Source: Acutalibacteraceae bacterium (GTDB lineage Bacteria > Bacillota_I > Bacilli_A > RFN20 > CAG-449). Taken from it: a stretch of DNA of 64,000 bases. The position numbers and the translations under genes are program-made. The stretch lies in contig CAVDMV010000001.1 in assembly GCA_963610315.1 (NCBI GenBank), forward strand, positions 77,441 to 141,440, read 5' to 3'. This document shows, one piece after another, positions 1 to 64,000 of this stretch. Each line of letters opens with the position of its first letter. The first letter of the stretch is position 1. Below the pieces are notes generated by a model that saw only the letters and a list, made by a program, of their open reading frames with translations, had not been told where the DNA came from and made no database searches.

Positions 1-1573
1 ATAACCTTCAATTTGTGAAGAAGATATACCATTATCTTTAAAGACATCAGTTAAAGAAGCTTTACCTTTTTCAATCTGAGTAGCCTTTAAGAATTCTTGA
101 TTACGTTTAGCAAGATATTTTCTAATGTAGTTTTTTGCCCCAGTTGATTTAGCGATTTTTAACCAACCTTCATTGATATTAGGATTTTGTGAAGTTTTAA
201 TTTCAACAACATCACCCATCTTTAATTCTGTAGAAAGTGGAACTAAGGAGTTATTAACTAAGGCTCCGACCGCTCTTTCACCAACTTTCGAATGGACTTT
301 AAAAGCAAAATCAAGTGGAGTAGATCCACTAGGTAAATCAATAACTTTACCATGAGGAGTAAAGCAATAGATGTTTTCTCCAAAAATATCATTAGTTAAG
401 TTATCCATGTATTCTTTTGAAGTTGCATCTTTTTCATTGGACATCGAAATAAAATCACTGAACCAATGAAGTTTTTCCATGATTTCTTGTTGTTCTTTTT
501 TAGGATCGTATTTCGCACCTTCTTTATATCTCCAGTGAGCCGCGACACCTTGTTCAGCGATATCATCCATATCTTTAGTTCTAATTTGAATTTCAATAAT
601 TGATGAATCACGATCTAAAATAGTCGTGTGTAAAGATTGATACATGTTCGATTTAGGAACTGCGATATAATCTTTAAATCTATTTGGTAAAGGAGAATAT
701 TCTGAGTGAATTAAGCCTAAAATTTCATAACAGTTAATCTCAGTTTTAGTAATAATTCTTAATGCGACAATATCGTAAATTGTGTCAAATGTAAGATGTT
801 TATCTTTCATTTTCTTCCAAATGGAATAAGGACGTTTAATACGCGCGCTTATTTCAAAAGGAATTTTACTAGGAAGAAGCAAATCCGCGATTTTCTTTTC
901 GAGTTTATTAATTCCTTCTTCTTTATATTTAATATTATTATTTAAATAGTCAGTAATTTCTTTATAAGCTTCTGGTTCAAGATATTTTAAACATAAATCT
1001 TGAAGTTCACCTTTAATTTCGTTTAAACCTAATCGATCAGCGATTGGAGTATAAACTTCTAAGGTTTCTTGAGAAATAGAAATTTTCTTTTCTGGAGTTT
1101 GGAAATCAAGTGTTCGCATATTATGTAATCGATCACATAATTTAATTAAAATAACACGGATATCCTTAGCCATCCCTAAGAAAATCTTACGATGTCCTTC
1201 CGCGACGAAATCAACATCATGTCTTCTTTGATGGGATAAAGCTTTAATTTTTGTAAGTGAAAAAACGATTTCTGCGACATCATCACTAAATTCTTTTCTT
1301 AAATCGTCTTCAGTGACTCCGCAGTCTTCGATCGTATCATGTAGAAAGGCTGCCGCAATTGTGGTTGGACCGCCTTTTAATTTAGCGATTAAATAACCAA
1401 CTTCAATTACGTGAATCACATAAGGTTGACCTGATTTTCTAAATTGGCCTTTATGCTTTTCTTCAGCATATTTATAGGCCTTTCTAATAAATTCAATGTC
1501 ATCTTTATTATGAATATATTCGCTAAAAACGTCTTCTACATCTTGATATGTATGAGTAACGTCATTAGCCATA
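1..1573 (-). CDS. relA: (p)ppGpp synthetase/hydrolase Rel (RelA/SpoT family); start codon at 1573, 3' end runs off the window
   Basis: My own translation from the ATG at 1571-1573 gives MANDVTHTYQDVEDVFSEYIHNKDDIEFIRKAYKYAEEKHKGQFRKSGQPYVIHVIEV..., an HD hydrolase domain. It is followed by a RelA_SpoT synthetase region and a TGS-like segment (GENIYCFTPHGKVIDLPSGSTPLDFAF). The ORF is absent from the six-frame track because it has no in-window stop. apt lies immediately upstream, as is usual. Confidence 0.85.
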
Positions 1574-1574
1574 A

Positions 1575-2102
1575 TTATTCATCCTTTACATCATCATAGA
1601 TTAAACATTTTAAATTATCTTTTTCGAGTCTCTTAACTCCAGGTAAGGAAGTTAAACCAATTAAAGCAACCATGCCAACTAATTCTCCTCCAAGAGATTC
1701 GATTAAATGTTTACCTGCATCCATTGTTCCTCCAAGAGCGACAATGTCATCAACAATAACAAATTTTAAACCTTTTTTAATAGAATCTTTTGTGACACAT
1801 AATGTATCTGTGCCATATTCTAATTCATAAGTATATGTTGCGTTTTCTCTAGGTAATTTACCAGGTTTTCTTAAAGGTACAAAGCCTAAGCCTAATTTAT
1901 AAGCGATAGGTGCACCAAAAATAAAACCTCTAGATTCGGCCCCGACAATAATATCCGCGCCCATTTCTTTACAAAGTTCAGCCATTTCATCAACTGCTTG
2001 AGCGAAAGCTTCAGGACGTTCAACTAAAGAAGTAATATCTTTAAATTGTACTCCTTTTTTTGGAAAGTCTTTAACAGTAATAATAGTATCTTCTAATTTC
2101 AT
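1575..2102 (-). CDS. apt: adenine phosphoribosyltransferase
   Basis: 175 aa with the PRPP-binding motif VIVDDIVALGGTM. It ends 1 nt before the rel start, the usual apt-relA arrangement. Confidence 0.9.
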   Translation of the reverse strand: MKLEDTIITVKDFPKKGVQFKDITSLVERPEAFAQAVDEMAELCKEMGADIIVGAESRGFIFGAPIAYKLGLGFVPLRKPGKLPRENATYTYELEYGTDTLCVTKDSIKKGLKFVIVDDIVALGGTMDAGKHLIESLGGELVGMVALIGLTSLPGVKRLEKDNLKCLIYDDVKDE

Positions 2103-2195
2103 AAATTATCCCTCATTTCTAAAACCTAAATCGGTTTACTAATACGTAGATATTTTACAACATTTTTATTAATTGTAATAATAAATTATTATAAA

Positions 2196-2241
2196 TATCT
2201 AAAAAAAACGAAGAATATAAAAGCCGCGTTTCCACGGCTTA
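2196..2241 (-). terminator. rho-independent terminator after the pheST/YceD-like unit
   Basis: Hairpin AAGCCG-cgtttcca-CGGCTT at 2221-2241. On the minus strand it is followed by TTATATTCTTCGTTTTTTTT. Confidence 0.5.
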
Positions 2242-2244
2242 ATA

Positions 2245-2760
2245 TTAATCTTCTAAATCAAAGTCTAGTAAAGAACTAAATGCAGGATTAACCTCATTTT
2301 TCTTCTTTTCATTATATTCATCTTCAGAAATTACTTCCCAATTGTCACCAGTAATTTTTTCAGGATCATCTTTACCAATTATTTTTAAAGGAATAGAAGA
2401 AATAATTAATGAAACAACATCGTTATATAAATCATAATGATCTTCATTAACTTTAATAATATCTTCACTATCATCTTCATTAAAGTCATTTGATTCAAAA
2501 GCTAACGTTAAATTATCTTCGTCATTAAGAGAAAAATCAACTGGTTTTAATGTTCTAGTTGAAGCTAAAACTAAATTTGCATTAACTTTTAAATTAACAA
2601 GTACTAAAGAAGAAACTAAATTAACATTCACTTCGACATTGACGTTTTTAACTTCGAGGATATCTTTACAAGATGCTATATCTTCTTTTTTAAGAATCAC
2701 TTCTTCATGAAGAGTAAAATTCTTTAATGAATAAATATCTTTTTTCTTAAGTACTAACAT
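2245..2760 (-). CDS. acidic hypothetical protein, possibly DUF177/YceD-like
   Basis: 171-aa ORF with an alternating hydrophobic pattern (NVNVEVNVNLVSSLVLVNLKV) and a very acidic C-terminus. The family assignment is tentative because the CxxC pairs seen in many DUF177 proteins are absent. Confidence 0.45.
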   Translation of the reverse strand: MLVLKKKDIYSLKNFTLHEEVILKKEDIASCKDILEVKNVNVEVNVNLVSSLVLVNLKVNANLVLASTRTLKPVDFSLNDEDNLTLAFESNDFNEDDSEDIIKVNEDHYDLYNDVVSLIISSIPLKIIGKDDPEKITGDNWEVISEDEYNEKKKNEVNPAFSSLLDFDLED

Positions 2761-2761
2761 A

Positions 2762-5152
2762 TTATTTTCTTAACTCCGCTTTGAAGTCTTTGAATAAAGC
2801 ATTAAGAATGCTATTCTCTGCTTCTTGAATTTCTTGATCAACTAAAGTCTTAGTTTCACTTCCATAAGTAATACTAAATGCGACTGATTTAATATTGAGT
2901 GGTAAGAATTCACCTTGGTAGACATCAAATACTTCAACGTCTCTAACAATGGATTTACCATTTTTCTTAATAGTTCTAATCATATCTTCAACTAAGACAT
3001 CTTTAGAAACTACTAATGCTAAATCTCGATTAACTGTTGGGAATTTAGAAACTTGAGCCATCTTTGTTTGAGAAGTTTTTAAATCTAATAATTTAGTTAA
3101 ATTTAAATCTAAGACATAAGTTTCTTTAATATCTTTTGAATATGTTGGATGAATTTGACCAACTACGCCGACGACATCTTTACCAATCATAATTTTTGTC
3201 GCTCTACCTGGATGATAGAATTTTGAATCAGTTAATCTAACTTCTTTATATCTATTTTTATCAATACCTAAAGAAGAAAGAATTGCTTCTAAAATACCAT
3301 GAATATCATAGAAATCATATGGTCTAGTTTCAAAGCTACCTCTTAAAGATTTATTACCGTTAAGACCAACTACTAATTCTTCAAATGATTGAGATTTTGT
3401 ATCAATAGAAGAAATTTCAAAGAAAGCTAAATTCTTTTGTTGATGAGATAAATTATATGAGATTGTTTCAAGCATACTTGAAACTAATCCTCTTCTAACA
3501 ACGCTATGATCAACAGTCATAGGATTTAAAATAACATAAGGTTCATCTACGTTTAATAAAACAAATTCTTCATTCATCTTAGGAGAAATTAAATTATATG
3601 TTAAGATTTCGTTTAAGCCATTATCAATTAATAAATTTCTAATTTTTAAACGTTTTAGTTGGTGAAGTGATAATCCCCCGGTAGTTGTTACCATTAAAGG
3701 TAATTGGCTCTTAATGCAATCAAAACCAACATATCTAATTACTTCTTCAGATAAATCAGCATTACATTTTAAATCAATACGATGATCTGGTGGGAAAGCG
3801 ACAAATTCATTGTCATCTTTAGAAACAACTTTAATCATTAAAGCTTCTAAAACACTCTTAATTTCTTCAAAACTAAAGGATGTACCTAAACGAGAATTAA
3901 TGTAACTAACTGAACAATCAATTTGTGTTTCGTTTTTTCCAACTGTTGAATAATTAACATTTTTAGAAACTTTCTTTGCATCAGCTAGTTCAACTAATAA
4001 TTCACTCGCTAAGTAGAGAACATCCTCATATTGATAAGGATTAATTCCTTTTGTAAATCTTGCGCTTGAATCACTCGCTAAACCTAATCGATTAGAAGTT
4101 TTTCTAACTGAAGAACCTTTAAATGAAGCAGCTTCAATAATAATATTTTTAGTTTCAGGAGTAACTGCAACACAATCGAGTCCCATAATACCAGCAATAC
4201 AAACAGGTTTATCATTATTAGTGACAACTAAATCGTTTTCTTCTAATTTATATGTTTCATTATCAAGTGCGACAACTTCACTACTAATATCATTTCTAAC
4301 GACAAACTTATTCGATTCAAGTTTATCTTTATCATACATATGTAATGGTTGACCTGTTAATAACATAACGTAGTTACCAATATCAACAATATTATTTATA
4401 GATCTAATTCCTTCAGCCATTAAAGCTCTTTGTAACCATAAAGGAGATTCTTTAGTTGTAACATCAAGAACTTCTTTAATAGAAAATTGAGGGCAATCAG
4501 GAGTTAATGAACTACATTCAAATGAAGAATCAAATTCATCATATCTTTTAGGTTCAGGAATTTTAACTTCACGGTGGAATAAAGCGCCTAATTCTTTAGC
4601 GATAGAATAAATAGCTAAACAGTCACTTCTATTCGCTAAAACGTTAATATTAAAGACGGTATCATCTAATCCTAAATATTCTAAGACGTGTTCTTCACCA
4701 ACTGGTGCATCATCATCTAATTCTTCAATACCATTAATTTGTGCTTCAGTTAAGAAGAACTTATCAACGCCAAGTTCATTTAAAGCACAACACATACCAT
4801 TAGATTCTACTCCTCTAATGACAGATTTAGTAATAGTTATATCTTTTGCAGGAAGAACGCAACCTTCTAAAGCGACAATAACTTTTAAACCAACTCTAAC
4901 ATTTGGCGCACCGCAGACAATTTGAACTACTCCATATTTATCACCTTCATTAACTTTTAAAACATGTAGATGAGATGAATCTGGATGTTCAGCACATTCA
5001 ACAATTTGACCAATAACTAATTTAGAAGCGCTCGCTAAAGTTGAAACTTCTTCAACTTCTAAGCCAGAGAAAGTTAATTTTTCTTCAATTTCTTTTGGAG
5101 AAATATCGTGTAAATCAACAAATTTAGATAATAATTTATAACTTGCTAACAT
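2762..5152 (-). CDS. pheT: phenylalanine--tRNA ligase beta subunit
   Basis: 796 aa containing tRNA-binding, B3/B4, B5 and FDX-ACB-like segments. It sits directly downstream of pheS. Confidence 0.95.
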   Translation of the reverse strand: MLASYKLLSKFVDLHDISPKEIEEKLTFSGLEVEEVSTLASASKLVIGQIVECAEHPDSSHLHVLKVNEGDKYGVVQIVCGAPNVRVGLKVIVALEGCVLPAKDITITKSVIRGVESNGMCCALNELGVDKFFLTEAQINGIEELDDDAPVGEEHVLEYLGLDDTVFNINVLANRSDCLAIYSIAKELGALFHREVKIPEPKRYDEFDSSFECSSLTPDCPQFSIKEVLDVTTKESPLWLQRALMAEGIRSINNIVDIGNYVMLLTGQPLHMYDKDKLESNKFVVRNDISSEVVALDNETYKLEENDLVVTNNDKPVCIAGIMGLDCVAVTPETKNIIIEAASFKGSSVRKTSNRLGLASDSSARFTKGINPYQYEDVLYLASELLVELADAKKVSKNVNYSTVGKNETQIDCSVSYINSRLGTSFSFEEIKSVLEALMIKVVSKDDNEFVAFPPDHRIDLKCNADLSEEVIRYVGFDCIKSQLPLMVTTTGGLSLHQLKRLKIRNLLIDNGLNEILTYNLISPKMNEEFVLLNVDEPYVILNPMTVDHSVVRRGLVSSMLETISYNLSHQQKNLAFFEISSIDTKSQSFEELVVGLNGNKSLRGSFETRPYDFYDIHGILEAILSSLGIDKNRYKEVRLTDSKFYHPGRATKIMIGKDVVGVVGQIHPTYSKDIKETYVLDLNLTKLLDLKTSQTKMAQVSKFPTVNRDLALVVSKDVLVEDMIRTIKKNGKSIVRDVEVFDVYQGEFLPLNIKSVAFSITYGSETKTLVDQEIQEAENSILNALFKDFKAELRK

Positions 5153-5166
5153 AATAAATCTCCTCC

Positions 5167-6198
5167 TTAGTCTTTCTTAAATTGTGATAAGAATCTCTTA
5201 TCGTTTGTATAGAATTTTCTAATGTCATCAATACCATATTTTAACATTGCAACTCTTTCAATACCGATACCAAAGGCAAAACCTTGATAGACTTTAGTAT
5301 CAAAACCACACATTTCAAGAACATGTGGATGAACCATACCAGCACCAAGAATTTCAATCCAACCAGTACCTTTACATAATTTACAGCCTTTGCCACCGCA
5401 TTCAAAACAAGAAATATCAGCTTCAACAGAAGGTTCAGTAAATGGGAAATAAGAAGATCTCATTCTAACTTCACGTTTTTCACCAAACATTGATTTTGCG
5501 AATAATTCTAAAGTAGAAAGTAAGTTACCCATATTGACATTTTTATCGATAACTAAGCCTTCAATTTGACCAAATTGATGTGAATGAGTTGCATCATCAT
5601 CACGACGATAAACTTTTCCTGGAGAGATGATCTTAATTGGTCCAACACCATTTTTTGATAACATGACATGTGCTTGAACTGGAGAAGTTTGGCTTCTCAT
5701 TAAATGATTTTCATCGATGTAGAAAGAATCTTGCATGTCACGTGCTGGGTGATCTTTAGGAACATTTAATAATTCAAAATTGAAATGATCTAATTCAACT
5801 TCTGTTCCTTCAACAATGTTATAACCCATACCGATAAAGATATTAGAAACATCATCAATAATAATTTGGAAAGGATGTTTACTACCTTTTGAATAAGAAT
5901 ATGCAGGAAGAGTAAAGTCGATGACTTCACTTTCTAATTTTTTCTTTAATAATTCACTTTCAATTTCTTGTCTTTTTTGTTCAATACGATTAGTGATATC
6001 TTGTTTAATCGCATTGATTTCTTGGCCAAATTTAGCCTTATCTTCTGCATTTAAATTTTTCATTAATGACATCATTTTCATTAATTCACTCTTTTTAGAT
6101 AAATAATTATTTCTAATATTAGTTAATAATTCTGGTGAATCAATTTCACTAATTTCTTTTAATGCAGTTTCATGTAGTTTCTTTAAATTGTCAAACAT
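5167..6198 (-). CDS. pheS: phenylalanine--tRNA ligase alpha subunit
   Basis: 343 aa with class II aaRS motifs (FRPSYFPFTEPS, GAGMVHP). Confidence 0.95.
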   Translation of the reverse strand: MFDNLKKLHETALKEISEIDSPELLTNIRNNYLSKKSELMKMMSLMKNLNAEDKAKFGQEINAIKQDITNRIEQKRQEIESELLKKKLESEVIDFTLPAYSYSKGSKHPFQIIIDDVSNIFIGMGYNIVEGTEVELDHFNFELLNVPKDHPARDMQDSFYIDENHLMRSQTSPVQAHVMLSKNGVGPIKIISPGKVYRRDDDATHSHQFGQIEGLVIDKNVNMGNLLSTLELFAKSMFGEKREVRMRSSYFPFTEPSVEADISCFECGGKGCKLCKGTGWIEILGAGMVHPHVLEMCGFDTKVYQGFAFGIGIERVAMLKYGIDDIRKFYTNDKRFLSQFKKD

Positions 6199-6291
6199 AT
6201 AAACCTCCGAAAAACTAAGATTATAAAATCAATCTTTTTAATAATACTCTCATTTTAATTTATTTTAAATAAATTACATTAAACACAAACT

Positions 6292-6822
6292 TTATTTTTT
6301 GATTAAACGATGCTTTTTTTCATATAATTCATCTAAGAAATCATTTAGTTTCTTAAATGATTTAGTATTTTTTGAAAAATTAACAACGCGGTCTCTAGTC
6401 CCGTATTTAATGATTAAAGACATATTTCTAAGTTTAAAAAATAAAGTTAAAAATAATATAAAACAAATTATTCCTACTCCTAAAATAATATAAGCAACTA
6501 GAGGATAGAAAAATAATGTAGGAATAAATCCTCCAATAGATACAACAAGTAAAAATATCGCAAGGAAGAGATAGACAGGATGCGAACGCATCTTAGTTTG
6601 AGAAGCTTTAATTTCTAATAAATCAATTAAAATTTTCTCTTTTCCCCCATTACTAATCTTTCTAATAATTAAGCAATCATCACTTAAATCTAAAGATGAA
6701 TCACCAATTATGAGATGGTCACCTTTTTGCGTTTTTTCATATATTACTTCACTATCATCACGATCTTCTTTAAGTGGTAGTTCAAAGTCGAAATCAATAT
6801 CTTCTTGATGTTTTCTTTTCAT
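6292..6822 (-). CDS. hypothetical membrane protein (soluble N-terminal part followed by 2 TM helices)
   Basis: 176-aa ORF with two clear hydrophobic helices (VYLFLAIFLLVVSIGGFIPTLFFYPLVAYIILGVGIICFILFLTLFF). No motif I recognise. Confidence 0.5.
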   Translation of the reverse strand: MKRKHQEDIDFDFELPLKEDRDDSEVIYEKTQKGDHLIIGDSSLDLSDDCLIIRKISNGGKEKILIDLLEIKASQTKMRSHPVYLFLAIFLLVVSIGGFIPTLFFYPLVAYIILGVGIICFILFLTLFFKLRNMSLIIKYGTRDRVVNFSKNTKSFKKLNDFLDELYEKKHRLIKK

Positions 6823-6826
6823 CTAA

Positions 6827-7954
6827 TCACCCCTTATTTTTCTCTTTTAATGCATCAATATTAAATGCATATAAGAAGCCTAATATTATTTCTTTACGCA
6901 CAATTTTATTAACGAAAAGTTGATTAAATAATTTAAAAATTAAATTACGATCTTCTTTATTTAATGATAAGAAAACCTTAAATCCGCGATGAGGACGTAG
7001 TCCTGCTTCAGTAAGTGATTTAGAATTACCCGCGTATAAAACATTAAATAAGCTTTCAACGAAACGTTTTTTATAATCATTATCGTAGTCAAACATTATG
7101 CCGTCAATTTGTTTATTGATTTCGTCACTTCCTAAAGAAAATGAATCATCTCTTTTAAAATTAGTTCCGTTAATAGCCCACGTTAATGGATCATGCGTTT
7201 GTAATCCTCTAATACGTGAATGAATAATAGTTGGTGGCACCATTTCATAAAAGAAGCGACCGACTACACCTTCACTAGGAACGTAATGTAGCATTTTACT
7301 CTTACGATAAACAGGGACTTTTAATAAAGTTTTAACGCTGTAACCTGGTCCATCAAATGAATAAGCACATTTAAGTTTATTAAAGACTTCTTCTGAACAA
7401 AATGCCGCGGCATATAAAGCTTCTAAGCCACCCTTAGAATGACCAACAAAGATATATTCTTTATCTTCTAGACAATATTTGTTAACGTAATTTACCGCTT
7501 TTTGTAAGCAAGGTACATCTGATTTATACATCATGTCAAAGTCTTCTCTCCAACCGACAATCGTATCATCAGTTGAACCAAAAACAATAATAGTCGTCCT
7601 ATCATCTAAATCACACATAAAGAAAGTCGATTGAGTAACTTCTTCTTCAGAAATAGTTACTTCCGCATTATACATTTTTAGATGTTTTAGCCTGTGGCAT
7701 TCACTCGCCGAGAACACCATATTAGATATATTTTTATTTAATATAAGACCAAATTGTTTCTTTTTATGAAACTTATATTGTTTTTCCATTACCTTATAAA
7801 AGCTTCGTTTTTTTAAAGTACTAGAGTCAGGAATAGAAACTTTGACATCTATTAAAGCAACCATAGACAAAATTAAACCATCCACTTCAGTAAATGGAAT
7901 TTCTTTTAATGATTTTTGTCCGATTGATTTAATATATGATGGTAAATATCCCAT
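6827..7954 (-). CDS. alpha/beta-hydrolase, DUF2974 (Mbeg1-like lipase_3-type) family
   Basis: 375 aa with the nucleophile elbow GHSKGG and the surrounding pattern IIVFGSTDDTIVGWREDF...YIFVGHSKGGLEALYAA, typical of DUF2974/lipase class 3 proteins. Confidence 0.7.
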   Translation of the reverse strand: MGYLPSYIKSIGQKSLKEIPFTEVDGLILSMVALIDVKVSIPDSSTLKKRSFYKVMEKQYKFHKKKQFGLILNKNISNMVFSASECHRLKHLKMYNAEVTISEEEVTQSTFFMCDLDDRTTIIVFGSTDDTIVGWREDFDMMYKSDVPCLQKAVNYVNKYCLEDKEYIFVGHSKGGLEALYAAAFCSEEVFNKLKCAYSFDGPGYSVKTLLKVPVYRKSKMLHYVPSEGVVGRFFYEMVPPTIIHSRIRGLQTHDPLTWAINGTNFKRDDSFSLGSDEINKQIDGIMFDYDNDYKKRFVESLFNVLYAGNSKSLTEAGLRPHRGFKVFLSLNKEDRNLIFKLFNQLFVNKIVRKEIILGFLYAFNIDALKEKNKG

Positions 7955-7979
7955 TAAAGCCTCCTAAAACAAATATAAA

Positions 7980-9083
7980 TTATTTATTGTCATCTTGCTC
8001 AATATCTAAAAAGAAATCAGGTAAGATAGAATTTGTATCTTGAGGAATTGAAGGTTCTTCTTCCTTCTTTTCTTCAACGACAGGAGTTCTAGTTGGTCTA
8101 ACATAAGGAGTTGGATCACTAGGAACATAATCTTCATCAAATTCAGTCGCGATGACTGAAACTAACATATTGTCATTAAGTTCAGGATTTTGTTGAACCC
8201 CAAAGATAATATTAACGTTAGAACCCGCAGCTTCAGTAATATAAGAAACAGCTTCTTGAGTTTCATCGAGCGTTACTCCGTTACCTCCGGTAATAGAGAT
8301 AATAGCTGAATGAGCACCTTTAATACTAGCTTCAAGTAATGGAGAAGCAATCGCGTTAGTTGCTGCATCAATAGCTTTATTTGCTCCGCTACCAACACCA
8401 AAGCCAATTAATGCAAGACCTTTACCTTGTAAAGTAGCTTTTACATCAGCGAAATCTAAGTTAATTAATCCTGGTAATAAAATTAAATCAGTAATTGTTT
8501 TTACCGATTGAGATAATACGCGGTCAGATTCAGCGAAAGCTTCCGCGATTGATTTATTACCATTCATCATCATTAATTTATCATTAGAAACAACGATAAT
8601 TGAATCAACTTCTTCTTTTAATTTATTTAAGCCTTCAACCGCTTTTACTTTTCTTGAATTACCTTCAAATGAGAAAGGTCTAGTAACAATTGCAATCGTT
8701 AATGCGCCTGCTTCACGAGCAGCACGAGCGACAATTGGAGCAGCTCCAGTACCAGTGCCTCCACCCATACCTGCTGCGATAAAGACCATATTCGCACCTT
8801 GAACAATTTCTTTAATATCTTCAATTGATTGAGAAGCAGCTTCTGCACCTATTTCAGGATTACCACCTGCTCCTAAACCTTTAGTATAATCTTTACCTAA
8901 AACATATTTATGTTCTGCTTGAGAAGTCGCTAAAGCTTGAGCGTCAGTATTAACAACCCAGAATTCACATGATTTAATATCATCTTTAATCATTTGGTTG
9001 ACCGCGTTATTTCCGCCGCCACCAACACCGATGACAACAATTTTTGCATAGCTTTCAAATGCATCAAAATTAAATTCTTCCAT
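7980..9083 (-). CDS. ftsZ: cell division GTPase FtsZ
   Basis: Tubulin signature GGGTGTG and IKVIGVGGGGNNAVN; 367 aa with a variable C-terminal tail. Confidence 0.95.
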   Translation of the reverse strand: MEEFNFDAFESYAKIVVIGVGGGGNNAVNQMIKDDIKSCEFWVVNTDAQALATSQAEHKYVLGKDYTKGLGAGGNPEIGAEAASQSIEDIKEIVQGANMVFIAAGMGGGTGTGAAPIVARAAREAGALTIAIVTRPFSFEGNSRKVKAVEGLNKLKEEVDSIIVVSNDKLMMMNGNKSIAEAFAESDRVLSQSVKTITDLILLPGLINLDFADVKATLQGKGLALIGFGVGSGANKAIDAATNAIASPLLEASIKGAHSAIISITGGNGVTLDETQEAVSYITEAAGSNVNIIFGVQQNPELNDNMLVSVIATEFDEDYVPSDPTPYVRPTRTPVVEEKKEEEPSIPQDTNSILPDFFLDIEQDDNK

Positions 9084-9091
9084 AAACCCTC

Positions 9092-10309
9092 CTAAAGCTC
9101 TTCTTGAGCGTCATATTTATCAGTTCTTTTTGAGGATGAATCTTGTACTCTAGAAATAATCGTATTTGTAAAAGAATCATCACTATCAATTTGTACATAA
9201 CGATCCGCATATTTAATTAAACCTAAACATACTTGATAAGATTGATTTCTTGCTCCAAAACTATAAGGAGTATAAGAAATCACATTAACACCTAATTCTT
9301 CATCGAGTAATTCTTTTAGACCATTTAATCTACTTCCGCCTCCAGTAATAACTAGTGGAAGGAATTTATTATCAGAATCATTCCATTCGTTAATAACTTG
9401 TTTAATTTTATCAATCAAGAGTTTTAAGCATTCCTTAATTGTGACATTAATATCCTTAATCGTAATATTTTTAAAAACATTAACTTTAAATCCTGGTTCC
9501 TCATCTATACCATATTTTTCTTTTAGAAGTGTTGCTTCTTTAAAAGTAATATTAAGTTTTTCTGACATATATTGAGAAATCTTATCACTACCAAAACCAA
9601 TGCATTGATTTTTAGTAATAATTGTTTTATTCTCAATTTTAGTAAATGTAGTAATATCTCCTCCAATATTTAGTAAATAATAATTTGAAGAAATTGATTG
9701 AACTTCATCAACATTATCTAAATAGATACTTGTTACTAGTGGAGAAGAAGTAACTTGCTTAACTCTTAAGCCAGCAGTTTCAACAACCTTCACAAATTTC
9801 TCTACATAAGTTTCAGCAAGAGCATAAACGGTGGCATACATTGTTAAATTTTGTGCTGTTTTACCAATTGGTGATTCAGAAGAATTTTCTCTACCATCTA
9901 AAACATATTTATATGGAATAACATCATAAACTTTAAATCCATCCCCAAATTTTACTTTCTTTAATTGTGAGATGCAGTTATTAATATCCATTTGGCAGAT
10001 TTTACCTTCTGGATTAATCGTATTAGTTGAAGCATTTTGTAACTTCCAATCAAGTGATAAAGGAGGTATCGCTAAAACTACATCGCGCATCTTAATTCCT
10101 CCAAGCGATTCACTTGCCGTAGAAATAACTCCTTTAATCGCTGCGATAAGAGAATCTGATTCAACAACAAGTCCTCTTTCTAATGCGCTACAACTTGATT
10201 CTAAAGCATGGAGAACATAGACTTTTTCATCTTGTACAAATCCATAAACTAATCTAACGCATTTAGAAGTAATTTCTAGTGCTGCGTATCTTTTATTTTC
10301 ATTACCCAT
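9092..10309 (-). CDS. ftsA: cell division protein FtsA
   Basis: 405-aa actin-like ATPase immediately upstream of ftsZ. Confidence 0.9.
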   Translation of the reverse strand: MGNENKRYAALEITSKCVRLVYGFVQDEKVYVLHALESSCSALERGLVVESDSLIAAIKGVISTASESLGGIKMRDVVLAIPPLSLDWKLQNASTNTINPEGKICQMDINNCISQLKKVKFGDGFKVYDVIPYKYVLDGRENSSESPIGKTAQNLTMYATVYALAETYVEKFVKVVETAGLRVKQVTSSPLVTSIYLDNVDEVQSISSNYYLLNIGGDITTFTKIENKTIITKNQCIGFGSDKISQYMSEKLNITFKEATLLKEKYGIDEEPGFKVNVFKNITIKDINVTIKECLKLLIDKIKQVINEWNDSDNKFLPLVITGGGSRLNGLKELLDEELGVNVISYTPYSFGARNQSYQVCLGLIKYADRYVQIDSDDSFTNTIISRVQDSSSKRTDKYDAQEEL

Positions 10310-10319
10310 ACATGCCCTC

Positions 10320-11186
10320 CTACTTATTGTTTGCTAATACTTGATATGTTAAAGAAGTTGAATCATAGATTACCTTAATTCCTTTAACGCTATATTCTTT
10401 GTTATTGAATGTATCAGTATAAGCAATTATTTTTTCATCGTTATAAAGATATTTACCATTAAGATCTTTTTCTAAATAAATCTTTAATGAATCTTCATTA
10501 ATAATTTTTGAAGCGATTGAGATACTATTTAAAGCATCAAAACTAACTTTTAATAATGTATTATCATCGATTGAATAATAGAAATCGTAATAATAATTAT
10601 CTGCATCATAACCGACGAACATCGTTTTATAAGCATTTGTTGATTTTCTAATATTAAGAATGATGTTACAAAGATGAACATAACGAGTTAAATTGAATTT
10701 ATCGTTAAGTGGTTTACTAACTAAGTCGAGTGATAAAGGTAAATATGAAGACATATAGTTTTTAATAAATTCATCTTGGTTATTTAGTAAAGTATCATCA
10801 ACTTTATTACCATTAGATAAATAATATTCATCATTATATTTAAACATTGGTGAAATCTCTTGAGCGAAAATATTTAATCCCATTGGAGTGACGCTTACTT
10901 TAACGCTACTTTCATCAATTAATGGATATTGTTTTAATGAACTACTAATTGCATCAGGAGAAATTAAATAAAGTGAATTAGATTTAGAAATTCCCGCAAT
11001 TGATAAATAATTTTCACTAGTTAAATAAATCATTCCATCAATAGTTGAATTATATACTTTAGAAATTGGTGTAACAAAATAAGCCACAATTAAAAGAGCG
11101 ATGATTCCAATAAGAGAAAGTTTAGTAATAAAAACCTTTTTTCTCTTCTTGGACCTATTTTGTAATTCATTTTCAAAATCACTCAT
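10320..11186 (-). CDS. ftsQ: DivIB/FtsQ-like division protein (basic N-terminus, one TM, extracellular POTRA-like region)
   Basis: 288 aa, KKRKKVFITKLSLIGIIALLIVAYFV membrane anchor, positioned directly upstream of ftsA. Confidence 0.6.
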   Translation of the reverse strand: MSDFENELQNRSKKRKKVFITKLSLIGIIALLIVAYFVTPISKVYNSTIDGMIYLTSENYLSIAGISKSNSLYLISPDAISSSLKQYPLIDESSVKVSVTPMGLNIFAQEISPMFKYNDEYYLSNGNKVDDTLLNNQDEFIKNYMSSYLPLSLDLVSKPLNDKFNLTRYVHLCNIILNIRKSTNAYKTMFVGYDADNYYYDFYYSIDDNTLLKVSFDALNSISIASKIINEDSLKIYLEKDLNGKYLYNDEKIIAYTDTFNNKEYSVKGIKVIYDSTSLTYQVLANNK

Positions 11187-11304
11187 AGTTACCCTCTTTT
11201 CTACACGATTTTTCTTCGTATTTATTATATAATAATAAATTTTGATTTTATTTTAAATAGAAAATGAGTTTTTAATGAATTAATAACATTAAATTTAAGC
11301 AAAT

Positions 11305-11332
11305 TAAAAGGTATCTAGATAGATACCTAATA
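11305..11332 (-). terminator. hairpin terminator downstream of mscS
   Basis: GGTATCTA-ga-TAGATACC palindrome at 11308-11329, followed on the minus strand by TTTTAATTTGCTT. Confidence 0.5.
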
Positions 11333-11336
11333 ACAA

Positions 11337-12203
11337 CTATTTATTTTTAATAGTAACATCAAGTTGATTGAATGGAATTTCGATGTTATTTTCATCAAGT
11401 GCTTTCTTAACTTGGTCAAGTAAATCGAAATTGACAGTCCAATAATCTTCATTTTTCATCCAAACTCTTAAGACGATAACAATTGAAGAATCTGCATATG
11501 ATTGAACTTTAACAAAAGGTTCAGGATTCTTTAATACAAGATCTTGTGATTTTGCTACTTCAGAAATAACTTTTAACGCTAAATTGACGTCAGAAGAATA
11601 ACTGATTGTATATTGTTGATCAAGACGTCTAATAGGTTTAATTGAGTAGTTAGTGATATTTCCTCCGCTTAAAGCTCCGTTAGGAATGTAAATTACTTTA
11701 TTATCTGGAGTCTTAATGTGAGTATAGATAAGATTAATTTCTTCAACAGTTCCACTCACACCTTGAGCTTCAATAAAATCACCTAGTCTAAATGGTCTAG
11801 TAACAATTAAGATTACCCAACCAGCAATATTAGATAAAGAGCCTTGTAAAGCTAAGCCTAAAGCGACTGCACAAGAAGAAATGATACTAGCGATACCTGT
11901 CATTTCAATACCGATAAATCCGAAGAAAACAATTAATGCAAGAGCTTTTAATACTTTTCTTGTCGCATTATAAACGGCGTTACAGACAATATCATCTTTG
12001 CCCTTTTTTCTTAAACGATTTCTTAAATTTTTCGCAAAAGTATTAATGAGAATGAAAACTACGATAAGTAAAAGAATACCGATGACTAATTTAATACCTG
12101 TAGTTAAACACCATGTCTTAATTGCATCCCAAATTCCTTCCCAAGAAAAACTTGATGTAGTTGTTTGAGTAGATGATGAAGCATCTTCTAAAAAATTAAG
12201 CAT
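11337..12203 (-). CDS. mscS: small-conductance mechanosensitive channel, MscS family
   Basis: 288 aa with an MscS core (ALGLALQGSLSNIAGWVILIVTRPFRLGDFIE...GTVEEINLIYTHIKTPDN). Confidence 0.85.
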   Translation of the reverse strand: MLNFLEDASSSTQTTTSSFSWEGIWDAIKTWCLTTGIKLVIGILLLIVVFILINTFAKNLRNRLRKKGKDDIVCNAVYNATRKVLKALALIVFFGFIGIEMTGIASIISSCAVALGLALQGSLSNIAGWVILIVTRPFRLGDFIEAQGVSGTVEEINLIYTHIKTPDNKVIYIPNGALSGGNITNYSIKPIRRLDQQYTISYSSDVNLALKVISEVAKSQDLVLKNPEPFVKVQSYADSSIVIVLRVWMKNEDYWTVNFDLLDQVKKALDENNIEIPFNQLDVTIKNK

Positions 12204-12254
12204 ATATCTCTCCTTTCAAGCTAAAAATTATACTACTAAAATGTATATTTTTAG

Positions 12255-13811
12255 TTAATTTTTATAATTTATTTCACTTATTTTTAACTGAATAGCATTA
12301 TTTCTATTAAAAGTATCTAAAACTAATTTGCCTTTTAAAATAGCACACTTATAAGTGTAGTTAGGTTGTAAGTTAAATCCAATAAAAGAGCAACAATTAT
12401 TTAAATTTCCGCGGATATGAATTCCTTTTAAAGATTTAACTAAATTAGAAGGACAACTAACGATAAAATTAGGTTCTTTATAGTCTTGTCCAAATGGTTT
12501 TAAAGTGTTTAAGAATAAATAATTTTCATACGTTAATTCATCTGAATTAACTTCAATATTTATCTCTTTTTGAGGAGTTAGAATTCTTCCTCTTGCAAGA
12601 TGATTAATCTCTTCTTTAAAGATAGAAAAATCTTCTTTTTTAATGCTTAATCCTCCAGATAAAGCGTGTCCTCCACTTGAAAGAAGATATTTACTTAATT
12701 TAGTAAATACTTCATTTAAAGGTAAACCTTCTAATGATCTAGCCGAGCCTTTTAAAATTCCATCTTCACCATCAGTAAAGCAAATGGTTGGAACTTTCTT
12801 TTCAAGCATTATTTTATTAGCGATAATTCCAATTAAACCTTCTTTAATATGAGGAATATAGATGCAATAAACTGCATCTAATTCGTATTCATCTAAAGAT
12901 AAAGAAGAAATTATTTCGGATGTCATTTTTTTCCTTAAAAGATTATTTTCAGTTATAAACCTATTTATTGAAGAAATTTCAAATTCATTTTCAGAACTTA
13001 AAAATTTTACTCCATCATTAACTTTAACGCTTTCAACCATTCTTCCTAAAGAATTTATTTTTGGAGCAAGAATAAACGAAATATCATTTTCATCAACTAA
13101 AGCTTTTCCATCGAGTAAATATTTAATTTGAGGATAGGCATTTATTTTCATTGTCTCTATTCCTAATCGCACAATGATACGATTATATGATTTTAAAGTC
13201 ATCATATCAGATATAGTTCCAATTGAAGATAAAGAAAGTAAATATGGATCAACATAACCTAAAACTAATCTCGATACATTAAAACAAACATATGCCGCGC
13301 ATTGAGGTAAGATCGATCCATCAATTTTTAAAAACGGATGAACAATCGCGTAAGCATTAGGTAAAACTTCTCCTAATTCATGATGATCAAAAATTAAGAC
13401 ATCAATTCCATGATCATTTAAATAATCTACTTCAGAATTTAAAGAAATCCCATTATCAACTAAAATTACTAATTTATATCCTCGAGCGATGATCATATCA
13501 GCCATTTTTAAATTTAAGCCATAGCCATCTTTATATCTAGAAGGAATGTAATAACCTACTTGATAATTTAGTATTTTAAACATCTTGTAGATAATCGAAG
13601 TAGAAGTAAATCCATCACAATCATAATCGCCATATATCATTGTTTTTTCATTATTTTTAATCGCTCTTTTAATTCTTTCAACTGCTTTTTCGATATTTAA
13701 GAATCTTAAAGGATCTTCTAAATCATTATAAGTTAACGTCTTAGTTAATTCGTTATAATCATTAAGAGATAAAGAATAAGCTTCTAGTAATTTATTTTGA
13801 AAAGAGTTCAT
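12255..13811 (-). CDS. recJ: single-stranded-DNA-specific exonuclease RecJ (DHH/DHHA1), short form
   Basis: DHH motifs (IYGDYDCDGFTS, VLIFDHHE) and DHHA1 (SGGHALSGG). The conserved neighbourhood secDF-recJ...apt-relA supports the call. Confidence 0.75.
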   Translation of the reverse strand: MNSFQNKLLEAYSLSLNDYNELTKTLTYNDLEDPLRFLNIEKAVERIKRAIKNNEKTMIYGDYDCDGFTSTSIIYKMFKILNYQVGYYIPSRYKDGYGLNLKMADMIIARGYKLVILVDNGISLNSEVDYLNDHGIDVLIFDHHELGEVLPNAYAIVHPFLKIDGSILPQCAAYVCFNVSRLVLGYVDPYLLSLSSIGTISDMMTLKSYNRIIVRLGIETMKINAYPQIKYLLDGKALVDENDISFILAPKINSLGRMVESVKVNDGVKFLSSENEFEISSINRFITENNLLRKKMTSEIISSLSLDEYELDAVYCIYIPHIKEGLIGIIANKIMLEKKVPTICFTDGEDGILKGSARSLEGLPLNEVFTKLSKYLLSSGGHALSGGLSIKKEDFSIFKEEINHLARGRILTPQKEINIEVNSDELTYENYLFLNTLKPFGQDYKEPNFIVSCPSNLVKSLKGIHIRGNLNNCCSFIGFNLQPNYTYKCAILKGKLVLDTFNRNNAIQLKISEINYKN

Positions 13812-13853
13812 ATTTCCTCCCTAAATTAAAAGGCTACAGAAGTAGCCTTTAGA

Positions 13854-16445
13854 TTAATCATTAATTCCAGGAATGATTGCTTCACGAGCTTCAGAACCAG
13901 GATTTTTATTTTTAAGTTTTGCTTCTTCCATCTTCTTTTTATTAATCTTTTCTCTATTGATTGAGAATGAGAAATGAATATGTTTAAAGAAGAATAATTG
14001 GCAAGGAAGAGCAAGAATGATTGTTGCAATATAACCAACTAATATTGTAATCGCCATCGCTCCATATGTTGAGAATACACTTGAAGTTAATGGTGAAGCG
14101 AATGCTACAACGAAAGTAGAAACTAAGGCAAATAAAGTAATTACGCTGATAATTCTAGTTTCAGAAGCTAATACATCATTCGCGATAATCGCTCTTTGTT
14201 CATAAGTACCAACTTTAATTTTATTTTCTCTTAATAAGACTTTATTTCTTTCATAGAGAGGAATTTGAATAATCATAACAACGATTAAGCCTGCTGCAAT
14301 ACCAGTTAATGATAAAGCAGACATACCAATTCTACTTGCTACGTAGAAAGAAATAGCGACTAATGAAGTTGGGATTAATGTAACTAATGTAGATAAACCA
14401 TATGTAATACCGTATCTAATTAATACGAATACAACTGATAAGCCTGCAAATAATGAAACAACAATAATCGCAGAAGTAGTTAAGTAATTAACACTTGAAG
14501 AAGTAACTTCGACAATTGCAGCTGTTACTTGATAATCTGCGGAAGAATAATTTGTATTTTCTTGAATAGTAGAAATTAAATTTGAATCATTGATTTGATC
14601 AATTTCTGAAGCAGTTAATGTTGTATTAAATGCGACAGATACATAAGCGACGTCATGTTTTTGAACTGTTGTATAATCTTCTGCTTCTGGTAAAACATCT
14701 TCAACAACTTTAATATCAATTGTATAAATCTTATTCGCGATACTTGGATATTTATTATCAAAGAAAGATTGTACATCTTCAGATTTTTCAAACATATAGT
14801 GTCCGCTTGAATTATCAACATAAGAAGACATTTCAATACGAGTATAAGTCTCTGAATCAGAAGAAACATTAAAGACATTAGTTGAAGGAATAATAATAAA
14901 TACTGCAATTAAGATAACACATAAACCAGAAATAACAGTTGCGACAATTGAATTTCTCTTTAAGTTCTTAACTGGATCAACTTTAGAAATAACTTTAGTT
15001 GTTTTTTCATCTAAAATACTTACTTTATTAGCCTTTACTCCAAAGATAGAAAGTTTTTCACTAGCTACCTTATTATGAGTTAACCAATACATTTCAAATA
15101 AAGTATATAAACGATTAACAATTAAACTGACACATGTACCAATTAATAATACTGCAGGGAATAATTTAGTTTGAGAAGAAACTGCATTAACCGCGATAAT
15201 TGTAATAAATAAACCTAAGACTGTAACATCAATTAAGTTAACTAAAGTAGATTTAGTTGCTTGTTGATTAGCTTTAATTGCAGTCTTAGCATTTTGTAAT
15301 TCACTCTTAAATTTAGTTAAATAAACAATGGCATAAGAGGTATTCATAATTAATGAAGCTAAGAAACCTAAGCTAACCATTGTTGTAAATGTATAACCAA
15401 AGAAATTAAATAAAATTAATTGGATGAATAAACTTAGTAAGATAGAAGTAAATGCTCCTAAACCTGCAAGTCTAAATCTTGCTACTAAATAGATTAATGC
15501 AACTAATGAACCACCGATAATACCATAGATAATAATATTTGTATAAGCATTACCTTCACTTGCTTCAATTCTTTGAGTATAAAGTCTTTTCATTGAATAA
15601 GTTGATGAACCATAGTTAATAATTCTTTCAACAGTATGAGCGGATTCAGCAACCATTTCTGTTTGAGTATAGTCATAAGCAGAAATTTTAAATGAAGCAT
15701 CTTGGTAATCACCATTCGCGTCTTCTGTATAAGTAAAGTTATCAGTAGGAACTAAAGCTAAGATTTTATCTCTAATTTCTTCTTGTCTTAAAGTTTCAGT
15801 ATCTTGATAAGCTTCAACATAAGAATCATTTTCAGTTTTATCAAGCCATAAGACCATAACACCAGTAATGTTGTTATTATCTTCACTTCCTGAATTATAT
15901 TTTTCCATGAACTTTTTATAAGCATCATTACATGTATCAACGAATTTCTTAAATTCTTTTGCATCCTTTAATTCGACTGAAACATAAGGAGTTGATGAAT
16001 TCCATTCAACGCTTGCGCTACCAATGACGAATGGTTCTTCCATTTCTAATGAATAATCAGCATCGTTAGAAAGTAAAGTTGAAACTGTAATTTTACCTGT
16101 AGCTTCAACTGATCTAAGAACATAGTCTAAATCAGTTTCTGTTTGAGCGTTCATCTTGATACGGATGAAGTTTTCATCTCCATCGCTAGATTTTTCAACC
16201 GCAACACTTGCGTTTTCAACTCCAGCATCTTCAATTCTACTAACAACAGTGTTACCAATGTCATTAATGTTGTTGTTATCAGAACCTAAGTCAACTTTAT
16301 ATAAAGTTTCATAGCCACCTTCATATTCAAGGCCTGAATTAATTTTTTCTCTTTGTGGGTTAAATCCACAAACAATGATCAATAATGTAGATATTATCAA
16401 TAATAAGAATCCATAGAATCGACGCATTTTCTTCCTCCTAAACAA
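13854..16445 (-). CDS. secDF: protein translocase subunit SecDF (fused SecD-SecF)
   Basis: 863 aa. An N-terminal TM is followed by a large periplasmic-type domain and then two RND-like six-helix bundles. Confidence 0.9.
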   Translation of the reverse strand: MFRRKKMRRFYGFLLLIISTLLIIVCGFNPQREKINSGLEYEGGYETLYKVDLGSDNNNINDIGNTVVSRIEDAGVENASVAVEKSSDGDENFIRIKMNAQTETDLDYVLRSVEATGKITVSTLLSNDADYSLEMEEPFVIGSASVEWNSSTPYVSVELKDAKEFKKFVDTCNDAYKKFMEKYNSGSEDNNNITGVMVLWLDKTENDSYVEAYQDTETLRQEEIRDKILALVPTDNFTYTEDANGDYQDASFKISAYDYTQTEMVAESAHTVERIINYGSSTYSMKRLYTQRIEASEGNAYTNIIIYGIIGGSLVALIYLVARFRLAGLGAFTSILLSLFIQLILFNFFGYTFTTMVSLGFLASLIMNTSYAIVYLTKFKSELQNAKTAIKANQQATKSTLVNLIDVTVLGLFITIIAVNAVSSQTKLFPAVLLIGTCVSLIVNRLYTLFEMYWLTHNKVASEKLSIFGVKANKVSILDEKTTKVISKVDPVKNLKRNSIVATVISGLCVILIAVFIIIPSTNVFNVSSDSETYTRIEMSSYVDNSSGHYMFEKSEDVQSFFDNKYPSIANKIYTIDIKVVEDVLPEAEDYTTVQKHDVAYVSVAFNTTLTASEIDQINDSNLISTIQENTNYSSADYQVTAAIVEVTSSSVNYLTTSAIIVVSLFAGLSVVFVLIRYGITYGLSTLVTLIPTSLVAISFYVASRIGMSALSLTGIAAGLIVVMIIQIPLYERNKVLLRENKIKVGTYEQRAIIANDVLASETRIISVITLFALVSTFVVAFASPLTSSVFSTYGAMAITILVGYIATIILALPCQLFFFKHIHFSFSINREKINKKKMEEAKLKNKNPGSEAREAIIPGIND

Positions 16446-16627
16446 ATTTCATTTTTAAAATGAGATTTTTGATATTTGACTTATTTATATTCATAAATAA
16501 ATCACTTATTTATTTCAATAAATCGCTTAATAGTATACTATTTATATTTATTATTTTCAATAATAAGGGATTAAAAATAGTTTATTTTCATAACAAAACT
16601 CGATACTACCTTAAACATAACTTAAAA

Positions 16628-16660
16628 GTAAAAAGAAGGGTTAAAATTTCCCTTCTATTC
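16628..16660 (-). terminator. rho-independent terminator after ruvB
   Basis: GAAGGG-ttaaaattt-CCCTTC hairpin. The minus-strand reading continues TTTTTACTTTT. Confidence 0.55.
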
Positions 16661-17659
16661 TTTTGTAAATAAATCGATATTGAAATGTTTATAAGCTAGT
16701 TCAGTGGCTACTCTTCCACGAGGAGTTTTATTAATTAAACCTAGTTTTAGTAAGTAAGGTTCATACACTTCTTCTAAATTATTAACTTCTTCACCGATTG
16801 TTGAAGCTAATGTTTCTAGTCCGACTGGACCACCGTTAAAACGCTTAATTAAAGTCTTAATGTAACGTGAATCAATATCATCAAGACCTAGAGCATCAAT
16901 TTTTAAAAAGCCTAACGCTTCTTTAGTTAGTTCTAAAGAAATAGTCTCTTCATCTTTATAAGAAGCAAAATCTCTTACTCGACGATATATTCTATTCGCG
17001 ATACGTGGAGTACCTCTACTTCTAAGAGCGATTTCTTTAGCCCCTTCATCACAAATTGGTGTTTTAAAAACCTGTGATGTTCTTTTAACAATCGAAGTTA
17101 ATTCTTCAGTCGTATAATAATTTAATCTAGAAGTAATACCAAAACGATCTCTTAAAGGTGAAGATAAATCACCAGGTTTAGTCGTCGCACCAAATAAAGT
17201 AAATGGAGCGATATCGATTGAGATGTTTCTTGCTTCATCATCTTTACCAATCATTAAAGTTAAAGTAAAATCTTCCATCGCACCATAAAGAATTTCTTCT
17301 ACTACACGAGGAATACGATGAATTTCATCGATAAAGAGAATATCACCAGGTTCAATAGTTGATAAAATTGCCGCTAAATCGCCAGGTTTTTCAATACTAG
17401 GGCCATTAACTAAACGAATATTAGTTCCCATTTCATGCGAAACTACATATGCTAAAGTTGTTTTACCTAGACCTGGAGGACCATAAACTAAAACATGATC
17501 AAGAACTTCATTTCTCTTTTTAGCCGCGGCAATAAAAACGCTTAAATTACGTTTCATTTCCTCTTGACCAATATAGTCATCAAAAGTTAATGGACGAAGT
17601 GATTTTTCTTCTTCCATTTCTTTACTATCTTTTTTATTTGGATCTAACATTCTTGCCAT
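16655..17659 (-). CDS. ruvB: Holliday junction branch migration ATPase RuvB
   Basis: AAA+ Walker [12 protein letters not shown] and the RuvB C-terminal winged helix; 334 aa. Confidence 0.95.
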
Positions 17660-17660
17660 A

Positions 17661-18239
17661 TTATTTCCTCATCATTCTTAATACACTTGTGATATATTCT
17701 TCAGTAGATAAAGTTTCATCATCAACTAAATTAAGACATTTCTCTATTTCTTTTTGTTTAAAGCCTAAATTCTTTAAGCCGATTATCGCATCATCTTTGT
17801 TTCTATTACGAACAACGTTCTTTTGTTCAACTTTATTAACGCTAAAATTAGTTAAGCTACCTTTTAAATCAAGAATGATTTGTGAAGCTGCTTTTTGGCC
17901 AATCCCATCTAATTTCTTTAAACGCGAAACATCTTCATTTTCAATCGCAGAAATAAAATCATTAATCGAAATTCCTCTTAATGCACTTAAAGCAGTTTTT
18001 GGTCCCACTCCTTTACAAGAGATGAGCTTATTAAATAAATCTTTTTCTTCAAGTGATTTAAAACCGACAAAGAATTCTTCATCTTCTCTAAGAATATGTA
18101 CAATATAAATTATTAATTCATCATTAATTTCAAATGAAGAAGAATCAATTACAAGAACTTCATAACCAATTCCATTTACATCAATAACGATCGAAGTATC
18201 AAATACGCAGACAATTCTCCCTTTTAAATAGTAATACAT
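17661..18239 (-). CDS. ruvA: Holliday junction DNA helicase RuvA
   Basis: 192 aa with an [10 protein letters not shown] start and HhH motifs ([12 protein letters not shown]). Confidence 0.9.
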
Positions 18240-18339
18240 ATTAGATTTTTTCTAGCAAGATTAAACCTAAAAAAGTTAATAAGCATAAAAATGCTGAAAT
18301 TAAGCCAATATAGATACTTTTAAGTTGTTTTTCTTGCAT
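18199..18339 (-). CDS. 46-codon upstream ORF with a strong Shine-Dalgarno that overlaps the ruvA start (speculative)
   Basis: AAGGAGAAG lies 5 nt upstream of the ATG at 18339. Translation is [46 protein letters not shown], and the ORF overlaps ruvA by 41 nt in another frame. ruvA itself has no SD. Confidence 0.25.
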
Positions 18340-18353
18340 AGCTTCTCCTTTCC

Positions 18354-19907
18354 CTATTTAGCATAAATACCAATAGTTGCTTTGTTATTTTCAATTGATT
18401 TAATTCGAATAGTATATTTTAAAGAATTACCATCATTAAATTTAAATTCACTTAATGAAGTAGTTCTAATAAAAGCATCGCTATTATAACTAAATGTAGA
18501 AGTTAAAACTGTTGTAGGATTCTTCTTTGAAACAACATTAATTAAATTGTTGTTCTTATTTAACATAACGCCGGTATTTGAATGAGCGATAGTTACATAT
18601 TTTGAATCTGGTATGTCACTAGGATATTCATGAATATACTTAAATGTTTTTAATTTAGTATCAACTAAACCTAAACGTGCATCGACATGATAAATTTTAA
18701 CAAATGATTTATCGATTAATTGATAAGAACCGTATTTATGTTGAACATCAAATTCATTTAATCCAGTTGGAGTATATAATTCAAGTAATAAATATTCATC
18801 AAATGGTGAATAAGAATAATCTAAACTTGATGAAGGAATAAGTAATGCGCTACCTCCATCTTCTAAAGAAGTAATTTCATAATCACCTTCAGAAGAAACT
18901 AAAGTAGGAGTTAACCAATTTAATTCATATTTAGAAAAAGCATTTTGATCACCAATATTTTGATCCATCATATCTAACTTACCAACTGGAGTAGTTGAAG
19001 AAGATGAATAATAATCAGATAAGCCTAATAAATGACCAAATTCATGAATAAAAATATGTCCATCAACTAGTAAGTTATTATTTTCATCTTTATATCCACC
19101 ATTCTTAAGATAATTATAGCTTAACCAAGTATAACTTGGGCAAGTTGGATTATCGATATTTGCTTCTTCTACATTAGTGACTGTATAAGCAAAAAGTGTC
19201 GTTAATAAATTATCCTTCATATTTGGAGTTAAAGTAGTATTATAGTAACTTTCATAATAAGAAATACAATCATTACCACTTCCATATGATTCATAATCGT
19301 TATTAGGGAAAACGATAGCTAATCCATCATAATATCCATCTTTATCAGAATCATAATTCTTCATTAAATCTGGATATTCTACTTTTAACCATGAAATAAC
19401 TTTATCTTTTAAATAAGTGATAGGATCACTATGAGAAGCAGTTTGAACATGTTCTAAAAGTGTAGTTCCAAGTGAACAATAATTAGTTACTGTTCCTTTT
19501 AAGCTAAATTTACCATAGCTTGATTTATGATAATAACTTGCTACACTTTCGTATCCAGTTGGATGAAGCGAATTAGGAGTATTAACGCTATCACCAAAGA
19601 AGACATTATAAATATCTTCCTTTGATTGTTCTTCATTAATACCTAATATTTCTGGAGTAAAATCAGTAAAATATACTGGAACTACAATTAATTCATTTTC
19701 GCCTTGTGAAGGAAATAAATGTTGATTTAATCCTGTTTTTATTTGCTCTAAAGTAATCTTTTGAAAATTATCTTTTTTTGTTTCACTTGAACTAGATTCG
19801 TTACTAGAAGAATCACTACTAGTTACACTTGAAGAAGACACCCCGTTACAAGAAAATAAAGTAATAGTAGCAAGTGTAACTAAAGCGTATGATAATATTT
19901 TTTTCAT
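18354..19907 (-). CDS. secreted lipoprotein, putative zinc metallopeptidase (HExxHxxGxxD, M6/InhA-like)
   Basis: Lipobox LFSC followed by a Ser-rich linker (SSSSVTSSDSSSNESSSSE). The zinc-binding motif HEFGHLLGLSDYY is present; 517 aa. Confidence 0.6.
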   Translation of the reverse strand: MKKILSYALVTLATITLFSCNGVSSSSVTSSDSSSNESSSSETKKDNFQKITLEQIKTGLNQHLFPSQGENELIVVPVYFTDFTPEILGINEEQSKEDIYNVFFGDSVNTPNSLHPTGYESVASYYHKSSYGKFSLKGTVTNYCSLGTTLLEHVQTASHSDPITYLKDKVISWLKVEYPDLMKNYDSDKDGYYDGLAIVFPNNDYESYGSGNDCISYYESYYNTTLTPNMKDNLLTTLFAYTVTNVEEANIDNPTCPSYTWLSYNYLKNGGYKDENNNLLVDGHIFIHEFGHLLGLSDYYSSSSTTPVGKLDMMDQNIGDQNAFSKYELNWLTPTLVSSEGDYEITSLEDGGSALLIPSSSLDYSYSPFDEYLLLELYTPTGLNEFDVQHKYGSYQLIDKSFVKIYHVDARLGLVDTKLKTFKYIHEYPSDIPDSKYVTIAHSNTGVMLNKNNNLINVVSKKNPTTVLTSTFSYNSDAFIRTTSLSEFKFNDGNSLKYTIRIKSIENNKATIGIYAK

Positions 19908-19922
19908 TTATAAAATAGCCTC

Positions 19923-21221
19923 CTATTCGAAATAATCAAATTCGAAATCACAAAGAGTAACGCTATCCCCATCAACTGCGCCCATTTCTCTTAATTTGTC
20001 ATCAACCTTTAAATTACGTAAGATTGATAATAATTTTAATACACCTTCATCAGATGTTAAGTTAATTAAAGAATATGTTCTTTCAATTCTTTCTCCACAA
20101 ATCTTAAATGCATGTGGGCCAACTTTTTCAATTCTAAATTCTTCTTTTAAGTCAAGATGAGCATCATAAACTTTAACATCTTGATCTTTTTCTTCATAAA
20201 GTGGGAAGTATTCAGCATTAGCGAGAACATCTTTAATCTTATAAAGAAGTATATCAATTCGATCATTAGTTAATGCAGAAATTGGATATACATCATATTT
20301 CCCTTCTAAAGCCTTTTTAACTTTTTCATATTGTTCTTCAGTAATTTCATCTTCGACCTTACTACAAGCAACAATCATTGGTCTTTTTAATAAATTGAAA
20401 CCATAAGTTTCTAATTCTTTATTAATTGTTTCAAAATCATTGAGTGGATCATCGTGAGTCATATCTAAAACATGAACGATAACTCGACATCTTTCAATAT
20501 GTCTTAAGAATTGTAATCCTAATCCTTTTCCTTGGGATGCTCCTTCAATTAAGCCTGGTAAATCCGCGACAACAAATGAAGAGCCATCTTTTAAATAAGT
20601 AACACCTAAATTAGGTGTAATAGTAGTAAATGGATAATCAGCAATTTCAGGTTTTGCCGCGGAAATAACGCTTAATAAAGTAGATTTACCAACACTAGGT
20701 AAACCAACTAAGCCAACATCCGCGAGCAGTTTCATTTCTAAAGTAATAGTTCTTTCTTGACCAGGAAGACCATTTTCTGCAACTTTAGGAGCTTGAATAA
20801 CACTAGTAGTAAAGCAAGCATTACCTCTACCACCTCTACCACCTTTTGCGACAACAAATTCTTGACCTTCTTTTGATAAATCGGCAAGGAATGTATGATT
20901 TGGTTCTTCAAATACGACAGTTCCAACTGGAACTTTAACATAGACATTTTCAGCCGCATGACCATACATTTTCTTCTTTTGGCCTTTTTCACCATCTTCA
21001 GCTTGAATCTTTTTGACGTGTGAGAATCTCATTAAAGTTGATTCATCACTAGTAGCTTTTAAAATGATGCTACCACCACGGCCTCCATTACCTCCGTCAG
21101 GTCCACCAAATTCATTTGATTTAATATGTAAAAAAGAAAGGGCTCCATTACCACCTCTTCCAGCTTTAACAACAAAAGGTCTTGTTTTATCAATAAACAT
21201 AATAATTATCTCCTTTCTCAA
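19923..21221 (-). CDS. obg: GTPase Obg (CgtA)
   Basis: Glycine-rich N-terminal Obg fold (GGRGGNGALSF, GGNGGRGGS) and G-domain motifs (GLPSVGKST, DLPG); 432 aa. Confidence 0.95.
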   Translation of the reverse strand: MRKEIIIMFIDKTRPFVVKAGRGGNGALSFLHIKSNEFGGPDGGNGGRGGSIILKATSDESTLMRFSHVKKIQAEDGEKGQKKKMYGHAAENVYVKVPVGTVVFEEPNHTFLADLSKEGQEFVVAKGGRGGRGNACFTTSVIQAPKVAENGLPGQERTITLEMKLLADVGLVGLPSVGKSTLLSVISAAKPEIADYPFTTITPNLGVTYLKDGSSFVVADLPGLIEGASQGKGLGLQFLRHIERCRVIVHVLDMTHDDPLNDFETINKELETYGFNLLKRPMIVACSKVEDEITEEQYEKVKKALEGKYDVYPISALTNDRIDILLYKIKDVLANAEYFPLYEEKDQDVKVYDAHLDLKEEFRIEKVGPHAFKICGERIERTYSLINLTSDEGVLKLLSILRNLKVDDKLREMGAVDGDSVTLCDFEFDYFE

Positions 21222-21321
21222 TTATGTAATAATTATACAAATAGTTTAGTTAAATCTCAATAAATAATCTCTCTCTTTTATCCTTTAGGATAAATGTAAG
21301 AGATAGATAGGAATTTAAAGA

Positions 21322-21350
21322 AATAAAAAGCATTTGGACACCCAAATGCT
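21322..21350 (-). terminator. terminator after rpmA
   Basis: GCATTTGG-acac-CCAAATGC hairpin. The minus-strand reading is followed by TTTTTATTTCTTT. Confidence 0.55.
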
Positions 21351-21361
21351 TGATAACAAAA

Positions 21362-21664
21362 TTAATTATTTCCTTCGACTGGAACAACTGTTGCTTTAGT
21401 TCTTGATTTACCCCAGCGGACGAATTTAACAATACCATCGCATGTTGCGAAAATAGTATCATCTCCACCTTTCATAGTGTTAACACCTGGATAAATTTTT
21501 GTACCACGTTGGCGATAAATGATTGATCCTGCTGTGCAGAATTGACCATCTGAGACTTTACAACCTAATCTCTTAGATTCTGAGTCACGACCGTTCTTTG
21601 TAGAACCGACACCCTTTTTAGAAGCAAATAATTGAATATTTAATTTAAACATCATAGTTTGCAC
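21362..21664 (-). CDS. rpmA: 50S ribosomal protein L27 with N-terminal propeptide
   Basis: The L27 core ([17 protein letters not shown]) is preceded by an extension [14 protein letters not shown]|SKKG. This is the Prp cleavage-site type found in Firmicutes. Confidence 0.9.
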
Positions 21665-21676
21665 CTTCTTTCGTAT

Positions 21677-21970
21677 TTATTTTATTTTTATATATTTTGG
21701 ATAACTCTCTTGTATAGTTTGTAATTGAATAATAATTACTTCGAGAACTTTAAGTGATTCACTTTGTTCTTTAAGAATTACTTTAGCGTATCCACTTTCT
21801 AAAGTAACACTTACAATGTCATCTTTATTAAATGCATTGAAACCACCGGTAACTATACTTGATACTCCGGCACAGATAAGATCTTGGCCAGATTCGGCAA
21901 ATCCTGCATGTCCTTTTACTTCAAGTCCATAAGGTTTACCATCATGCGAAATCACATTAACTTGGATCAT
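21677..21970 (-). CDS. prp: ribosomal-processing cysteine protease Prp (YsxB/DUF464)
   Basis: 97 aa between rplU and rpmA. Conserved GHAGFAESGQDLICAGVS with His and Cys positioned as a catalytic dyad. Confidence 0.8.
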   Translation of the reverse strand: MIQVNVISHDGKPYGLEVKGHAGFAESGQDLICAGVSSIVTGGFNAFNKDDIVSVTLESGYAKVILKEQSESLKVLEVIIIQLQTIQESYPKYIKIK

Positions 21971-21975
21971 ATTAA

Positions 21976-22284
21976 TTAAGCATTAATTGATTCGATTGTT
22001 AAACATGTGTATGGTTGACGATGACCTTGTTTTCTACGATAGTTAGCTTTGCTCTTATATTTGAAAACTAAGATTTTCTTTTGTTTGTCTTGTTTTTCAA
22101 CTTTAGCAACTACTGTAGCACCTTGAACATATGGTGTACCAACGCTAGTCTTATCACCTGAAACAAGTAATACTTTGTCGAAAGTATATTCAGCACCTGC
22201 TTCAACATCTAACTTTTCAGTAAAGATTTTTTGACCAACTTCAACTTTAATTTGCTTTCCGCCAGTTTCGATAATTGCGTACAT
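21976..22284 (-). CDS. rplU: 50S ribosomal protein L21
   Basis: 102 aa beginning [11 protein letters not shown]. Confidence 0.95.
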
Positions 22285-22455
22285 AAATTTCGTTACCTCC
22301 TATTTTCTATAGACTTAGACTCGCTTTAAAGGTAGATTTTGACATCTTTAAAAAGACCTTTTCAATGCGGTTGAGGCCCTCTATAAGGCGACAACATATA
22401 TAAAATATCAAAAATAAAACATTAATTCAATAAAATATTTCATCTTTTCAATTTT

Positions 22456-23937
22456 TTAGTTAAGAATAGAGAGTAAATTAATTAAAAGTTCTTTACTAGT
22501 AACAATTAGAATAATATTTTCTCTCGCTCTAGTTAAGCCTTGATATAACATCTTGACGATAGGATATTTAGTGTCTTCTATCTCTTTTCCTTTTAATTCT
22601 CCATCTTCATAATAAAAATAAGAATTTAAAATCATCACAACTTTTTGAAAGTCTTGTCCGACTACTTCATTTGAATCTAAAATATTTAAATTATCTTCTA
22701 AGCTAGCATTCATTTGTTTAATAGGATAACGAATAAATGTATAATCTAACTTATTTAATTCTAATGCTCTTTTTATAGCCTTCTTTTCATTAGGTTCATA
22801 AATTATTGAGCAACTGTCCTTAAGAGGAATATCTTTATTAAAATTATTTAAGTTAAAGACGCAATCGATAAAAGAAATTACTTCTACATTTGATCTAATT
22901 TTATTAGTTAAACGATAATGTGTCTCTTTAGTTTCTTGAAGAATTAATGAAATGACCTTTTTGGCATTTTCACTATTAAAGATTACTTGATTCGCGTCAT
23001 AAGAAAATATGCATCTCTTACGATTATCTTTTATATATTGAACAATTTTAAAGAATTTTTCATAAGGATAAATTCTTTGCGTTTCATCAAAGAAAATATA
23101 ATCATATTTATCGAGAGTTTTTAAAGATACTTTATTTAATTCTTTAATCGTTAAATTTTCAATTTTTTCATTTAAAATTCTATGTCCTTCGCTTAATGCT
23201 TCAACATTAATAATTAATACTTTACCTTTAAATGAAAAATCATAAGCTAAATCATATAGAAGCAATGTTTTACCAGTTCCAGGTGAACCTGTTAAAGCAA
23301 AAACATTACGTTTATTTTGCTTAATTAAATCTTTTATCTTCTTTTTAATATCTCTTTGATGAGGAGTTAAAATGTATTTTCCTTCAATGAATTTCTCATT
23401 ATTATTTAATGGAGAAACTAAAATATTCTTTGGATTATAAATTTCATCTAAATTGACTGATTGATCAACTGGTAATTTTAAATATTCTAAAAGTTCTTCT
23501 TTAGTCGATTCAACAAGTGTCTTATCTACTAATTTATATAATTTATTTACAACACTTTTATAAGTAAAATGAACTGCATGTTTTTTGCCGATAACATTAG
23601 TAAAATAACGGTTTTGTTTTAATTGATCTAGTACCTTATTTAAAGATATATCTCCGCTTTTAAGTTCGATATTAATTATTGTATCAGAAGTTATTTTTAA
23701 TAAATCCATCTCTTTATTTAAATGTGGAACAACATAGCCAAAAATAAAACCTTCTACTAAAGAACAATTATCATTAATGCCTAAGAATTTTAATAATTTT
23801 TCGATATCTAAAATTTCATTATGATGATATTCACGTCCAGGATAAAAAGAACATAAATAAGAAACATAATTCTTAGAAATATCTTCTTCTTTTGAAAGTT
23901 TTACTAAATCATATAAAGATACTAATTTATAAGCCAT
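22456..23937 (-). CDS. SF1-helicase-like P-loop ATPase (DUF2075-type motifs) with an N-terminal PD-(D/E)xK-like domain; candidate nuclease-helicase
   Basis: Walker A ALTGSPGTGKT, Walker B YIFFDETQ, motif III-like SYDANQVIF, motif V-like VVGQDFQKVVMIL and motif VI-like YQGLTRARENIILI. The N-terminal ~190 aa carries EMDLLKI...IINIELK, which is consistent with hD...hhExK. Confidence 0.55.
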   Translation of the reverse strand: MAYKLVSLYDLVKLSKEEDISKNYVSYLCSFYPGREYHHNEILDIEKLLKFLGINDNCSLVEGFIFGYVVPHLNKEMDLLKITSDTIINIELKSGDISLNKVLDQLKQNRYFTNVIGKKHAVHFTYKSVVNKLYKLVDKTLVESTKEELLEYLKLPVDQSVNLDEIYNPKNILVSPLNNNEKFIEGKYILTPHQRDIKKKIKDLIKQNKRNVFALTGSPGTGKTLLLYDLAYDFSFKGKVLIINVEALSEGHRILNEKIENLTIKELNKVSLKTLDKYDYIFFDETQRIYPYEKFFKIVQYIKDNRKRCIFSYDANQVIFNSENAKKVISLILQETKETHYRLTNKIRSNVEVISFIDCVFNLNNFNKDIPLKDSCSIIYEPNEKKAIKRALELNKLDYTFIRYPIKQMNASLEDNLNILDSNEVVGQDFQKVVMILNSYFYYEDGELKGKEIEDTKYPIVKMLYQGLTRARENIILIVTSKELLINLLSILN

Positions 23938-23945
23938 AATTTCAC

Positions 23946-24860
23946 CTACTTATTCAATGAACAAAGTGCGATTGGACTTGTTTTTAAATAAAATATTTCA
24001 TTTTTATTCACTATTTCATTATATATATCTTTATTTGCTTTTGAAGCCCCGGCATTATTTAAAGCTTCCATCGGCGATTTATTAGAAACATAAAAAGTTA
24101 ATAAACCTAATTCGTTTCTTTTCTTAATAAGTGGTAAGATAATATCAGTTTTAATATTTGAATACATGCTTTCAAGCATAAAATTATCTAAGAATAAATA
24201 TTTTACTTTGGTCAACATTTCAAAATCAAATTCATAATTAGCCTTATTAAAACGATAATTATCTGATAAATCTTTAAAAAATCCTGAACAATCAATATAA
24301 GAAATATATTCATCTTTTAATGATAATGATAAGGATTTAGAAAAAACAGACATCATAAAAGTTTTGCCAATTCCATCTTCTCCATAAAGATAAATTCCTT
24401 TATTTAATTCAATTCCTTTAGCGATTTTTGCCATCTTAGTCACAACTTTAGTTCGATCACTAGCAAAATAATTTAATAATTCTTTTAAAGGATAATTAAA
24501 ATAGCTTTTATCAGTTTCACAAATGATGAATTTAGAAACGACGTTATCGTTTTCTAATTTAAAATTACAACGAGAAATAATTTCTTCTAATTTATTTTTC
24601 TTGTCATCGTAATAAAGTTTTAAAATAAAACCACCTTTTGAACAAGAATTTAACCCTTGGCAATTTTTACATTTTTCTTTATCTTTCATGACACGAGAAA
24701 AATAAGAAACATTTTTATAGACAAATTCTTCATTTAATGAATTCGCTTTAATAAAGTCAAACATCTCTTTATTTTCATAAACTTTTTTAAATGTTTCTTT
24801 TTTTATCTTTTCTATTTCATCATAGTCGAGATGAATAATGTCATCAATATTTACACTCAT
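23946..24860 (-). CDS. dnaI: primosomal helicase loader DnaI
   Basis: N-terminal zinc motif CKNCQGLNSC and AAA+ Walker A GEDGIGKTF; 304 aa, directly downstream of dnaB. Confidence 0.8.
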   Translation of the reverse strand: MSVNIDDIIHLDYDEIEKIKKETFKKVYENKEMFDFIKANSLNEEFVYKNVSYFSRVMKDKEKCKNCQGLNSCSKGGFILKLYYDDKKNKLEEIISRCNFKLENDNVVSKFIICETDKSYFNYPLKELLNYFASDRTKVVTKMAKIAKGIELNKGIYLYGEDGIGKTFMMSVFSKSLSLSLKDEYISYIDCSGFFKDLSDNYRFNKANYEFDFEMLTKVKYLFLDNFMLESMYSNIKTDIILPLIKKRNELGLLTFYVSNKSPMEALNNAGASKANKDIYNEIVNKNEIFYLKTSPIALCSLNK

Positions 24861-24861
24861 A

Positions 24862-26076
24862 CTATAATCCCTCGATTAAGGAAGATAAATCTTCTTTAGT
24901 CACATTTTCTTCACTTTCTTCAGTTTGAGAAGGAATATCAACATCGATTTTTTTACGACGAGAATTTTGTTTTAAATAATTCATCGCATCTAAGGTAGAA
25001 GAAATACCTTCTCTATTTAAACTCGCAGCAATTTTAGTAACATAAGTACGAGATAATTGGTTATTATTTCTTTCTAGGCAATAATCGATAAGGACATTTA
25101 TAACTGAAGAATTTAAACCATAACTTTCATTTAATTCAGTAATAAGTTTGACGTCACTAGGTGAAACTGCCCCGTTATTTTGTTTAATCTTTAAATAATC
25201 TAAAGCAGAATAAGTTTGCATCATTTCGACTTTTTTACCCATTTTACTAGTTGAACTATATGCGATATTATTTGAACCATTTTTTCTTAAAACTTGGTAT
25301 GATTTATCTTTTACACACAAATCTTTAACCATGTCGTAATCAATTTTTTCTTTTTCATCAGGTCGATATGATTGAGAAACATAATCTCCCATAATGTCTT
25401 CATTAACGCCGTAAAGTAAGGCGAGTTCAGAGATTTTTTTCATATCGCTTTTCTTAATAGCTTTAGGTAAAATATTTAAATTTTCTAGAGAAGATAAGAA
25501 TTTTGCATTATCAAATCCTTTTGATACATCGATAACTTTTCTACCATATCCTCCGACAATATTAAGAGTAGAAGAATAAACATCTTCATCTAAAGAAGAC
25601 TTAAATACATCATTAAAAGATGCACTTATTTCATTATAGCCATCTAAATCGAGCTTTTTAGTTTTATATCTTCTTAAATATTGTTGAACTTTCTTTTCAC
25701 CAATACGAGAAATTAATAAACCTTTAAAAAGAATATCATCAAAGAATTCTTTTGGTGTTTTAGGCGCGTATAAAACGAATTTTAAAAATGATTGGCCTTT
25801 ATCTTTTTTATAATAAGTTCTAATTAGACCAATACCTTCTAATTTATTTTTCGCTTCAGTTAAAATAGTAATATCGATGCCCATTTCTAAAAGAAGGTCT
25901 TCTAAAGATGCAATATCACTTTTCTTTTTATAATCAGCATATAGAGTTAGATATAAAGATATCGCGTGACTACCGACAATAGGTTGATAAAGCATAGTTA
26001 AAGTATCGTGATCAAAATCACTAATAATCGAATTTAAATATACTTCATAAAAATCTTCTTTGTTTAAATAAATCAT
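24862..26076 (-). CDS. dnaB: replication initiation/membrane attachment protein DnaB (Bacillus-type, DnaD-like domains)
   Basis: The N-terminal LTMLYQPIVGSHAISLYLTLY matches B. subtilis DnaB ITQLYQPLIGPVSVSLYMTLW. Confidence 0.8.
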   Translation of the reverse strand: MIYLNKEDFYEVYLNSIISDFDHDTLTMLYQPIVGSHAISLYLTLYADYKKKSDIASLEDLLLEMGIDITILTEAKNKLEGIGLIRTYYKKDKGQSFLKFVLYAPKTPKEFFDDILFKGLLISRIGEKKVQQYLRRYKTKKLDLDGYNEISASFNDVFKSSLDEDVYSSTLNIVGGYGRKVIDVSKGFDNAKFLSSLENLNILPKAIKKSDMKKISELALLYGVNEDIMGDYVSQSYRPDEKEKIDYDMVKDLCVKDKSYQVLRKNGSNNIAYSSTSKMGKKVEMMQTYSALDYLKIKQNNGAVSPSDVKLITELNESYGLNSSVINVLIDYCLERNNNQLSRTYVTKIAASLNREGISSTLDAMNYLKQNSRRKKIDVDIPSQTEESEENVTKEDLSSLIEGL

Positions 26077-26279
26077 AATGTCACCTACTTAGATTATCTT
26101 ACAATTTTACATCAATAAATAAAAGAATATTTTTAAATTATGAAACATTAAAATTAAAATGTAAGCCCTTAGATTTATTATTTTCGAAAAAAGATAATTT
26201 TATTCTTTTCTATTAATAGAAAATATAATAGAATGTTTAAGTATTTTGTTTAAAAATATAAATGAAAAAGAGGTTTTAT

Positions 26280-27734
26280 ATGAATATTACAAAAAAGACA
26301 AAAGTTGTATGTACAATTGGTCCTGCAAGTGATACTTATGAAAAATGTTTAGAATTATATCACGCAGGTATGAACGTTATGAGAATGAATTTCTCACATG
26401 GTTCTTATGAAGAACACGGCAAAAAAGTCGCAATTGCAAAAAAATTATGGGAAAACGATAAAATTATCATGCCTTTAATGTTAGATACTAAAGGTCCTGA
26501 AATTCGTACTCATTTATTTAAAGATGGTAAAGCTAAATTCGAAACTAATTCAATCGTAAGAGTTTCTATGACAGAAGTTTTAGGTGATTCAACTCACTTC
26601 TCTGTTACTTATCCAGGCTTATATGATGACTGTGAAGTTGGCCAACACATCAAATTAGACGACGGTAATATCACATTCGTCATCGAAGAAAAAGACGAAA
26701 AGAAGAAAGAATTAGTTTGTAGAGCATTAAATCACCATGAAGTTAAAGATAGACGTGGTGTCAACTGCCCAGAAACTGAAATTCAAATGCCATATATTTC
26801 TGAAAAGGATTATAATGATATTGTATGGGGAACTAAACAAGAAGAAGTTGCTTATATTGCAGCATCATTTGTTAGAGATGCGAACGATGTCTTAGACATT
26901 AGAAAGATCTTAGTTGAAAACGGTCGTTCAGATATTAAGATCATTTCAAAAATTGAAAACCCATTAGCAGTTAAAAACATCGACGATATCTTAAAAGTAA
27001 CTGATGCAATCATGGTCGCTCGTGGTGACTTAGGGGTTGAAATTCCAGCAGAAGATGTTCCAGTAGTTCAAAAATTATTAATTGAAAAATGTAGAATCGC
27101 TGGTAAACCAGTCATTACTGCAACTCAAATGTTAGACTCAATGAAGACTAACCCAAACCCTACTAGAGCGGAAGTTTCTGACGTTGCTAATGCAGTTTCT
27201 TCAGGTACTGATGCAGTTATGTTATCAGCTGAATCTGCAAGTGGTGAATATCCAGTTGAAGCAGCTTCAATGCAAGCTAAGATTTCAGCAAAAATGGAAA
27301 AATATCTTCCATATGCTCATTTAGCTAATGAAGCTTTCGAAACATCAAATAAAAACAATAACGATGCTATTTCTAACGCAGTCGCTACAACAGCGATCTT
27401 AATCGATGCAAAATTAATTGTTGTTCTTGCTGAAACTGATGAAGCTATTTCACGTTTATCAAAAGCTAGACCATGCTGCCCAATCTTATCTGTATCTAAT
27501 GATATGAAGATTTGTAGAAGTTCGACATTAATGTGGGGTGTTTATCCAACTTACATTCCTTTCATTCCTCAATTAATTGAAGAAATGGAAGTATTCGCAC
27601 TTTTCAAAGCTAGAGAACTTGGTATCCCTGCAGGAAGTAATATCATTTTAACTGGTGGTACTCCAACAGGTTCTAACAAAACTAACTTCATGAAGATTAT
27701 CCGTACAAGAGAATTCAAAGAAATGGAGGACTAA
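26280..27734 (+). CDS. pyk: pyruvate kinase
   Basis: The start is most likely MNITKKTKVVCTIGP, with SD AAGAGG 8 nt upstream; the track's earlier M at 26262 lacks an SD. PK barrel motifs are present (MVARGDLGVEIP). Confidence 0.9.
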   Translation: MNITKKTKVVCTIGPASDTYEKCLELYHAGMNVMRMNFSHGSYEEHGKKVAIAKKLWENDKIIMPLMLDTKGPEIRTHLFKDGKAKFETNSIVRVSMTEVLGDSTHFSVTYPGLYDDCEVGQHIKLDDGNITFVIEEKDEKKKELVCRALNHHEVKDRRGVNCPETEIQMPYISEKDYNDIVWGTKQEEVAYIAASFVRDANDVLDIRKILVENGRSDIKIISKIENPLAVKNIDDILKVTDAIMVARGDLGVEIPAEDVPVVQKLLIEKCRIAGKPVITATQMLDSMKTNPNPTRAEVSDVANAVSSGTDAVMLSAESASGEYPVEAASMQAKISAKMEKYLPYAHLANEAFETSNKNNNDAISNAVATTAILIDAKLIVVLAETDEAISRLSKARPCCPILSVSNDMKICRSSTLMWGVYPTYIPFIPQLIEEMEVFALFKARELGIPAGSNIILTGGTPTGSNKTNFMKIIRTREFKEMED

Positions 27735-27736
27735 TT

Positions 27737-28597
27737 ATGGAATATGTCATATCAATTGACTTAGGGGGAACAAATTTAAGGATCGCAGTAGTATCTGAAT
27801 CATTAGAGATTGTTGACGTCGTAAGAGAATCAACAACTAAAAATGATAAAGATAAATTATTCGAACAAATTTGTCGAATGATCGATTCATTACCATATGA
27901 AAAATATGGTGTAAAAAAAGTTGGTATTTCCGCCTGCGGATTAATTGATGGTGATCATATTACATTATTACCTAACTTAAATATAAAAGACTTCGATTTA
28001 AATAAAAGATTAGAAGAAAAATATGGTTTTAAAGTTAATATTAGAAACGATGCAAATTGCACTGCTCTAGCAGAAGCAAGTTTTGGATCAACTAAAGACG
28101 TTAAAGATTCATATTTTATCACAATATCAACTGGTATCGGAGGATGCTTAATTCACAATTCAAATATGGTTAATTTACCATTTGAAATTGGTCACATACT
28201 CGTTCATTATAAAAATGGTTATGAAGAATTTGAAAAATTATGCTCTGGAACTGGTATGGAAAATTTAGCCCGTAGTTATGGACTAGAAGTAACAGGATGT
28301 AAAGACTTCTTTTCTAAAGTTGAACAAAATGAAAAATTAGCTTTAGAAATCTTAGATATATGGGAAGAAATGGTCGCGGTATTTATCGCGAATACCCAAA
28401 TGGAATTTAATGTTGATAAATTCTGTCTTTCCGGAGGAGTAATGAAATCCTCAAAATATTTTATTAAAGAAGTTGAAGAAAAAGCCAATAAAATCATTAA
28501 GAATTATCCATTAAAAGAAATTAAAATCGTTCTTGCTGAAATGGATCAAGACGCTGGATTATTCGGCGGAGTCGCAGTCGCATTAAAAATTAAATAA
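27737..28597 (+). CDS. ROK-family sugar kinase (glucokinase-like)
   Basis: ISIDLGGTNLRIAVV is the ROK ATPase N-motif; 286 aa. Confidence 0.7.
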   Translation: MEYVISIDLGGTNLRIAVVSESLEIVDVVRESTTKNDKDKLFEQICRMIDSLPYEKYGVKKVGISACGLIDGDHITLLPNLNIKDFDLNKRLEEKYGFKVNIRNDANCTALAEASFGSTKDVKDSYFITISTGIGGCLIHNSNMVNLPFEIGHILVHYKNGYEEFEKLCSGTGMENLARSYGLEVTGCKDFFSKVEQNEKLALEILDIWEEMVAVFIANTQMEFNVDKFCLSGGVMKSSKYFIKEVEEKANKIIKNYPLKEIKIVLAEMDQDAGLFGGVAVALKIK

Positions 28598-28606
28598 GGA
28601 TGAAAG

Positions 28607-28634
28607 ACATCACAATTTGTGATGTTTTTCTTTA
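28607..28634 (+). terminator. terminator after the pyk-ROK unit
   Basis: ACATCACA-att-TGTGATGT hairpin followed by TTTTTCTTT. Confidence 0.6.
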
Positions 28635-28652
28635 CGAATTTTCATAATTTTA

Positions 28653-28681
28653 TTGTAATATTTTTTCTAGAATCTTATAAT
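28653..28681 (+). promoter_or_regulatory. sigmaA-type promoter for the thrS leader
   Basis: TTGTAA at 28653-28658, 17-nt spacer, TATAAT at 28676-28681. Confidence 0.55.
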
Positions 28682-28688
28682 CTAAGAG

Positions 28689-28895
28689 GTTATGAAAAAG
28701 ACATGCTTATAGAAAACTTTTTAGAGAGAGCTAGCTGGTGAAAATGCTCACAAAACTATAAGAACTACTTTGGAGCCTTCTAGAAATAGACGTTTATCGC
28801 GTTAAGATTATGAATTAAGAGTATATCGATAATCGATATAAACTAAGGTGGTACCGCGAATTAACGTCCTTATTTAGAGGATGTTTTTTTTATTT
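28689..28895 (+). promoter_or_regulatory. T-box riboswitch leader of thrS (Thr specifier, probably ACU)
   Basis: Conserved T-box sequence AAGGUGGUACCGCG at 28845-28858 and an AGAGAG GA-motif near 28715. The terminator hairpin AACGUCCU-uauuuag-AGGAUGUU plus a U8 run lies at 28863-28895. The specifier candidate is aaaACUAuaa near 28746. Confidence 0.75.
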
Positions 28896-28908
28896 TAAGG
28901 AGGAAATT

Positions 28909-30810
28909 ATGAAACTAACATGTTTAGATGGAAAAGTTATTGAAGCTAGTGAAGGTCAATCAGGCTTAGATGTCGCAAAGAGTATTTCACTATCACTCGC
29001 TAAATCTTCAATTGCTTATTCATTAAATGGTAAAGTCTACGATTTAAATAGACCTATCCAAGAAGATGGTGAATTCATCTTAATTAAGCAAGGCGATAAA
29101 GAAAGTTATGATGTATTAAATCATTCTACATCTCACTTACTCGCTCAAGCAATTCACAAATTATATCCAGATGCAAAATTTGGTTTTGGTCCAAGTATCG
29201 ATGAAGGATTCTATTATGATATCGATTTCTCTTCCCCTATTACTGATGCAGATTTTCCTAAGATTGAAAAAGAAATGGCAAAACTTGCTTCTGCAGGTAA
29301 TCCAATCGTAAGAGAAGAAGTAACTAAAGAAGAAGCTTTAGAATTATTTAAAGATAATCCATATAAAATCGAATTAATTAACGGTATTGAAGGTTCTATT
29401 ACTATCTACCGTCAAGGTGATTTCTTCGATTTATGTGCTGGTCCACACTTAGAAAAAACTTCTCAAATTAAGCATTTCAAATTATTATCTCTCGCGGGAG
29501 CTTATTGGAGAGGCGATGTTAAAAACAAACAATTAACAAGAATCTATGGTACTTCATGGTGGTCAAAAGAAGAATTAGATAAACACCTTTTAGATCTTGA
29601 AGAACGTAAGAAAAGAGATCATAAGAAAATCGGTAAAGATTTAGGTTTATTCATGATTTCTGAATTTGGTCCAGGTGAACCATTCTGGCTACCAAATGGT
29701 TACACATTAAGAAGAACTCTTGAAAATTTCTGGTTAGAATATCATAAGAAGAATGGCTATTTAGTTATTGAAACACCTATTATGTTATCTAGAACATTAT
29801 GGGAAACTTCTGGTCACTGGGATCACTACCAAGAAGATATGTATACTTTAAAAGTAGATGAACAAGACTTCGCGATTAAACCAATGAACTGTCCAGGAGC
29901 TATCTTAGTTTATAAGAATTCTTTACACTCTTATAAAGAATTACCATTAAGATATGCAGAATTAGGTCACGTCCATAGAAATGAAGCTTCTGGTGCTTTA
30001 AATGGTTTATTTAGAGTTAGATCATTCCACCAAGATGATGCTCATACATTATTAATGGAAGAACAAATTGGTGATGAAATCCAAAGAATCATTAAGATTT
30101 ATGACTATATGTATTCTTTATTTGGACTAGATTATTCAATTGAATTATCTACTCGTCCAGAAGATAACTTTATCGGTGATATTGAAGTTTGGGATAAAGC
30201 AGAAGATGATTTAAAGAAAGCTTGTTTAGCGACAGGTAAATCATTTAAGATTAATCCAGGGGATGGAGCATTCTACGGACCAAAACTTGACTTCAAATTA
30301 AAAGATTCAATGAACAGAATTTGGCAATGTGGTACAGTTCAATTAGATATGCAACTTCCAGGAAGATTTGATTGTACATATATCGATAAAGATGGTAATA
30401 AGAAAACTCCTATTATGATTCATAGAGCTTGCTTTGGTTCTATTGAAAGATTCATCGGTATTATTACCGAAAACTTCGCAGGTCAATTCCCTACTTGGTT
30501 AGCGCCAGTTCAAATTAACTTACTTCCTGTTGCTCCAGTTCATAATGAATACGCATATAAAGTAAAAGAAGAATTAGAAGCATTAGGTTTAAGAGTAACA
30601 CTTGATGATTCTAATGAAAAACTTGGTTATAGATTAAGAAATTCTTCATTATTAAAAACTCCTTATACTGTAGTTATTGGTGATAAAGAAGTTGAAAATA
30701 ATTCTTTAACATATCGTATCATTGGTTCAACTGAACAAGTTTCTGTTTCTAAAGAAGAATTCATTAAGAAAGTTCTTGATGAAGTTAAAACAAAAGCTTT
30801 AAGAAAATAA
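28909..30810 (+). CDS. thrS: threonine--tRNA ligase
   Basis: 633 aa with TGS, editing and class II catalytic domains (HRACFGSIERFIG). Confidence 0.95.
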   Translation: MKLTCLDGKVIEASEGQSGLDVAKSISLSLAKSSIAYSLNGKVYDLNRPIQEDGEFILIKQGDKESYDVLNHSTSHLLAQAIHKLYPDAKFGFGPSIDEGFYYDIDFSSPITDADFPKIEKEMAKLASAGNPIVREEVTKEEALELFKDNPYKIELINGIEGSITIYRQGDFFDLCAGPHLEKTSQIKHFKLLSLAGAYWRGDVKNKQLTRIYGTSWWSKEELDKHLLDLEERKKRDHKKIGKDLGLFMISEFGPGEPFWLPNGYTLRRTLENFWLEYHKKNGYLVIETPIMLSRTLWETSGHWDHYQEDMYTLKVDEQDFAIKPMNCPGAILVYKNSLHSYKELPLRYAELGHVHRNEASGALNGLFRVRSFHQDDAHTLLMEEQIGDEIQRIIKIYDYMYSLFGLDYSIELSTRPEDNFIGDIEVWDKAEDDLKKACLATGKSFKINPGDGAFYGPKLDFKLKDSMNRIWQCGTVQLDMQLPGRFDCTYIDKDGNKKTPIMIHRACFGSIERFIGIITENFAGQFPTWLAPVQINLLPVAPVHNEYAYKVKEELEALGLRVTLDDSNEKLGYRLRNSSLLKTPYTVVIGDKEVENNSLTYRIIGSTEQVSVSKEEFIKKVLDEVKTKALRK

Positions 30811-30816
30811 GCAAAA

Positions 30817-30850
30817 TAAAACTAGGAATTTCAAAATTCCTAGTTTTTAA
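30817..30850. terminator. bidirectional terminator between thrS and the convergent lipoprotein gene
   Basis: AAACTAGGAATTT-caa-AAATTCCTAGTTT perfect palindrome flanked by A and T runs. Confidence 0.7.
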
Positions 30851-30855
30851 TTTAC

Positions 30856-31683
30856 TTATTTAACCTTAGGTCCTGCGTTAACCATTTCCCAAGAAGAAGC
30901 GAAGTAAACATTAACTTTACTATCTGCATAACCTTCTTCCCAGCCTTCAGGCTTACTTTCTGCATAAGAAAAGATATTTAATGAAGGGCAATTATTAAAT
31001 GCGTTTTTCTTAATTGTTGTGACATTTTTTGATAAAACAATTGTTTTAAATTCCTCTAGATACTTAAATGCATTTGAATTAATAGTTGTTATGGTATCAG
31101 GTAAATAAACTATTTCTAAAGCAAATGGTTCATCTGGAGCGCAGAATGAAGAAGCGATTTCTTTAACTTCTTTTCCGTTATAAGTTTTTGCAATGACAAT
31201 TTCTGAAACAGATCTAATCATACCTGAAATGTATGGATCAAACGAACTTGCGATATAATAAGTTCCATCCCCTGATAAAGTATAATTTACTCCTTCAGTT
31301 GAATAAGTATCATTAATGACTGTTTTATTAAATACTGCAGTATAAACAGTATTTTTAGTTACTGCGCTAAATTCTTTGTCCCAACCAGCAAAGGTATATG
31401 AGAAATTTTCATCACTCTCACGAGTTGGATTTTCTTTAGAATAACTTGGGACTTGTCCACTTTCAATTGTTTCAGTATAAATTGTTTGTGAATCATAATT
31501 TTTAAATGTAATAATAATTGGATTCGTAAAAGAAGTTGATGAGCTTTGTTCAGAAGATGAGCTAGTAGCGTTACTAGAAGAGGAATTTGAACTACTATTT
31601 TCACTACTAGAAGCATTATTACAACTAAATAAACTAAAGCCAATTAAAGGTAAAATTAATAATTTTGATAAATTAGTTTTCAT
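30856..31683 (-). CDS. lipoprotein with Ser-rich linker and C-terminal BspA-type leucine-rich repeat domain
   Basis: Lipobox FSLFSC, then SSSENSSSNSSSSNATSSSSEQSSS, then LRR-like TITTINSNAFKYLEEFKTIVLSKNVTTIKKNAFNNCPSL. Confidence 0.6.
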   Translation of the reverse strand: MKTNLSKLLILPLIGFSLFSCNNASSSENSSSNSSSSNATSSSSEQSSSTSFTNPIIITFKNYDSQTIYTETIESGQVPSYSKENPTRESDENFSYTFAGWDKEFSAVTKNTVYTAVFNKTVINDTYSTEGVNYTLSGDGTYYIASSFDPYISGMIRSVSEIVIAKTYNGKEVKEIASSFCAPDEPFALEIVYLPDTITTINSNAFKYLEEFKTIVLSKNVTTIKKNAFNNCPSLNIFSYAESKPEGWEEGYADSKVNVYFASSWEMVNAGPKVK

Positions 31684-31692
31684 ATTTCTCCT

Positions 31693-31726
31693 TAAAAAAT
31701 AAATTAGTTAGCTCTTCGCTAACTAA
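31693..31726 (-). terminator. terminator after the RR/Hpt/87-aa unit
   Basis: TTAGTTAGC-tcttc-GCTAACTAA hairpin. The minus-strand reading is followed by TTTATTTTTTAAGG. Confidence 0.6.
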
Positions 31727-31737
31727 TTCTCATTATC

Positions 31738-32001
31738 TTAGCCGTGTAAACCACGTGCTTGGCGATCCATGTCTTCAACGACAATATCATAGATTTCACC
31801 TAAAGATCTACAATATTCAAGAACTTTCCAAGGTTCATTTGTATGATAATGAATTTTGATTAATTCATCATCACCGACTGCAAGTAAGCAATCACCAACG
31901 AAATTTTTTTCAAAATATTCACTGATTGCGTCTTCGTCTAAATTTGTACCCTCAATTAATAATTGAGTATCATATCTAAATTCAATTGATTGTTCAGCCA
32001 T
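31738..32001 (-). CDS. small hypothetical protein (87 aa), possibly a stand-alone homolog of the FakA/YloV C-terminal domain
   Basis: LLAVGDDELIKIHYHTNEPWKVLE resembles the GD..L.K.H.HTN.P segment I remember from DAK2-fusion (FakA) C-termini. This rests on memory only. Confidence 0.35.
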   Translation of the reverse strand: MAEQSIEFRYDTQLLIEGTNLDEDAISEYFEKNFVGDCLLAVGDDELIKIHYHTNEPWKVLEYCRSLGEIYDIVVEDMDRQARGLHG

Positions 32002-32012
32002 AATTTCTCCTT

Positions 32013-32375
32013 CTAGTGATATTCTTTTAATAAAGAAATAAATTTATAATAAGGAATTTCGATATCTTCAAGTAAAGATAATACGTCATCCGATTTTTTA
32101 TTTCTTAACTTATCACAAACTATAGATATATTATCATATAATTGAGTAAAACACAAATAACCAATTTGAGATTTTAATTTATGTGCATACATAAATGCTT
32201 GTTCTAAATCGTTCTCTTGTACTTTTTGATAAGTTTCCATATATAAGTCTTGTTTTAAGAAATTATTAGAAATCACTTTAATAAAGAAATCTTCATCATC
32301 TAGAAAATATAATTTTAATGCTCTATCGACATCAATACCAATCTTAATAAGTTTTTCTTTAAATACTTTATCCAT
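32013..32375 (-). CDS. histidine phosphotransfer (Hpt) domain protein
   Basis: 120 aa with the Hpt signature AFMYAHKLKSQIGYLCF (H-x-LKG/S) and a four-helix pattern. Confidence 0.6.
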   Translation of the reverse strand: MDKVFKEKLIKIGIDVDRALKLYFLDDEDFFIKVISNNFLKQDLYMETYQKVQENDLEQAFMYAHKLKSQIGYLCFTQLYDNISIVCDKLRNKKSDDVLSLLEDIEIPYYKFISLLKEYH

Positions 32376-32376
32376 G

Positions 32377-33066
32377 TTAACCTTTATAAATATATAAAAT
32401 CTTTGGTCTACCGCCGGTAGAATAATCTATTCTTGTTTCTAAATAATTTTCGTCAACAAGATAATTTAAATAGTGTCTAATAGTAACAATTGATAAAGGT
32501 AATTCTTTAGCGATTTGATCACAAGTTATTTCTTTACTACCGTTATTACGTAAAAAATTAATAAGTGTATTTAATGTTTGACCTTGAATACCTTTTGCGA
32601 TTAAACCATTTTCATTAGTTTCATTTTTAAAGCTAAATAATGAATCGATTTCTTGTTGAGATAAGATCTTTTTACGATCATATTGTTTAACTGCGACAAA
32701 TTTATCAATCGCTTTTTTAAATCTTTGATAATCAAAAGGTTTAATTAAATAATCTAAGCAACCGAGGAAATATAATTTTCTCACTTCATCGAATTTAGTT
32801 TCTGCCGTAACCATAATGACTTCATGTTTAAAGCCATAACGTTCACGTAATGTTTTTAAAAATTGTTCTCCATCCATTTGAGGAAGATAATAATCGAGGA
32901 TAATTAAATCTACCAAATTTTTTTCTAAAAAATTCAATGCTTCTTGTCCATTACTGACGCAAGAAACAACTTCGACATAAGGGTTTTTTTCTGTATAATT
33001 TCGATTAATTTGAGCGACCATTGGATCATCTTCGACAATTAGTACTTTATATTTAGAATTTGTCAT
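32377..33066 (-). CDS. two-component response regulator, CitB/DcuR family (REC + C-terminal HTH)
   Basis: VLIVEDDPMV...LIILDYYLPQMDG...KPF receiver motifs and a CitB-type HTH (ITCDQIAKELPLSIVTIRHYLNYL). Confidence 0.8.
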   Translation of the reverse strand: MTNSKYKVLIVEDDPMVAQINRNYTEKNPYVEVVSCVSNGQEALNFLEKNLVDLIILDYYLPQMDGEQFLKTLRERYGFKHEVIMVTAETKFDEVRKLYFLGCLDYLIKPFDYQRFKKAIDKFVAVKQYDRKKILSQQEIDSLFSFKNETNENGLIAKGIQGQTLNTLINFLRNNGSKEITCDQIAKELPLSIVTIRHYLNYLVDENYLETRIDYSTGGRPKILYIYKG

Positions 33067-33161
33067 TTTAAACCTCCTATCACACTCTTATTAGTATAAC
33101 TTAATACAATTTAATTTAAAATATTGTTAAGATAATTAAACTCTTATTAACTTAAAATTAA

Positions 33162-33187
33162 CATAAAAAGTGACAAAACTGTCACTT
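33162..33187 (-). terminator. terminator after the atp operon plus trailing membrane-protein gene
   Basis: AGTGACA-aaac-TGTCACT hairpin. The minus-strand reading is followed by TTTTTATG. Confidence 0.55.
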
Positions 33188-33192
33188 TAAAA

Positions 33193-34122
33193 CTATTCAT
33201 CAATATTAATTGTATAAATATCTTTATCATTACTTAAAGGGTTCGCGCTTCCTTCATTATTCTTTAAAATTTTAATAATTTCAAAGATATTATAAGCAAT
33301 AAAACCCATAATTGTTCCTAAAGCTAATGAATCAACGATATCTAAGATATTTAATGTTAGATTATTAGTTCCAGTTCCACCAAGATAATTAGTAATACCA
33401 CACATACCTAAAGTAGAACCAACAATATGTAATAAACCATATACAATAACAAAACCAATTGTTAAATACGCATCTAATAAAGTATCTTCAATCTTATCAT
33501 TAAAGATGATTAAGAAGAATTTTTTAAAACATCTTAATGAAGAAAAAGTTAATAAAGCAATTAGACATCCATAGATAATAAATTGATAGCCTAATTCTTT
33601 CATCGTTAAGACAGCTTTTTCATCAAGAGTTAATCCATATTGCGTTATCATCGTATTAAATTGTTCAGGATTAGAATAATATAAATTACTAATTCCAATA
33701 TAAGAAATTCCATCAAAAATAAGGAAAACCGAAGCAATAATTAATATAACTTTTAGAATTCTTCTTAAGATAAAAATATTATTTAATAATGATTTTTTTG
33801 GATTTGCATCATTTACATCATTATTCTTACTTAGTTTATAAATCTTATATAAATAATAAGCAAAATATAAAGGAAATATTAATTCAACTAATGATGATAA
33901 AACAATCGAAGTAATATTAGAAGCATCTATTGAAGTAAGCGTGAAGATATTTGAAGTAATAGTATAAGCAAAAATAATAATTGAATAAAAAATTAAACTA
34001 ATAATAAGTCCAATAAACTTATAAGAAGTAAAATGTTTTTTTAAAGCAATGACCTTATTAGATTCATTTTCTTTAAAAGATAACATTCTATTAACTTGAT
34101 TATTAAGTTCTTCTCGATTCAT
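33193..34122 (-). CDS. polytopic membrane protein of unknown function (about 6 TM); start overlaps the atpC stop
   Basis: 309-aa ORF with multiple hydrophobic helices. ATGA overlap with atpC at 34122. Confidence 0.55.
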   Translation of the reverse strand: MNREELNNQVNRMLSFKENESNKVIALKKHFTSYKFIGLIISLIFYSIIIFAYTITSNIFTLTSIDASNITSIVLSSLVELIFPLYFAYYLYKIYKLSKNNDVNDANPKKSLLNNIFILRRILKVILIIASVFLIFDGISYIGISNLYYSNPEQFNTMITQYGLTLDEKAVLTMKELGYQFIIYGCLIALLTFSSLRCFKKFFLIIFNDKIEDTLLDAYLTIGFVIVYGLLHIVGSTLGMCGITNYLGGTGTNNLTLNILDIVDSLALGTIMGFIAYNIFEIIKILKNNEGSANPLSNDKDIYTINIDE

Positions 34123-34535
34123 TATTTTACTTTACCTTCCCACAAAGCAATACGTGCTTCTGCACGAATTAAAGCTTTTTTTGCTCTTTCGACATCGATA
34201 TTTGGATTAGATGGAGCTTCACTTAAATAAGCATTTGCTCTTTCAAGAGCTTTTCTCGCTCTATCAATATCAATATCATCTTTTAAGTTAAAACTTGCAA
34301 CGATTAATTTAACTTCTTTTTCTAATACATTTAAGATACCTTCACCAATAAAAGCATAAACTCTACCTTTTGAGACAGAATCAAAATAACAAATACTTGG
34401 TTCGATATTCGTCACTAATGGAAAGTGATGAGGAAGAATTGTTAATTCTCCATTACCACTTTTCACATGTAACAAGGTAATATCGACTGGATCTAAAACT
34501 CCATTTGGAGTTATTATACTTAAATTATAAGCCAT
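34122..34535 (-). CDS. atpC: ATP synthase F1 epsilon subunit
   Basis: 137 aa with the typical epsilon N-terminal beta sandwich (ITPNGVLDPVDITLL). Confidence 0.9.
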   Translation of the reverse strand: MAYNLSIITPNGVLDPVDITLLHVKSGNGELTILPHHFPLVTNIEPSICYFDSVSKGRVYAFIGEGILNVLEKEVKLIVASFNLKDDIDIDRARKALERANAYLSEAPSNPNIDVERAKKALIRAEARIALWEGKVK

Positions 34536-34536
34536 A

Positions 34537-36799
<2,263 letters not shown>

Positions 36800-36812
36800 A
36801 ATCTTCTACCTC

Positions 36813-38312
36813 CTATCTAACAAAATAATCTTGCATTACTTTATTTAATTTTTCTTCTAATTCTTTAGAAATAATTTTCTTTTCTGTTAATTCGTCCAAG
36901 ATATCTTGGTGATTTAAAGAAATTTCTTGATATAAACCTTTTAATGATTCTTTAACTTTAGAAGTTTCAAGATCATCTAAATATCTATTTTTCGCCGCGA
37001 ATAATTCGACGATTTGTCTATTAACATCATATGGTGCGTATTGTTCTTGTTTTAATACTTCCATTAATTTTTCACCATGATTTAATACTCTCTTAGTTTC
37101 TGCATCAAGATCAGAGCCAAATTGTGAGAATGATAATAATTCATGATATGAAGCAAGTTCAATTTTTAATGAACCCGCGACTTGTTTCATCGCTTTAATT
37201 TGTGCAGCAGAACCAACTCTTGATACCGATAAACCAGAATCTACTGCAGGTCTTTGACCAGCATTAAATAATTCTGTTTGTAAGAAGATTTGTCCATCAG
37301 TAATTGAAATGACATTGGTTGGAATGTAAGCAGAAATATCACCAGCTTGAGTTTCAATGATTGGTAAAGCAGTAATAGAACCGCCTCCACAACTTTCATT
37401 TACTCTACATGCTCTTTCAAGTAGTCTACTATGTAAATAGAAGACATCACCTGGATAAGCTTCTCTACCTGGAGCTCTTCTTAATAATAAAGCCATTGTT
37501 CTATATGCAACTGCGTGTTTAGATAAATCATCATAAACGATTAAAACATCTTTACCTTGTTCCATCCATTCTTCTGCAATAGTTACGCCTGAATAAGGAG
37601 CGATATATTGAATAGGAGCAAGTTCACTAGCAGTAGCGGAAACGACTGTTGTATATTCTAAAGCACCAGCTTTTCTTAATCTTTCAACGATGTGAGCGAC
37701 TGTAGAATTCTTTTGACCAATTGCTACATAGATACAATAACAATCTTTACCTTTTTGGTTTAAGATTGTATCAATTGCGATAGCCGTTTTACCTGTTTGT
37801 CTATCACCAATAATTAATTCTCTTTGTCCTCTACCAATAGGTATCATTGCATCAATTGCTTTAATACCTGTTTGGAGTGGAACAGAAACTGATTTACGTG
37901 ACATAACGCCAGGAGCGATTCTTTCGATTGGTCTTTTGTGATCGAATTTAATATCACCAAGTCCATCAATAGGTTGACCTAATGCATTAACAACTCTACC
38001 TAATAAACCATCACCAACTGGAACTTCAACAACTGCGCCAGTTCTTTTTACTAAGTCTCCTTCTTTAATTTCTTCACAAGAGCCTAACATAACTACACCG
38101 ACACTTTCTTCGTTGAGGTTAAAAGCCATACCGAAGACATTATTAGGGAATTCTAATAATTCATTAAGCATACATTTGTCTAATCCGTAAACAGTAGCAA
38201 CACCATCACCGATTGAAACAACGCTACCAACGTCATTAGTTTCTAATTTATGAGTATACGATTTGATTTGTTCTTTAATTAATTCAGAAATTTCATTTGG
38301 TTTAATAATCAT
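36813..38312 (-). CDS. atpA: ATP synthase F1 alpha subunit
   Basis: Walker A GDRQTGKT; 499 aa. Confidence 0.95.
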
Positions 38313-38317
38313 CTCGT

Positions 38318-38854
38318 TTATCTCCCTTCTAATAGTACTTGTTTTAATGATTCTACTTTGTTCTTAATAGAAGCATCAAAAACATAGTCATTGATGACAA
38401 CTTTAAATCCACCGATTAAATTTTCATCAATCTTTAATTTAAGATAAATGTTCTTATTTATCTTTTTACCGATTGCACTAGCAATCTTTTCAATTTGGTC
38501 ATTTGATAATTCACTTGAAGCATAAATATATCCTTCAGAAATACCATCTTTTTCATTTGATAAAGTGATAAATCCATCAATTATATCTTTAATATAATGA
38601 GCGCGATTATTATCAATAATAACCTTAAAAAATGCATTGATATGATGTGAAGGAGCATTGATGATAATCTTATCAATCAATTCTTTCTTCTCATCTTTAG
38701 AAATAGTGTAGCATTCTAATAATTTAATAAATTGATCATCTTCATGTAATACTTCATTAATTGATTTTAAATAATCTCTATATTCAGTATTTTTATTTTC
38801 TTCTAAGGCGAGACTTAAAAGAGCTGATGCATATCTACTTGCTAAATTATTCAT
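38318..38854 (-). CDS. atpH: ATP synthase F1 delta subunit (OSCP)
   Basis: 178 aa in operon position between atpF and atpA. Confidence 0.8.
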
Positions 38855-39434
38855 CAGATTCTACTTCCTTAATAAAGTCATCAACAATTTTATCATTGTC
38901 TGACTTAGTCACTTCTCTTTCTAAGATAGCTTTAGAAGCATCGAGAGCGACATTAACAATTTCTTTACGAATTTCTTCTTTTGCTTTAATTTTCTCTTGT
39001 TCAATTTCTTTCGCTAATAATTCTTTTTGATGAATTCTTTCTTCATCCATTTCCTTACTAGCGTTGTCTTTAATAGTTGCTGCATTCTTATTTGCTTCTT
39101 CGATAATGCTCTTAGCTTCATCTTGTAAAGAAGCAATACGATCATCAGCTTCTTTTTGTTTATTTAATGCATCTTCTTTATAAGCTTCAGCATTTTTAAC
39201 TTGAGAAACTACATAATCTTGACGAGTTTGTAATATTTTACGAACTGGTTTAAAAACAAAGAATCCGACAACACAGAATAATATTAATGTTGAAGTTAAT
39301 TGAATGACTAATGATTCCCATGAGCCAAACATCTTTTCAATAAATTTATCTGATTCGACAGGTTTACTTTCGCATGAAGATAAACTTACTAATGAGATTA
39401 AACTAACTAATATTATTGATAATTTCTTTTTCAT
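38847..39434 (-). CDS. atpF: ATP synthase Fo b subunit (lipoprotein-type signal with Cys)
   Basis: 195 aa: a TM anchor followed by a long charged coiled coil. The N-terminal LSSCESK resembles the lipobox seen in Mollicutes-like b subunits. Confidence 0.8.
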   Translation of the reverse strand: MKKKLSIILVSLISLVSLSSCESKPVESDKFIEKMFGSWESLVIQLTSTLILFCVVGFFVFKPVRKILQTRQDYVVSQVKNAEAYKEDALNKQKEADDRIASLQDEAKSIIEEANKNAATIKDNASKEMDEERIHQKELLAKEIEQEKIKAKEEIRKEIVNVALDASKAILEREVTKSDNDKIVDDFIKEVESDE

Positions 39435-39440
39435 TGAGGA

Positions 39441-39710
39441 TTAGTGAACGAATAAGAGTAATAAAGCAATTAAGAAAGCGTAAATACCAGTTGTTTCACA
39501 AAGTGCACAGCCTAAGATCATTGTTGAACGAATTGAACCAGCTGCTTCTGGATTTCTTGCGACACCTTCAACACCTGCTTTACAAACGTAACCTTCACCA
39601 ATACCAGGACCAATACCACCAAGTACTGCAATACCTGAGCCTAATAACGCTAAACCTGCGCTAAAATATTCATTGTAAGTTGCTGCTTCTGCTAATAAAT
39701 TTAATAACAT
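39441..39710 (-). CDS. atpE: ATP synthase Fo c subunit
   Basis: GGIGPGIGEG loop and a C-terminal helix carrying the carboxylate (CETTGIYAF). Confidence 0.9.
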   Translation of the reverse strand: MLLNLLAEAATYNEYFSAGLALLGSGIAVLGGIGPGIGEGYVCKAGVEGVARNPEAAGSIRSTMILGCALCETTGIYAFLIALLLLFVH

Positions 39711-39725
39711 TTTTATACCTCCTTG

Positions 39726-40514
39726 TTATTTGTTCATTGCGTTAGTTAAGTTTCTCACTTCTTCTAACTTAGCAAGACTTTCCTTATATTCTTTTTCTTT
39801 TTGATTTGCAATGTCTTCTGGGACTTCATTTTTAATTAAAGCCATTGATAATAATGTAAAGACAGTGGTTTGAATGTAAGCACTGAAGACATCAAAGTAA
39901 GCGTGTAATACTGGAGCGACTATAACAGCAGGAGAAATAAATCCTCCAGCGAATGTTAAGTGGTTAACTTCAAACGCCCAATATACCATTCTCATAATAA
40001 CATACCCTGCGACTGCATTACCGAATAAACGGAAAGATAAACTTAGTAATGGAGCCCACATTGATAACAAGTTAATCGGTAACATAACCGGAATTGGTTC
40101 AATATAACGATGGAAATATTTCCACTTGTTATAGTGTGCAGCAGTTGCATGGATGAGAATGAAGGTAGTTAAACCTAATGTAACTGGTATGTATAAATAT
40201 GAAATTGGTGATTCAAATCCTAATAACCCAATTAACATACTCATGAATAGATAGATATATAATCCACCATATACCGCACCAGCAATCTTTTTAAATTGAA
40301 TACCTAAGTTTTCACCAATTGTTTTGTCAATAAAGGAAACATACATTTCTGCAAGTAACATAATCCCTTTTGGCTTCTCTAATGGATCGACTTTCTTCGA
40401 TTTAAAATAGACAATTAAGCTTAATATTGTAATGATTAGAATAATTCCTAGACTCACAATGAGCTCTGCAGGAAATATATCAGTTGAGAATGTAATATCT
40501 AATATATTACTCAT
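39726..40514 (-). CDS. atpB: ATP synthase Fo a subunit
   Basis: 262 aa with the conserved Arg in LSLSFRLFGNAVAG. Confidence 0.9.
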   Translation of the reverse strand: MSNILDITFSTDIFPAELIVSLGIILIITILSLIVYFKSKKVDPLEKPKGIMLLAEMYVSFIDKTIGENLGIQFKKIAGAVYGGLYIYLFMSMLIGLLGFESPISYLYIPVTLGLTTFILIHATAAHYNKWKYFHRYIEPIPVMLPINLLSMWAPLLSLSFRLFGNAVAGYVIMRMVYWAFEVNHLTFAGGFISPAVIVAPVLHAYFDVFSAYIQTTVFTLLSMALIKNEVPEDIANQKEKEYKESLAKLEEVRNLTNAMNK

Positions 40515-40593
40515 AATTGCCTCCTTCTAGATAACCTTGAATATTATAGAATTTTTGAATTTATTTTTCTATTAATTTCGAGTTAAAATAAGG

Positions 40594-41028
40594 TTAATTT
40601 TCTTCTTTTTTAGCATCTTTTTTCTTAGTGAATTTTTGATTTACTACAACTGATACAATAATGTTAATTAAGTATGAAGCAAGTGTCGTTCCCCAAAAGA
40701 AAATATTATGTCCTAAGTATTGTAAAAAGATACAAATAAATAAACCAGCAATAAATAAAATCATTCTTGAAAAATATAATAAAACTGATAATGTTCTTCT
40801 TCTAGCGAATGGTTTTAATAAGAAACCTGTAAAATGATATAAAAGAATGTAATTCAAATTAGAAACAATGCCACCTAAAAGAAAGCCTAAAGGTATCCAC
40901 ATTTGATTAATAAAAAAGCAAAATGAAGATAAAACAAATAATGTTAAATCAACAATGGAACACCATAATAAATTCTTTTTTGCTTCAATTAAATTTTCAT
41001 TTTCCATAAAAATTCGTCGAGTAGACAT
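40594..41028 (-). CDS. atpI: ATP synthase protein I (AtpI/AtpZ-like)
   Basis: 144-aa small membrane protein as the first gene of the operon. Confidence 0.6.
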   Translation of the reverse strand: MSTRRIFMENENLIEAKKNLLWCSIVDLTLFVLSSFCFFINQMWIPLGFLLGGIVSNLNYILLYHFTGFLLKPFARRRTLSVLLYFSRMILFIAGLFICIFLQYLGHNIFFWGTTLASYLINIIVSVVVNQKFTKKKDAKKEEN

Positions 41029-41303
41029 CTCGACCCTCCTTCCAATTTATTGATTGTGAAAGGATTGTCTAACATCCCTCACAGAATCGTACGTGCACTT
41101 TTTTATCATGCAGGTTTTCAAGAAAACAATTGTCTTTATTGCCTACGCTTAAACCTTTTCTCACGACTTTGATTCCAAGACTAGATAATTGTGTCTAATT
41201 AGGACTTACAATATTAGGAGTTTCACCTAACTATCTTATTTACACCAAACTCGCGCACCGACTAGTTTAATTATATATTTTTTAAGAATTTATATAAAGA
41301 AAA

Positions 41304-41322
41304 AAGACACCATAAGGTGTCT
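41304..41322 (-). terminator. terminator after the tRNA cluster
   Basis: AGACACC-ttat-GGTGTCT palindrome. The minus-strand reading is followed by TTTTTTCTTT. Confidence 0.55.
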
Positions 41323-41333
41323 AAATTTTCTAC

Positions 41334-41424
41334 TGGCGGAGAAACAGAGATTTGAACTCTGGCGGGGCTTTCACCCCCTAATGGTTTTCAAGACCATCCC
41401 CTTCAGCCACTTGGGTATTTCTCC
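41334..41424 (-). tRNA. tRNA-Ser (anticodon UGA)
   Basis: Minus-strand sequence GGAGAAATACCCAAGTGGCTGAAGGGGATGGTCTTGAAAACCATT...GGTTCAAATCT...CTCCGCCA. It has a long variable arm, anticodon loop CUUGAAA, and an encoded CCA. Confidence 0.85.
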
Positions 41425-41437
41425 ATGTTAATTAGTT

Positions 41438-41513
41438 TGGTGGACCCTGCAGGACTTGAACCTGCAACGACCCGTTTATGAGACGGGGGCTCTAACCATT
41501 GAACTAAGGGTCC
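41438..41513 (-). tRNA. tRNA with CAU anticodon, probably tRNA-Ile2 (lysidine-type) by resemblance to B. subtilis tRNA-Ile(CAU)
   Basis: GGACCCTTAGTTCAATGGTTAGAGCCCCCGTCTCATAAACGGG...GGTTCAAGTCC...GGGTCCACCA. G1-C72 is paired, so it is not an initiator. Confidence 0.7.
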
Positions 41514-41520
41514 TTATAAT

Positions 41521-41597
41521 TGGTGGCGGCAGAGGGGGTCGAACCCTCGACCTGCCGGGTATGAGCCGGCCGCTCTAACCAACTGGGCTACACCGCC
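41521..41597 (-). tRNA. elongator tRNA-Met (CAU)
   Basis: GGCGGTGTAGCCCAGTTGGTTAGAGCGGCCGGCTCATACCCGGCAGGTCGAGGGTTCGA...GCCGCCACCA, close to B. subtilis elongator tRNA-Met. Confidence 0.75.
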
Positions 41598-41751
41598 ATA
41601 TAAGTCATTCGCTCAATGCCTTATAATAATAACAAACAAATACTATATAAATCAAGATATTTTTTTAAATTTTAACATTTTTTTTGTAAAATATTGAATT
41701 CGCTTAATTAAATTATTAACTTCAAAAAGAAAAATAGATTACATTAATAAG

Positions 41752-42456
41752 TTATTTATTTCTTCTATTGCCTTTTTCATCTACATATTCAGGATGAAGT
41801 TTAACATATTCATCTTCATCACCACATATTAAATAATCACATTTATTTGAATATACTAAAGTCTCTTTTCTTATTAGTTTCGCTCTGATTAATTCCATTG
41901 CTACGTAATCAACATTACATAATGCTGGCATTATTTCTTCTAGAGAGTATTTTTTAGCGAATTCTGCAACGGGGCAAGTTGTAAATTCATAATGTATAGG
42001 TTTATCCTTATGATAAGGATCTAAAATCATCTTATAATCATTCCATTTGTCACATCTTTTTTTAGCTTTCTTAAACGCCTTATACATAACTTTTTTATAA
42101 ATTGGTCTATTATAATTTATAAATTTAGATAAAATTTTAAAAGATGGTAAAAATAAGTTTTCTTCCATTTCTTCTATTTCACGTAAAGAAGTAACATTTT
42201 TACACACTGTATAGTAACACATAAGTGCGAAACAATCATAATTTCCACCTTTAGAATTATGAAAGTTCTTTTTACCACCTAAATCTTTATCCCAAGACTT
42301 TAAATATGTTAAATATTGATTTTGTACACTTTCCCATATTTTCTCGCATTCATCATCTCCATAATGAAGTTTTATCTTTTTAAGAATTTCTCTTTTACAA
42401 GCACGAGAATATAAAACATGGTTTTTAAGTTTAATTTTTAATTCACTATCTTTCAT
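41752..42456 (-). CDS. Cys-rich hypothetical protein, possibly ATC-hydrolase (PF14196)-like
   Basis: 234-aa ORF with a C-terminal TCPVAEF...LCNVDYVAMEL...CDYLICGDEDEY. The family name is from memory. Confidence 0.4.
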   Translation of the reverse strand: MKDSELKIKLKNHVLYSRACKREILKKIKLHYGDDECEKIWESVQNQYLTYLKSWDKDLGGKKNFHNSKGGNYDCFALMCYYTVCKNVTSLREIEEMEENLFLPSFKILSKFINYNRPIYKKVMYKAFKKAKKRCDKWNDYKMILDPYHKDKPIHYEFTTCPVAEFAKKYSLEEIMPALCNVDYVAMELIRAKLIRKETLVYSNKCDYLICGDEDEYVKLHPEYVDEKGNRRNK

Positions 42457-42526
42457 AAAATTATCTTTTATCTTCCTTATTTATGTATTTATTATAGTTA
42501 GATTTAACTAACTTTACAAGATATTA

Positions 42527-42548
42527 AAAGCCGTTATTAACGGCCTTT
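42527..42548 (-). terminator. terminator after mgtE
   Basis: GCCGTT-atta-AACGGC hairpin. The minus-strand reading is followed by TTTTAATATCTT. Confidence 0.5.
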
Positions 42549-42567
42549 ACATAAATTTATTAAAATA

Positions 42568-43959
42568 TTAGAATAATGCGAAGAATAAGCCAACTAATGT
42601 ATAATAAATACAAGCTGAACAAATATCATTAATAGTTGTAATCATTGGACCTGAGGCAACTGCTGGGTCAATCTTAATTTTCTTAAAGAAAATAGGTAAG
42701 ATTAAACCTAATACACTAGAAACTGATAAGGCAACAAATAAAGCTACGCCAGCAGAAGCAGCAACTTTCATGCAATCCATAAAAACGAAAGTATTTTCTT
42801 TATCAGTATAAACACCTTCATGTCTAATACATAAGAAAGCTAAAATGACACCAAATGATAATAATCCTAATAATACTCCATTAGTTACGCCGATAGTAAT
42901 TTCTTTACGGGCCATCTTCCAAATTTTCTTTTTAGAAAGATCGTCATCATCATTAATATTAGTTAAAGTAACAGCAAGAGATTGAGTACCTCCATTACCT
43001 GCCATATCGAAAACTACCGATTGGAAAATAACGGCCGCAGAAACAACTGCAATTACTGATTCAAAAGCTGAAATAACAGTTGAAACAACTAAACCTAAAA
43101 ATAAAAGTAAGATTAACCAAGGAATTCTCTTTCTAATTGATGTAAATAAAGATTCGTCTTTATCTTCAGATGTTAAACCAGCAAGTTTATGCATATCTTC
43201 ATGAAGTTCATTAGTGACAAGTTCAACTACGTCGTTAGCCGTTAATGCACCAATTACACTTTCATTATCATCAACAACTGGAATAATCTTTTCGTTATAA
43301 TCTTTAATATCATTAATGACATCATCGATTTTTGCATGTGCTTGTAAAGCAGGATAAGAAGTAATTGCTTTAGCCATTAAATCATCACCTTGACGAGCGA
43401 TAATTAAATCATTTAAGTTTAAAGCACCGACAAATTTGTTATCTTTATCAGTGATGAAAATAACTGAAATGTTATCGTTATCACTAGCTTGTTCAATAAC
43501 TTTTTTCATCGCTTTTTTAACATCATCAGTATCTAAGATAGTAACGTAGTTAGTTGTCATTAAAGAACCAACTTCATCATCTTCAAATGATAAAATTAAC
43601 TTAATATCTTCCTTAACTTCTTTATCTTCAATTAAATTTAAGATTTTTTCTCTATCTTCATCTTCCATTTCTTGAAGAGCGTCAACTGCATCGTCTGCAT
43701 CCATGTTTTCAATGATGTCTGCCGCTTGATCTTCTTTCATGTAGTCTAAGAATTCATCTTTATCTTCAACATAAGTTAAGATATCAGAAGCTTCTTCTGC
43801 ACCTAAGATTTTAGTTAGTTCAGCTTTTTCTTCATCACTTAAAAATTCAAATGCGTCCGCGACGTCAGAATCATGGTAATGAGATAGTTTTTCTTTTTTT
43901 TCTGCATTAGAAATATTAGATCTTACAATATCTAAAATTTCTTGAATTAATTCATTCAT
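42568..43959 (-). CDS. mgtE: magnesium transporter MgtE
   Basis: 463 aa: N-domain, tandem CBS domains and a C-terminal five-TM pore with PMITTINDICSACIYY. Confidence 0.9.
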   Translation of the reverse strand: MNELIQEILDIVRSNISNAEKKEKLSHYHDSDVADAFEFLSDEEKAELTKILGAEEASDILTYVEDKDEFLDYMKEDQAADIIENMDADDAVDALQEMEDEDREKILNLIEDKEVKEDIKLILSFEDDEVGSLMTTNYVTILDTDDVKKAMKKVIEQASDNDNISVIFITDKDNKFVGALNLNDLIIARQGDDLMAKAITSYPALQAHAKIDDVINDIKDYNEKIIPVVDDNESVIGALTANDVVELVTNELHEDMHKLAGLTSEDKDESLFTSIRKRIPWLILLLFLGLVVSTVISAFESVIAVVSAAVIFQSVVFDMAGNGGTQSLAVTLTNINDDDDLSKKKIWKMARKEITIGVTNGVLLGLLSFGVILAFLCIRHEGVYTDKENTFVFMDCMKVAASAGVALFVALSVSSVLGLILPIFFKKIKIDPAVASGPMITTINDICSACIYYTLVGLFFALF

Positions 43960-44098
43960 ATTTTACCTCCATATATAAGAGGCATTTAATATGTACTAAA
44001 AATAGACCATGGTAAAAATGCCTCTAAAACCAAGTCTAATAAGTTCTCGCGGTTTCGAATTATCCATTTTTACCATCTCCTTTCTATTTCAATTTAAA

Positions 44099-45028
44099 TT
44101 AATCGTTATTCTTTACTAAGAATTCAGATACCTTGTTACGAGCGATATCTTTCTTCATATCTTCTTTATGAGAAGCTAAAGTTGCATCAATTTGTTCTTG
44201 AGTTAAGTTGTATTGAGCTTTCATTAAAGCAACTTGAGAATTTAATTCTTCATCAGTAACAATAATGTTTTCTAATTTAGCAACTTCATCAAAGATTACA
44301 TCAATTTTAAATGATTTAATTGCTTCAGGTTTAATTTCTTTCTTGAAATCTTCCATAGTAGAATTAATCATTTGTAAATAGCCATCAATATTGGAACCAT
44401 ATTGAGCCATCGCTCTATCGTAATAATCAATCATATCTTGCATTTTCTTACTATATTCTTCTTCAGAAACTTCAATTTCAGAATTTTCTACAATATGATC
44501 TAATAATTTTGTTAAATAATCATTTAACATCTTATTTTCTTTTTGTAGATACATTTGATTTTTTAATTCTTTTTTGAAATCTTCAACAGTTTTCATGCCG
44601 TATTGAGCGACGAATTCTTCATTTAATACTGCAGTTTTCTTTTCTTTAACTGCATTAATTTTACATTTAAAAAGAGCAGGTTTTCCTTTTAAATTTTCTG
44701 CTTGATAATTTTCAGGAAAAGTAACATTAACGTCAACATTATCACCTTTTTTATAACCAACTAATTGGTCTTCAAAGCCAGGAATGAATGTATTTGAACC
44801 AAGTTCAAGATCATATCCTTCACCTTTACCGCCGTCAAAAGCAACGCCGTCACAGAAGCCTTCAAAATCAATATTAACTACTGAACCTAATTTACTTTTT
44901 TCATCAACTTCTTCAAAAGTAGATGCTTGTTTTAACATATTTGCAATTTCAAGTTCTACTTCTTCGTCTTTAACTTCTTCAGCATGTACTTTGCCTAATT
45001 TATTTTCTTTATATTGTCCGATTTTCAT
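44099..45028 (-). CDS. tig: trigger-factor-like chaperone lacking the N-terminal ribosome-binding domain (FKBP PPIase + C-terminal arm domains only)
   Basis: It aligns with E. coli TF from about residue 115 onward (IDFEGFCDGVAFDGGKGEGYDLELGSNTFIPGFEDQLVGYKKGDNVDVNVTFPENYQAENLKGKPALF). An in-frame stop (TAA at 45050-45052) sits directly upstream of the track's TTG start. The best start is the ATG at 45028, with SD GAAAGG. Confidence 0.8.
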   Translation of the reverse strand: MKIGQYKENKLGKVHAEEVKDEEVELEIANMLKQASTFEEVDEKSKLGSVVNIDFEGFCDGVAFDGGKGEGYDLELGSNTFIPGFEDQLVGYKKGDNVDVNVTFPENYQAENLKGKPALFKCKINAVKEKKTAVLNEEFVAQYGMKTVEDFKKELKNQMYLQKENKMLNDYLTKLLDHIVENSEIEVSEEEYSKKMQDMIDYYDRAMAQYGSNIDGYLQMINSTMEDFKKEIKPEAIKSFKIDVIFDEVAKLENIIVTDEELNSQVALMKAQYNLTQEQIDATLASHKEDMKKDIARNKVSEFLVKNND

Positions 45029-45163
45029 TTTTAAATACCTTTCTTTCAATTAAACATTCGTCTAACCTAAAATATTATATTAGAAACACCACAATAAAAG
45101 ATAGAAAAAAAATTGATTTTAGAAAAAAAGATTGTGTAAGTGTTACCAACTTACACAACCTAA

Positions 45164-45508
45164 TTAGTCTATTTCAATTTGTTTAATATTAAACTCATTT
45201 CCTTTAAGTAAATATGTATTTTCTGAACCACAGAAAGGACAAATTTTGCCATGTTCAACCGTCGAATATTCTTTTGAACAATTTTCACAGAAAGTTATCG
45301 CTTTAATAATCTCTACTTTAAGTTCACAGTTTTCAAGTTCGACATGTTTTTTTCTTGCCCAATTCCAGCAATCAATTAATAAATCTGGAACGACAGTTGA
45401 AACTTCTCCAAGTTCAATAATTACGCGGTCAACGTGAGCGATATTATTCTTATGAGCAATCGAAACTACATGATCTACTACGTGGAAAGTTACACCTAAT
45501 TCATGCAT
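45164..45508 (-). CDS. hypA: hydrogenase/urease nickel-incorporation protein HypA
   Basis: 114 aa with an N-terminal MHE and a C-terminal zinc ribbon CENC...CPFCG. Confidence 0.8.
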   Translation of the reverse strand: MHELGVTFHVVDHVVSIAHKNNIAHVDRVIIELGEVSTVVPDLLIDCWNWARKKHVELENCELKVEIIKAITFCENCSKEYSTVEHGKICPFCGSENTYLLKGNEFNIKQIEID

Positions 45509-48417
45509 TACTTGCTAGCTTCCTTACTAGCTTTCTTTTGAGCTTTTTTCCATTCCTTATGTGCTTTTTCTGATGCTTTTTCTTCAGCAGTATGTTTACC
45601 AAATTTAATTTTTACTGCACGTTTAATTGCATATGGAAGGATATATTTAAATTTATCTTCAGATTTAACCATCTTTGTGCATTCTGGATGATCTCTAACT
45701 AAAGTAATTGCATCGAACATACATTTTGTTGTACAAATACCGCAGCCAATACATTTATTTCCATCAACTACTGATGCACCACAAGATAAACATCTTGCTG
45801 TTTCAATCTTAACTTGTTCTTCAGTTAATGTTAAATGAGCATCTTTAAATGATGATTTTTGATCAATTGAAGTATCTAGTCCTGCTTCTTGTCTACCAGC
45901 AGTATCATAAGAATCAACTTTAATATTGTTCTTATCTAGCATAATGAAGTCTCTTCTATTTCTACCAATTGTTAATGAAGCATGTTCATGAACATATCTA
46001 TGGAGAGATTCAGCCGCGCATTTACCAGCTTCAATTGCATCAATCGCGAATTTTGGTCCTGTATAGACATCACCACCGACGAAGATATCTTCTTCAGCAG
46101 TTTGATATGTTAATTTATCGGCGATTGGATAATTTCCGTGCCAATAAGTTACTTTAGTTCCTTTTAATAAGTCACCCCAGACGATGCTTTGACCAATTGC
46201 GAAGATAACGTGACGAGCATTAACTTCGATTGTTTCATTTTCATCGTATTGAGGATTGAATTTACCTGTTGCATCTTTAGTAGATGTACATCTCTTAAAG
46301 ACAACGCCTCTAACAGCACCTAATTCATCCTTAAGAACTTCTTTTGGTCCCCAAGCATTATTAATTTCAATATTTTCTTCAAGAGTTTCACTAATTTCTT
46401 CATTTGAAGCAGGCATTTCTTCACGTGTTTCAAGTGAGAACATACTGACTTTAGAAGCACCAAATCTTAAAGCAGTTCTTGCGCAGTCAACTGCAACGTT
46501 ACCTCCGCCAACGACAACGACTTCACCATCAAGTTTTTGAGATAAATCTTCTGCCGCATTATGTAAGAAATTAACTGCAATATCAACACCTTTCGCGTCT
46601 TCTCCGTCAATACCAGGTAATCTACCACCTTGGCAACCAATTGCGACATAGAAAGCTTGATAGCCTTGTTTTCTTAATTCTTCAATTGTGACATCTTTAC
46701 CGACTTCAACACCAGTCTTAATTTCAACGCCGAGTTCTCTAATTACATCAATTTCAGCTTCGATAACATCTTTTTCAAGTTTATATGATGGAATACCATA
46801 AGTTAACATACCACCACATTTTTTATTCTTTTCAAAAATTGTTGGTTTATAACCTTTAGTTGCTAAATAATAAGCACATGATAAACCAGCAGGACCAGCA
46901 CCGATAATCGCGATTTTTTGTTCCCAATGATCTAATCTATTTGAAGCAATAGTCACTTCTGGAATATAACGAGTTTCTGCTTTTAAATCTTGTTCAGCAA
47001 GGAATTTTTTAACCGCATCAATAGAAACAGCTTTATCGATATTACCTCTAGTACAAGCTTCTTCACAACGTTTATTACAAATACGTCCGCAGATAGCTGG
47101 AAGTGGATTATCTTTCTTAATTAATGCTAACGCATCTTTATATCTACCTTCAGCTGCAAGTTTTAAATAGCCTTGAACTGCAACGTGAGCAGGACAAGCA
47201 GTTTTACAAGGAGCAGTACCTGTTTCATAACAGTTAATTCTATTGTTATCACGATAATTTTCATCGTATTTATCTCTACCCCAACTCATATTGTCAGGTA
47301 ATTCATGTTTTGGATAAACAACTTGAGAACCATCTTTCTTACATAATTTTTGACCTAATTTAACTGCACCAGCTGGGCAATATTCAACGCACTTACCACA
47401 AGCGACACATTTTTTAGCATCGACATGAGCAGTATAAGCACTACGTGACATATTTGGAGTATTGAATAATTGAGATGTTCTTAAAGCATTACAAATGTTA
47501 ACATTACAGTTACAAATACCGAAGATTTTATTTTCTCCATCAATATTAGTGATTTGATGAACGAAACCATTATCTTCTGCAATTTTTAAAATACGCATTG
47601 CCTCTTCATAACTAATATCGTGGCCTTTACCTGTTTCACGGCAATAATCTGCAAAATCACCAACACCGATACACCAGTTGTATTGATCATCCGCGCAGCC
47701 TTCATCTAAAGCCGCTCTAGAAGCTCTACAAGAACATTGACCAACACCGATATGGCCTTCATATTTCTTTAACCAATATGATAAGTGTTCTAAATCCATG
47801 GAAGTATTTTCCATTTCGATCGCTTTTTCTACTGGGATGACGTGCATACCAACGCCACTACCTCCTGGAGGAACTAATTGAGTAATTCCGTCAAGAGGAA
47901 TAAAAGTCATTCTTTCAAAGAAAGAAGCGACAGCTGGATGTTCTCTTAAACGTGGATTATCCATCTTCTTTCCATCAGGAGTAATAAATTTTTCATCCAT
48001 ATTGAATAATTCAGCACTACCTGGAACGAATAATGGTAAAACATATCTTCTTTCACTTTGAGGAGCAGTTCTACCATTGTGGTCATAGTGATAACCATAA
48101 TCATATTCAAGTAAACCAATATATGACATTTCATCTAATAATTTTTGGAAATGTTCTTTATCTTTTGCTTGATTAGGATTCATTTTACATAAATCTTCAA
48201 AAGTATAGTGATGTCTTACTTTCATTGTTAAAGCAACATCTGCCATTTCGTCTGTTACGATATCAGCAAGTCCCCAATATTCAGGATCTTCAACTTTAAC
48301 ACCATGTAATTTATGGTCTAAAACGTCAGTAATCTTCTTTCCTAATTTAACAATCTTTTCATTTGCGACTTTGTCACTCATATGTGGTGGGACAACTTTT
48401 TTACTCATTTCTGGCAT
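45508..48417 (-). CDS. large multi-cluster iron-sulfur flavoprotein: Cys-rich N-domain + 4Fe-4S ferredoxin + GltD/NfnB-like FAD-NAD(P) oxidoreductase + C-terminal ferredoxin (YgfK-like architecture)
   Basis: CSCRASRAALDEGC...WCIGVGDFADYC...ICNCNVNICNAL; CVACGKCVEYCP; CYETGTAPCKTACP...CGRICNKRCEEAC; dinucleotide fold IAIIGAGPAGLSCAYYL and VVVVGGGNVAVDCA; C-terminal CLSCGASVVDGNKCIGCGICTTKC. Start/stop are coupled to hypB (TAGTGTATG) and hypA (TAATG). Confidence 0.8.
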   Translation of the reverse strand: MPEMSKKVVPPHMSDKVANEKIVKLGKKITDVLDHKLHGVKVEDPEYWGLADIVTDEMADVALTMKVRHHYTFEDLCKMNPNQAKDKEHFQKLLDEMSYIGLLEYDYGYHYDHNGRTAPQSERRYVLPLFVPGSAELFNMDEKFITPDGKKMDNPRLREHPAVASFFERMTFIPLDGITQLVPPGGSGVGMHVIPVEKAIEMENTSMDLEHLSYWLKKYEGHIGVGQCSCRASRAALDEGCADDQYNWCIGVGDFADYCRETGKGHDISYEEAMRILKIAEDNGFVHQITNIDGENKIFGICNCNVNICNALRTSQLFNTPNMSRSAYTAHVDAKKCVACGKCVEYCPAGAVKLGQKLCKKDGSQVVYPKHELPDNMSWGRDKYDENYRDNNRINCYETGTAPCKTACPAHVAVQGYLKLAAEGRYKDALALIKKDNPLPAICGRICNKRCEEACTRGNIDKAVSIDAVKKFLAEQDLKAETRYIPEVTIASNRLDHWEQKIAIIGAGPAGLSCAYYLATKGYKPTIFEKNKKCGGMLTYGIPSYKLEKDVIEAEIDVIRELGVEIKTGVEVGKDVTIEELRKQGYQAFYVAIGCQGGRLPGIDGEDAKGVDIAVNFLHNAAEDLSQKLDGEVVVVGGGNVAVDCARTALRFGASKVSMFSLETREEMPASNEEISETLEENIEINNAWGPKEVLKDELGAVRGVVFKRCTSTKDATGKFNPQYDENETIEVNARHVIFAIGQSIVWGDLLKGTKVTYWHGNYPIADKLTYQTAEEDIFVGGDVYTGPKFAIDAIEAGKCAAESLHRYVHEHASLTIGRNRRDFIMLDKNNIKVDSYDTAGRQEAGLDTSIDQKSSFKDAHLTLTEEQVKIETARCLSCGASVVDGNKCIGCGICTTKCMFDAITLVRDHPECTKMVKSEDKFKYILPYAIKRAVKIKFGKHTAEEKASEKAHKEWKKAQKKASKEASK

Positions 48418-48420
48418 ACA

Positions 48421-49152
48421 CTACTCTCCTTTTTTTATGCTTTCAATTTTATTTTTTATCCAAGATGCTAATTCATTAACTCCTTCCCCAGTTTTCGCGG
48501 AGATTAATAATATATCTGCATTAGGATTATCGAGTTTTATTCTTTCTTTGCTTTTTTCAATATCGAAGTCAAATACTGGTAAAACATCTATTTTATTAAT
48601 TACAACTAAATCACTCACTTCATAAATAAGAGGATATTTGCTTGGCTTATCGTCTCCTTCAGGAACTGAAAGAATCGTCATATTAATTTGTGCACCTGTA
48701 TCAAATTCAGCTGGACAAACTAAATTACCAATATTTTCTAAGACAATGAAATCGAATTCCTCATAGTTAATGGCTTCTAAACCTTGTTTAGTCATACTTG
48801 CATCAAGATGACACATACCACCGGTATGAAGCTGTATCGCTTTAACTCCAGTTTCATTTTGAATCGTTAAAGCATCAACATCAGAATCGATATCTGCCTC
48901 CATGACCCCAATTTTAAAATCCTTCTTTAAAATGTTGATCAGTTTAATTAATGTCGATGTTTTTCCACTACCAGGTGAAGACATTAGGTTAAGCAAAAAA
49001 ACTTTCTTTTTATTTAATAATGATCTAAGTTCATTAGCTTCTAAGTCATTATTACCTAAAATAGACTCTTTAACTTCTAAAATCTTTACTTGATCCATAA
49101 AACACCTCACGTTTAATTTTATAAAATAAAAGTGAGGTTGTAAAGTATACAC
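48421..49152 (-). CDS. hypB: nickel-incorporation GTPase HypB
   Basis: SPGSGKTS P-loop, ENIGNLVCPA and the CH motif region (HTGGMCHLDA); 243 aa. Confidence 0.85.
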   Translation of the reverse strand: MYTLQPHFYFIKLNVRCFMDQVKILEVKESILGNNDLEANELRSLLNKKKVFLLNLMSSPGSGKTSTLIKLINILKKDFKIGVMEADIDSDVDALTIQNETGVKAIQLHTGGMCHLDASMTKQGLEAINYEEFDFIVLENIGNLVCPAEFDTGAQINMTILSVPEGDDKPSKYPLIYEVSDLVVINKIDVLPVFDFDIEKSKERIKLDNPNADILLISAKTGEGVNELASWIKNKIESIKKGE

Positions 49153-49267
49153 GTGTCAAAAAAATCAAAAATTGTTATTTTTTTATCAATAAAACTTTAT
49201 TAATTATGACTAACTATGCAAAAAAATAAGACTAGCACAAAGGTTAGTCTTATTAAACTTATTATAT

Positions 49268-49969
49268 TTAATTTTGTAATAAAAATTCTGCAACTAATAA
49301 ATCCATCTCAGTATAAGTATTTAAATGTGATGTTTCGTCAACTAGCAAATAGGTAGGAACATTAACTAATTTCATTAAAGAAGTTTCATCATCAAATCTT
49401 TGATTTAAGTCTAAAGCAAAATTATGAGCTGTTCTTAATCTATCTAACTTAAATCCTTGAGGAGAAGTAATTGTATAAAGATCATTTTTATCTAAGTTTT
49501 TATCAATAAAATTATCTTCAGTTTTTGTAACAGTTTTTCTAGATACTGCCTTAATAAAGCTTACTGCTTCATGATTTTGCATTGCTTCTAATATTAAAGA
49601 AATATCATTTTTATTGATGTTAATTCTACTCGCATCATGAATGATAATATTAGCGTTTGAAACATAATGCTCACTATCATTAAGGAATAAGATACCTGCG
49701 TTAACACTTGCTTCTTGACTAATGCCTCCAGAAACTACTCCCATTACTTTATCAAAGTTTCTTAATTTAACGACGTCTTCAGTCTTTTTAACATATTCTA
49801 AATCAGTGATAATGACAATCTTATCAATATCAGGATGTTTTTGAAAAGTATCGATAACGCGACAAGCAATACGAGTACGAAAATCTTCATAGACATTTTT
49901 AGATACTTTATTAGTTTGGTTCATGAATTTATTACCATGACCACAAGTTAAAATAAAAGCGATATTCAT
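49268..49969 (-). CDS. IspD/TarI-like (or MobA-like) nucleotidyltransferase
   Basis: N-terminal IAFILTCGHGNKF is a divergent G-x-G-x-R/K-M loop, and TSPQGF...LRTAH resembles the IspD family. Confidence 0.55.
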   Translation of the reverse strand: MNIAFILTCGHGNKFMNQTNKVSKNVYEDFRTRIACRVIDTFQKHPDIDKIVIITDLEYVKKTEDVVKLRNFDKVMGVVSGGISQEASVNAGILFLNDSEHYVSNANIIIHDASRININKNDISLILEAMQNHEAVSFIKAVSRKTVTKTEDNFIDKNLDKNDLYTITSPQGFKLDRLRTAHNFALDLNQRFDDETSLMKLVNVPTYLLVDETSHLNTYTEMDLLVAEFLLQN

Positions 49970-50388
49970 TATTTCTTCCTCCTATTTTTAATAAAAAAGA
50001 TAATTCCTAAGATAATTAAAATTATTCCTAATACGCAGAATACATAGAATGCATATTCTCTAAATTCACATGATTTTTGTGAAGAATAAGCTTTTTCCAT
50101 TAAATCTTGTAAGTGGTTTTTATAATCGCCAACTGTTTCTTCATTATATGTTTTTTTATAAGATTCAAATTGACTTTGATAATTAAGCTTATTTGCTTTT
50201 TGAGAAAAAGCGGCAGCTAGAGAACCAATAGAAACAATTAAACCGATAAACATCATATAAAATGATGATTTATTTTTCGATGAAACAATGTCTGGCATCT
50301 TATTATCAAGAGGAACATTTTTTAAGCAATTAGGACAAGAATTAACATCATCATTCATCAATGTTTTACAATATGGACATTTTTTCAT
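49969..50388 (-). CDS. zinc-ribbon membrane protein (N-terminal CxxC-x9-CxxC, 2 TM)
   Basis: MKKCPYCKTLMNDDVNSCPNC followed by two hydrophobic helices; 139 aa. Its stop overlaps the start of the nucleotidyltransferase. Confidence 0.5.
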   Translation of the reverse strand: MKKCPYCKTLMNDDVNSCPNCLKNVPLDNKMPDIVSSKNKSSFYMMFIGLIVSIGSLAAAFSQKANKLNYQSQFESYKKTYNEETVGDYKNHLQDLMEKAYSSQKSCEFREYAFYVFCVLGIILIILGIIFFIKNRRKK

Positions 50389-50444
50389 CTGATCACTTCC
50401 TCTTTTTAGTTATTTTACCAAATATGTAAATAAAACGCAAATAC

Positions 50445-50468
50445 GAAAAAAAACGTCAATAGTGACGT
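50445..50468 (-). terminator. terminator after dnaJ
   Basis: ACGTCA-atag-TGACGT hairpin. The minus-strand reading is followed by TTTTTTTT. Confidence 0.55.
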
Positions 50469-50476
50469 TTTAAAAG

Positions 50477-51604
50477 TTATTTCTTTTTCTTTTTTAATTT
50501 ATCGAAGAAACTAGTTTTAGTAGATTTATTATCTTCAATTTCTTTAAATTGTCTTAATAAATTCTTTTGTTCATCAGTTAACTTAGTTGGAGTAACAACT
50601 TTTAGATGAATATATTGATCACCAAAGGAATTACCTCTAATATCTTTAACACCTTTTTCACGAAGTTTTAAAGTTTGTCCTGATTGGCTTCCTTCTGGAA
50701 TCTTAACATCAACTTCTCCATAAACTGTAGGTACGCTTAATGTACAACCTAAAGCAGCATCAATCATGCCTACTTCTAAATCGACATGGATATCGTTTCC
50801 ATCTCTTTTAAATGATGAATCGGTATCGACGACCACTTCGATATATAAATCACCATTTGGTCCTCCGTTAGCCCCTCTTTCACCTTTTCCAGAAACTCTA
50901 ATTTGTTGACCGTTATTAATTCCGGCAGGAATATTAACTTCGATCTTACGTTTAACTCGGTTATATCCTTTGCCTTGGCAAGAAGTACATTTATTCTTAA
51001 CTGTTTTACCTCTACCTGAACAAGTAGGACATACTGATTGAGTTTCTTGAATCATGCCAAAGATGGATTGAACTCTTTTTGAAACATAACCAGTTCCTGA
51101 ACAAGTTGTACAAGAAACAATATCAGAAGGAGTTGCTGCGCCTGAACCATTACAAGCCGAACAATTTTCATCAAGAGTAATATTTAGTTCAATCTTCTTA
51201 CCTTTAATTGCATCCATGAAGTTAATTCTAACTGTCATGAAACGGTCATTACCTCTAGTTGGTCCAGTTTGTTGTTTTCTTCTTGCTCCTCCGCCAAAGA
51301 ATGAGCCAAAAATATCATTTAAATCAACATCTTGGAAACCACCTTGGAAGCCGCCAAATCCACTTTGACCACCATTTTGATCAAAAGCAGCATGACCAAA
51401 TTGATCATAAGTCGCCTTCTTTTGAGGATCAGAAAGAACTTCATAAGCTTCTTGAACTTCTTTGAATTTTGCTTCTGCACCTGGTTCTTTATTTAAATCT
51501 GGGTGATACTTTTTAGCGAGTTTACGATATTGAGACTTAATTTGGTCTTCAGTTGCGTTTTTATCTAGTCCTAGGACTTCATAATAATCTCTTTTCTCAG
51601 CCAT
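50477..51604 (-). CDS. dnaJ: molecular chaperone DnaJ
   Basis: J-domain HPD (YHPDLN), a G/F region and four CxxCxGxG repeats; 375 aa. Confidence 0.95.
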   Translation of the reverse strand: MAEKRDYYEVLGLDKNATEDQIKSQYRKLAKKYHPDLNKEPGAEAKFKEVQEAYEVLSDPQKKATYDQFGHAAFDQNGGQSGFGGFQGGFQDVDLNDIFGSFFGGGARRKQQTGPTRGNDRFMTVRINFMDAIKGKKIELNITLDENCSACNGSGAATPSDIVSCTTCSGTGYVSKRVQSIFGMIQETQSVCPTCSGRGKTVKNKCTSCQGKGYNRVKRKIEVNIPAGINNGQQIRVSGKGERGANGGPNGDLYIEVVVDTDSSFKRDGNDIHVDLEVGMIDAALGCTLSVPTVYGEVDVKIPEGSQSGQTLKLREKGVKDIRGNSFGDQYIHLKVVTPTKLTDEQKNLLRQFKEIEDNKSTKTSFFDKLKKKKK

Positions 51605-51674
51605 AATTACCTCCTATATAACAATATAATGGTGGGCTTATCACCCACCATATATAATTTAGTTAGCTTTTAAA

Positions 51675-53537
<1,863 letters not shown>

Positions 53538-53553
53538 TTAATCTCCTTATTTA

Positions 53554-54147
53554 TTAATTTTCTTTAGAAGTATCTTCTACTTCTTCACTTTCTTTTTTAT
53601 TTTCTTCTTCCTTTTTCTTTTTACTTACGACTACCATTGCAGGTCTAACTAAACGATCTTTTAAGAAATAGCCTTTAGTTGAAACTTTAACAACTAAGTC
53701 ATCTTCTTCGCCTTCAACTACATCGACTGCTTGCATTGAATTATGATCGAATTTCTCTCCAACTTTTGGCATAATTTCTTTTACACCTTCAGCTTCTAGA
53801 GAATTAACCATTTGGTTATAAATCATTTCAAATCCTTTGCAATAAGCTGCTAGTTTTGGATCATCTGGAGTAACCTTGAAACAGTTATAGAAGTTATCGA
53901 ATACTGGAAGTAGCGCTTCAAGGAAGCCTTGTCCACGATATTTTATAACTTGTTGATGGTCTTTTTCCATTCTCTTCTTTAAATTATCCATATCAGCATA
54001 AGCTTCATAATACTTATTTTGCCAATACTTAACTTTATCATTTAATTCTAAGATTTGATCTTCATAAGACTTTTCAACTTTTTCTTCTTGTTTATTTTCA
54101 GTTTCCTTAGATTCTTCTTTATTTAATTCTTCTTTATCTTTCTTCAT
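53554..54147 (-). CDS. grpE: nucleotide exchange factor GrpE
   Basis: 197 aa with a charged N-terminus and a GrpE core, sitting between hrcA and dnaK. Confidence 0.9.
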   Translation of the reverse strand: MKKDKEELNKEESKETENKQEEKVEKSYEDQILELNDKVKYWQNKYYEAYADMDNLKKRMEKDHQQVIKYRGQGFLEALLPVFDNFYNCFKVTPDDPKLAAYCKGFEMIYNQMVNSLEAEGVKEIMPKVGEKFDHNSMQAVDVVEGEEDDLVVKVSTKGYFLKDRLVRPAMVVVSKKKKEEENKKESEEVEDTSKEN

Positions 54148-55171
54148 CTAATTCTTCCTTTCTTTTTGCATATAATTCTTCAACTTGATCAACGAAATAT
54201 TCTAATGCAGAAACTACTTTTTCATAGTCCATTCTAGTAGGACCAACTAAAGCAATTTTACCAAGTTGTTTATCACCAACTTTAATATTAGAAGTAATCA
54301 TTGATACATCGTTATAGCCATCTTCATTTCCGATGTAGAATTCTAAGTCACTAGTTCCTGAACTCGTTCTTCCTTTTAATACATCATTAACTTTAGAAGG
54401 ATGTTCGAAGAAGTCGAGTAATTTCTTTAACTTATCTGCATCTTGATTGAATTCTGGTTGATTAAGTAAATTCGCTTGACCAAACATTGATACTCTTTCA
54501 CTTTGGAATCTTAGAAGGGTTTCGGCAATCATACGATAAATCGAATCATTAGCTTTTACATATTCACTAATCAAAGGTTTAATCATTTCCATTCTTGTTG
54601 TAAGTTCAGAAATGCTTGCCCCAACTAAACGATCATTTAAGATTGCTACACATTCTTTAATATCTTTTAATGATGTTTGATCACTCAAGACAAATGTTTT
54701 GTTTTCGACATATCCTTTATCTGTAACGAATACACACGTTAAGGATTTATCACTTAGAGGTATAGCTTGAACAGATACTAAATGTTCTTCCGTCGCTTCA
54801 GGGCCAAGAACAATCGAAGCTAAGTTAGTCATATGTGATAAAATTTCACAAGACTCTTTAATCACATCATCGATTGATTTTTCTCTTTCAGTAAAGATTT
54901 TCGCTAACTGGTTTTTATAAGATTCATCAACATCTTTATTTCTAAGATATTTGATGTAGTAGTTATAACCTTTATTAGAAGGAACTCTACCTGAAGAAGT
55001 ATGTGTCTTTTCAATAAGACCATCTCTTTCAAGTTCTGCCATGACATTACGAACTGTCGCAGAAGAACAATCGAGGTCAAATTCATTAATTAAAGTTGAT
55101 GAACCAACAGGTTCAGCTTTTTTAATGAAGTATTCGACGATACATTTAAGGATGTAATCTTTTCTTTCCAT
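54134..55171 (-). CDS. hrcA: heat-inducible transcription repressor HrcA
   Basis: N-terminal winged helix (ILKCIVEYFIKKAEPVGSSTL); 345 aa. CIRCE elements lie upstream. Confidence 0.9.
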   Translation of the reverse strand: MERKDYILKCIVEYFIKKAEPVGSSTLINEFDLDCSSATVRNVMAELERDGLIEKTHTSSGRVPSNKGYNYYIKYLRNKDVDESYKNQLAKIFTEREKSIDDVIKESCEILSHMTNLASIVLGPEATEEHLVSVQAIPLSDKSLTCVFVTDKGYVENKTFVLSDQTSLKDIKECVAILNDRLVGASISELTTRMEMIKPLISEYVKANDSIYRMIAETLLRFQSERVSMFGQANLLNQPEFNQDADKLKKLLDFFEHPSKVNDVLKGRTSSGTSDLEFYIGNEDGYNDVSMITSNIKVGDKQLGKIALVGPTRMDYEKVVSALEYFVDQVEELYAKRKEELDEER

Positions 55172-55187
55172 ATCTTTTACCTCCTTT

Positions 55188-55214
55188 TTAGCACTCTTTT
55201 TTTCGTAGTGCTAA
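55188..55214. promoter_or_regulatory. CIRCE operator copy 1 (HrcA binding site)
   Basis: TTAGCACTC-tttttttcg-TAGTGCTAA, one mismatch from the consensus TTAGCACTC-N9-GAGTGCTAA. Confidence 0.8.
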
Positions 55215-55218
55215 TTAT

Positions 55219-55246
55219 AGTATAGTCATAAATTTAGCATTGTCAA
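55219..55246 (-). promoter_or_regulatory. putative sigmaA promoter of hrcA-grpE-dnaK-dnaJ
   Basis: The minus strand reads TTGACA (55246-55241), a 16-nt spacer, then TATACT (55224-55219). The -35 overlaps CIRCE copy 2 and the transcription start falls on copy 1. Confidence 0.45.
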
Positions 55247-55260
55247 TAAAAGAGTGCTAA
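55234..55260. promoter_or_regulatory. CIRCE operator copy 2
   Basis: TTAGCATTG-tcaataaaa-GAGTGCTAA. The right arm is perfect; the left arm has 2 mismatches. Confidence 0.65.
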
Positions 55261-55701
55261 TTTTTTTATTTTTTTATTTTTTGTTAAAAATGCTTTTCTC
55301 AAACTAGAAAAAAAATTTATATTATATTCAGTTAAAGAAAAGGAATATCATATTTATATAATAAGGATATAAGAAAAATTATATGAAGATTAAAGATAAA
55401 ATTTAGGATAACAAAATACATTGGTTTAATTAAAATTTAGATTAATATTTTTATTTACAGGATTATTATTCACTATTTTAAAAATATTAGAAGTAACACT
55501 TTGGAGAAGAAATGTCATTATCACGATCATATTTGTTTTACTTGAATTAATATTTTATGGTTTATTTTTCGCTCCAATAATTGCAAGACTTCCTTTTTAA
55601 ACATTTTAACGTATTTGTAGTATTTCTACCTCTAGTTAACAAATTTAAAAAAAGATTTCTTTTTTACTTGTATTAAATTTTTAAATGTATGACAATTATA
55701 A

Positions 55702-55767
55702 GGGCACCACAAATTTAATTATGGTAATTCAAGGCTCCTAATAAAAAGGGAGCCTTTTTTATTTTTT
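55702..55767 (+). promoter_or_regulatory. pyrG leader with GGGC initial sequence and an intrinsic terminator (Bacillus-type CTP-sensing reiterative-transcription attenuator)
   Basis: TATAAGGGCACC at 55697-55708. The terminator GGCUCC-uaauaaaaa-GGGAGCC lies at 55733-55754 and is followed by UUUUUUAUUUUUU, just before the pyrG SD GGAGG at 55769. Confidence 0.5.
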
Positions 55768-55776
55768 GGAGGTATT

Positions 55777-57390
55777 ATGGGAAAAGAAACTAAGTTTATA
55801 TTTGTTACTGGAGGAGTTGTTTCTTCTTTAGGTAAAGGAATCGTCGCTTCTTGTTTAGGAAGATTATTAAAAAATCGTGGATTAAAGATTTTTATGCAAA
55901 AATTTGATCCATACATCAATGTTGATCCAGGTACGATGTCACCTTATCAACACGGTGAAGTTTTCGTCACTGATGACGGAGCAGAAACTGATCTAGATTT
56001 AGGTCACTACGAAAGATTTATTGATGAAAGATTGTCTAAAAGAAGTAATGTCACAGCTGGAAAAGTCTATCAACAAGTCATTCAAAAAGAAAGACGTGGC
56101 GATTATGAAGGTAAGACTGTTCAAGTCATTCCTCATATTACTAACCAAATTAAACATTACATTAAAAAAGCGGCAGAAGAATCTGGCGCGGATGTTATCA
56201 TCACTGAACTCGGAGGAACCGTCGGTGATTATGAATCTCTTCCATTTATTGAAGCGATTAGACAATGGAGACAAGATGTCGGTTTTGAAAATACATTCTA
56301 TGTCCATAATACACTCGTCCCAATTTTAGGTACAACTGAAGAAATTAAAACAAAGCCTACTCAACATTCTGTTCGTGAATTAAGAAGTTATGGTATTACT
56401 CCTGATATGTTAGTCTTACGTTGTGAAAAAGCAATCGACGAAGATACTAAAGCAAAAGTAAAAATGTTAACTGACGTTAAAGAAGTTCTAGATTGTAAAG
56501 ATGAAAAAATTATCTACGAAGTCGCGAATAATTTACTTGCTCAAGGAGCAGATGAAATTATCTTAAAGCACTTTAAATTAGATGCTAAACCTATCGATAT
56601 GACTGAATGGAATGCTTTAATTAAGAATATTTCTTCATTAAATGGCACAATTGATATTGGTATTGTCGGTAAATACATTCAATTACACGATGCTTATTTA
56701 AGTGTTGTTGAAGCTTTAAAAGCCGCAGGTTATGCCGTTAATAAGAATATTAATATTCACTGGATCTTATCAGAAAATTATGATTCAGACGAATTTGAAA
56801 AAGAATTATCCACTCTCGATGGAATTTTAGTTCCAGGTGGATTTGGTAAAAGAGCGACTGAAGGTAAATTAAAAGCGATTAAGTACGCTCGTGAACATAA
56901 TATTCCTTTCTTTGGTATTTGTTACGGCATGCAACTCGCTTGCATTGAATTCGCGCGTAACGTATGTAATATTCCTGATGCTGATTCAAGTGAAATTACT
57001 CCAGAAACTAGAAATCCTATCATTCACTTATTAGATAATCAATATGTCGGTATTGATATTGGGGGAACATTAAGAATTGGTTTATATGATTGTTCTTTAG
57101 TACCAGGAACTAAGGCTCATGAATTATACAATACTGACTTTATTCAAGAAAGACATCGTCATAGATATGAATTTAATAATGAATATCTCGATATTGTTAA
57201 AAAGAATGGTTTAGTCATTTCAGGCATTAATCCTCAAAAAGGATTAGTTGAAATTATTGAATTACCAAGTCATCCTTATTTTGTCGCTTGTCAATTCCAT
57301 CCTGAATTCCTCTCTCGACCAACTAAAGCTCATCCATTATTCTTAGGTTTTATTAAAGCGAGTTTAAAATATCGTGAAGGAAAACGCTAA
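55777..57390 (+). CDS. pyrG: CTP synthase
   Basis: 537 aa: N-terminal synthetase domain ([14 protein letters not shown]) and C-terminal glutamine amidotransferase (GICYGMQ, catalytic Cys). Confidence 0.95.
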
Positions 57391-57400
57391 ATTTAATATT

Positions 57401-57430
57401 AGGTCTTTATATAAGGCCTTTTATTTTTAC
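57401..57430 (+). terminator. terminator after pyrG
   Basis: AGGUCUU-uauau-AAGGCCU (7 bp with one G.U pair), then UUUUAUUUUU. Confidence 0.5.
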
Positions 57431-57474
57431 TTTTAATGTAAACAAAAAAATGTTATATTGTTCTAGGTGAAATT

Positions 57475-58380
57475 ATGGAAAGCGTTACTTTAAAAATAGA
57501 TGAAAATAAACTAAATAAAATGAAAGAATTGTATTCATATTGCGAAGAAAAAACTTCTGCTCCATATGTAGTTTTTCTTGCTAAAATAAGAACAAATATC
57601 ACTTTAACAATCTATGAGTCTAAAAAAGGCATCAAAGCCGTTTTTATGGGAGAAGATGTGATAAGTGAAGCTTCATTATGGGATAAAGAAGCTTTCATCA
57701 ATGAAAAAAAAGAAAAAGTATCTTACTCATGGTTAGATACTTCTAGTCAAATAGGATCAGACGAAGTAGGAACTGGAGATTTTTTTGGTCCAGTGATCGT
57801 TGTTGCTTCTTATATTAAGAAAGATATAATCCCTTATTTAAAAGAATTAGGTGTTAACGATTCAAAGAAACTAACTGATAAAAAGATTCTTGAAATAGTA
57901 CCTAAATTCATCGATAAAGTAATCTTTTCTAAATTAACATGCGATAATAATAAATATAATGAAATGATATCTAAAGGATATAATATGAATTCGATTAAAG
58001 CAGTTCTTCACAATGAAGCTTTAAAGAATGTTTTAAGTAAATCTCACGATTATAATTGTCAAATTTACATCGACCAATTTTGTGATAAAAGCTTATATTA
58101 TCGTTATTTAGAAGGTAAATACGAACCTTTAATCGATCACGTTAATTTTCATACTAAAGGAGAATCCTTCTATCCTTCAGTCGCGGTTAGTTCCTTAATC
58201 GCACGATACTCTTTCTTATTATATATCGAAGAATTAAATAAAAAATACCATATGGAATTTCCTAAAGGAGCTTCTTCTCTCGTAGATGAATTCGCTAAAA
58301 AGTTCAAGGAAACATATGGTATAGATGAATTAAATAAAGTTTGTAAGAAGAACTTTAAAAATTATGAATCATTAAAGTAA
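57475..58380 (+). CDS. rnhC: ribonuclease HIII
   Basis: N-terminal TBP-like domain plus an RNase HII-fold catalytic domain (GSDEVGTGDFFGPV); 301 aa. Confidence 0.85.
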   Translation: MESVTLKIDENKLNKMKELYSYCEEKTSAPYVVFLAKIRTNITLTIYESKKGIKAVFMGEDVISEASLWDKEAFINEKKEKVSYSWLDTSSQIGSDEVGTGDFFGPVIVVASYIKKDIIPYLKELGVNDSKKLTDKKILEIVPKFIDKVIFSKLTCDNNKYNEMISKGYNMNSIKAVLHNEALKNVLSKSHDYNCQIYIDQFCDKSLYYRYLEGKYEPLIDHVNFHTKGESFYPSVAVSSLIARYSFLLYIEELNKKYHMEFPKGASSLVDEFAKKFKETYGIDELNKVCKKNFKNYESLK

Positions 58381-59637
58381 TTCTTGTTTTAAAGTTAAGT
58401 ATTTCGCGTAATATTTATAATGTGATTTAGAAATTTTCGCGATGCAATCATAACCTAAATCACTCTCTTTAAGTTCCACGAGTGCTTCTTCATTTTGTAT
58501 TTTATAAAAATCAGAAGAATTCTCAAATGGAATTAATAAATTTACTTCATAATAAAAATCAGTAAGATAATTATCAATTAAAGAAGCAATATCTTCCATA
58601 TATGAATCATCTTTTAAAGAGACGATAAGTTCATCTTCATCAACAAAAGGTAAATAAGGAGAAGATCTTAAATCGACTTTATTATAAAGATAAATCATCT
58701 TTTTATCTTTTACTCCAATACTTTCTAATGTATCTAAAGTAACTTTGCAGTCTTCATAAACATGGTTAGAGGAACAATCGACAACATGGATTAATAAATC
58801 AGCTTCTTTAATCTCTTCTAAAGTCGATCTAAAAGCCTTAATTAATGGAGTAGGTAAAGAAGAAATAAATCCAACAGTATCAGTTAATAAAAAAGGATAA
58901 TGATTCTTCATTTTGATATATCTAGTCGTCGTATTAAGGGTAGCAAACAAGCGATTTTCTTCTAAAATTGCTTGTTTTTTTTCGTTTTCACCTAAACGGA
59001 TAAAATTGTTCATTAAAGTGGATTTGCCAGCGTTAGTATAACCTACAATCGCGACTACTGGTAAAGAAGATTTTCTTTCTTTACGTTGGTTCTTTCTTAA
59101 AGAGACCATCTTTTTAAGTTCTTCTTCTTTTTCTTTAATTTGTTTCTTAATTAAATATCGTTTTATATTAATTTCTTTTTCACCAGATCCACGGTTTGTT
59201 AGACCCCCGGCGCCACCTGAAGTAACTTGTGAATAATTTTTATTCACATCGATTAAGCGATTAGCCATATATTTTAAATAAGCTACTTCTACTTGTAATT
59301 TAGCTTCTTTTGAAGAAGCACGTAAAGCAAATATTTTTAAAATGACCATACTTCGATCATAGACTTCACAATCTAAGATTTTTGAAATAGTAGATATTTG
59401 TAAAGGACTTAAATCATTATTAAAACAAACTAATTTAATACCTGCGTTATCAATATAAGTTTTTATTTCATATAGAAAACCTCTTCCTACATAACTAGAA
59501 GAATGAGGTTTATCAAGTTGTTGACTAAAGACATAATCAATTTCAATATCTAAAGAAGATAATAAATTAGTAAGTTCTCCTATCGGAGAATTATCTACTT
59601 TATATATAGAAGGATCAATAACTACACACTTTTCCAT
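58372..59637 (-). CDS. hflX: GTPase HflX
   Basis: HflX N-domain and G-domain (GYTNAGKSTL, DTVGF); 421 aa. It overlaps the 3' end of rnhC convergently by 9 nt. Confidence 0.85.
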   Translation of the reverse strand: MEKCVVIDPSIYKVDNSPIGELTNLLSSLDIEIDYVFSQQLDKPHSSSYVGRGFLYEIKTYIDNAGIKLVCFNNDLSPLQISTISKILDCEVYDRSMVILKIFALRASSKEAKLQVEVAYLKYMANRLIDVNKNYSQVTSGGAGGLTNRGSGEKEINIKRYLIKKQIKEKEEELKKMVSLRKNQRKERKSSLPVVAIVGYTNAGKSTLMNNFIRLGENEKKQAILEENRLFATLNTTTRYIKMKNHYPFLLTDTVGFISSLPTPLIKAFRSTLEEIKEADLLIHVVDCSSNHVYEDCKVTLDTLESIGVKDKKMIYLYNKVDLRSSPYLPFVDEDELIVSLKDDSYMEDIASLIDNYLTDFYYEVNLLIPFENSSDFYKIQNEEALVELKESDLGYDCIAKISKSHYKYYAKYLTLKQELL

Positions 59638-59654
59638 AATTCTCCTTTCAAAAA

Positions 59655-61238
59655 TTATAATTCTTTAGAAAATTTTTCTAAGAATTCATCATAAGTACAA
59701 TTTCGATCAATAATTTTATTTTCCGATATATATATTATTCTATTCGCGACTGTATTAATTAATTCATGGTCGTGAGAAGTAAATAATAATACACCTTTAT
59801 AATTAATTAAACCTTTGTTTAATGCAGTGATCGATTCTAGATCTAAATGGTTAGTAGGATCATCCATAATGAGAAGATTACCGCTAGTTAACATCATCTT
59901 CGCCATCATACATCTAACTTTTTCTCCTCCAGAAAGAACCGCGCAAGATTTTAAGGCTTCTTCATTAGAGAAAAGCATTCGACCTAGCCAACCACGGATA
60001 TAAGACTCATTTTGATCTTTTGAATAAGGTCTAAGCCAATCAACTAAAGTTAATGAACCATCTTTAAAATAAGCAGAATTATCACTTGGTAAATAAGATT
60101 TAGTAATAGTAATACCAAATTTAAAATCGCCTGAAGTAGGTTCTTCTTCACCATTAAGAATATTAAATAAAGTCGTTAATGCAAGAGAATTTTTACTAAT
60201 AAATGCGACTTTTTCACCTTTTTTAAGGCTAAAAGATAAATTCTTAAATAATCCTTCCTTACTTAAATTATTAACTTCTAAGACATCGTTACCGATTTCT
60301 CTTTCAATTTTAAAATCGATGAATGGATATACTCGACTAGAAGGAACCATTTCTTCAACATTAATTTTTTCAAGTTCTTTCTTTCTAGAAGTTGCTTGTT
60401 TAGATTTAGAAGCATTCGCACTGAAACGAGCGATGAATTCTTGTAATTCTTTAATTCTTTGTTCTTTTTTAGAATTTTGATCTTTTAATTGTCTTTGAAT
60501 TAATTGGCTTGATTCATACCAGAATTCATAGTTACCAACAAACATATTGATTTTACCATAATCAACATCACAAATTCTTGTACATACTTTGTTTAAGAAG
60601 TGACGATCGTGAGAAACAATAATAACCGTGTTAGTGAATGAATATAAGAAAGATTCTAACCAAGAAGTCGCGATTGCATCTAAGTTATTAGTAGGTTCAT
60701 CGAGAAGTAAAATATCAGGATTACCAAATAAAGCTTGAGCAAGAAGAACTTTAACTTTCTCTTTTGCATCAATATCTTTCATTAATAAATCATGCTTATC
60801 TTCACTTATACCTAAGTTAGAAAGCATTGTTCTTGCATTTGAATCAGCTTCCCAACCATCTAATTCCATAAACTCATTTTCTAGTTCTGCCGCGCGAATA
60901 CCATCTTCTTCACTAAAATCAGTTTTGGCATATAATTCATCTTTTTGCTTCATGATTTCAATTAAACGAGGATGACCTTGAATGACCGCGTCAACTAAAG
61001 TGAATTCATCATAAGCATTTTGATTTTGTTTTAAAATGGACATTCTTTCGTGTTCCGTTAAAGTTACTGATCCTGAGGTAGGTTCAAGTTCACCAGAGAT
61101 GATTTTTAAAAATGTGGATTTTCCAGCTCCGTTAGCCCCGATAATTCCATAACAATTATCTTTTTGGAAATTGATATTAACATCTTTAAATAATACTCTT
61201 CCGCCGAACTGCATTGATACGTTACTTACTTCTAGCAT
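59655..61238 (-). CDS. ABC-F family ATPase (EttA/Uup-like, two NBDs, no TM) with a degenerate second ATP site
   Basis: NBD1 has Walker A GANGAGKST and Walker B LLLDEPTNNLD, but its signature is degenerate (DIDAKE instead of LSGGE). NBD2 has Walker A SKNSLALTT (no Lys), Walker B LLIMDDPTNHLD (Glu->Asp) and a canonical signature LSGGEK. There is an arm insertion and a PtIM-like linker of about 60 aa. Confidence 0.85.
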   Translation of the reverse strand: MLEVSNVSMQFGGRVLFKDVNINFQKDNCYGIIGANGAGKSTFLKIISGELEPTSGSVTLTEHERMSILKQNQNAYDEFTLVDAVIQGHPRLIEIMKQKDELYAKTDFSEEDGIRAAELENEFMELDGWEADSNARTMLSNLGISEDKHDLLMKDIDAKEKVKVLLAQALFGNPDILLLDEPTNNLDAIATSWLESFLYSFTNTVIIVSHDRHFLNKVCTRICDVDYGKINMFVGNYEFWYESSQLIQRQLKDQNSKKEQRIKELQEFIARFSANASKSKQATSRKKELEKINVEEMVPSSRVYPFIDFKIEREIGNDVLEVNNLSKEGLFKNLSFSLKKGEKVAFISKNSLALTTLFNILNGEEEPTSGDFKFGITITKSYLPSDNSAYFKDGSLTLVDWLRPYSKDQNESYIRGWLGRMLFSNEEALKSCAVLSGGEKVRCMMAKMMLTSGNLLIMDDPTNHLDLESITALNKGLINYKGVLLFTSHDHELINTVANRIIYISENKIIDRNCTYDEFLEKFSKEL

Positions 61239-62121
61239 CTAATTTCTCCTTTATATATCGTTTTGTTTCTTCGTTAATACCTTCCTTTTTTATATAAGAA
61301 GGAAATTTATGTGTCTTAGGATATGAAGAAACATGAAATATCCCACGAGGTGTAATATAAGGTTTATTAACTGAAGCAAATAAACCTTCTAAATAAATTA
61401 AACTCGCTTTATCTACATTAAAAGTAAATAAGGTAAATAAATGATGTTTAAGAATACTAAATTTATTTTTTAAACCAGTTTTATTTGCAGTTATAATATT
61501 AGTTTTAGTTACGCCTGGATGAAGTAAAATATAACTAATACCATTATTTTTTAAACTAAGTTCATAAACAAATCTACTTAAACAATATTTTGAATAAGCA
61601 TACATCTTATTTCTTTTTAATGTATCACTTTCTTTTAAACTCACCTTTTTTGCATTCTTCGCGGTTAAAGACGTGACAAATAATAATCTAGTCTTGTTCG
61701 AGACAAAATAATCTTCTAAAGAATAATATAATTTATACACTCCTAGATAATTAGTGCCTAAAGTTAATTCAAAATTATTGTCAGTTTTATAATCTTCTTT
61801 AGAAGAATATACTCCCGCGTTAAAAACAAAATAATCAATATGAACAAATTTTTCTTTTAAAGATAAACTAAATTCATCGATAGAACGAAAACTTGCTTGG
61901 TCTAATTTTAAAATCGTTATTTTCGAATAAGGAAATTCATCTTGAAGTTCTTTTAAAATCATTTTTCCTTTATCTAGATTTCTTATTCCTAAAATGACGT
62001 TCGCGCCTTTTTTTAAAACTAACTTACAAAAGGCTAGTCCTAGTCCAGAACTAGCTCCTGTAATAACGATAAATTTACCAACTAACGAAGGATATTTATC
62101 TAAATAAGCATCAATATTCAT
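61222..62121 (-). CDS. short-chain dehydrogenase/reductase (SDR)
   Basis: ITGASSGLGLA cofactor motif and a YAYSK catalytic pair; 299 aa. Confidence 0.85.
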   Translation of the reverse strand: MNIDAYLDKYPSLVGKFIVITGASSGLGLAFCKLVLKKGANVILGIRNLDKGKMILKELQDEFPYSKITILKLDQASFRSIDEFSLSLKEKFVHIDYFVFNAGVYSSKEDYKTDNNFELTLGTNYLGVYKLYYSLEDYFVSNKTRLLFVTSLTAKNAKKVSLKESDTLKRNKMYAYSKYCLSRFVYELSLKNNGISYILLHPGVTKTNIITANKTGLKNKFSILKHHLFTLFTFNVDKASLIYLEGLFASVNKPYITPRGIFHVSSYPKTHKFPSYIKKEGINEETKRYIKEKLDARSK

Positions 62122-63092
62122 TAAATTAAATCTTCTAAATCTTTAATTAAAGAAGGTAATTCATCCATTGATTTAAGTGTCGCACCTGATGCGTTTTTAT
62201 GTCCACCTCCGCGATAAGAAGAACAAACTCCAGAAATATCAATTTCTTTAGATCTAACTGATACTCTAAATTCTTGTTTTTCACTTATTTCAGTAACACA
62301 GAACCAAATAGGTACATTACGGATATTAGACATTAAAGAAAGATGTTCTTTACCTCTTTCATTATCAATTCCTAAAGCATCTAAATCTTCTTGCATTAAG
62401 GTATAATAAGCCACCCCTTTAGGAGTAAATGTCATATTATTTAAAACATATTTTTGGAATTTTAATGATTCAACATCTTTTTCATAAAGTGGTAAATATA
62501 CTTCTTTATTTGGTTTTAAATTACTGCTTAATAACATACCTGCAATATCAAATGTTTCTTTAGATGTTGAAGGGAACATGAATCGACCTGAATCAGTTAC
62601 AATCCCAGTAAAGAAATATTTACTAGCATTCTTACTTAATGGATATTTCTTCGAATTAGAATAGCAGAAATCGGCGACAAGTTCTGCGCAAGCAGCAATT
62701 TCATTCGCGACAATATTTAAATCTCCATAAGGTTCAATGTTTGGATGGTGATCAAATTTAATTTTATATGTTGCTTTTTTATATCGATCATCAGAAATTC
62801 TTTTTGTATCTCCAGTATCAACAATAATCGCTAGAAATGGTTTTTCAAACCAAGAATCATCAACTTTTTCCATAAATGGGAAGAGTTTACCAGAATAAGA
62901 TGAAGAATCTTCACCAACATAATGAACTTCTTTTGTTACAAAATTATCTCGTAACCAAGTAACTAAACCCATTTGAGTTCCAAAAGCATCTCCATCAGGT
63001 CTTTGATGACGGAAAATACAAATTCGATCAAATTCTTTAATCTTTTTTAGGGCTAATTTGAATTCTTTTTTATATATTTTATCGTAGTACAT
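62121..63092 (-). CDS. nrnA: DHH/DHHA1 bifunctional oligoribonuclease / pAp phosphatase NrnA
   Basis: RHQRPDGDAFGT and DTGDT DHH motifs, with DHHA1 GGGHKNASG; 323 aa. Confidence 0.85.
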   Translation of the reverse strand: MYYDKIYKKEFKLALKKIKEFDRICIFRHQRPDGDAFGTQMGLVTWLRDNFVTKEVHYVGEDSSSYSGKLFPFMEKVDDSWFEKPFLAIIVDTGDTKRISDDRYKKATYKIKFDHHPNIEPYGDLNIVANEIAACAELVADFCYSNSKKYPLSKNASKYFFTGIVTDSGRFMFPSTSKETFDIAGMLLSSNLKPNKEVYLPLYEKDVESLKFQKYVLNNMTFTPKGVAYYTLMQEDLDALGIDNERGKEHLSLMSNIRNVPIWFCVTEISEKQEFRVSVRSKEIDISGVCSSYRGGGHKNASGATLKSMDELPSLIKDLEDLI

Positions 63093-63101
63093 AATTCTCC
63101 T

Positions 63102-64000
63102 TTATTTTATACTTTTTAATACTTTTTCTAATTCTTCAATGAAGATATTGACTTCATCTAAGGAATTTTCATATGAGAAAGAAACTCTTATTGCATTAGT
63201 CGCTCTTTCGAGAGGATACCCCATTGCTTCAATGACGTAACTATATGGTTTCTTTTTACTTGAACAAGCAGATTTAGTAGAAACATAGATTTCTTTTAAA
63301 GATAAACCTTCTTGAACTACACTCGCTTTTTTATTGACGCTGAAATTAATGATAAATGGTGAACCATTCTTTGGTGAATTGATATTTACATTATCTAGAT
63401 GAGATAATTTTTCAAACATATAATCATGAATTTCTTTAACTTTGTTATATCTTTCGAACATATTTTCATATGCGATACGTAATGTTTTCGCTAGACTAAC
63501 TTCATAAGGAAAATTATTCGTTCCTGAACGGAAAGAAAATTCTTGTCCTCCTCCATCAATTAAAGGAACTAGATCAATATTTTTCTTTTTTAAAAGGAGT
63601 CCACTTCCTTTAAAACCATTAATTTTATGGGCTGACATCGAAACTAAATCAACGTCTTTAAATGAAACATTTACTTTTCCAATTGCTTGGGTTGCATCAG
63701 AATGGAAGATAACTTTAGGATAATCTTTTAATATTTTTGCGATATTACTAATATCATTAATTGATCCTACTTCATTATTAATCGCCATAATAGAAACAAG
63801 AATTGTATCGTCTCTTAAGGCTTTTTTTAATGTATCTAGTTCAACTACACCATCTTTATTTACGTCCAAATAAGTAACATCAAATCCATATAAATCATGC
63901 ATTTGTTTATAAACATTTAAAACAGAAGGATGTTCAACTTTAGTTGTAATAATGTGATTACCTCTATTTTTATATTTTAAGCATGTTCCTTTAATGGCTA
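63102..64000 (-). CDS. cysteine desulfurase (class V aminotransferase, NifS/IscS-like); N-terminus lies beyond the window end
   Basis: PLP-lysine motif SMSAHKINGFKGSG. The in-frame upstream translation IITTKVEHPSVLNVYKQ continues to position 64000 without a stop. Confidence 0.85.
   Translation of the reverse strand, partial: AIKGTCLKYKNRGNHIITTKVEHPSVLNVYKQMHDLYGFDVTYLDVNKDGVVELDTLKKALRDDTILVSIMAINNEVGSINDISNIAKILKDYPKVIFHSDATQAIGKVNVSFKDVDLVSMSAHKINGFKGSGLLLKKKNIDLVPLIDGGGQEFSFRSGTNNFPYEVSLAKTLRIAYENMFERYNKVKEIHDYMFEKLSHLDNVNINSPKNGSPFIINFSVNKKASVVQEGLSLKEIYVSTKSACSSKKKPYSYVIEAMGYPLERATNAIRVSFSYENSLDEVNIFIEELEKVLKSIK

Follow-up and report, generated by a model that had tools for sequence, protein, structure and literature searches.

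An Nhi/AbiO-family nuclease-helicase gene, probably an antiphage defence gene, fixed at the end of the dnaB-dnaI operon in an uncultured gut genus

The gene at 22456..23937 (minus strand) of the window, by which we mean the whole 64,000-nucleotide stretch of DNA that was analysed, encodes a full-length member of the already known Nhi/AbiO family of single-protein antiphage systems. By analogy with characterised members of that family, we consider it probable that this is a stand-alone defence gene that was anciently acquired by horizontal transfer and became fixed at the 3' end of dnaB-dnaI. The assignment to Nhi/AbiO is in itself routine, and PADLOC or DefenseFinder would label the gene AbiO or Nhi. 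Its only noteworthy feature is its fixed place in the essential dnaB-dnaI operon of one uncultured gut genus, where it adds a clear case of a defence system, single-gene and normally mobile, becoming fixed and vertically inherited within an essential operon.

The open reading frame is complete, running from an ATG to a TAA stop codon at 22456-22458 and encoding 493 amino acids, and no rival ORF of at least 50 amino acids was found on either strand within 22456..23937. The GC content (22-26%) and skew of the gene resemble those of its neighbours, dnaI included. We observed matches of the protein to two PADLOC profiles along their full length: AbiO (E = 7.3e-114, with protein residues 5-493 aligned to profile positions 3-468 of 468) and Nhi (E = 8.9e-112, with protein residues 5-493 aligned to profile positions 3-470 of 470). 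Annotation tools at times give one protein both names. Identity to SERP2475, the characterised Nhi, was about 34% over 455 amino acids (E = 5e-53), using the SERP2475 sequence given in the supplement of Bari et al. (bioRxiv 10.1101/776245). These matches bear out the Nhi-like layout proposed in an earlier note on this DNA, and together with the dnaB-dnaI position they support its suggestion that a defence gene is lodged in a housekeeping operon.

We next compared the protein with the set of Nhi proteins whose function has been tested. It was 30-33% identical to those from Vibrio, Lacinutrix and pXO1 and 25-33% identical to the tested set as a whole, the members of the set being 27-45% identical to one another. 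The window protein is no outlier, since it is as close to SERP2475 in this comparison (32%) as family members are to each other (26-45%). In the published protection tests the homologues used had 32-36% similarity to SERP2475, and most of them protected (bioRxiv 10.1101/776245), so that the window protein, at 34%, falls within the tested range. One of four homologues in the same study failed to protect (bioRxiv 10.1101/776245), indicating that membership of the Nhi family does not guarantee the phenotype.

The predicted product consists of a nuclease domain and a helicase core joined by a short linker. The N-terminal PD-(D/E)xK domain, of restriction-endonuclease fold, spans residues 1-160 (23458..23937, minus strand), and its motif E76-x-D78 ... 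E91-x-K93 (EMDLLKI...NIELK; 23659..23712, minus strand) is invariant when the window protein is aligned with SERP2475 and with its homologues from Vibrio, Lacinutrix, S. aureus and pXO1. The model of this domain matched PD-(D/E)xK nucleases structurally, with 3ijm first and HsdR 3h1t among the matches; the same templates have been reported for AbiO (PMC13064643) and for Nhi. The fold and the four invariant residues uphold the earlier proposal of a PD-(D/E)xK signature in this region. The linker LDEIYNPKNILVSPLNNNEKF (residues 161-190; 23368..23457, minus strand) is a conserved family signature, with D164, P169, N171, L173-N178 and F183 at least 90% conserved in the family alignment, and has lower pLDDT, 58-61, in the domain model.

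The remainder of the protein, residues 191-493 (22459..23367, minus strand), is an SF1B/DUF2075 helicase core resembling Schlafen group 3. Pfam recognised this part of the protein, with PF09848 (SLFN-g3_helicase/DUF2075) matching residues 211-361 at 34.2 bits (gathering score 24), and the Pfam scan returned no match for residues 1-190. All of the SF1 helicase motifs listed in that note are present where it had placed them, on conserved columns of the family. They include Walker A, GSPGTGKT (residues 217-224; 23266..23289, minus strand), in which G217 and G220-K223 are invariant; Walker B/motif II, FFDETQ (residues 282-287; 23077..23094, minus strand), in which D284, E285 and the adjoining R288 are invariant; and motif VI, QGLTRAR (residues 466-472; 22522..22542, minus strand), in which Q466, T469 and R470 are invariant and R472 is at least 90% conserved. 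Further motif residues are D314 and Q317 in YDANQ and G427 and Q428 in VVGQDF. Across an 84-sequence alignment, each of the quoted motif residues is either invariant or conserved to at least 90%. In the alignment with the tested Nhi set most of them are invariant and the others almost so, and the invariant helicase residues there also comprise D314, R348 and G427.

The AlphaFold model of the whole protein was confident (pLDDT 88.8, pTM 0.79), and its best Foldseek matches in the PDB were the SF1B helicases coronavirus nsp13, DSH9, SLFN11/14, RecD2, Pif1 and Upf1 (E about 1e-9). When the PDB was searched by sequence, the whole protein and an N-terminal-domain profile gave P-loop matches only or none, and no solved structure of the family came up in this way. 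Of the 136 columns in which 80 other homologues show at least 90% conservation, 37 are different in the clade to which the window protein belongs. The changes include H244N, G246E, H423N/D and loss of HPNPD at 453-457, and could reflect altered regulation or partners.

We then examined the position of the gene. The unit begins with dnaB, a Bacillota-type helicase loading/remodelling gene (24862..26076, minus strand; Pfam DnaB_2, 8e-13; NCBIfam DnaB, 1.2e-39), which is separated by a single base from the helicase loader gene dnaI (23946..24860, minus strand). The NCBIfam DnaI match (1.1e-19) was under the cut-off, indicating a divergent DnaI protein. An 8-nt gap (23938-23945) then precedes the Nhi-like gene, whose Shine-Dalgarno sequence, AGGTGA (23942..23947, minus strand), lies 4 nt 5' of the ATG and overlaps the TAG stop of dnaI, and the gene appears from this arrangement to be translationally close-coupled to dnaI. 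A simple scan from dnaI to just past the Nhi-like gene detected neither a terminator nor any promoter-like site that rose above what shuffled sequence gives. The setting between dnaI and the rplU genes, the shared orientation with dnaB and dnaI, and the 8-nt gap are all as the earlier note had described.

On its other side, the Nhi-like gene is followed by a 171-nt spacer and then by rplU-prp-rpmA-obg. The rplU-prp-rpmA unit opens with a ribosomal protein L21 leader RNA (22307..22382, minus strand), which scored 38.5 bits with Rfam RF00559 (gathering score 36) and is nearly invariant among four lineages. A probable rplU promoter, predicted from the sequence and its conservation across lineages, consists of TTGAAT, a 17-nt spacer with a TG, and TATTTT (22402..22430, minus strand); TTGAA and TTGATATT are invariant in four lineages and the flanks are variable. 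This promoter was not in the list produced by the simple consensus scan. The L21 leader and the conserved promoter before rplU indicate that the Nhi-like gene forms the 3' end of the dnaB-dnaI unit and lies outside the rplU operon. It is best read as the last cistron of the dnaB-dnaI unit, with which it would be co-transcribed; as no terminator lies between the two units, read-through from the dnaB-dnaI-nhi unit into the L21 leader is possible.

The surroundings are those of a housekeeping region. Genes for RecJ, MscS, RuvAB, Obg, pyruvate kinase, glucokinase, ThrS and ATP synthase flank it on the two sides, and we found no mobile-element, integrase, restriction-modification or other defence genes within about 10 kb of the Nhi-like gene. 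A search for insertion scars yielded no flanking repeats beyond short AT-rich ones expected by chance, and nothing that dates or explains the insertion. Three clustered tRNA genes lie further away, at 41337-41597 (minus strand).

We also made several observations on other genes of the window. There was almost no synonymous divergence among congeners in rplU (21976-22284; dS 0.00-0.016), low divergence in prp (21677-21970; dS 0.03-0.35), and complete identity of the L27 protein encoded by rpmA (21362-21664); genes adjoining rplU/prp/rpmA have dS of 0.3-0.9. Possible causes of the low dS in the rplU region are a very strong constraint on codons or at the RNA level, or a recent recombination event. 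The gene at 18354-19907 (minus strand) encodes a 517-amino-acid predicted lipoprotein with an HEFGH zinc-protease motif and a marginal match to Peptidase_M6 (immune inhibitor A), and is among the faster-diverging genes of the block, with 78-91% identity between congeners. An 863-amino-acid ORF at 13854-16445 (minus strand) has no Pfam match; its position is conserved in congeneric loci, where it is likewise unannotated. The syntenic congeneric contigs (L022, L023 and L024) are about 28% GC and encode the DnaB/DnaI loaders, Prp and the L21 leader, a content that suggests a low-GC lineage resembling Bacillota.

We next determined how widely the gene is retained at this site. The order dnaB-dnaI-X-L21 leader-rplU, where X is the Nhi-like gene, is shared by the window and three further congeneric lineages. 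The gene was in place in every contig read that carries the dnaI of the genus (about 30 contigs from many samples), with no presence/absence polymorphism among strains in these contigs. The 15 orthologues that we extracted were all intact, free of internal stops and 492-493 amino acids long, and each retained 22 of 22 key residues. Identity to the window protein in the three lineages was 92, 73 and 72%, and the corresponding values for DnaI were 88, 73 and 74%; the Nhi-like gene diverges at the same pace as DnaI. Nei-Gojobori dN/dS was 0.08-0.27 for the Nhi-like gene, 0.05-0.21 for dnaI and 0.05-0.17 for dnaB. With dS up to about 0.9, these values indicate sustained purifying selection on the Nhi-like gene.

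By contrast with the genus, the nearest outgroups that we found (DnaI 33-37% identical) retain dnaB-dnaI but lack the Nhi-like gene after dnaI. In one group of outgroup loci (L017-L020; DnaI 33% identical) the order is thrS-glk-pyk-(pfk)-dnaB-dnaI followed by yqfD, ybeY, cdd, era, recO, glyS and dnaG. In a second outgroup, represented by a 2-kb contig (DnaI 37% identical), yabP follows dnaI. The genes after dnaI thus differ in the outgroups, indicating that the 3' boundary of dnaI is a synteny breakpoint as well as an insertion site. The most economical account is that an ancestor of the genus acquired the gene once, by horizontal transfer, at the 3' end of the operon, and that it was then passed on vertically under purifying selection.

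To place this locus in the context of the family, we searched 1.84 billion representative proteins, among which 478 clusters (at 50% identity) matched at E up to 1e-30; the window clade is a single one of these clusters. Homologues were present on 191 PLSDB plasmids (from Bacillus, Enterococcus, Lactococcus and others) and in four phage records, including those of Streptococcus phages Javan122 and Javan124. When a single genome was scanned for each species, 504 relatives were recovered. We examined 80 of the 504 loci, 77 of them outside the genus, with a neighbour scan covering 141 proteins. No partner gene was conserved across the 77 non-genus loci, the largest cluster of neighbours being found in 12, suggesting a single-gene system with no obligatory partner. 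The commonest neighbours in these loci were the type I restriction-modification subunits HsdR (12), HsdM (9) and HsdS (10), and others were DUF3800, Schlafen AlbA_2, Fic and AbiEii-like ATPases. A DUF3800 protein is encoded immediately upstream of Nhi-family genes in four loci (for example L026:474-1307) and may be a subclade-specific partner. We observed no linkage to dnaB, dnaI or rplU in the 77 non-genus loci (tblastn), and no replication-loader family among the 25 most frequent Pfam families of neighbours. Nhi and AbiO are reported to be mostly plasmid-borne or located in defence neighbourhoods. The context outside the genus, with its plasmids and restriction-modification neighbours, agrees with the literature, and the dnaB-dnaI context within the genus is the opposite. 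The window gene lies outside the plasmid, prophage or defence-island setting that is typical of the family, though not defining for it.

The properties reported for Nhi suggest how the window protein might act. In SERP2475, the N-terminal domain is reported to have metal-dependent 3'-5' exonuclease and nickase activities, which are autoinhibited in the full-length enzyme, and the protein is reported to be a bidirectional (bipolar) ATP-dependent helicase. Mutation of either domain of Nhi is reported to abolish immunity, which blocks accumulation of phage DNA, and sensitivity is reported to be set by the phage SSB. By analogy with SERP2475, the PD-(D/E)xK domain of the window protein would be a metal-dependent 3'-5' exonuclease/nickase that is inactive within the full-length protein, and the SF1B/DUF2075 motor would engage DNA that carries single-stranded overhangs and unwind it. 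On the same analogy, its target would be phage replication intermediates, with sensitivity determined through the phage single-stranded-DNA-binding protein, and the enzyme would degrade phage DNA, stopping its accumulation. Horizontal transfer would have brought the gene to the 3' end of dnaB-dnaI in an ancestor of the genus, and after this capture the gene would have descended vertically, transcribed together with the helicase loaders and held under purifying selection.

One argument against a defence function is the location of the gene, since the dnaB-dnaI context is atypical for a defence gene. Defence genes also usually vary in presence or absence among strains, whereas this one does not in the contigs read. 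Alternatively, an Nhi-type enzyme may have been captured by the replication-initiation operon and now work with DnaB/DnaI, either as a domesticated replication/repair enzyme or as a guard. The tight coupling to dnaI, the complete fixation in the genus and the change at 37 of 136 conserved columns in the clade are all compatible with such a host-linked role, which we nonetheless regard as unlikely. As a co-opted housekeeping enzyme, the protein would no longer serve primarily in defence and would have taken on a host replication or repair task, for example at stalled forks or flaps with reloading of the primosome. This version is distinctly unlikely: linkage to dnaB or dnaI is absent from all 77 other loci, the nearest outgroups do without the gene at the dnaI locus, all of the residues needed for the defence activities are retained, and the divergence from validated Nhi proteins is no greater than that among those proteins. 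Moreover, fixation in a small, little-sampled genus known from MAGs is a weak sign of essentiality.

Very unlikely, in our judgement, is that the protein guards the helicase-loading machinery, being co-expressed with DnaB/DnaI and sensing phage interference with, or hijack of, the loaders rather than the phage SSB. We considered this possibility in part because some phages target DnaI: some staphylococcal phages encode proteins that bind the host DnaI. The operon coupling with dnaB-dnaI fits such a role, and the clade-specific substitutions could form a new interface; however, other members of the family act on their own, with no linkage to dnaI. That the gene is a relic of an old insertion, decaying or inert and simply retained as part of the operon, is barely credible. 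Only the atypical location speaks for it, whereas the 15 full-length orthologues with their complete sets of key residues, and the low dN/dS over substantial synonymous divergence, exclude an inert remnant; a pseudogene is rejected on the same evidence. Overall, a stand-alone antiphage defence gene remains our preferred reading. If the enzyme were instead domesticated or a guard, it would represent a documented antiphage nuclease-helicase wired into the core replication machinery, and a possible example of a defence gene acquiring a host role. Because Nhi reportedly targets the replication intermediates of phages in an SSB-sensitive manner, expression tied to replication genes could be a useful handle, possibly on how such enzymes distinguish host from phage replication.

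Several other helicase families were compared with the window protein. The earlier suggestion of a NERD-domain helicase is not borne out, as the Pfam scan gave no NERD match at E up to 1. Nor did we find orthology to a known housekeeping helicase: RecD2 and RecD are rejected because their NCBIfam matches involve the P-loop only (15.7 bits against a cut-off of 500, and 15.9 against 310, respectively). For Dna2 and AddA/RecB, NCBIfam and PDB sequence searches revealed no significant similarity; the likeness is in fold only, and domain order, size and accessory domains differ from those of the window protein. The helicase core is shared with Schlafen group III/DUF2075 proteins (SLFN11, SLFN14), as seen from PF09848 and the top Foldseek matches, with overall identity of about 11%. 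Eukaryotic Schlafens have a different N-terminal nuclease domain, of AlbA_2 type.

The closest named systems are AbiO and Nhi. AbiO of Lactococcus lactis is the best PADLOC match of the window protein, over the full length, and has the same predicted architecture, with 3IJM as the best template for the N-terminal domain of both proteins and an Upf1-like SF1B helicase. AbiO was described as a plasmid-borne abortive-infection gene that is toxic at high copy (Prevots & Ritzenthaler 1998; PMC13064643). While AbiO is plasmid-borne, the window gene is chromosomal and fixed in a core operon; the likeness to AbiO is drawn from the profile and the published description. Nhi SERP2475 of S. epidermidis RP62a has the same layout in a single gene, an N-terminal PD-(D/E)xK nuclease followed by an SF1B/DUF2075 helicase, and all of the nuclease and helicase motif residues are common to the two proteins. 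SERP2475 is 606 amino acids long and the window protein 493; their alignment extends to residue 464 of SERP2475, and about 20 residues of the window protein lie beyond it. SERP2475 carries a C-terminal glyoxalase/bleomycin-resistance-like domain of roughly 120 residues that the window protein, like most homologues, lacks, and this domain is poorly conserved in the Nhi family (bioRxiv 10.1101/776245). Finally, SERP2475 and its relatives are typically found on plasmids or beside defence genes, whereas the window gene is the last of the dnaB-dnaI operon.

Follow-up and report, generated by a model that had tools for sequence, protein, structure and literature searches.

The 969-aa protein encoded between hypB and hypA, here called X, rather probably belongs to the IsrA-like "clade 9" family, whose members are Fe-S flavoproteins of the NfnB/GltD/DPD type, and is provided with its own nickel chaperones in a self-contained three-gene cassette. 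X displays every testable feature of the clade 9 oxidoreductases as described by Kronen et al. 2023 (PMC10134865), whose account covers the family together with the Cys6 site and the link to HypA/HypB. The absence of an assigned function in the initial annotation, and the novelty that it implied, are thus out of date. As judged from sequence, the hypB-X-hypA locus would add a member to a published, probably nickel-dependent enzyme family.

The window, i.e., the whole 64-kb stretch of DNA analysed, carries the three genes head to tail on the minus strand in the order hypB, X, hypA, as read from the sequence, with the following features:

49116-49144, minus strand: candidate promoter upstream of hypB (TTTACA-17 nt-TAAAAT)
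48421-49098, minus strand: hypB, predicted 225-aa Ni-binding GTPase (TIGR00073 and Pfam cobW)
45508-48417, minus strand: X, 969-aa IsrA-like Fe-S flavoprotein (open reading frame and domain matches)
45164-45508, minus strand: hypA, predicted 114-aa Ni metallochaperone (PF01155)
45129-45161, minus strand: intrinsic terminator directly past the hypA stop (13-bp stem and T-run)

The hypB stop codon TAG (48421-48423) is followed by TGT and then by the ATG of X at 48417, leaving a 3-nt gap, and the AGGAG Shine-Dalgarno sequence of X sits within the final hypB codons. At 45508, the stop codon of X overlaps the hypA start as TAATG. Both junctions had been described beforehand and stand on direct reading. 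The trio is one tightly packed unit bracketed by a promoter-like site and a strong terminator, and gap, overlap, promoter-like site and terminator are together consistent with the single co-expressed unit that had been claimed. The promoter-like site, which matches the consensus at 10 of 12 positions and is joint best in the region with two other sites at 10/12, is weak evidence, shuffled sequence having more such sites than the region. The longest hypB open reading frame begins at GTG 49152, the limit first given for the gene. The true start is almost certainly ATG 49098, which yields 225 aa, because a GAGGTG Shine-Dalgarno sequence lies a few nt upstream, gene callers chose this start in three assemblies, and it fits the start of the alignment to Helicobacter pylori HypB (4LPS), at residue 7 of the 225-aa form. 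The trio is flanked by genes for an IspD-type NTP-transferase, a Zn-ribbon protein and dnaJ on one side and by tig and mgtE on the other, in agreement with the neighbours named earlier (NTP-transferase, dnaJ, tig, mgtE).

Both chaperone genes encode products with intact metal- and GTP-binding motifs. HypB scores 235.5 bits against TIGR00073 (cut-off 121.2), and H. pylori HypB (4LPS, E = 1.7e-46) is its nearest relative of solved structure; by comparison with it, the P-loop GSGKT is conserved, as are MCH and NLVCP, the metal motifs of the G-domain. HypA matches Pfam PF01155 (E = 2.6e-29) and, aligned to H. pylori HypA (6g81), shows the Ni motif MHE at its N terminus as well as CENC and CPFC, two Zn motifs of the CxxC form. 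It reads as a divergent HypA, since its score against TIGR00100 (66.7 bits) falls below the cut-off of 88.1.

X itself is identical in the three assemblies shown (four contigs). Its 90% cluster has 26 members, and all 15 listed are 969 aa long. The protein is composed as follows:

47443-48417, minus strand: N-terminal domain, aa 1-325, without Pfam or PDB relative
47491-47736, minus strand: Cys6 region, aa 228-309 (C228-x-C230, C249, C302-x-C304 and C309, plus C241, R231, R234, H287 and N303)
47338-47439, minus strand: first ferredoxin half-motif, aa 327-360 (C337-x2-C340-x2-C343-x3-C347-P; Pfam Fer4 at aa 331-352; cysteines invariant)
46981-47235, minus strand: Fer4_20, aa 395-479, 2x[4Fe-4S] of the DPD/NfnB/GltD type (PF14691, E = 4.8e-23)
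46024-46917, minus strand: FAD/NAD(P)H-binding module, aa 501-798
45685-45801, minus strand: C-terminal ferredoxin half-motif, aa 873-911 (C876-x2-C879 and C889-x2-C892-x2-C895-x3-C899)

Two ferredoxin half-motifs thus flank a core formed by Fer4_20 and the NAD(P)H/FAD module, and domain searches and alignments bear out the earlier description of an Fe-S flavoprotein that has several clusters and whose N-terminal domain is unusual and rich in Cys. The invariant cysteines of Fer4_20 are C404, C408, C443, C447, C451 and C455. The C-terminal half-motif gives weak Pfam matches under the gathering cut-offs, namely Fer4_9 (aa 888-911, E = 3e-05, 24.4 bits vs 27) and Fer4_10 (aa 883-900), with cysteines that are 93-100% conserved in the 53-58 family sequences reaching this region. 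An AF2 model of full-length X is of high confidence (pLDDT 87.8, pTM 0.89), and the solved structures related to X reach only aa ~395-900.

The N-terminal domain (aa 1-325) has no match in Pfam or NCBIfam; against the PDB, a single-sequence search gave no match at E <= 10 and a profile search gave chance-level matches only. It is present in 958 clusters at 50% identity and in at least 594 species genomes. The Cys motifs quoted previously exist, and six of these cysteines (C228, C230, C249, C302, C304 and C309) are 100% conserved in 79 family sequences, as are R231, R234, H287 and N303, while C241 is conserved in 96%. The two CxC motifs are 74 residues apart, the same distance as in IsrA (C180/182 and C254/256). 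The closeness of the six cysteines comes from the published IsrA model, in which a Cys6 'cluster V' ends both the predicted cluster chain and the substrate tunnel (PMC10134865). The Cys6 region of X is proposed to be the Ni/Fe-S catalytic site.

The arrangement of the locus was compared across 80 loci from 80 species genomes, each with the N-terminal domain of X. The X-type gene neighbours hypA in 73 species (at most 300 bp away in 71), few loci being devoid of hypA, and it has hypB within 6 kb in 58, hypB being absent from that range in the other 22 (about 28%). The exact order hypB-X-hypA occurs at 47 loci, and no other recurrent neighbour was found in more than 9 of the 80. The order is kept in a wholly different gene context by a relative 60% identical to X; for relatives in the other sampled clade, identity is 46-50%. 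The X-hypA(-hypB) association spans Bacillota, Mollicutes-like lineages, Spirochaetia, Actinomycetota and Bacteroidales. Among 988 published homologs, 73% neighbour hypA and 56% neighbour hypB, and Tenericutes are among the phyla named for IsrA homologs (PMC10134865). The arrangement is far beyond chance, so that the objection raised at the outset, a lack of conservation in relatives, clearly fails. In relatives devoid of hypB, the X operon includes a MinD/CooC-like ATPase and an ACS-related small protein, which points to metallocluster assembly. In one subclade, X shares its operon with DCCP-like proteins and the activase of these, together with a CooC-like ATPase and a protein resembling the ACS middle domain.

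The suggestion made in the initial annotation, a redox enzyme that depends on Ni or is linked to Ni maturation, is supported as the most economical reading, in preference to a chance insertion. In the proposed mechanism, the GTPase HypB would pass Ni(II) to HypA, which would place it in or beside an Fe-S cluster coordinated by Cys6, the site with the two CxC motifs (cf. the Ni-binding Cys-Gly-Cys of acetyl-CoA synthase). Electrons would flow from NAD(P)H to FAD, then through the [4Fe-4S] chain to the Ni/Fe-S site of X, where the substrate would be reduced. The logic would be that of dihydropyrimidine dehydrogenase, with a metallocluster in place of the terminal FMN site. By analogy with IsrA, X would probably act on a C=C bond, unactivated or conjugated, in a small hydrophobic molecule. 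IsrA was proposed as an isoprene reductase of Acetobacterium wieringae, in which isoprene strongly induces IsrA, HypB and one of two HypA proteins (LFC 6-11) (PMC10134865). In Pelotomaculum with isoprene, hypA is up 373-fold and hypB 585-fold (preprint 10.64898/2026.02.25.708027).

It is possible, though unlikely, that X is not Ni-dependent, the Cys6 site holding an all-iron cluster ([4Fe-4S], or a larger one of the P-cluster or double-cubane type) and HypA/HypB having been recruited for delivery of Zn, Fe or another metal, for GTP-dependent cluster insertion, or as structural or regulatory partners. This would agree with a HypA scoring under the TIGR00100 equivalog cut-off, with the absence of hypB near 22/80 loci, with the double-cubane-type reductase genes that accompany X in one subclade, and with a likeness to clusters of the P-type and [8Fe-9S] kinds that Kronen et al. 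themselves point out (PMC10134865). However, HypA and the G-domain of HypB keep their Ni ligands (MHE and CH...C, respectively) and, where hypB is lacking, a CooC-like ATPase, of the type inserting Ni into CODH/ACS, tends to occur. A HypA/HypB pair is not known to have a non-Ni role, which also counts against an all-iron site.

Improbable, too, is that the client of HypA and HypB is a classical Ni enzyme whose gene lies elsewhere, be it [NiFe]-hydrogenase, urease or CODH, and that X serves this enzyme as an NAD(P)H-linked module for electron input or output, co-expressed to keep the stoichiometry. HypA/HypB are classically chaperones of hydrogenase and urease, the NfnB-like core of X resembles electron-transfer subunits of bifurcating NfnABC and StnABC, and some hosts of the family have [NiFe] hydrogenases: PMC4478896 mentions Ech in rumen butyrivibrios, and Pelotomaculum has several (preprint 10.64898/2026.02.25.708027). 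Yet the trio travels alone. The initial annotation had seen no hydrogenase, urease or CODH genes close by, which holds for the whole window: Pfam scans of all its large open reading frames gave only housekeeping genes, and the signature motifs of [NiFe] L1/L5 and of urease-alpha are absent from every frame. All of 85 loci are likewise free of [NiFe]-hydrogenase and urease motifs, and no hypCDEF, hydrogenase, urease or CODH gene lies within +/-6 kb in the 80 other species. Moreover, A. wieringae ISORED-2 has the hyp linkage in a genome with neither [NiFe]-hydrogenase nor hypCDEF, where the other Ni enzymes come with maturases of their own (PMC10134865). An electron module would not need a 325-aa domain with six invariant Cys, two Arg and one His, and a hydrogenase-input role is unlikely because the three genes recur as a self-contained unit in unrelated surroundings.

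That X is the YgfK-type 'selenate reductase subunit' suggested earlier, or another ordinary GltD/AegA-type NADPH oxidoreductase placed by chance between hypB and hypA, can be dismissed almost entirely: its GltD-like core does match TIGR03315 (E = 2e-84 over aa 395-881) and PRK12771, but all named NCBIfam models stay under their cut-offs and cover the core only (TIGR03315, 283.7 bits vs 835.3, aligned to profile positions 438-888 with 437 N-terminal positions unmatched; PRK12771, 446.8 vs 516), and hypA adjacency, conserved in 73/80 species, is not accidental.

Among known systems, X is compared first with IsrA of A. wieringae ISORED-2 and strain Y (Kronen et al. 2023, PMC10134865; Jin et al. 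2022, PMC9765523), a likeness that rests on the published features of IsrA. Common to both are a single polypeptide of ~900-970 aa, an N-terminal domain that Pfam does not cover and whose six cysteines include two equally spaced CxC motifs, a Fer4 motif followed by Fer4_20 with Pyr_redox_2 and then a C-terminal Fer4 motif, and directly adjoining hypA and hypB. Clade 9 hosts are strict anaerobes from many phyla, Tenericutes-type lineages among them. Whereas the isr operon comprises five genes (isrA-hypA-hypB-ferredoxin-hypA), the window has the minimal hypB-X-hypA, without the N-domain-containing ferredoxin paralog and the second hypA. X has 969 aa against the 901 of IsrA, its N-domain being ~45 aa longer, with a low-confidence insert around aa 144-150. 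X comes from a gut/rumen clade, and its host, an uncultured gut-type Bacillota MAG of low GC, is no acetogen, so that isoprene is not implied as the substrate of X.

The structures of NfnB, GltD, StnC, NfnABC-A and the N-terminal half of dihydropyrimidine dehydrogenase (4ylf_B, 6s6s_G, 8oh5_C, 9bov_A, 9n5u_A and 1gt8) contain no counterpart of aa 1-325, and the query-normalised TM-score of X against them is at most 0.44. No NfnA- or GltB-type partner gene adjoins X. The terminal site of X would be the Cys6 metallocluster, whereas it is FMN in DPD and a second flavin or ferredoxin site in Nfn. X is further compared with the Ni-Fe-S active sites of acetyl-CoA synthase (A-cluster, Cys-Gly-Cys Ni site) and CODH and with the double-cubane [8Fe-9S] reductases (DCCP), a resemblance to which Kronen et al. 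drew attention (PMC10134865). A Cys-x-Cys motif beside an Fe-S cluster is one established means of binding catalytic Ni, and X has CxC motifs; large clusters with all-Cys ligation can reduce small unsaturated compounds, acetylene for example. The N-domain has no detectable sequence similarity to ACS, CODH or DCCP, and the likeness serves as a lead. Maturation of X would use HypAB, in contrast to CooC/AcsF for ACS/CODH. The window pair is compared with H. pylori HypA/HypB (4LPS, 6G81, 2KDX). The two HypB proteins share the type-1 form, devoid of an N-terminal high-affinity site or His stretch, and the G-domain CH...C ligands; the two HypA proteins share the MHE Ni site and the Cys4 Zn site. The H. 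pylori pair serves more than one Ni enzyme, a precedent for Ni delivery to a non-hydrogenase client, urease. Unlike that pair, the window HypA/HypB come without hydrogenase, urease, hypCDEF, slyD or ureEFGH, and their client would be new.

The trio comprises three minus-strand genes, in which a gene for a 969-aa Fe-S flavoprotein (hereafter X) stands between hypB and hypA.

Features of the hypB-X-hypA cassette, in window positions
49144-49116, minus strand: promoter-like site just upstream of hypB (weak evidence)
48421-49152, minus strand: hypB, longest ORF; true start ATG 49098, 225 aa
45508-48417, minus strand: ORF of X, 969 aa
45164-45508, minus strand: ORF of hypA
45161-45129, minus strand: terminator with a 13-bp stem, directly after hypA (convincing)

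The three minus-strand ORFs, the 3-nt gap and the TAATG overlap described in the initial annotation are all read in the sequence. The hypB stop codon TAG is followed by TGT and by the ATG of X, an AGGAG motif lies inside the final hypB codons ahead of this start, and TAATG is common to the stop of X and the start of hypA. The hypB gene, formerly drawn up to 49152, is found there with its start corrected to the ATG at 49098, which has GAGGTG upstream, is the start called in three assemblies (225 aa) and fits the onset of homology to H. pylori HypB. Because of the promoter-like site upstream of hypB and the terminator after hypA, hypB-X-hypA looks like one transcription unit, and no riboswitch or other regulatory RNA was found near it in an Rfam scan. 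The spacers are very tight in the window (3 nt and -1 nt), the medians elsewhere being ~68 nt and 34 nt in the best 80 of at least 594 genomes; this extreme compaction is a property of the window's lineage. The GC content of X is 35-37% vs. ~29% in the immediate flanks, but dnaJ and dnaK are equally GC-rich and, therefore, this excess was ruled out as evidence of a recent transfer.

The window is assigned to contig CAVAPL010000040.1 of the NCBI MAG GCA_963590545.1. Its large ORFs correspond to housekeeping genes only, according to Pfam scans and a precomputed table. They include pheST, ftsAZ, ruvAB, obg, pyk, thrS and the F-type ATP synthase, together with mgtE, tig, an ispD-like gene, dnaJ-dnaK-grpE-hrcA, pyrG, rnhB and hflX. 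For five other ORFs, Pfam gave no family at E <= 1e-8, namely 13854-16445 (863 aa), 18354-19907 (517 aa), 22456-23937 (493 aa), 23946-24860 (304 aa) and 33193-34122 (309 aa). Rfam also places three minus-strand tRNA genes in a row (41337-41597) between an ATC_hydrolase gene and the ATP synthase operon, and a ribosomal protein L21 leader at 22307-22382, above its gathering score, which agrees with an origin in Bacillota. Signatures of [NiFe]-hydrogenase L1/L5 and of urease alpha are absent from every reading frame of the 64-kb window, so that the lack of nearby hydrogenase or urease genes noted initially is borne out over its whole length. Likewise, no hypCDEF or hydrogenase structural genes occur in the 64-kb window, and none is recurrent in 80 related loci. 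No strain was found with tig beside ispD and without the cassette, all contigs with the same Tig carrying hypA and X.

Both chaperone genes are recognizable. HypA matches PF01155 (E = 2.6e-29, 101.9 bits vs. a gathering score of 28.9) and keeps the N-terminal MHE nickel motif (MHELGV...) and two CxxC zinc motifs, CENC and CPFC. Since its score is under the NCBIfam equivalog cut-off of TIGR00100 (66.7 vs. 88.1 bits), and far under those of the other NCBIfam HypA models, HypA of the window is assigned by its profile scores to a divergent subfamily. HypB reaches 235.5 bits with TIGR00073 vs. a cut-off of 121.2, and among solved structures it is closest to H. pylori HypB (4LPS, E = 1.7e-46), with which its P-loop GSGKT and its G-domain Cys-His...Cys ligands (MCH, NLVCP) align. 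An N-terminal high-affinity site is missing from HypB of the window.

The best solved matches of X are NfnB, GltD and DPD, its MSA-based AF2 model is confident and four elements follow its first 325 residues.

Domain layout of X
aa 337-347: Fer4 motif CxxCxxCxxxC (Pfam Fer4)
aa 395-479: Fer4_20 (PF14691)
aa 501-798: Pyr_redox_2 FAD/NAD(P)H module (PF07992)
aa 889-899: C-terminal CxxCxxCxxxC motif (Pfam Fer4-type match and conservation)

The N-domain (aa 1-325) has no match in Pfam, NCBIfam or PDB sequences, in agreement with the unusual domain recognized in the initial annotation. The YgfK affiliation suggested with it is unsupported, as TIGR03315 gives 283.7 bits vs. a cut-off of 835.3 and matches the core alone (aa 395-881 of X on profile positions 438-888 of 1012). 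Nor does X fit an Nfn-type bifurcating transhydrogenase (NfnAB), no NfnA-type partner being encoded beside it; its neighbours are hypB and hypA, then the ispD-like gene and tig.

Conservation was read from 79 aligned family members that come from two clades and are 46-75% identical to X, the identity to the Clostridium/Spirochaete clade being 46-50% over the full-length alignment. C228, C230, R231, R234, C249, H287, C302, N303, C304, C309 and R313 are invariant in all 79, the six cysteines among them being designated Cys6, and C241 is 96% conserved. Apart from Cys6, the ferredoxin motifs (eight cysteines) and Fer4_20 (six cysteines), four more cysteines, C359, C710, C876 and C879, are 97-100% conserved; their role might be to complete the Fer4_20 clusters or to ligate one more cluster or metal.

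The domain order of X, its invariant ligand sets and its dedicated chaperone genes are present in the sequence, and the initial suggestion of a nickel-linked redox enzyme is judged reasonable. In such an enzyme, nickel would be transferred in a GTP-dependent manner from HypB to HypA and then to the Cys6 site. NAD(P)H would supply the electrons, which would reach FAD and the two Fer4_20 clusters and then pass through the two clusters of the core-flanking ferredoxin half-motifs to the Ni/Fe-S site. The substrate would be reduced at this site, by analogy with DPD (flavin, four [4Fe-4S] clusters and a second site) and with the isoprene-to-methylbutene conversion assigned to IsrA, the putative isoprene reductase of Acetobacterium wieringae ISORED-2. 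It is also possible that Cys6 holds a nickel-free Fe-S cluster and that HypAB has been re-purposed.

The distribution of the cassette bears on the other explanations. A scan of one genome per species, with the N-domain alignment as query, matched at least 594 genomes, and gene order was determined by tblastn with HypA and HypB of the window in the best 80 of them.

Gene order around X in the best 80 loci
hypB-X-hypA: 47/80
X-hypA only: 16/80
X-hypA-hypB: 5/80
hypB-hypA-X: 3/80
hypA present: 73/80, in 71 of them at <=300 bp from X
hypB at <=6 kb: 58/80

The seven loci that lack hypA include four whose sequence stops at the end of X. These best 80 loci belong to Lachnospiraceae, including the cultured Pseudobutyrivibrio ruminis and P. 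xylanivorans, Oscillospiraceae (including Gemmiger formicilis), Erysipelotrichaceae, Anaeroplasma and Acholeplasmatales, with Spirochaetia, Eggerthellaceae and Bacteroidales also represented. The order hypB-X-hypA also occurs, in unrelated surroundings, on a 223-kb metagenomic scaffold that encodes a 60%-identical relative. When all flanking ORFs of the 80 loci were clustered, no other family appeared in more than nine loci. The cassette itself is the unit of inheritance. HypA and HypB might mature a hydrogenase encoded elsewhere, for which X would be the electron module, but the fact that the cassette travels alone makes this unlikely. A chance adjacency of X with hypA and hypB, which the initial annotation had named as an outcome that would refute its reading, is ruled out by the gene order in the 80 loci. 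Identities of 75-80% between N-domains from different phyla suggest that the cassette may have been exchanged within gut and rumen communities.

Several loci depart from the minimal arrangement. A longer operon is found in full order in L007:488-9423, L009:479-9258, L012, L016, L017 and L028, and with only some of its genes in L036, L037, L041 and L059. Its hosts are P. ruminis, P. xylanivorans and several other Lachnospiraceae and Oscillospiraceae, with an X 74-80% identical to that of the window. It starts with a MinD/CooC-like P-loop ATPase, two HGD-D proteins and an acyl-CoA-dehydratase-type activase, and ends with a 239-aa protein, X and hypA, hypB being missing from most of these loci. 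The best NCBIfam match of the HGD-D proteins is the 'double-cubane-cluster-containing anaerobic reductase', below cut-off, and the 239-aa protein, which ends in a CxxCx5C tail, is similar to acetyl-CoA synthase over the middle domain of the latter (residues ~299-455). These genes, which Kronen et al. (PMC10134865) do not list as neighbours, may represent an alternative cluster-assembly or activation set. In nine of the 80 loci (L074:9649-10755, L076:4841-5899 and seven others, from Bacteroidales and some Lachnospiraceae and Oscillospiraceae), the cassette is followed by a DUF5692 membrane protein (PF18948, E = 8e-136), which is absent from the window. DUF5692, a frequent neighbour according to Kronen et al. 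(PMC10134865), might transport the substrate or a metal. In an uncultured Anaeroplasmataceae genome, X-hypA is preceded by two hypB copies in tandem (L013:4607-5999). X of the 60%-identical metagenomic relative (L004:8001-10816) is split into two overlapping ORFs of 680 and 273 aa in different frames; this frameshift, present in one ENA and one Logan assembly, is either an assembly error or a pseudogene. The sole PLSDB match to the N-domain (59% identity) lies in L086 (OY725877.1:188101-201042), on a 267-kb Subdoligranulum variabile 'plasmid' typed as mobilizable (MOBV) and essentially unannotated.

If the family is truly nickel-dependent, it would be a new HypA/HypB client with a new type of Ni/Fe-S active site, hence a new nickel enzyme class, which would explain why hypAB is kept in many anaerobes devoid of [NiFe]-hydrogenase. 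A more far-reaching version of the nickel reading is doubtful as a whole: Cys6 would carry a Ni-Fe-S catalytic cluster of a kind not seen before, which HypAB would load in the absence of HypCDEF, the gut and rumen clade, whose cassette spreads between phyla with up to ~80% identity, would reduce a substrate other than isoprene, and the minimal cassette of this low-GC genome would be the smallest complete expression unit. In this version, the substrate might be an unactivated alkene or diene that comes from the diet or the host, or else some other small molecule. As Pseudobutyrivibrio has close homologs and an A. woodii homolog stands beside an oleate hydratase gene (PMC10134865), the gut clade was also considered as a rumen conjugated-linoleate reductase. 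No supporting literature was found for this idea, which is kept as a low-probability lead. The CLA reductase of B. fibrisolvens is reportedly a different protein. Gut and rumen bacteria very commonly carry the family, whose N-domain occurs in at least 594 species genomes, and it would represent a reductive activity of the microbiome that is still uncharted. The three-gene cassette of the window is suited to heterologous expression because it is compact, bracketed by its own promoter-like site and terminator and free of extra subunits.

By published IsrA features rather than by the IsrA sequence, X is a member of the family described by Kronen et al. (2023) as 'clade 9' of IsrA-like oxidoreductases. 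It is a single polypeptide (969 aa vs. ~900 aa) with a Fer4_20 and Pyr_redox_2 core, an N-domain devoid of predicted domains (~270-330 aa in the clade) and [4Fe-4S] motifs right after the N-domain and near the C-terminus. Its C228-x-C230 and C302-x-C304 show the 74-residue spacing of C180/C182 and C254/C256 in IsrA, and hypA and hypB are both immediate neighbours, as in 47-73 of 80 related loci. The family is already bioinformatically defined in print and the window locus is a rediscovery that adds no new concept; no purification, metal analysis or structure of a member was found in the searchable literature. IsrA of ISORED-2 (VUZ27132.1 / WP_228882120.1) has 901 aa, with a Pfam-less N-terminal region, two CxC motifs (C180/182 and C254/256) and a Cys6 'cluster V' terminating a chain of four [4Fe-4S] clusters (PMC10134865). 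Isoprene strongly induces IsrA, HypB and one of two HypAs, together with a ferredoxin, from a five-gene operon, the abundance of the second HypA not being significantly raised (PMC10134865). The ISORED-2 genome lacks [NiFe]-hydrogenase and hypCDEF, and hypA adjoins 73% and hypB 56% of 988 IsrA homologs (PMC10134865). The same protein was found to be induced in strain Y (Jin et al. 2022, PMC9765523), and two 2026 preprints describe isoprene reduction by Pelotomaculum, one of them with hypA/hypB induced with isoprene (10.64898/2026.02.25.708027). Isoprene induction and the putative reduction of isoprene concern IsrA itself and not necessarily the wider clade in which X is placed.

Follow-up and report, generated by a model that had tools for sequence, protein, structure and literature searches.

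A YbiT/YkpA-type ABC-F protein with one consensus and one degenerate ATP site, a pattern shared across its clade

The minus-strand gene at 59655..61238 of the window, by which we mean the whole 64,000-nucleotide stretch of DNA analysed here, encodes an ABC-F ATPase with one consensus and one degenerate composite ATP site. We consider it probable, at roughly 0.8, that the protein is a housekeeping translation factor of the YbiT/YkpA type with a single catalytic ATP site (site 1), its other site (site 2) being non-hydrolytic and probably nucleotide-free. On sequence grounds, this protein of an uncultured low-GC member of the Bacillota is orthologous to the housekeeping ABC-F that goes by the name of YkpA in Bacillus and of YbiT in E. 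coli. As judged from the alignments, it is a routine member of this subfamily, and the one-site pattern is a family trait and no peculiarity of the present genome.

The reading frame is uninterrupted and encodes 527 residues, arranged as NBD1 with its arm, a PtIM linker and NBD2, with no C-terminal extension. Tandem ABC nucleotide-binding domains in one chain without transmembrane domains, together with a helical inter-domain linker and an arm insertion in NBD1, are the marks of an ABC-F protein, and all were found here; the Kyte-Doolittle maximum of 1.17 (19-residue window) indicates that there is no transmembrane segment. The initial assignment as an ABC-F ATPase is borne out by NCBIfam, Pfam and the PDB match to YbiT. 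The top NCBIfam match is the YbiT-type model NF011646, ‘ABC-F family ATPase’ (E=1.5e-186, covering residues 1-522 of 527), although in the profile search its 621 bits fall short of the curated equivalog cutoff of 762 bits. Pfam recognises two copies of ABC_tran and one of ABC_tran_Xtn (PF12848, aa 223-297, E=1.2e-20). The best PDB sequence match is E. coli YbiT (9njf_Y, E=5.5e-148, residues 1-521), with YheS second at E=3.8e-70. An AF2 model of the protein (pLDDT 87.7) likewise finds ribosome-bound YbiT 9njf_Y as its best fold match (E=4.8e-50). The NF011646 and YbiT matches, the length of 527 residues and 61% identity to the syntenic B. velezensis YkpA place the protein in the YbiT/YkpA subfamily.

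The helical arm subdomain inserted in NBD1 (aa 90-141; 60816..60971, minus strand) aligns to the arm of YbiT, and the AF2 model places its helices at 90-104, 110-125 and 128-141. The inter-domain linker, or PtIM, the interaction motif for P-site tRNA (aa 241-310; 60309..60518, minus strand), carries the tip RFSANASKSKQATSR and has modelled helices at 237-290. It aligns without gaps to the linkers of E. coli YbiT and B. velezensis YkpA, with which the tip, RFSANASKS(K/R)QATSR, is identical. Of the protein's three regions, the PtIM also shows the lowest mean entropy (0.86 bits over 73 non-redundant sequences).

Site 1 had been described as intact in the first-pass annotation, and the translation agrees. 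It is formed by the consensus NBD1 Walker A GANGAGKST (aa 34-42; 61113..61139), the NBD1 Walker B ILLLDE with the catalytic glutamate E181 (aa 176-181; 60696..60713), and the NBD2 signature LSGGE, which completes the site (aa 435-439; 59922..59936), all on the minus strand. Conservation was assessed in a homologue set of 210 non-proteobacterial sequences, with entropies calculated from 73 non-redundant sequences. The GxxGxGK[ST][ST] consensus in NBD1 (entropy ~0 bits), the D-E pair of the NBD1 Walker B and the xSGG signature in NBD2 are each present in 210/210 homologues, and the S-G-G-E of the NBD2 signature is invariant in 73/73 non-redundant sequences.

Site 2, on the same strand, was said to be degenerate in every element at once. 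This holds for the three motifs on which the claim was based and extends to the Q-loop Gln and the A-loop, but goes too far in that three elements survive: Asp459 of the Walker B motif, the D-loop (NHLD) and His489 of the H-loop. At the NBD2 Walker A position the translation confirms SKNSLALTT (aa 348-356; 60171..60197), in which Gly1 is replaced by Ser, Gly4 by Ser, Gly6 by Ala and the P-loop Lys7 by Leu; the AF2 model nonetheless retains a strand-loop-helix at this position, with a pLDDT of 93-96. The NBD2 Walker B reads LLIMDD (aa 455-460; 59859..59876), with Asp459 kept and Asp460 in place of the catalytic Glu, again as the earlier reading had it. The partner signature in NBD1, also correctly called degenerate, is IDAKE in place of LSGGE (aa 156-160; 60759..60773) and aligns to VAPGW in E. 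coli YbiT. The motifs of the E. coli YbiT sequence taken for comparison match those in the PDB alignment and in the Proteus mirabilis sequence from the database. Ser385 occupies the position of the NBD2 Q-loop Gln (60084..60086), and the NBD2 A-loop aromatic residue is missing through a deletion of 3-4 residues relative to E. coli YbiT.

The degenerate site is shared by the orthologues, a check that had been proposed at the outset. The NBD2 Walker A consensus occurs in 0/210 non-proteobacterial homologues, with Gly4 in 2/210, Gly6 in 2/210 and Lys7 in 7/210, and NBD1 xSGG occurs in only 1/210, the clade consensus at that position being L-D-x-K-x. The D-E pair of the NBD2 Walker B is found in 47/210. 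The Q-loop Gln is present in 53/210 in NBD2 (3.1 bits at this position), as against 210/210 in NBD1, and the homologue alignment shows the NBD2 A-loop aromatic to be deleted or aliphatic. Whereas the site-1 motifs are invariant, those of site 2 vary at ~2 bits of entropy per position (73 non-redundant sequences; 210 in total). Four site-2 residues are conserved among the non-redundant sequences, namely Asn350 (61/73), Thr355 (69/73), Asp459 (65/73) and His489 (67/73). The residues at the NBD2 catalytic Glu position are distributed as E26/D25/Q14/R5/N2/T1 over the same set. With Gln (14/73), Arg (5/73) and Asp (25/73) as natural residues at this position, hydrolysis at site 2 cannot be required.

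A degenerate NBD2 was found in 120/120 of the nearest database proteins, in 80/80 genome loci and in 8/10 named taxa from PLSDB, the exceptions being Proteus and E. coli, the latter judged from its PDB sequence. Members of the YkpA-type clade belong to Bacillota, Mycoplasmatota, Fusobacteriota and Bacteroidota, including homologues from the B. subtilis group, from S. aureus and from L. monocytogenes. The degenerate NBD2 P-loop itself was found in B. velezensis YkpA, L. monocytogenes, S. aureus, Bacteroides ovatus, Fusobacterium, Mesomycoplasma and Clostridia; the P-loop Lys is kept in a few lineages (Listeria, S. aureus, Fusobacterium and Mesomycoplasma), and a Peptostreptococcales representative has the NBD2 motifs GENEIVNTT and LLLDQPT. 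A trait private to the present genome or genus is ruled out, since it is common to all relatives examined outside Proteobacteria. Other ABC-F subfamilies retain the consensus NBD2 Walker A in a search of 50%-identity representatives, which is too coarse for fine mapping of the clade boundary. Two consensus composite ATP sites are found neither in this protein nor in the YkpA-type clade as a whole, and on these alignments they are typical of ABC-F proteins but not universal.

With B. velezensis YkpA, to which the identity extends over the full length, the protein shares its length class, arm and PtIM tip, and site 2 is of the same kind: the YkpA P-loop is GRNELAVTT, without Lys, the NBD1 signature is the non-consensus LGGSE, the Q-loop Gln is lost (Lys, in FPKDN) and the A-loop is non-aromatic. 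The two differ in that Bacillus YkpA retains the NBD2 catalytic Glu (LILDEPT), where the present protein has Asp, and in the NBD1 signature, which lies farther from the consensus here than in Bacillus. Their contexts also differ, with sipT-ykpA-ykpB-ampS-ykpC-mreBH in B. velezensis versus SDR-ABCF-hflX here. The idea that this is a special, uncharacterised protein does not survive the comparison, given that the same degenerate P-loop occurs in B. velezensis YkpA and others and that B. subtilis YkpA has been studied genetically, its loss causing stalling on charged motifs (PMC11381351). Quentin et al. 1999, in their inventory of B. subtilis, are cited in a passage of PMC8144104 for the assumption that YkpA is ‘not fully functional’. 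The literature that we searched held no explicit account of the Walker A loss in YkpA-type proteins.

E. coli YbiT is more distant (45% identity) but has the same domain order and PtIM, and its site 2 is also non-consensus. Its NBD1 signature, VAPGW, runs against the premise, made at the outset, that ABC-F proteins including YbiT normally have two consensus sites. The defect is, however, a mirror image: in E. coli YbiT the NBD2 Walker A is consensus (GTNGVGKST), and the catalytic Glu, Q-loop Gln and A-loop Phe are all in place, whereas the present protein has lost every one of these. Site 2 of E. coli YbiT has been called strongly degenerate and possibly inactive; cryo-EM shows it in non-hydrolytic geometries on the ribosome, and the EQ2 structures contain ATP at both sites (bioRxiv 10.1101/2023.06.15.543498). 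E. coli YbiT relieves stalling on poly-acidic and poly-basic sequences (PMC11162784).

A further parallel is offered by asymmetric ABC transporters (CFTR, TAP1/2, TM287/288, MRP1, Pdr5), in which non-consensus residues are likewise confined to one composite site and the catalytic Glu and partner signature are replaced. The present protein has the classical replacements in one site alone (D460 and IDAKE), but not the intact Walker A of a classical degenerate site. Those transporters are membrane proteins whose degenerate site generally retains its glycine-rich P-loop intact and holds ATP tightly; the most extreme case, yeast Pdr5, has its Walker A Lys changed to Cys (PMC7756269). In contrast, the protein described here is soluble and a predicted ribosome factor, and its P-loop Gly and Lys and its A-loop are gone.

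The gene was placed by the first-pass annotation in an operon with an SDR, nrnA and a cysteine desulfurase. A co-directional, minus-strand cluster is indeed present, but hflX, 17 nt downstream of the ABC-F stop codon, had been left out. This gene (58372..59637) has its own ribosome-binding site, GAAAGGAG, and its product matches the model of the ribosome-associated GTPase HflX (TIGR03156) at 336.5 bits, above the cutoff of 216.75. On the other side, the SDR-family oxidoreductase gene (61222..62121) overlaps the ABC-F start by 17 nt at its 3' end and contains the ribosome-binding site of the ABC-F gene, AAAGGAG. Farther upstream are an NrnA-like DHH/DHHA1 phosphoesterase gene (62121..63092), whose product scores 224 bits against NF053633, below the cutoff of 350, and an IscS/NifS-type cysteine desulfurase gene (63102..64000). 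The latter runs on to the window edge with its frame open to position 64000, and its apparent N-terminal truncation is an artefact of that edge.

SDR and hflX are the neighbours kept with the ABC-F gene in relatives at 72-95% identity. The SDR-ABCF adjacency, with the same overlap, and the downstream hflX are conserved in three related loci, L001 (95% identical), L091 and L093, so that the SDR-ABCF-HflX order reaches down to 72% (L093). The NrnA-like gene is present in L001 and L091 but absent from L093, and the whole IscS/NrnA/SDR cluster was seen only in the former two. In none of 79 loci at 59-66% identity was any of the window neighbours found beside the ABC-F homologue. A deep functional link of the ABC-F to its IscS/NrnA/SDR neighbours is unsupported, the full cluster being limited to L001 and L091. 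No second, consensus ABC-F paralogue was found within the window. An Rfam scan of the window returned no leader, attenuator or riboswitch upstream of the ABC-F gene, its matches elsewhere being 3 tRNAs and an L21 leader; terminator-like matches inside the cluster all fall within coding sequence.

By homology to ribosome-bound YbiT, the ATP-closed protein would occupy the ribosomal E site, from which its conserved PtIM linker would reach the P-site tRNA and the peptidyl-transferase centre. There it would help ribosomes past nascent sequences that cause difficulty, for example charged stretches, and ATP hydrolysis would then let it depart. The sole catalytic site across the YkpA-type clade would be site 1, formed by the NBD1 Walker A and B with E181 and the NBD2 LSGGE. 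NBD2, which selection strongly maintains, would supply the signature that closes this site and make up half of the ribosome-binding body. Stripped of the adenine-stacking A-loop residue, the P-loop Gly and Lys, the Q-loop Gln, its catalytic Glu and its partner signature, site 2 is expected to be non-hydrolytic and probably nucleotide-free.

Apart from the unusual motifs themselves, nothing speaks for sequencing or assembly errors, or for an NBD2 decaying as a pseudo-domain, and we discard both. The site-2 motifs are identical in an independent protein cluster at 99% identity (P0001) and in genome locus L001, the trait is present in 210/210 homologues, and the frame is open throughout. Purifying selection acts on NBD2 as it does on NBD1: against the 95%-identical orthologue, dN/dS is 0.070 in NBD2, compared with 0.065 in NBD1 and 0.054 in the PtIM. 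The earlier judgement that the asymmetry is real thus stands, and by these comparative measures it is genuine, conserved and selected. A harder case is a site 2 that still binds nucleotide or another small ligand without hydrolysis, as a permanent ‘glue’ or a regulatory site like those of CFTR, TM287/288 and MRP1, which would make the protein a two-nucleotide, one-hydrolysis ABC-F and not a one-nucleotide enzyme. Classical degenerate sites of ABC exporters hold ATP at normal affinity (PMC7756269), and the conservation of Asp459, His489, the D-loop, Asn350 and Thr355, the Lys retained in some lineages and the confidently modelled fold at the P-loop would all fit. However, the phosphate-binding loop itself is dismantled here, unlike in classical degenerate sites, the A-loop aromatic has gone, the Q-loop Gln is absent from 157/210 homologues, and a loop varying at ~2 bits per position is unlike a specific ligand pocket; we regard a ligand-holding site 2 as improbable.

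Much less likely still is that the protein energises a multidrug efflux system, as was claimed for C. difficile CD2068 (PMC5577244). CD2068 is reported to be 67% identical to YkpA (PMC8144104), from which it is expected to belong to the YkpA-type clade and to share its motif state. Its expression gave drug resistance and a vanadate-sensitive, drug-stimulated ATPase in E. coli vesicles, and a cd2068 knock-out sensitised C. difficile (PMC5577244). Set against this, the present protein has no transmembrane segment and no membrane-protein gene in its cluster, its ABC-F architecture is complete with a conserved PtIM, its nearest solved homologue occupies the ribosomal E site, and beside its gene lie hflX and genes related to RNA or translation. 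We give even less credence to an antibiotic-resistance (ARE) ABC-F that guards the ribosome from drugs binding at the PTC or tunnel, for which general ABC-F membership, weak matches to ARE models and the ability of hflX paralogues to confer resistance might be cited. The scores lie far below the respective cutoffs (Vga 262/725, Msr 220/680, Lsa 166/750, OptrA 232/1450 and Sal 194/725 bits), and the PtIM is short, of YbiT length, without the extension that an ARE protein would have alongside an above-cutoff match. The overlap of the start codon with the SDR gene also leaves no room for a leader or attenuator.

With the YbiT/YkpA-type translation factor as the preferred reading, the importance of this locus in itself is very small: its annotation should read YbiT/YkpA-type ABC-F translation factor. 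That the YkpA clade has lost the NBD2 Walker A would be a modest point at the level of the family. At odds a little short of even, the clade may represent a natural class of single-nucleotide ABC-F translation factors, in which site 2 has become a nucleotide-free protein-protein latch and one ATP per cycle drives both ribosome binding and release. If so, then together with the mirror-image degeneration of E. coli YbiT, site-2 catalysis would be dispensable across the entire YbiT subfamily.

The standard EQ2 mutant used to trap ABC-F proteins is founded on two consensus sites, and B. subtilis YkpA ‘EQ2’ mutants have been used as though both sites were catalytic. The housekeeping ABC-F of many Gram-positive models and pathogens has one consensus ATP site only; therefore, a single NBD1 E-to-Q substitution should suffice for ribosome trapping, and YkpA ‘EQ2’ constructs would effectively be EQ1. 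The findings also caution against taking ‘degenerate’ ABC-F genes for defective ones, whether by automated means or naively, and models of ATP cost and cooperativity derived from EttA may not hold for YkpA-type ABC-F proteins.

The ABC-F gene (59655-61238, minus strand) is an intact ORF of 527 aa, in which Pfam identifies two ABC_tran domains and the ABC-F linker domain ABC_tran_Xtn. Of the NCBIfam models, the YbiT-type NF011646 ('ABC-F family ATPase') fits best: it is matched over the full length with 621 bits, short of its curated 762-bit cutoff. The models for EttA, for Uup and for every antibiotic-resistance ABC-F give much weaker scores, well under their own cutoffs. E. coli YbiT is the top solved-structure match by a wide margin (E=5.5e-148, residues 1-521), followed by YheS (E=3.8e-70). 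An AlphaFold2 model built with 40 homologues achieved a mean pLDDT of 87.7 (93-96 in the NBD2 core), and ribosome-bound YbiT (9njf_Y) is its top fold match (E=4.8e-50). The PtIM linker aligns gap-free to E. coli YbiT and B. velezensis YkpA, with a tip, RFSANASKS(K/R)QATSR, conserved among all three. As an orthologue the locus is unremarkable: its family is widespread and is represented in model organisms.

The ATP-site asymmetry of this protein is real. Site 1 comprises the NBD1 Walker A GANGAGKST (aa 34-42), the NBD1 Walker B with its catalytic Glu, ILLLDE (aa 176-181), and the NBD2 signature LSGGE (aa 435-439). At site 2, the NBD2 Walker A position reads SKNSLALTT (aa 348-356), the NBD2 Walker B LLIMDD (aa 455-460) and the NBD1 signature position IDAKE (aa 156-160). 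All six motifs, as translated from the ORF, agree with the first-pass annotation, which had called every element of site 2 degenerate. That description holds for the Walker A, the catalytic Glu and the NBD1 signature, but goes too far, since site 2 keeps Asp459 of the Walker B, the NHLD D-loop and His489 of the H-loop. Alignment to YbiT further shows that the NBD2 Q-loop Gln is replaced by Ser385, and that the A-loop aromatic (Phe of YbiT 'KGFD') is lost through a short deletion.

The degenerate site is not a peculiarity of this genome's protein. The nearest 120 proteins, 99-69% identical and taken from a 5.8-billion-protein collection, all combine a non-consensus NBD2 Walker A and a non-LSGG NBD1 signature with a kept site 1. 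The same holds, with site 2 degenerate and site 1 intact, for 80/80 loci from species-representative genomes (95-59% identity; Acholeplasmatales, Anaeroplasmataceae, Oscillospiraceae, Ruminococcus flavefaciens isolates, Christensenella, Anaerovoracaceae). Across non-proteobacterial homologues, a consensus Walker A is present in 210/210 NBD1 and 0/210 NBD2, an xSGG signature in 1/210 and 210/210, the Walker B D-E pair in 210/210 and 47/210, and the Q-loop Gln in 210/210 and 53/210, respectively; the H-loop His, counted for NBD2 alone, is found in 204/210. When 1.84 billion cluster representatives were searched exhaustively, the degenerate NBD2 Walker A and NBD1 signature were limited to YkpA-type clusters, whereas other ABC-F subfamilies (28-45% identity) have a consensus Walker A in NBD2 and a signature of the LSGG type in NBD1.

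Named organisms were obtained by tblastn against PLSDB, which includes mislabelled chromosomes. At the NBD2 Walker A position, Lys7 is absent from B. velezensis YkpA (TGRNELAVTT; syntenic locus sipT-ykpA-ykpB-ampS-ykpC-mreBH), Bacteroides ovatus (LSRNPRAMTA), Lactobacillus kefiranofaciens (LSRNALATTA) and Peptoclostridium (VGENEIVNTT), and present in L. monocytogenes (VGDDEVAKTV), S. aureus (IGDSEIAKTT), Fusobacterium vincentii (LAKNDLVKTT), Mesomycoplasma hyopneumoniae (FAEDDLVKTK) and M. hyorhinis (FGEDDLVKTK). Proteobacterial homologues retain a consensus NBD2 Walker A with Lys7 (LGTNGVGKST in Proteus mirabilis and, from the PDB, E. coli), yet their NBD1 signature is VAPGW. Several PLSDB 'plasmids' are of chromosome size (Listeria 2.9 Mb, Bacillus 5.5 Mb, Proteus 4.1 Mb, Fusobacterium 2.1 Mb; such records include NZ_CP030101.1, NZ_CP093325.1, NZ_OL790811.1 and NZ_CP084075.1), so these matches do not imply plasmid carriage. 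One further database protein, P0002 (826 aa, single-contig), joins a UvrD_C-type helicase domain (PF13361) to a YkpA-type ABC-F with the NBD2 P-loop VGSDVVAKTT, and is probably a gene-call fusion or chimeric contig.

Among 73 sequences non-redundant at 85% identity, column entropy is ~0 bits at the site-1 motifs and ~2 bits at the NBD2 P-loop, while mean entropies are 1.02 (NBD1), 0.86 (linker) and 1.25 bits (NBD2). The dN/dS values against the 95%-identical orthologue at locus L001 are 0.065 (NBD1), 0.054 (linker) and 0.070 (NBD2). Taken together, these values indicate that NBD2 is maintained, with freedom to vary only at its own catalytic residues. The domain cannot be dispensed with: its LSGGE completes site 1 and, judging from YbiT structures, it would make up half of the E-site-docking body. 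Sequencing error, already doubted in the first-pass annotation, and a decaying NBD2 are both refuted by the motifs shared across the 120 proteins and 80 loci and by the NBD2 dN/dS.

Given the published function of its YbiT/YkpA homologues, the protein is most likely a housekeeping E-site factor. Both in vitro and in vivo, E. coli YbiT relieves the destabilisation of ribosomes by poly-acidic stretches and their stalling on poly-basic ones, for which it needs the linker helix (PMC11162784), and B. subtilis without YkpA shows mild stalling on K10, R10 and E10 reporters (PMC11381351). By cryo-EM, EQ2-YbiT occupies the E site; its site 2 ('strongly degenerate' VAPGW) varies with the class, being either close to canonical or open, in the latter case 'overwhelmingly likely' inactive (bioRxiv 10.1101/2023.06.15.543498). 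ATP bound at site 1 would close both domains for ribosome binding, and hydrolysis driven by E181 would free the factor, leaving site 2 as a non-catalytic interface, probably empty. The residues at the site-2 catalytic position (E26/D25/Q14/R5/N2/T1 in the 73 sequences) include natural Gln, Arg and Asn, which amount to built-in inactivating mutations, so hydrolysis there is not needed.

The only serious rival is that site 2 binds nucleotide without hydrolysing it, as classical degenerate ABC sites do (PMC7756269). Conserved Asn350, Thr355, Asp459 and His489 leave room for this, although the missing glycines, Lys and A-loop speak against it. A part in drug efflux has a precedent in the claim for C. 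difficile CD2068 (PMC5577244), reported to be 67% identical to YkpA (PMC8144104), but is unlikely for a soluble protein (no hydrophobic segment was found in its 527 aa) whose PtIM is conserved and whose gene has no permease beside it. Antibiotic resistance is likewise unlikely: the protein is an ABC-F, but it scores much too poorly against the resistance models, it has a short linker and its gene is preceded by no leader region.

The five genes of the cluster all lie on the minus strand. The first-pass annotation had rightly placed the gene with an SDR, nrnA (here an nrnA-like DHH gene) and a cysteine desulfurase (here iscS-type), but omitted hflX (58372-59637; TIGR03156, 336.5 bits, above cutoff), a ribosome-associated GTPase gene 17 nt downstream. 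The desulfurase (63102-64000) is listed as a 266-aa, seemingly N-terminally truncated ORF; its frame stays open as far as the edge of the window, which merely cuts the gene. The last 17 nt of the SDR gene (61222-61238) overlap the start of ABC-F, and the AAAGGAG ribosome-binding site of ABC-F sits within the SDR coding sequence, which suggests translational coupling; hflX too is preceded by an AAGGAG-type site. Plus-strand rnhC converges on hflX with a 9-nt overlap of 3' ends (58372-58380). The SDR-ABCF-hflX core is retained in relatives at 95% (L001), 74% (L091) and 72% (L093) identity; none of the window's neighbour genes was found beside the homologue in 79 loci at 59-66% identity, and the Bacillus ykpA context is unrelated. 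This pair of ribosome-rescue-type NTPases is a suggestive but shallow association. L001 (CAVJGK010000064.1), the closest genome locus, shares with the window the order iscS-nrnA-SDR-ABCF-hflX-rnhC. Its label reads 'Lachnospiraceae bacterium', and those of the next relatives Bacillales, Bacilli, Erysipelotrichaceae and Acholeplasmatales; the label or the binning of the L001 contig is probably wrong. The window's organism resembles an uncultured gut bacterium of Bacilli/Erysipelotrichales type, low in GC (about 30%) and with genetic code 11. An Rfam search of the window returned only a ribosomal protein L21 leader (RF00559, 22307-22382, minus strand; 38.5 bits, gathering threshold 36) and three clustered tRNA genes (41337-41597, minus strand).

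The novelty initially claimed does not survive, as the family is widespread and the degenerate site 2 of E. coli YbiT, likewise non-consensus here, is already published. No mention that the YkpA-type clade has lost its NBD2 Walker A was found in the searchable literature. B. subtilis YkpA(EQ2) is employed as a two-site ATPase-dead mutant (PMC13622287), and CD2068 is treated as a drug-efflux ATPase with inhibitors docked in 'the ATP binding pocket' (PMC5577244, PMC11928863); term searches of these papers returned no mention of Walker motifs or a degenerate site in YkpA/CD2068. The missing NBD2 Walker A is a modest point about the YkpA-type family as a whole, easy to test, and does not make a discovery of this locus.
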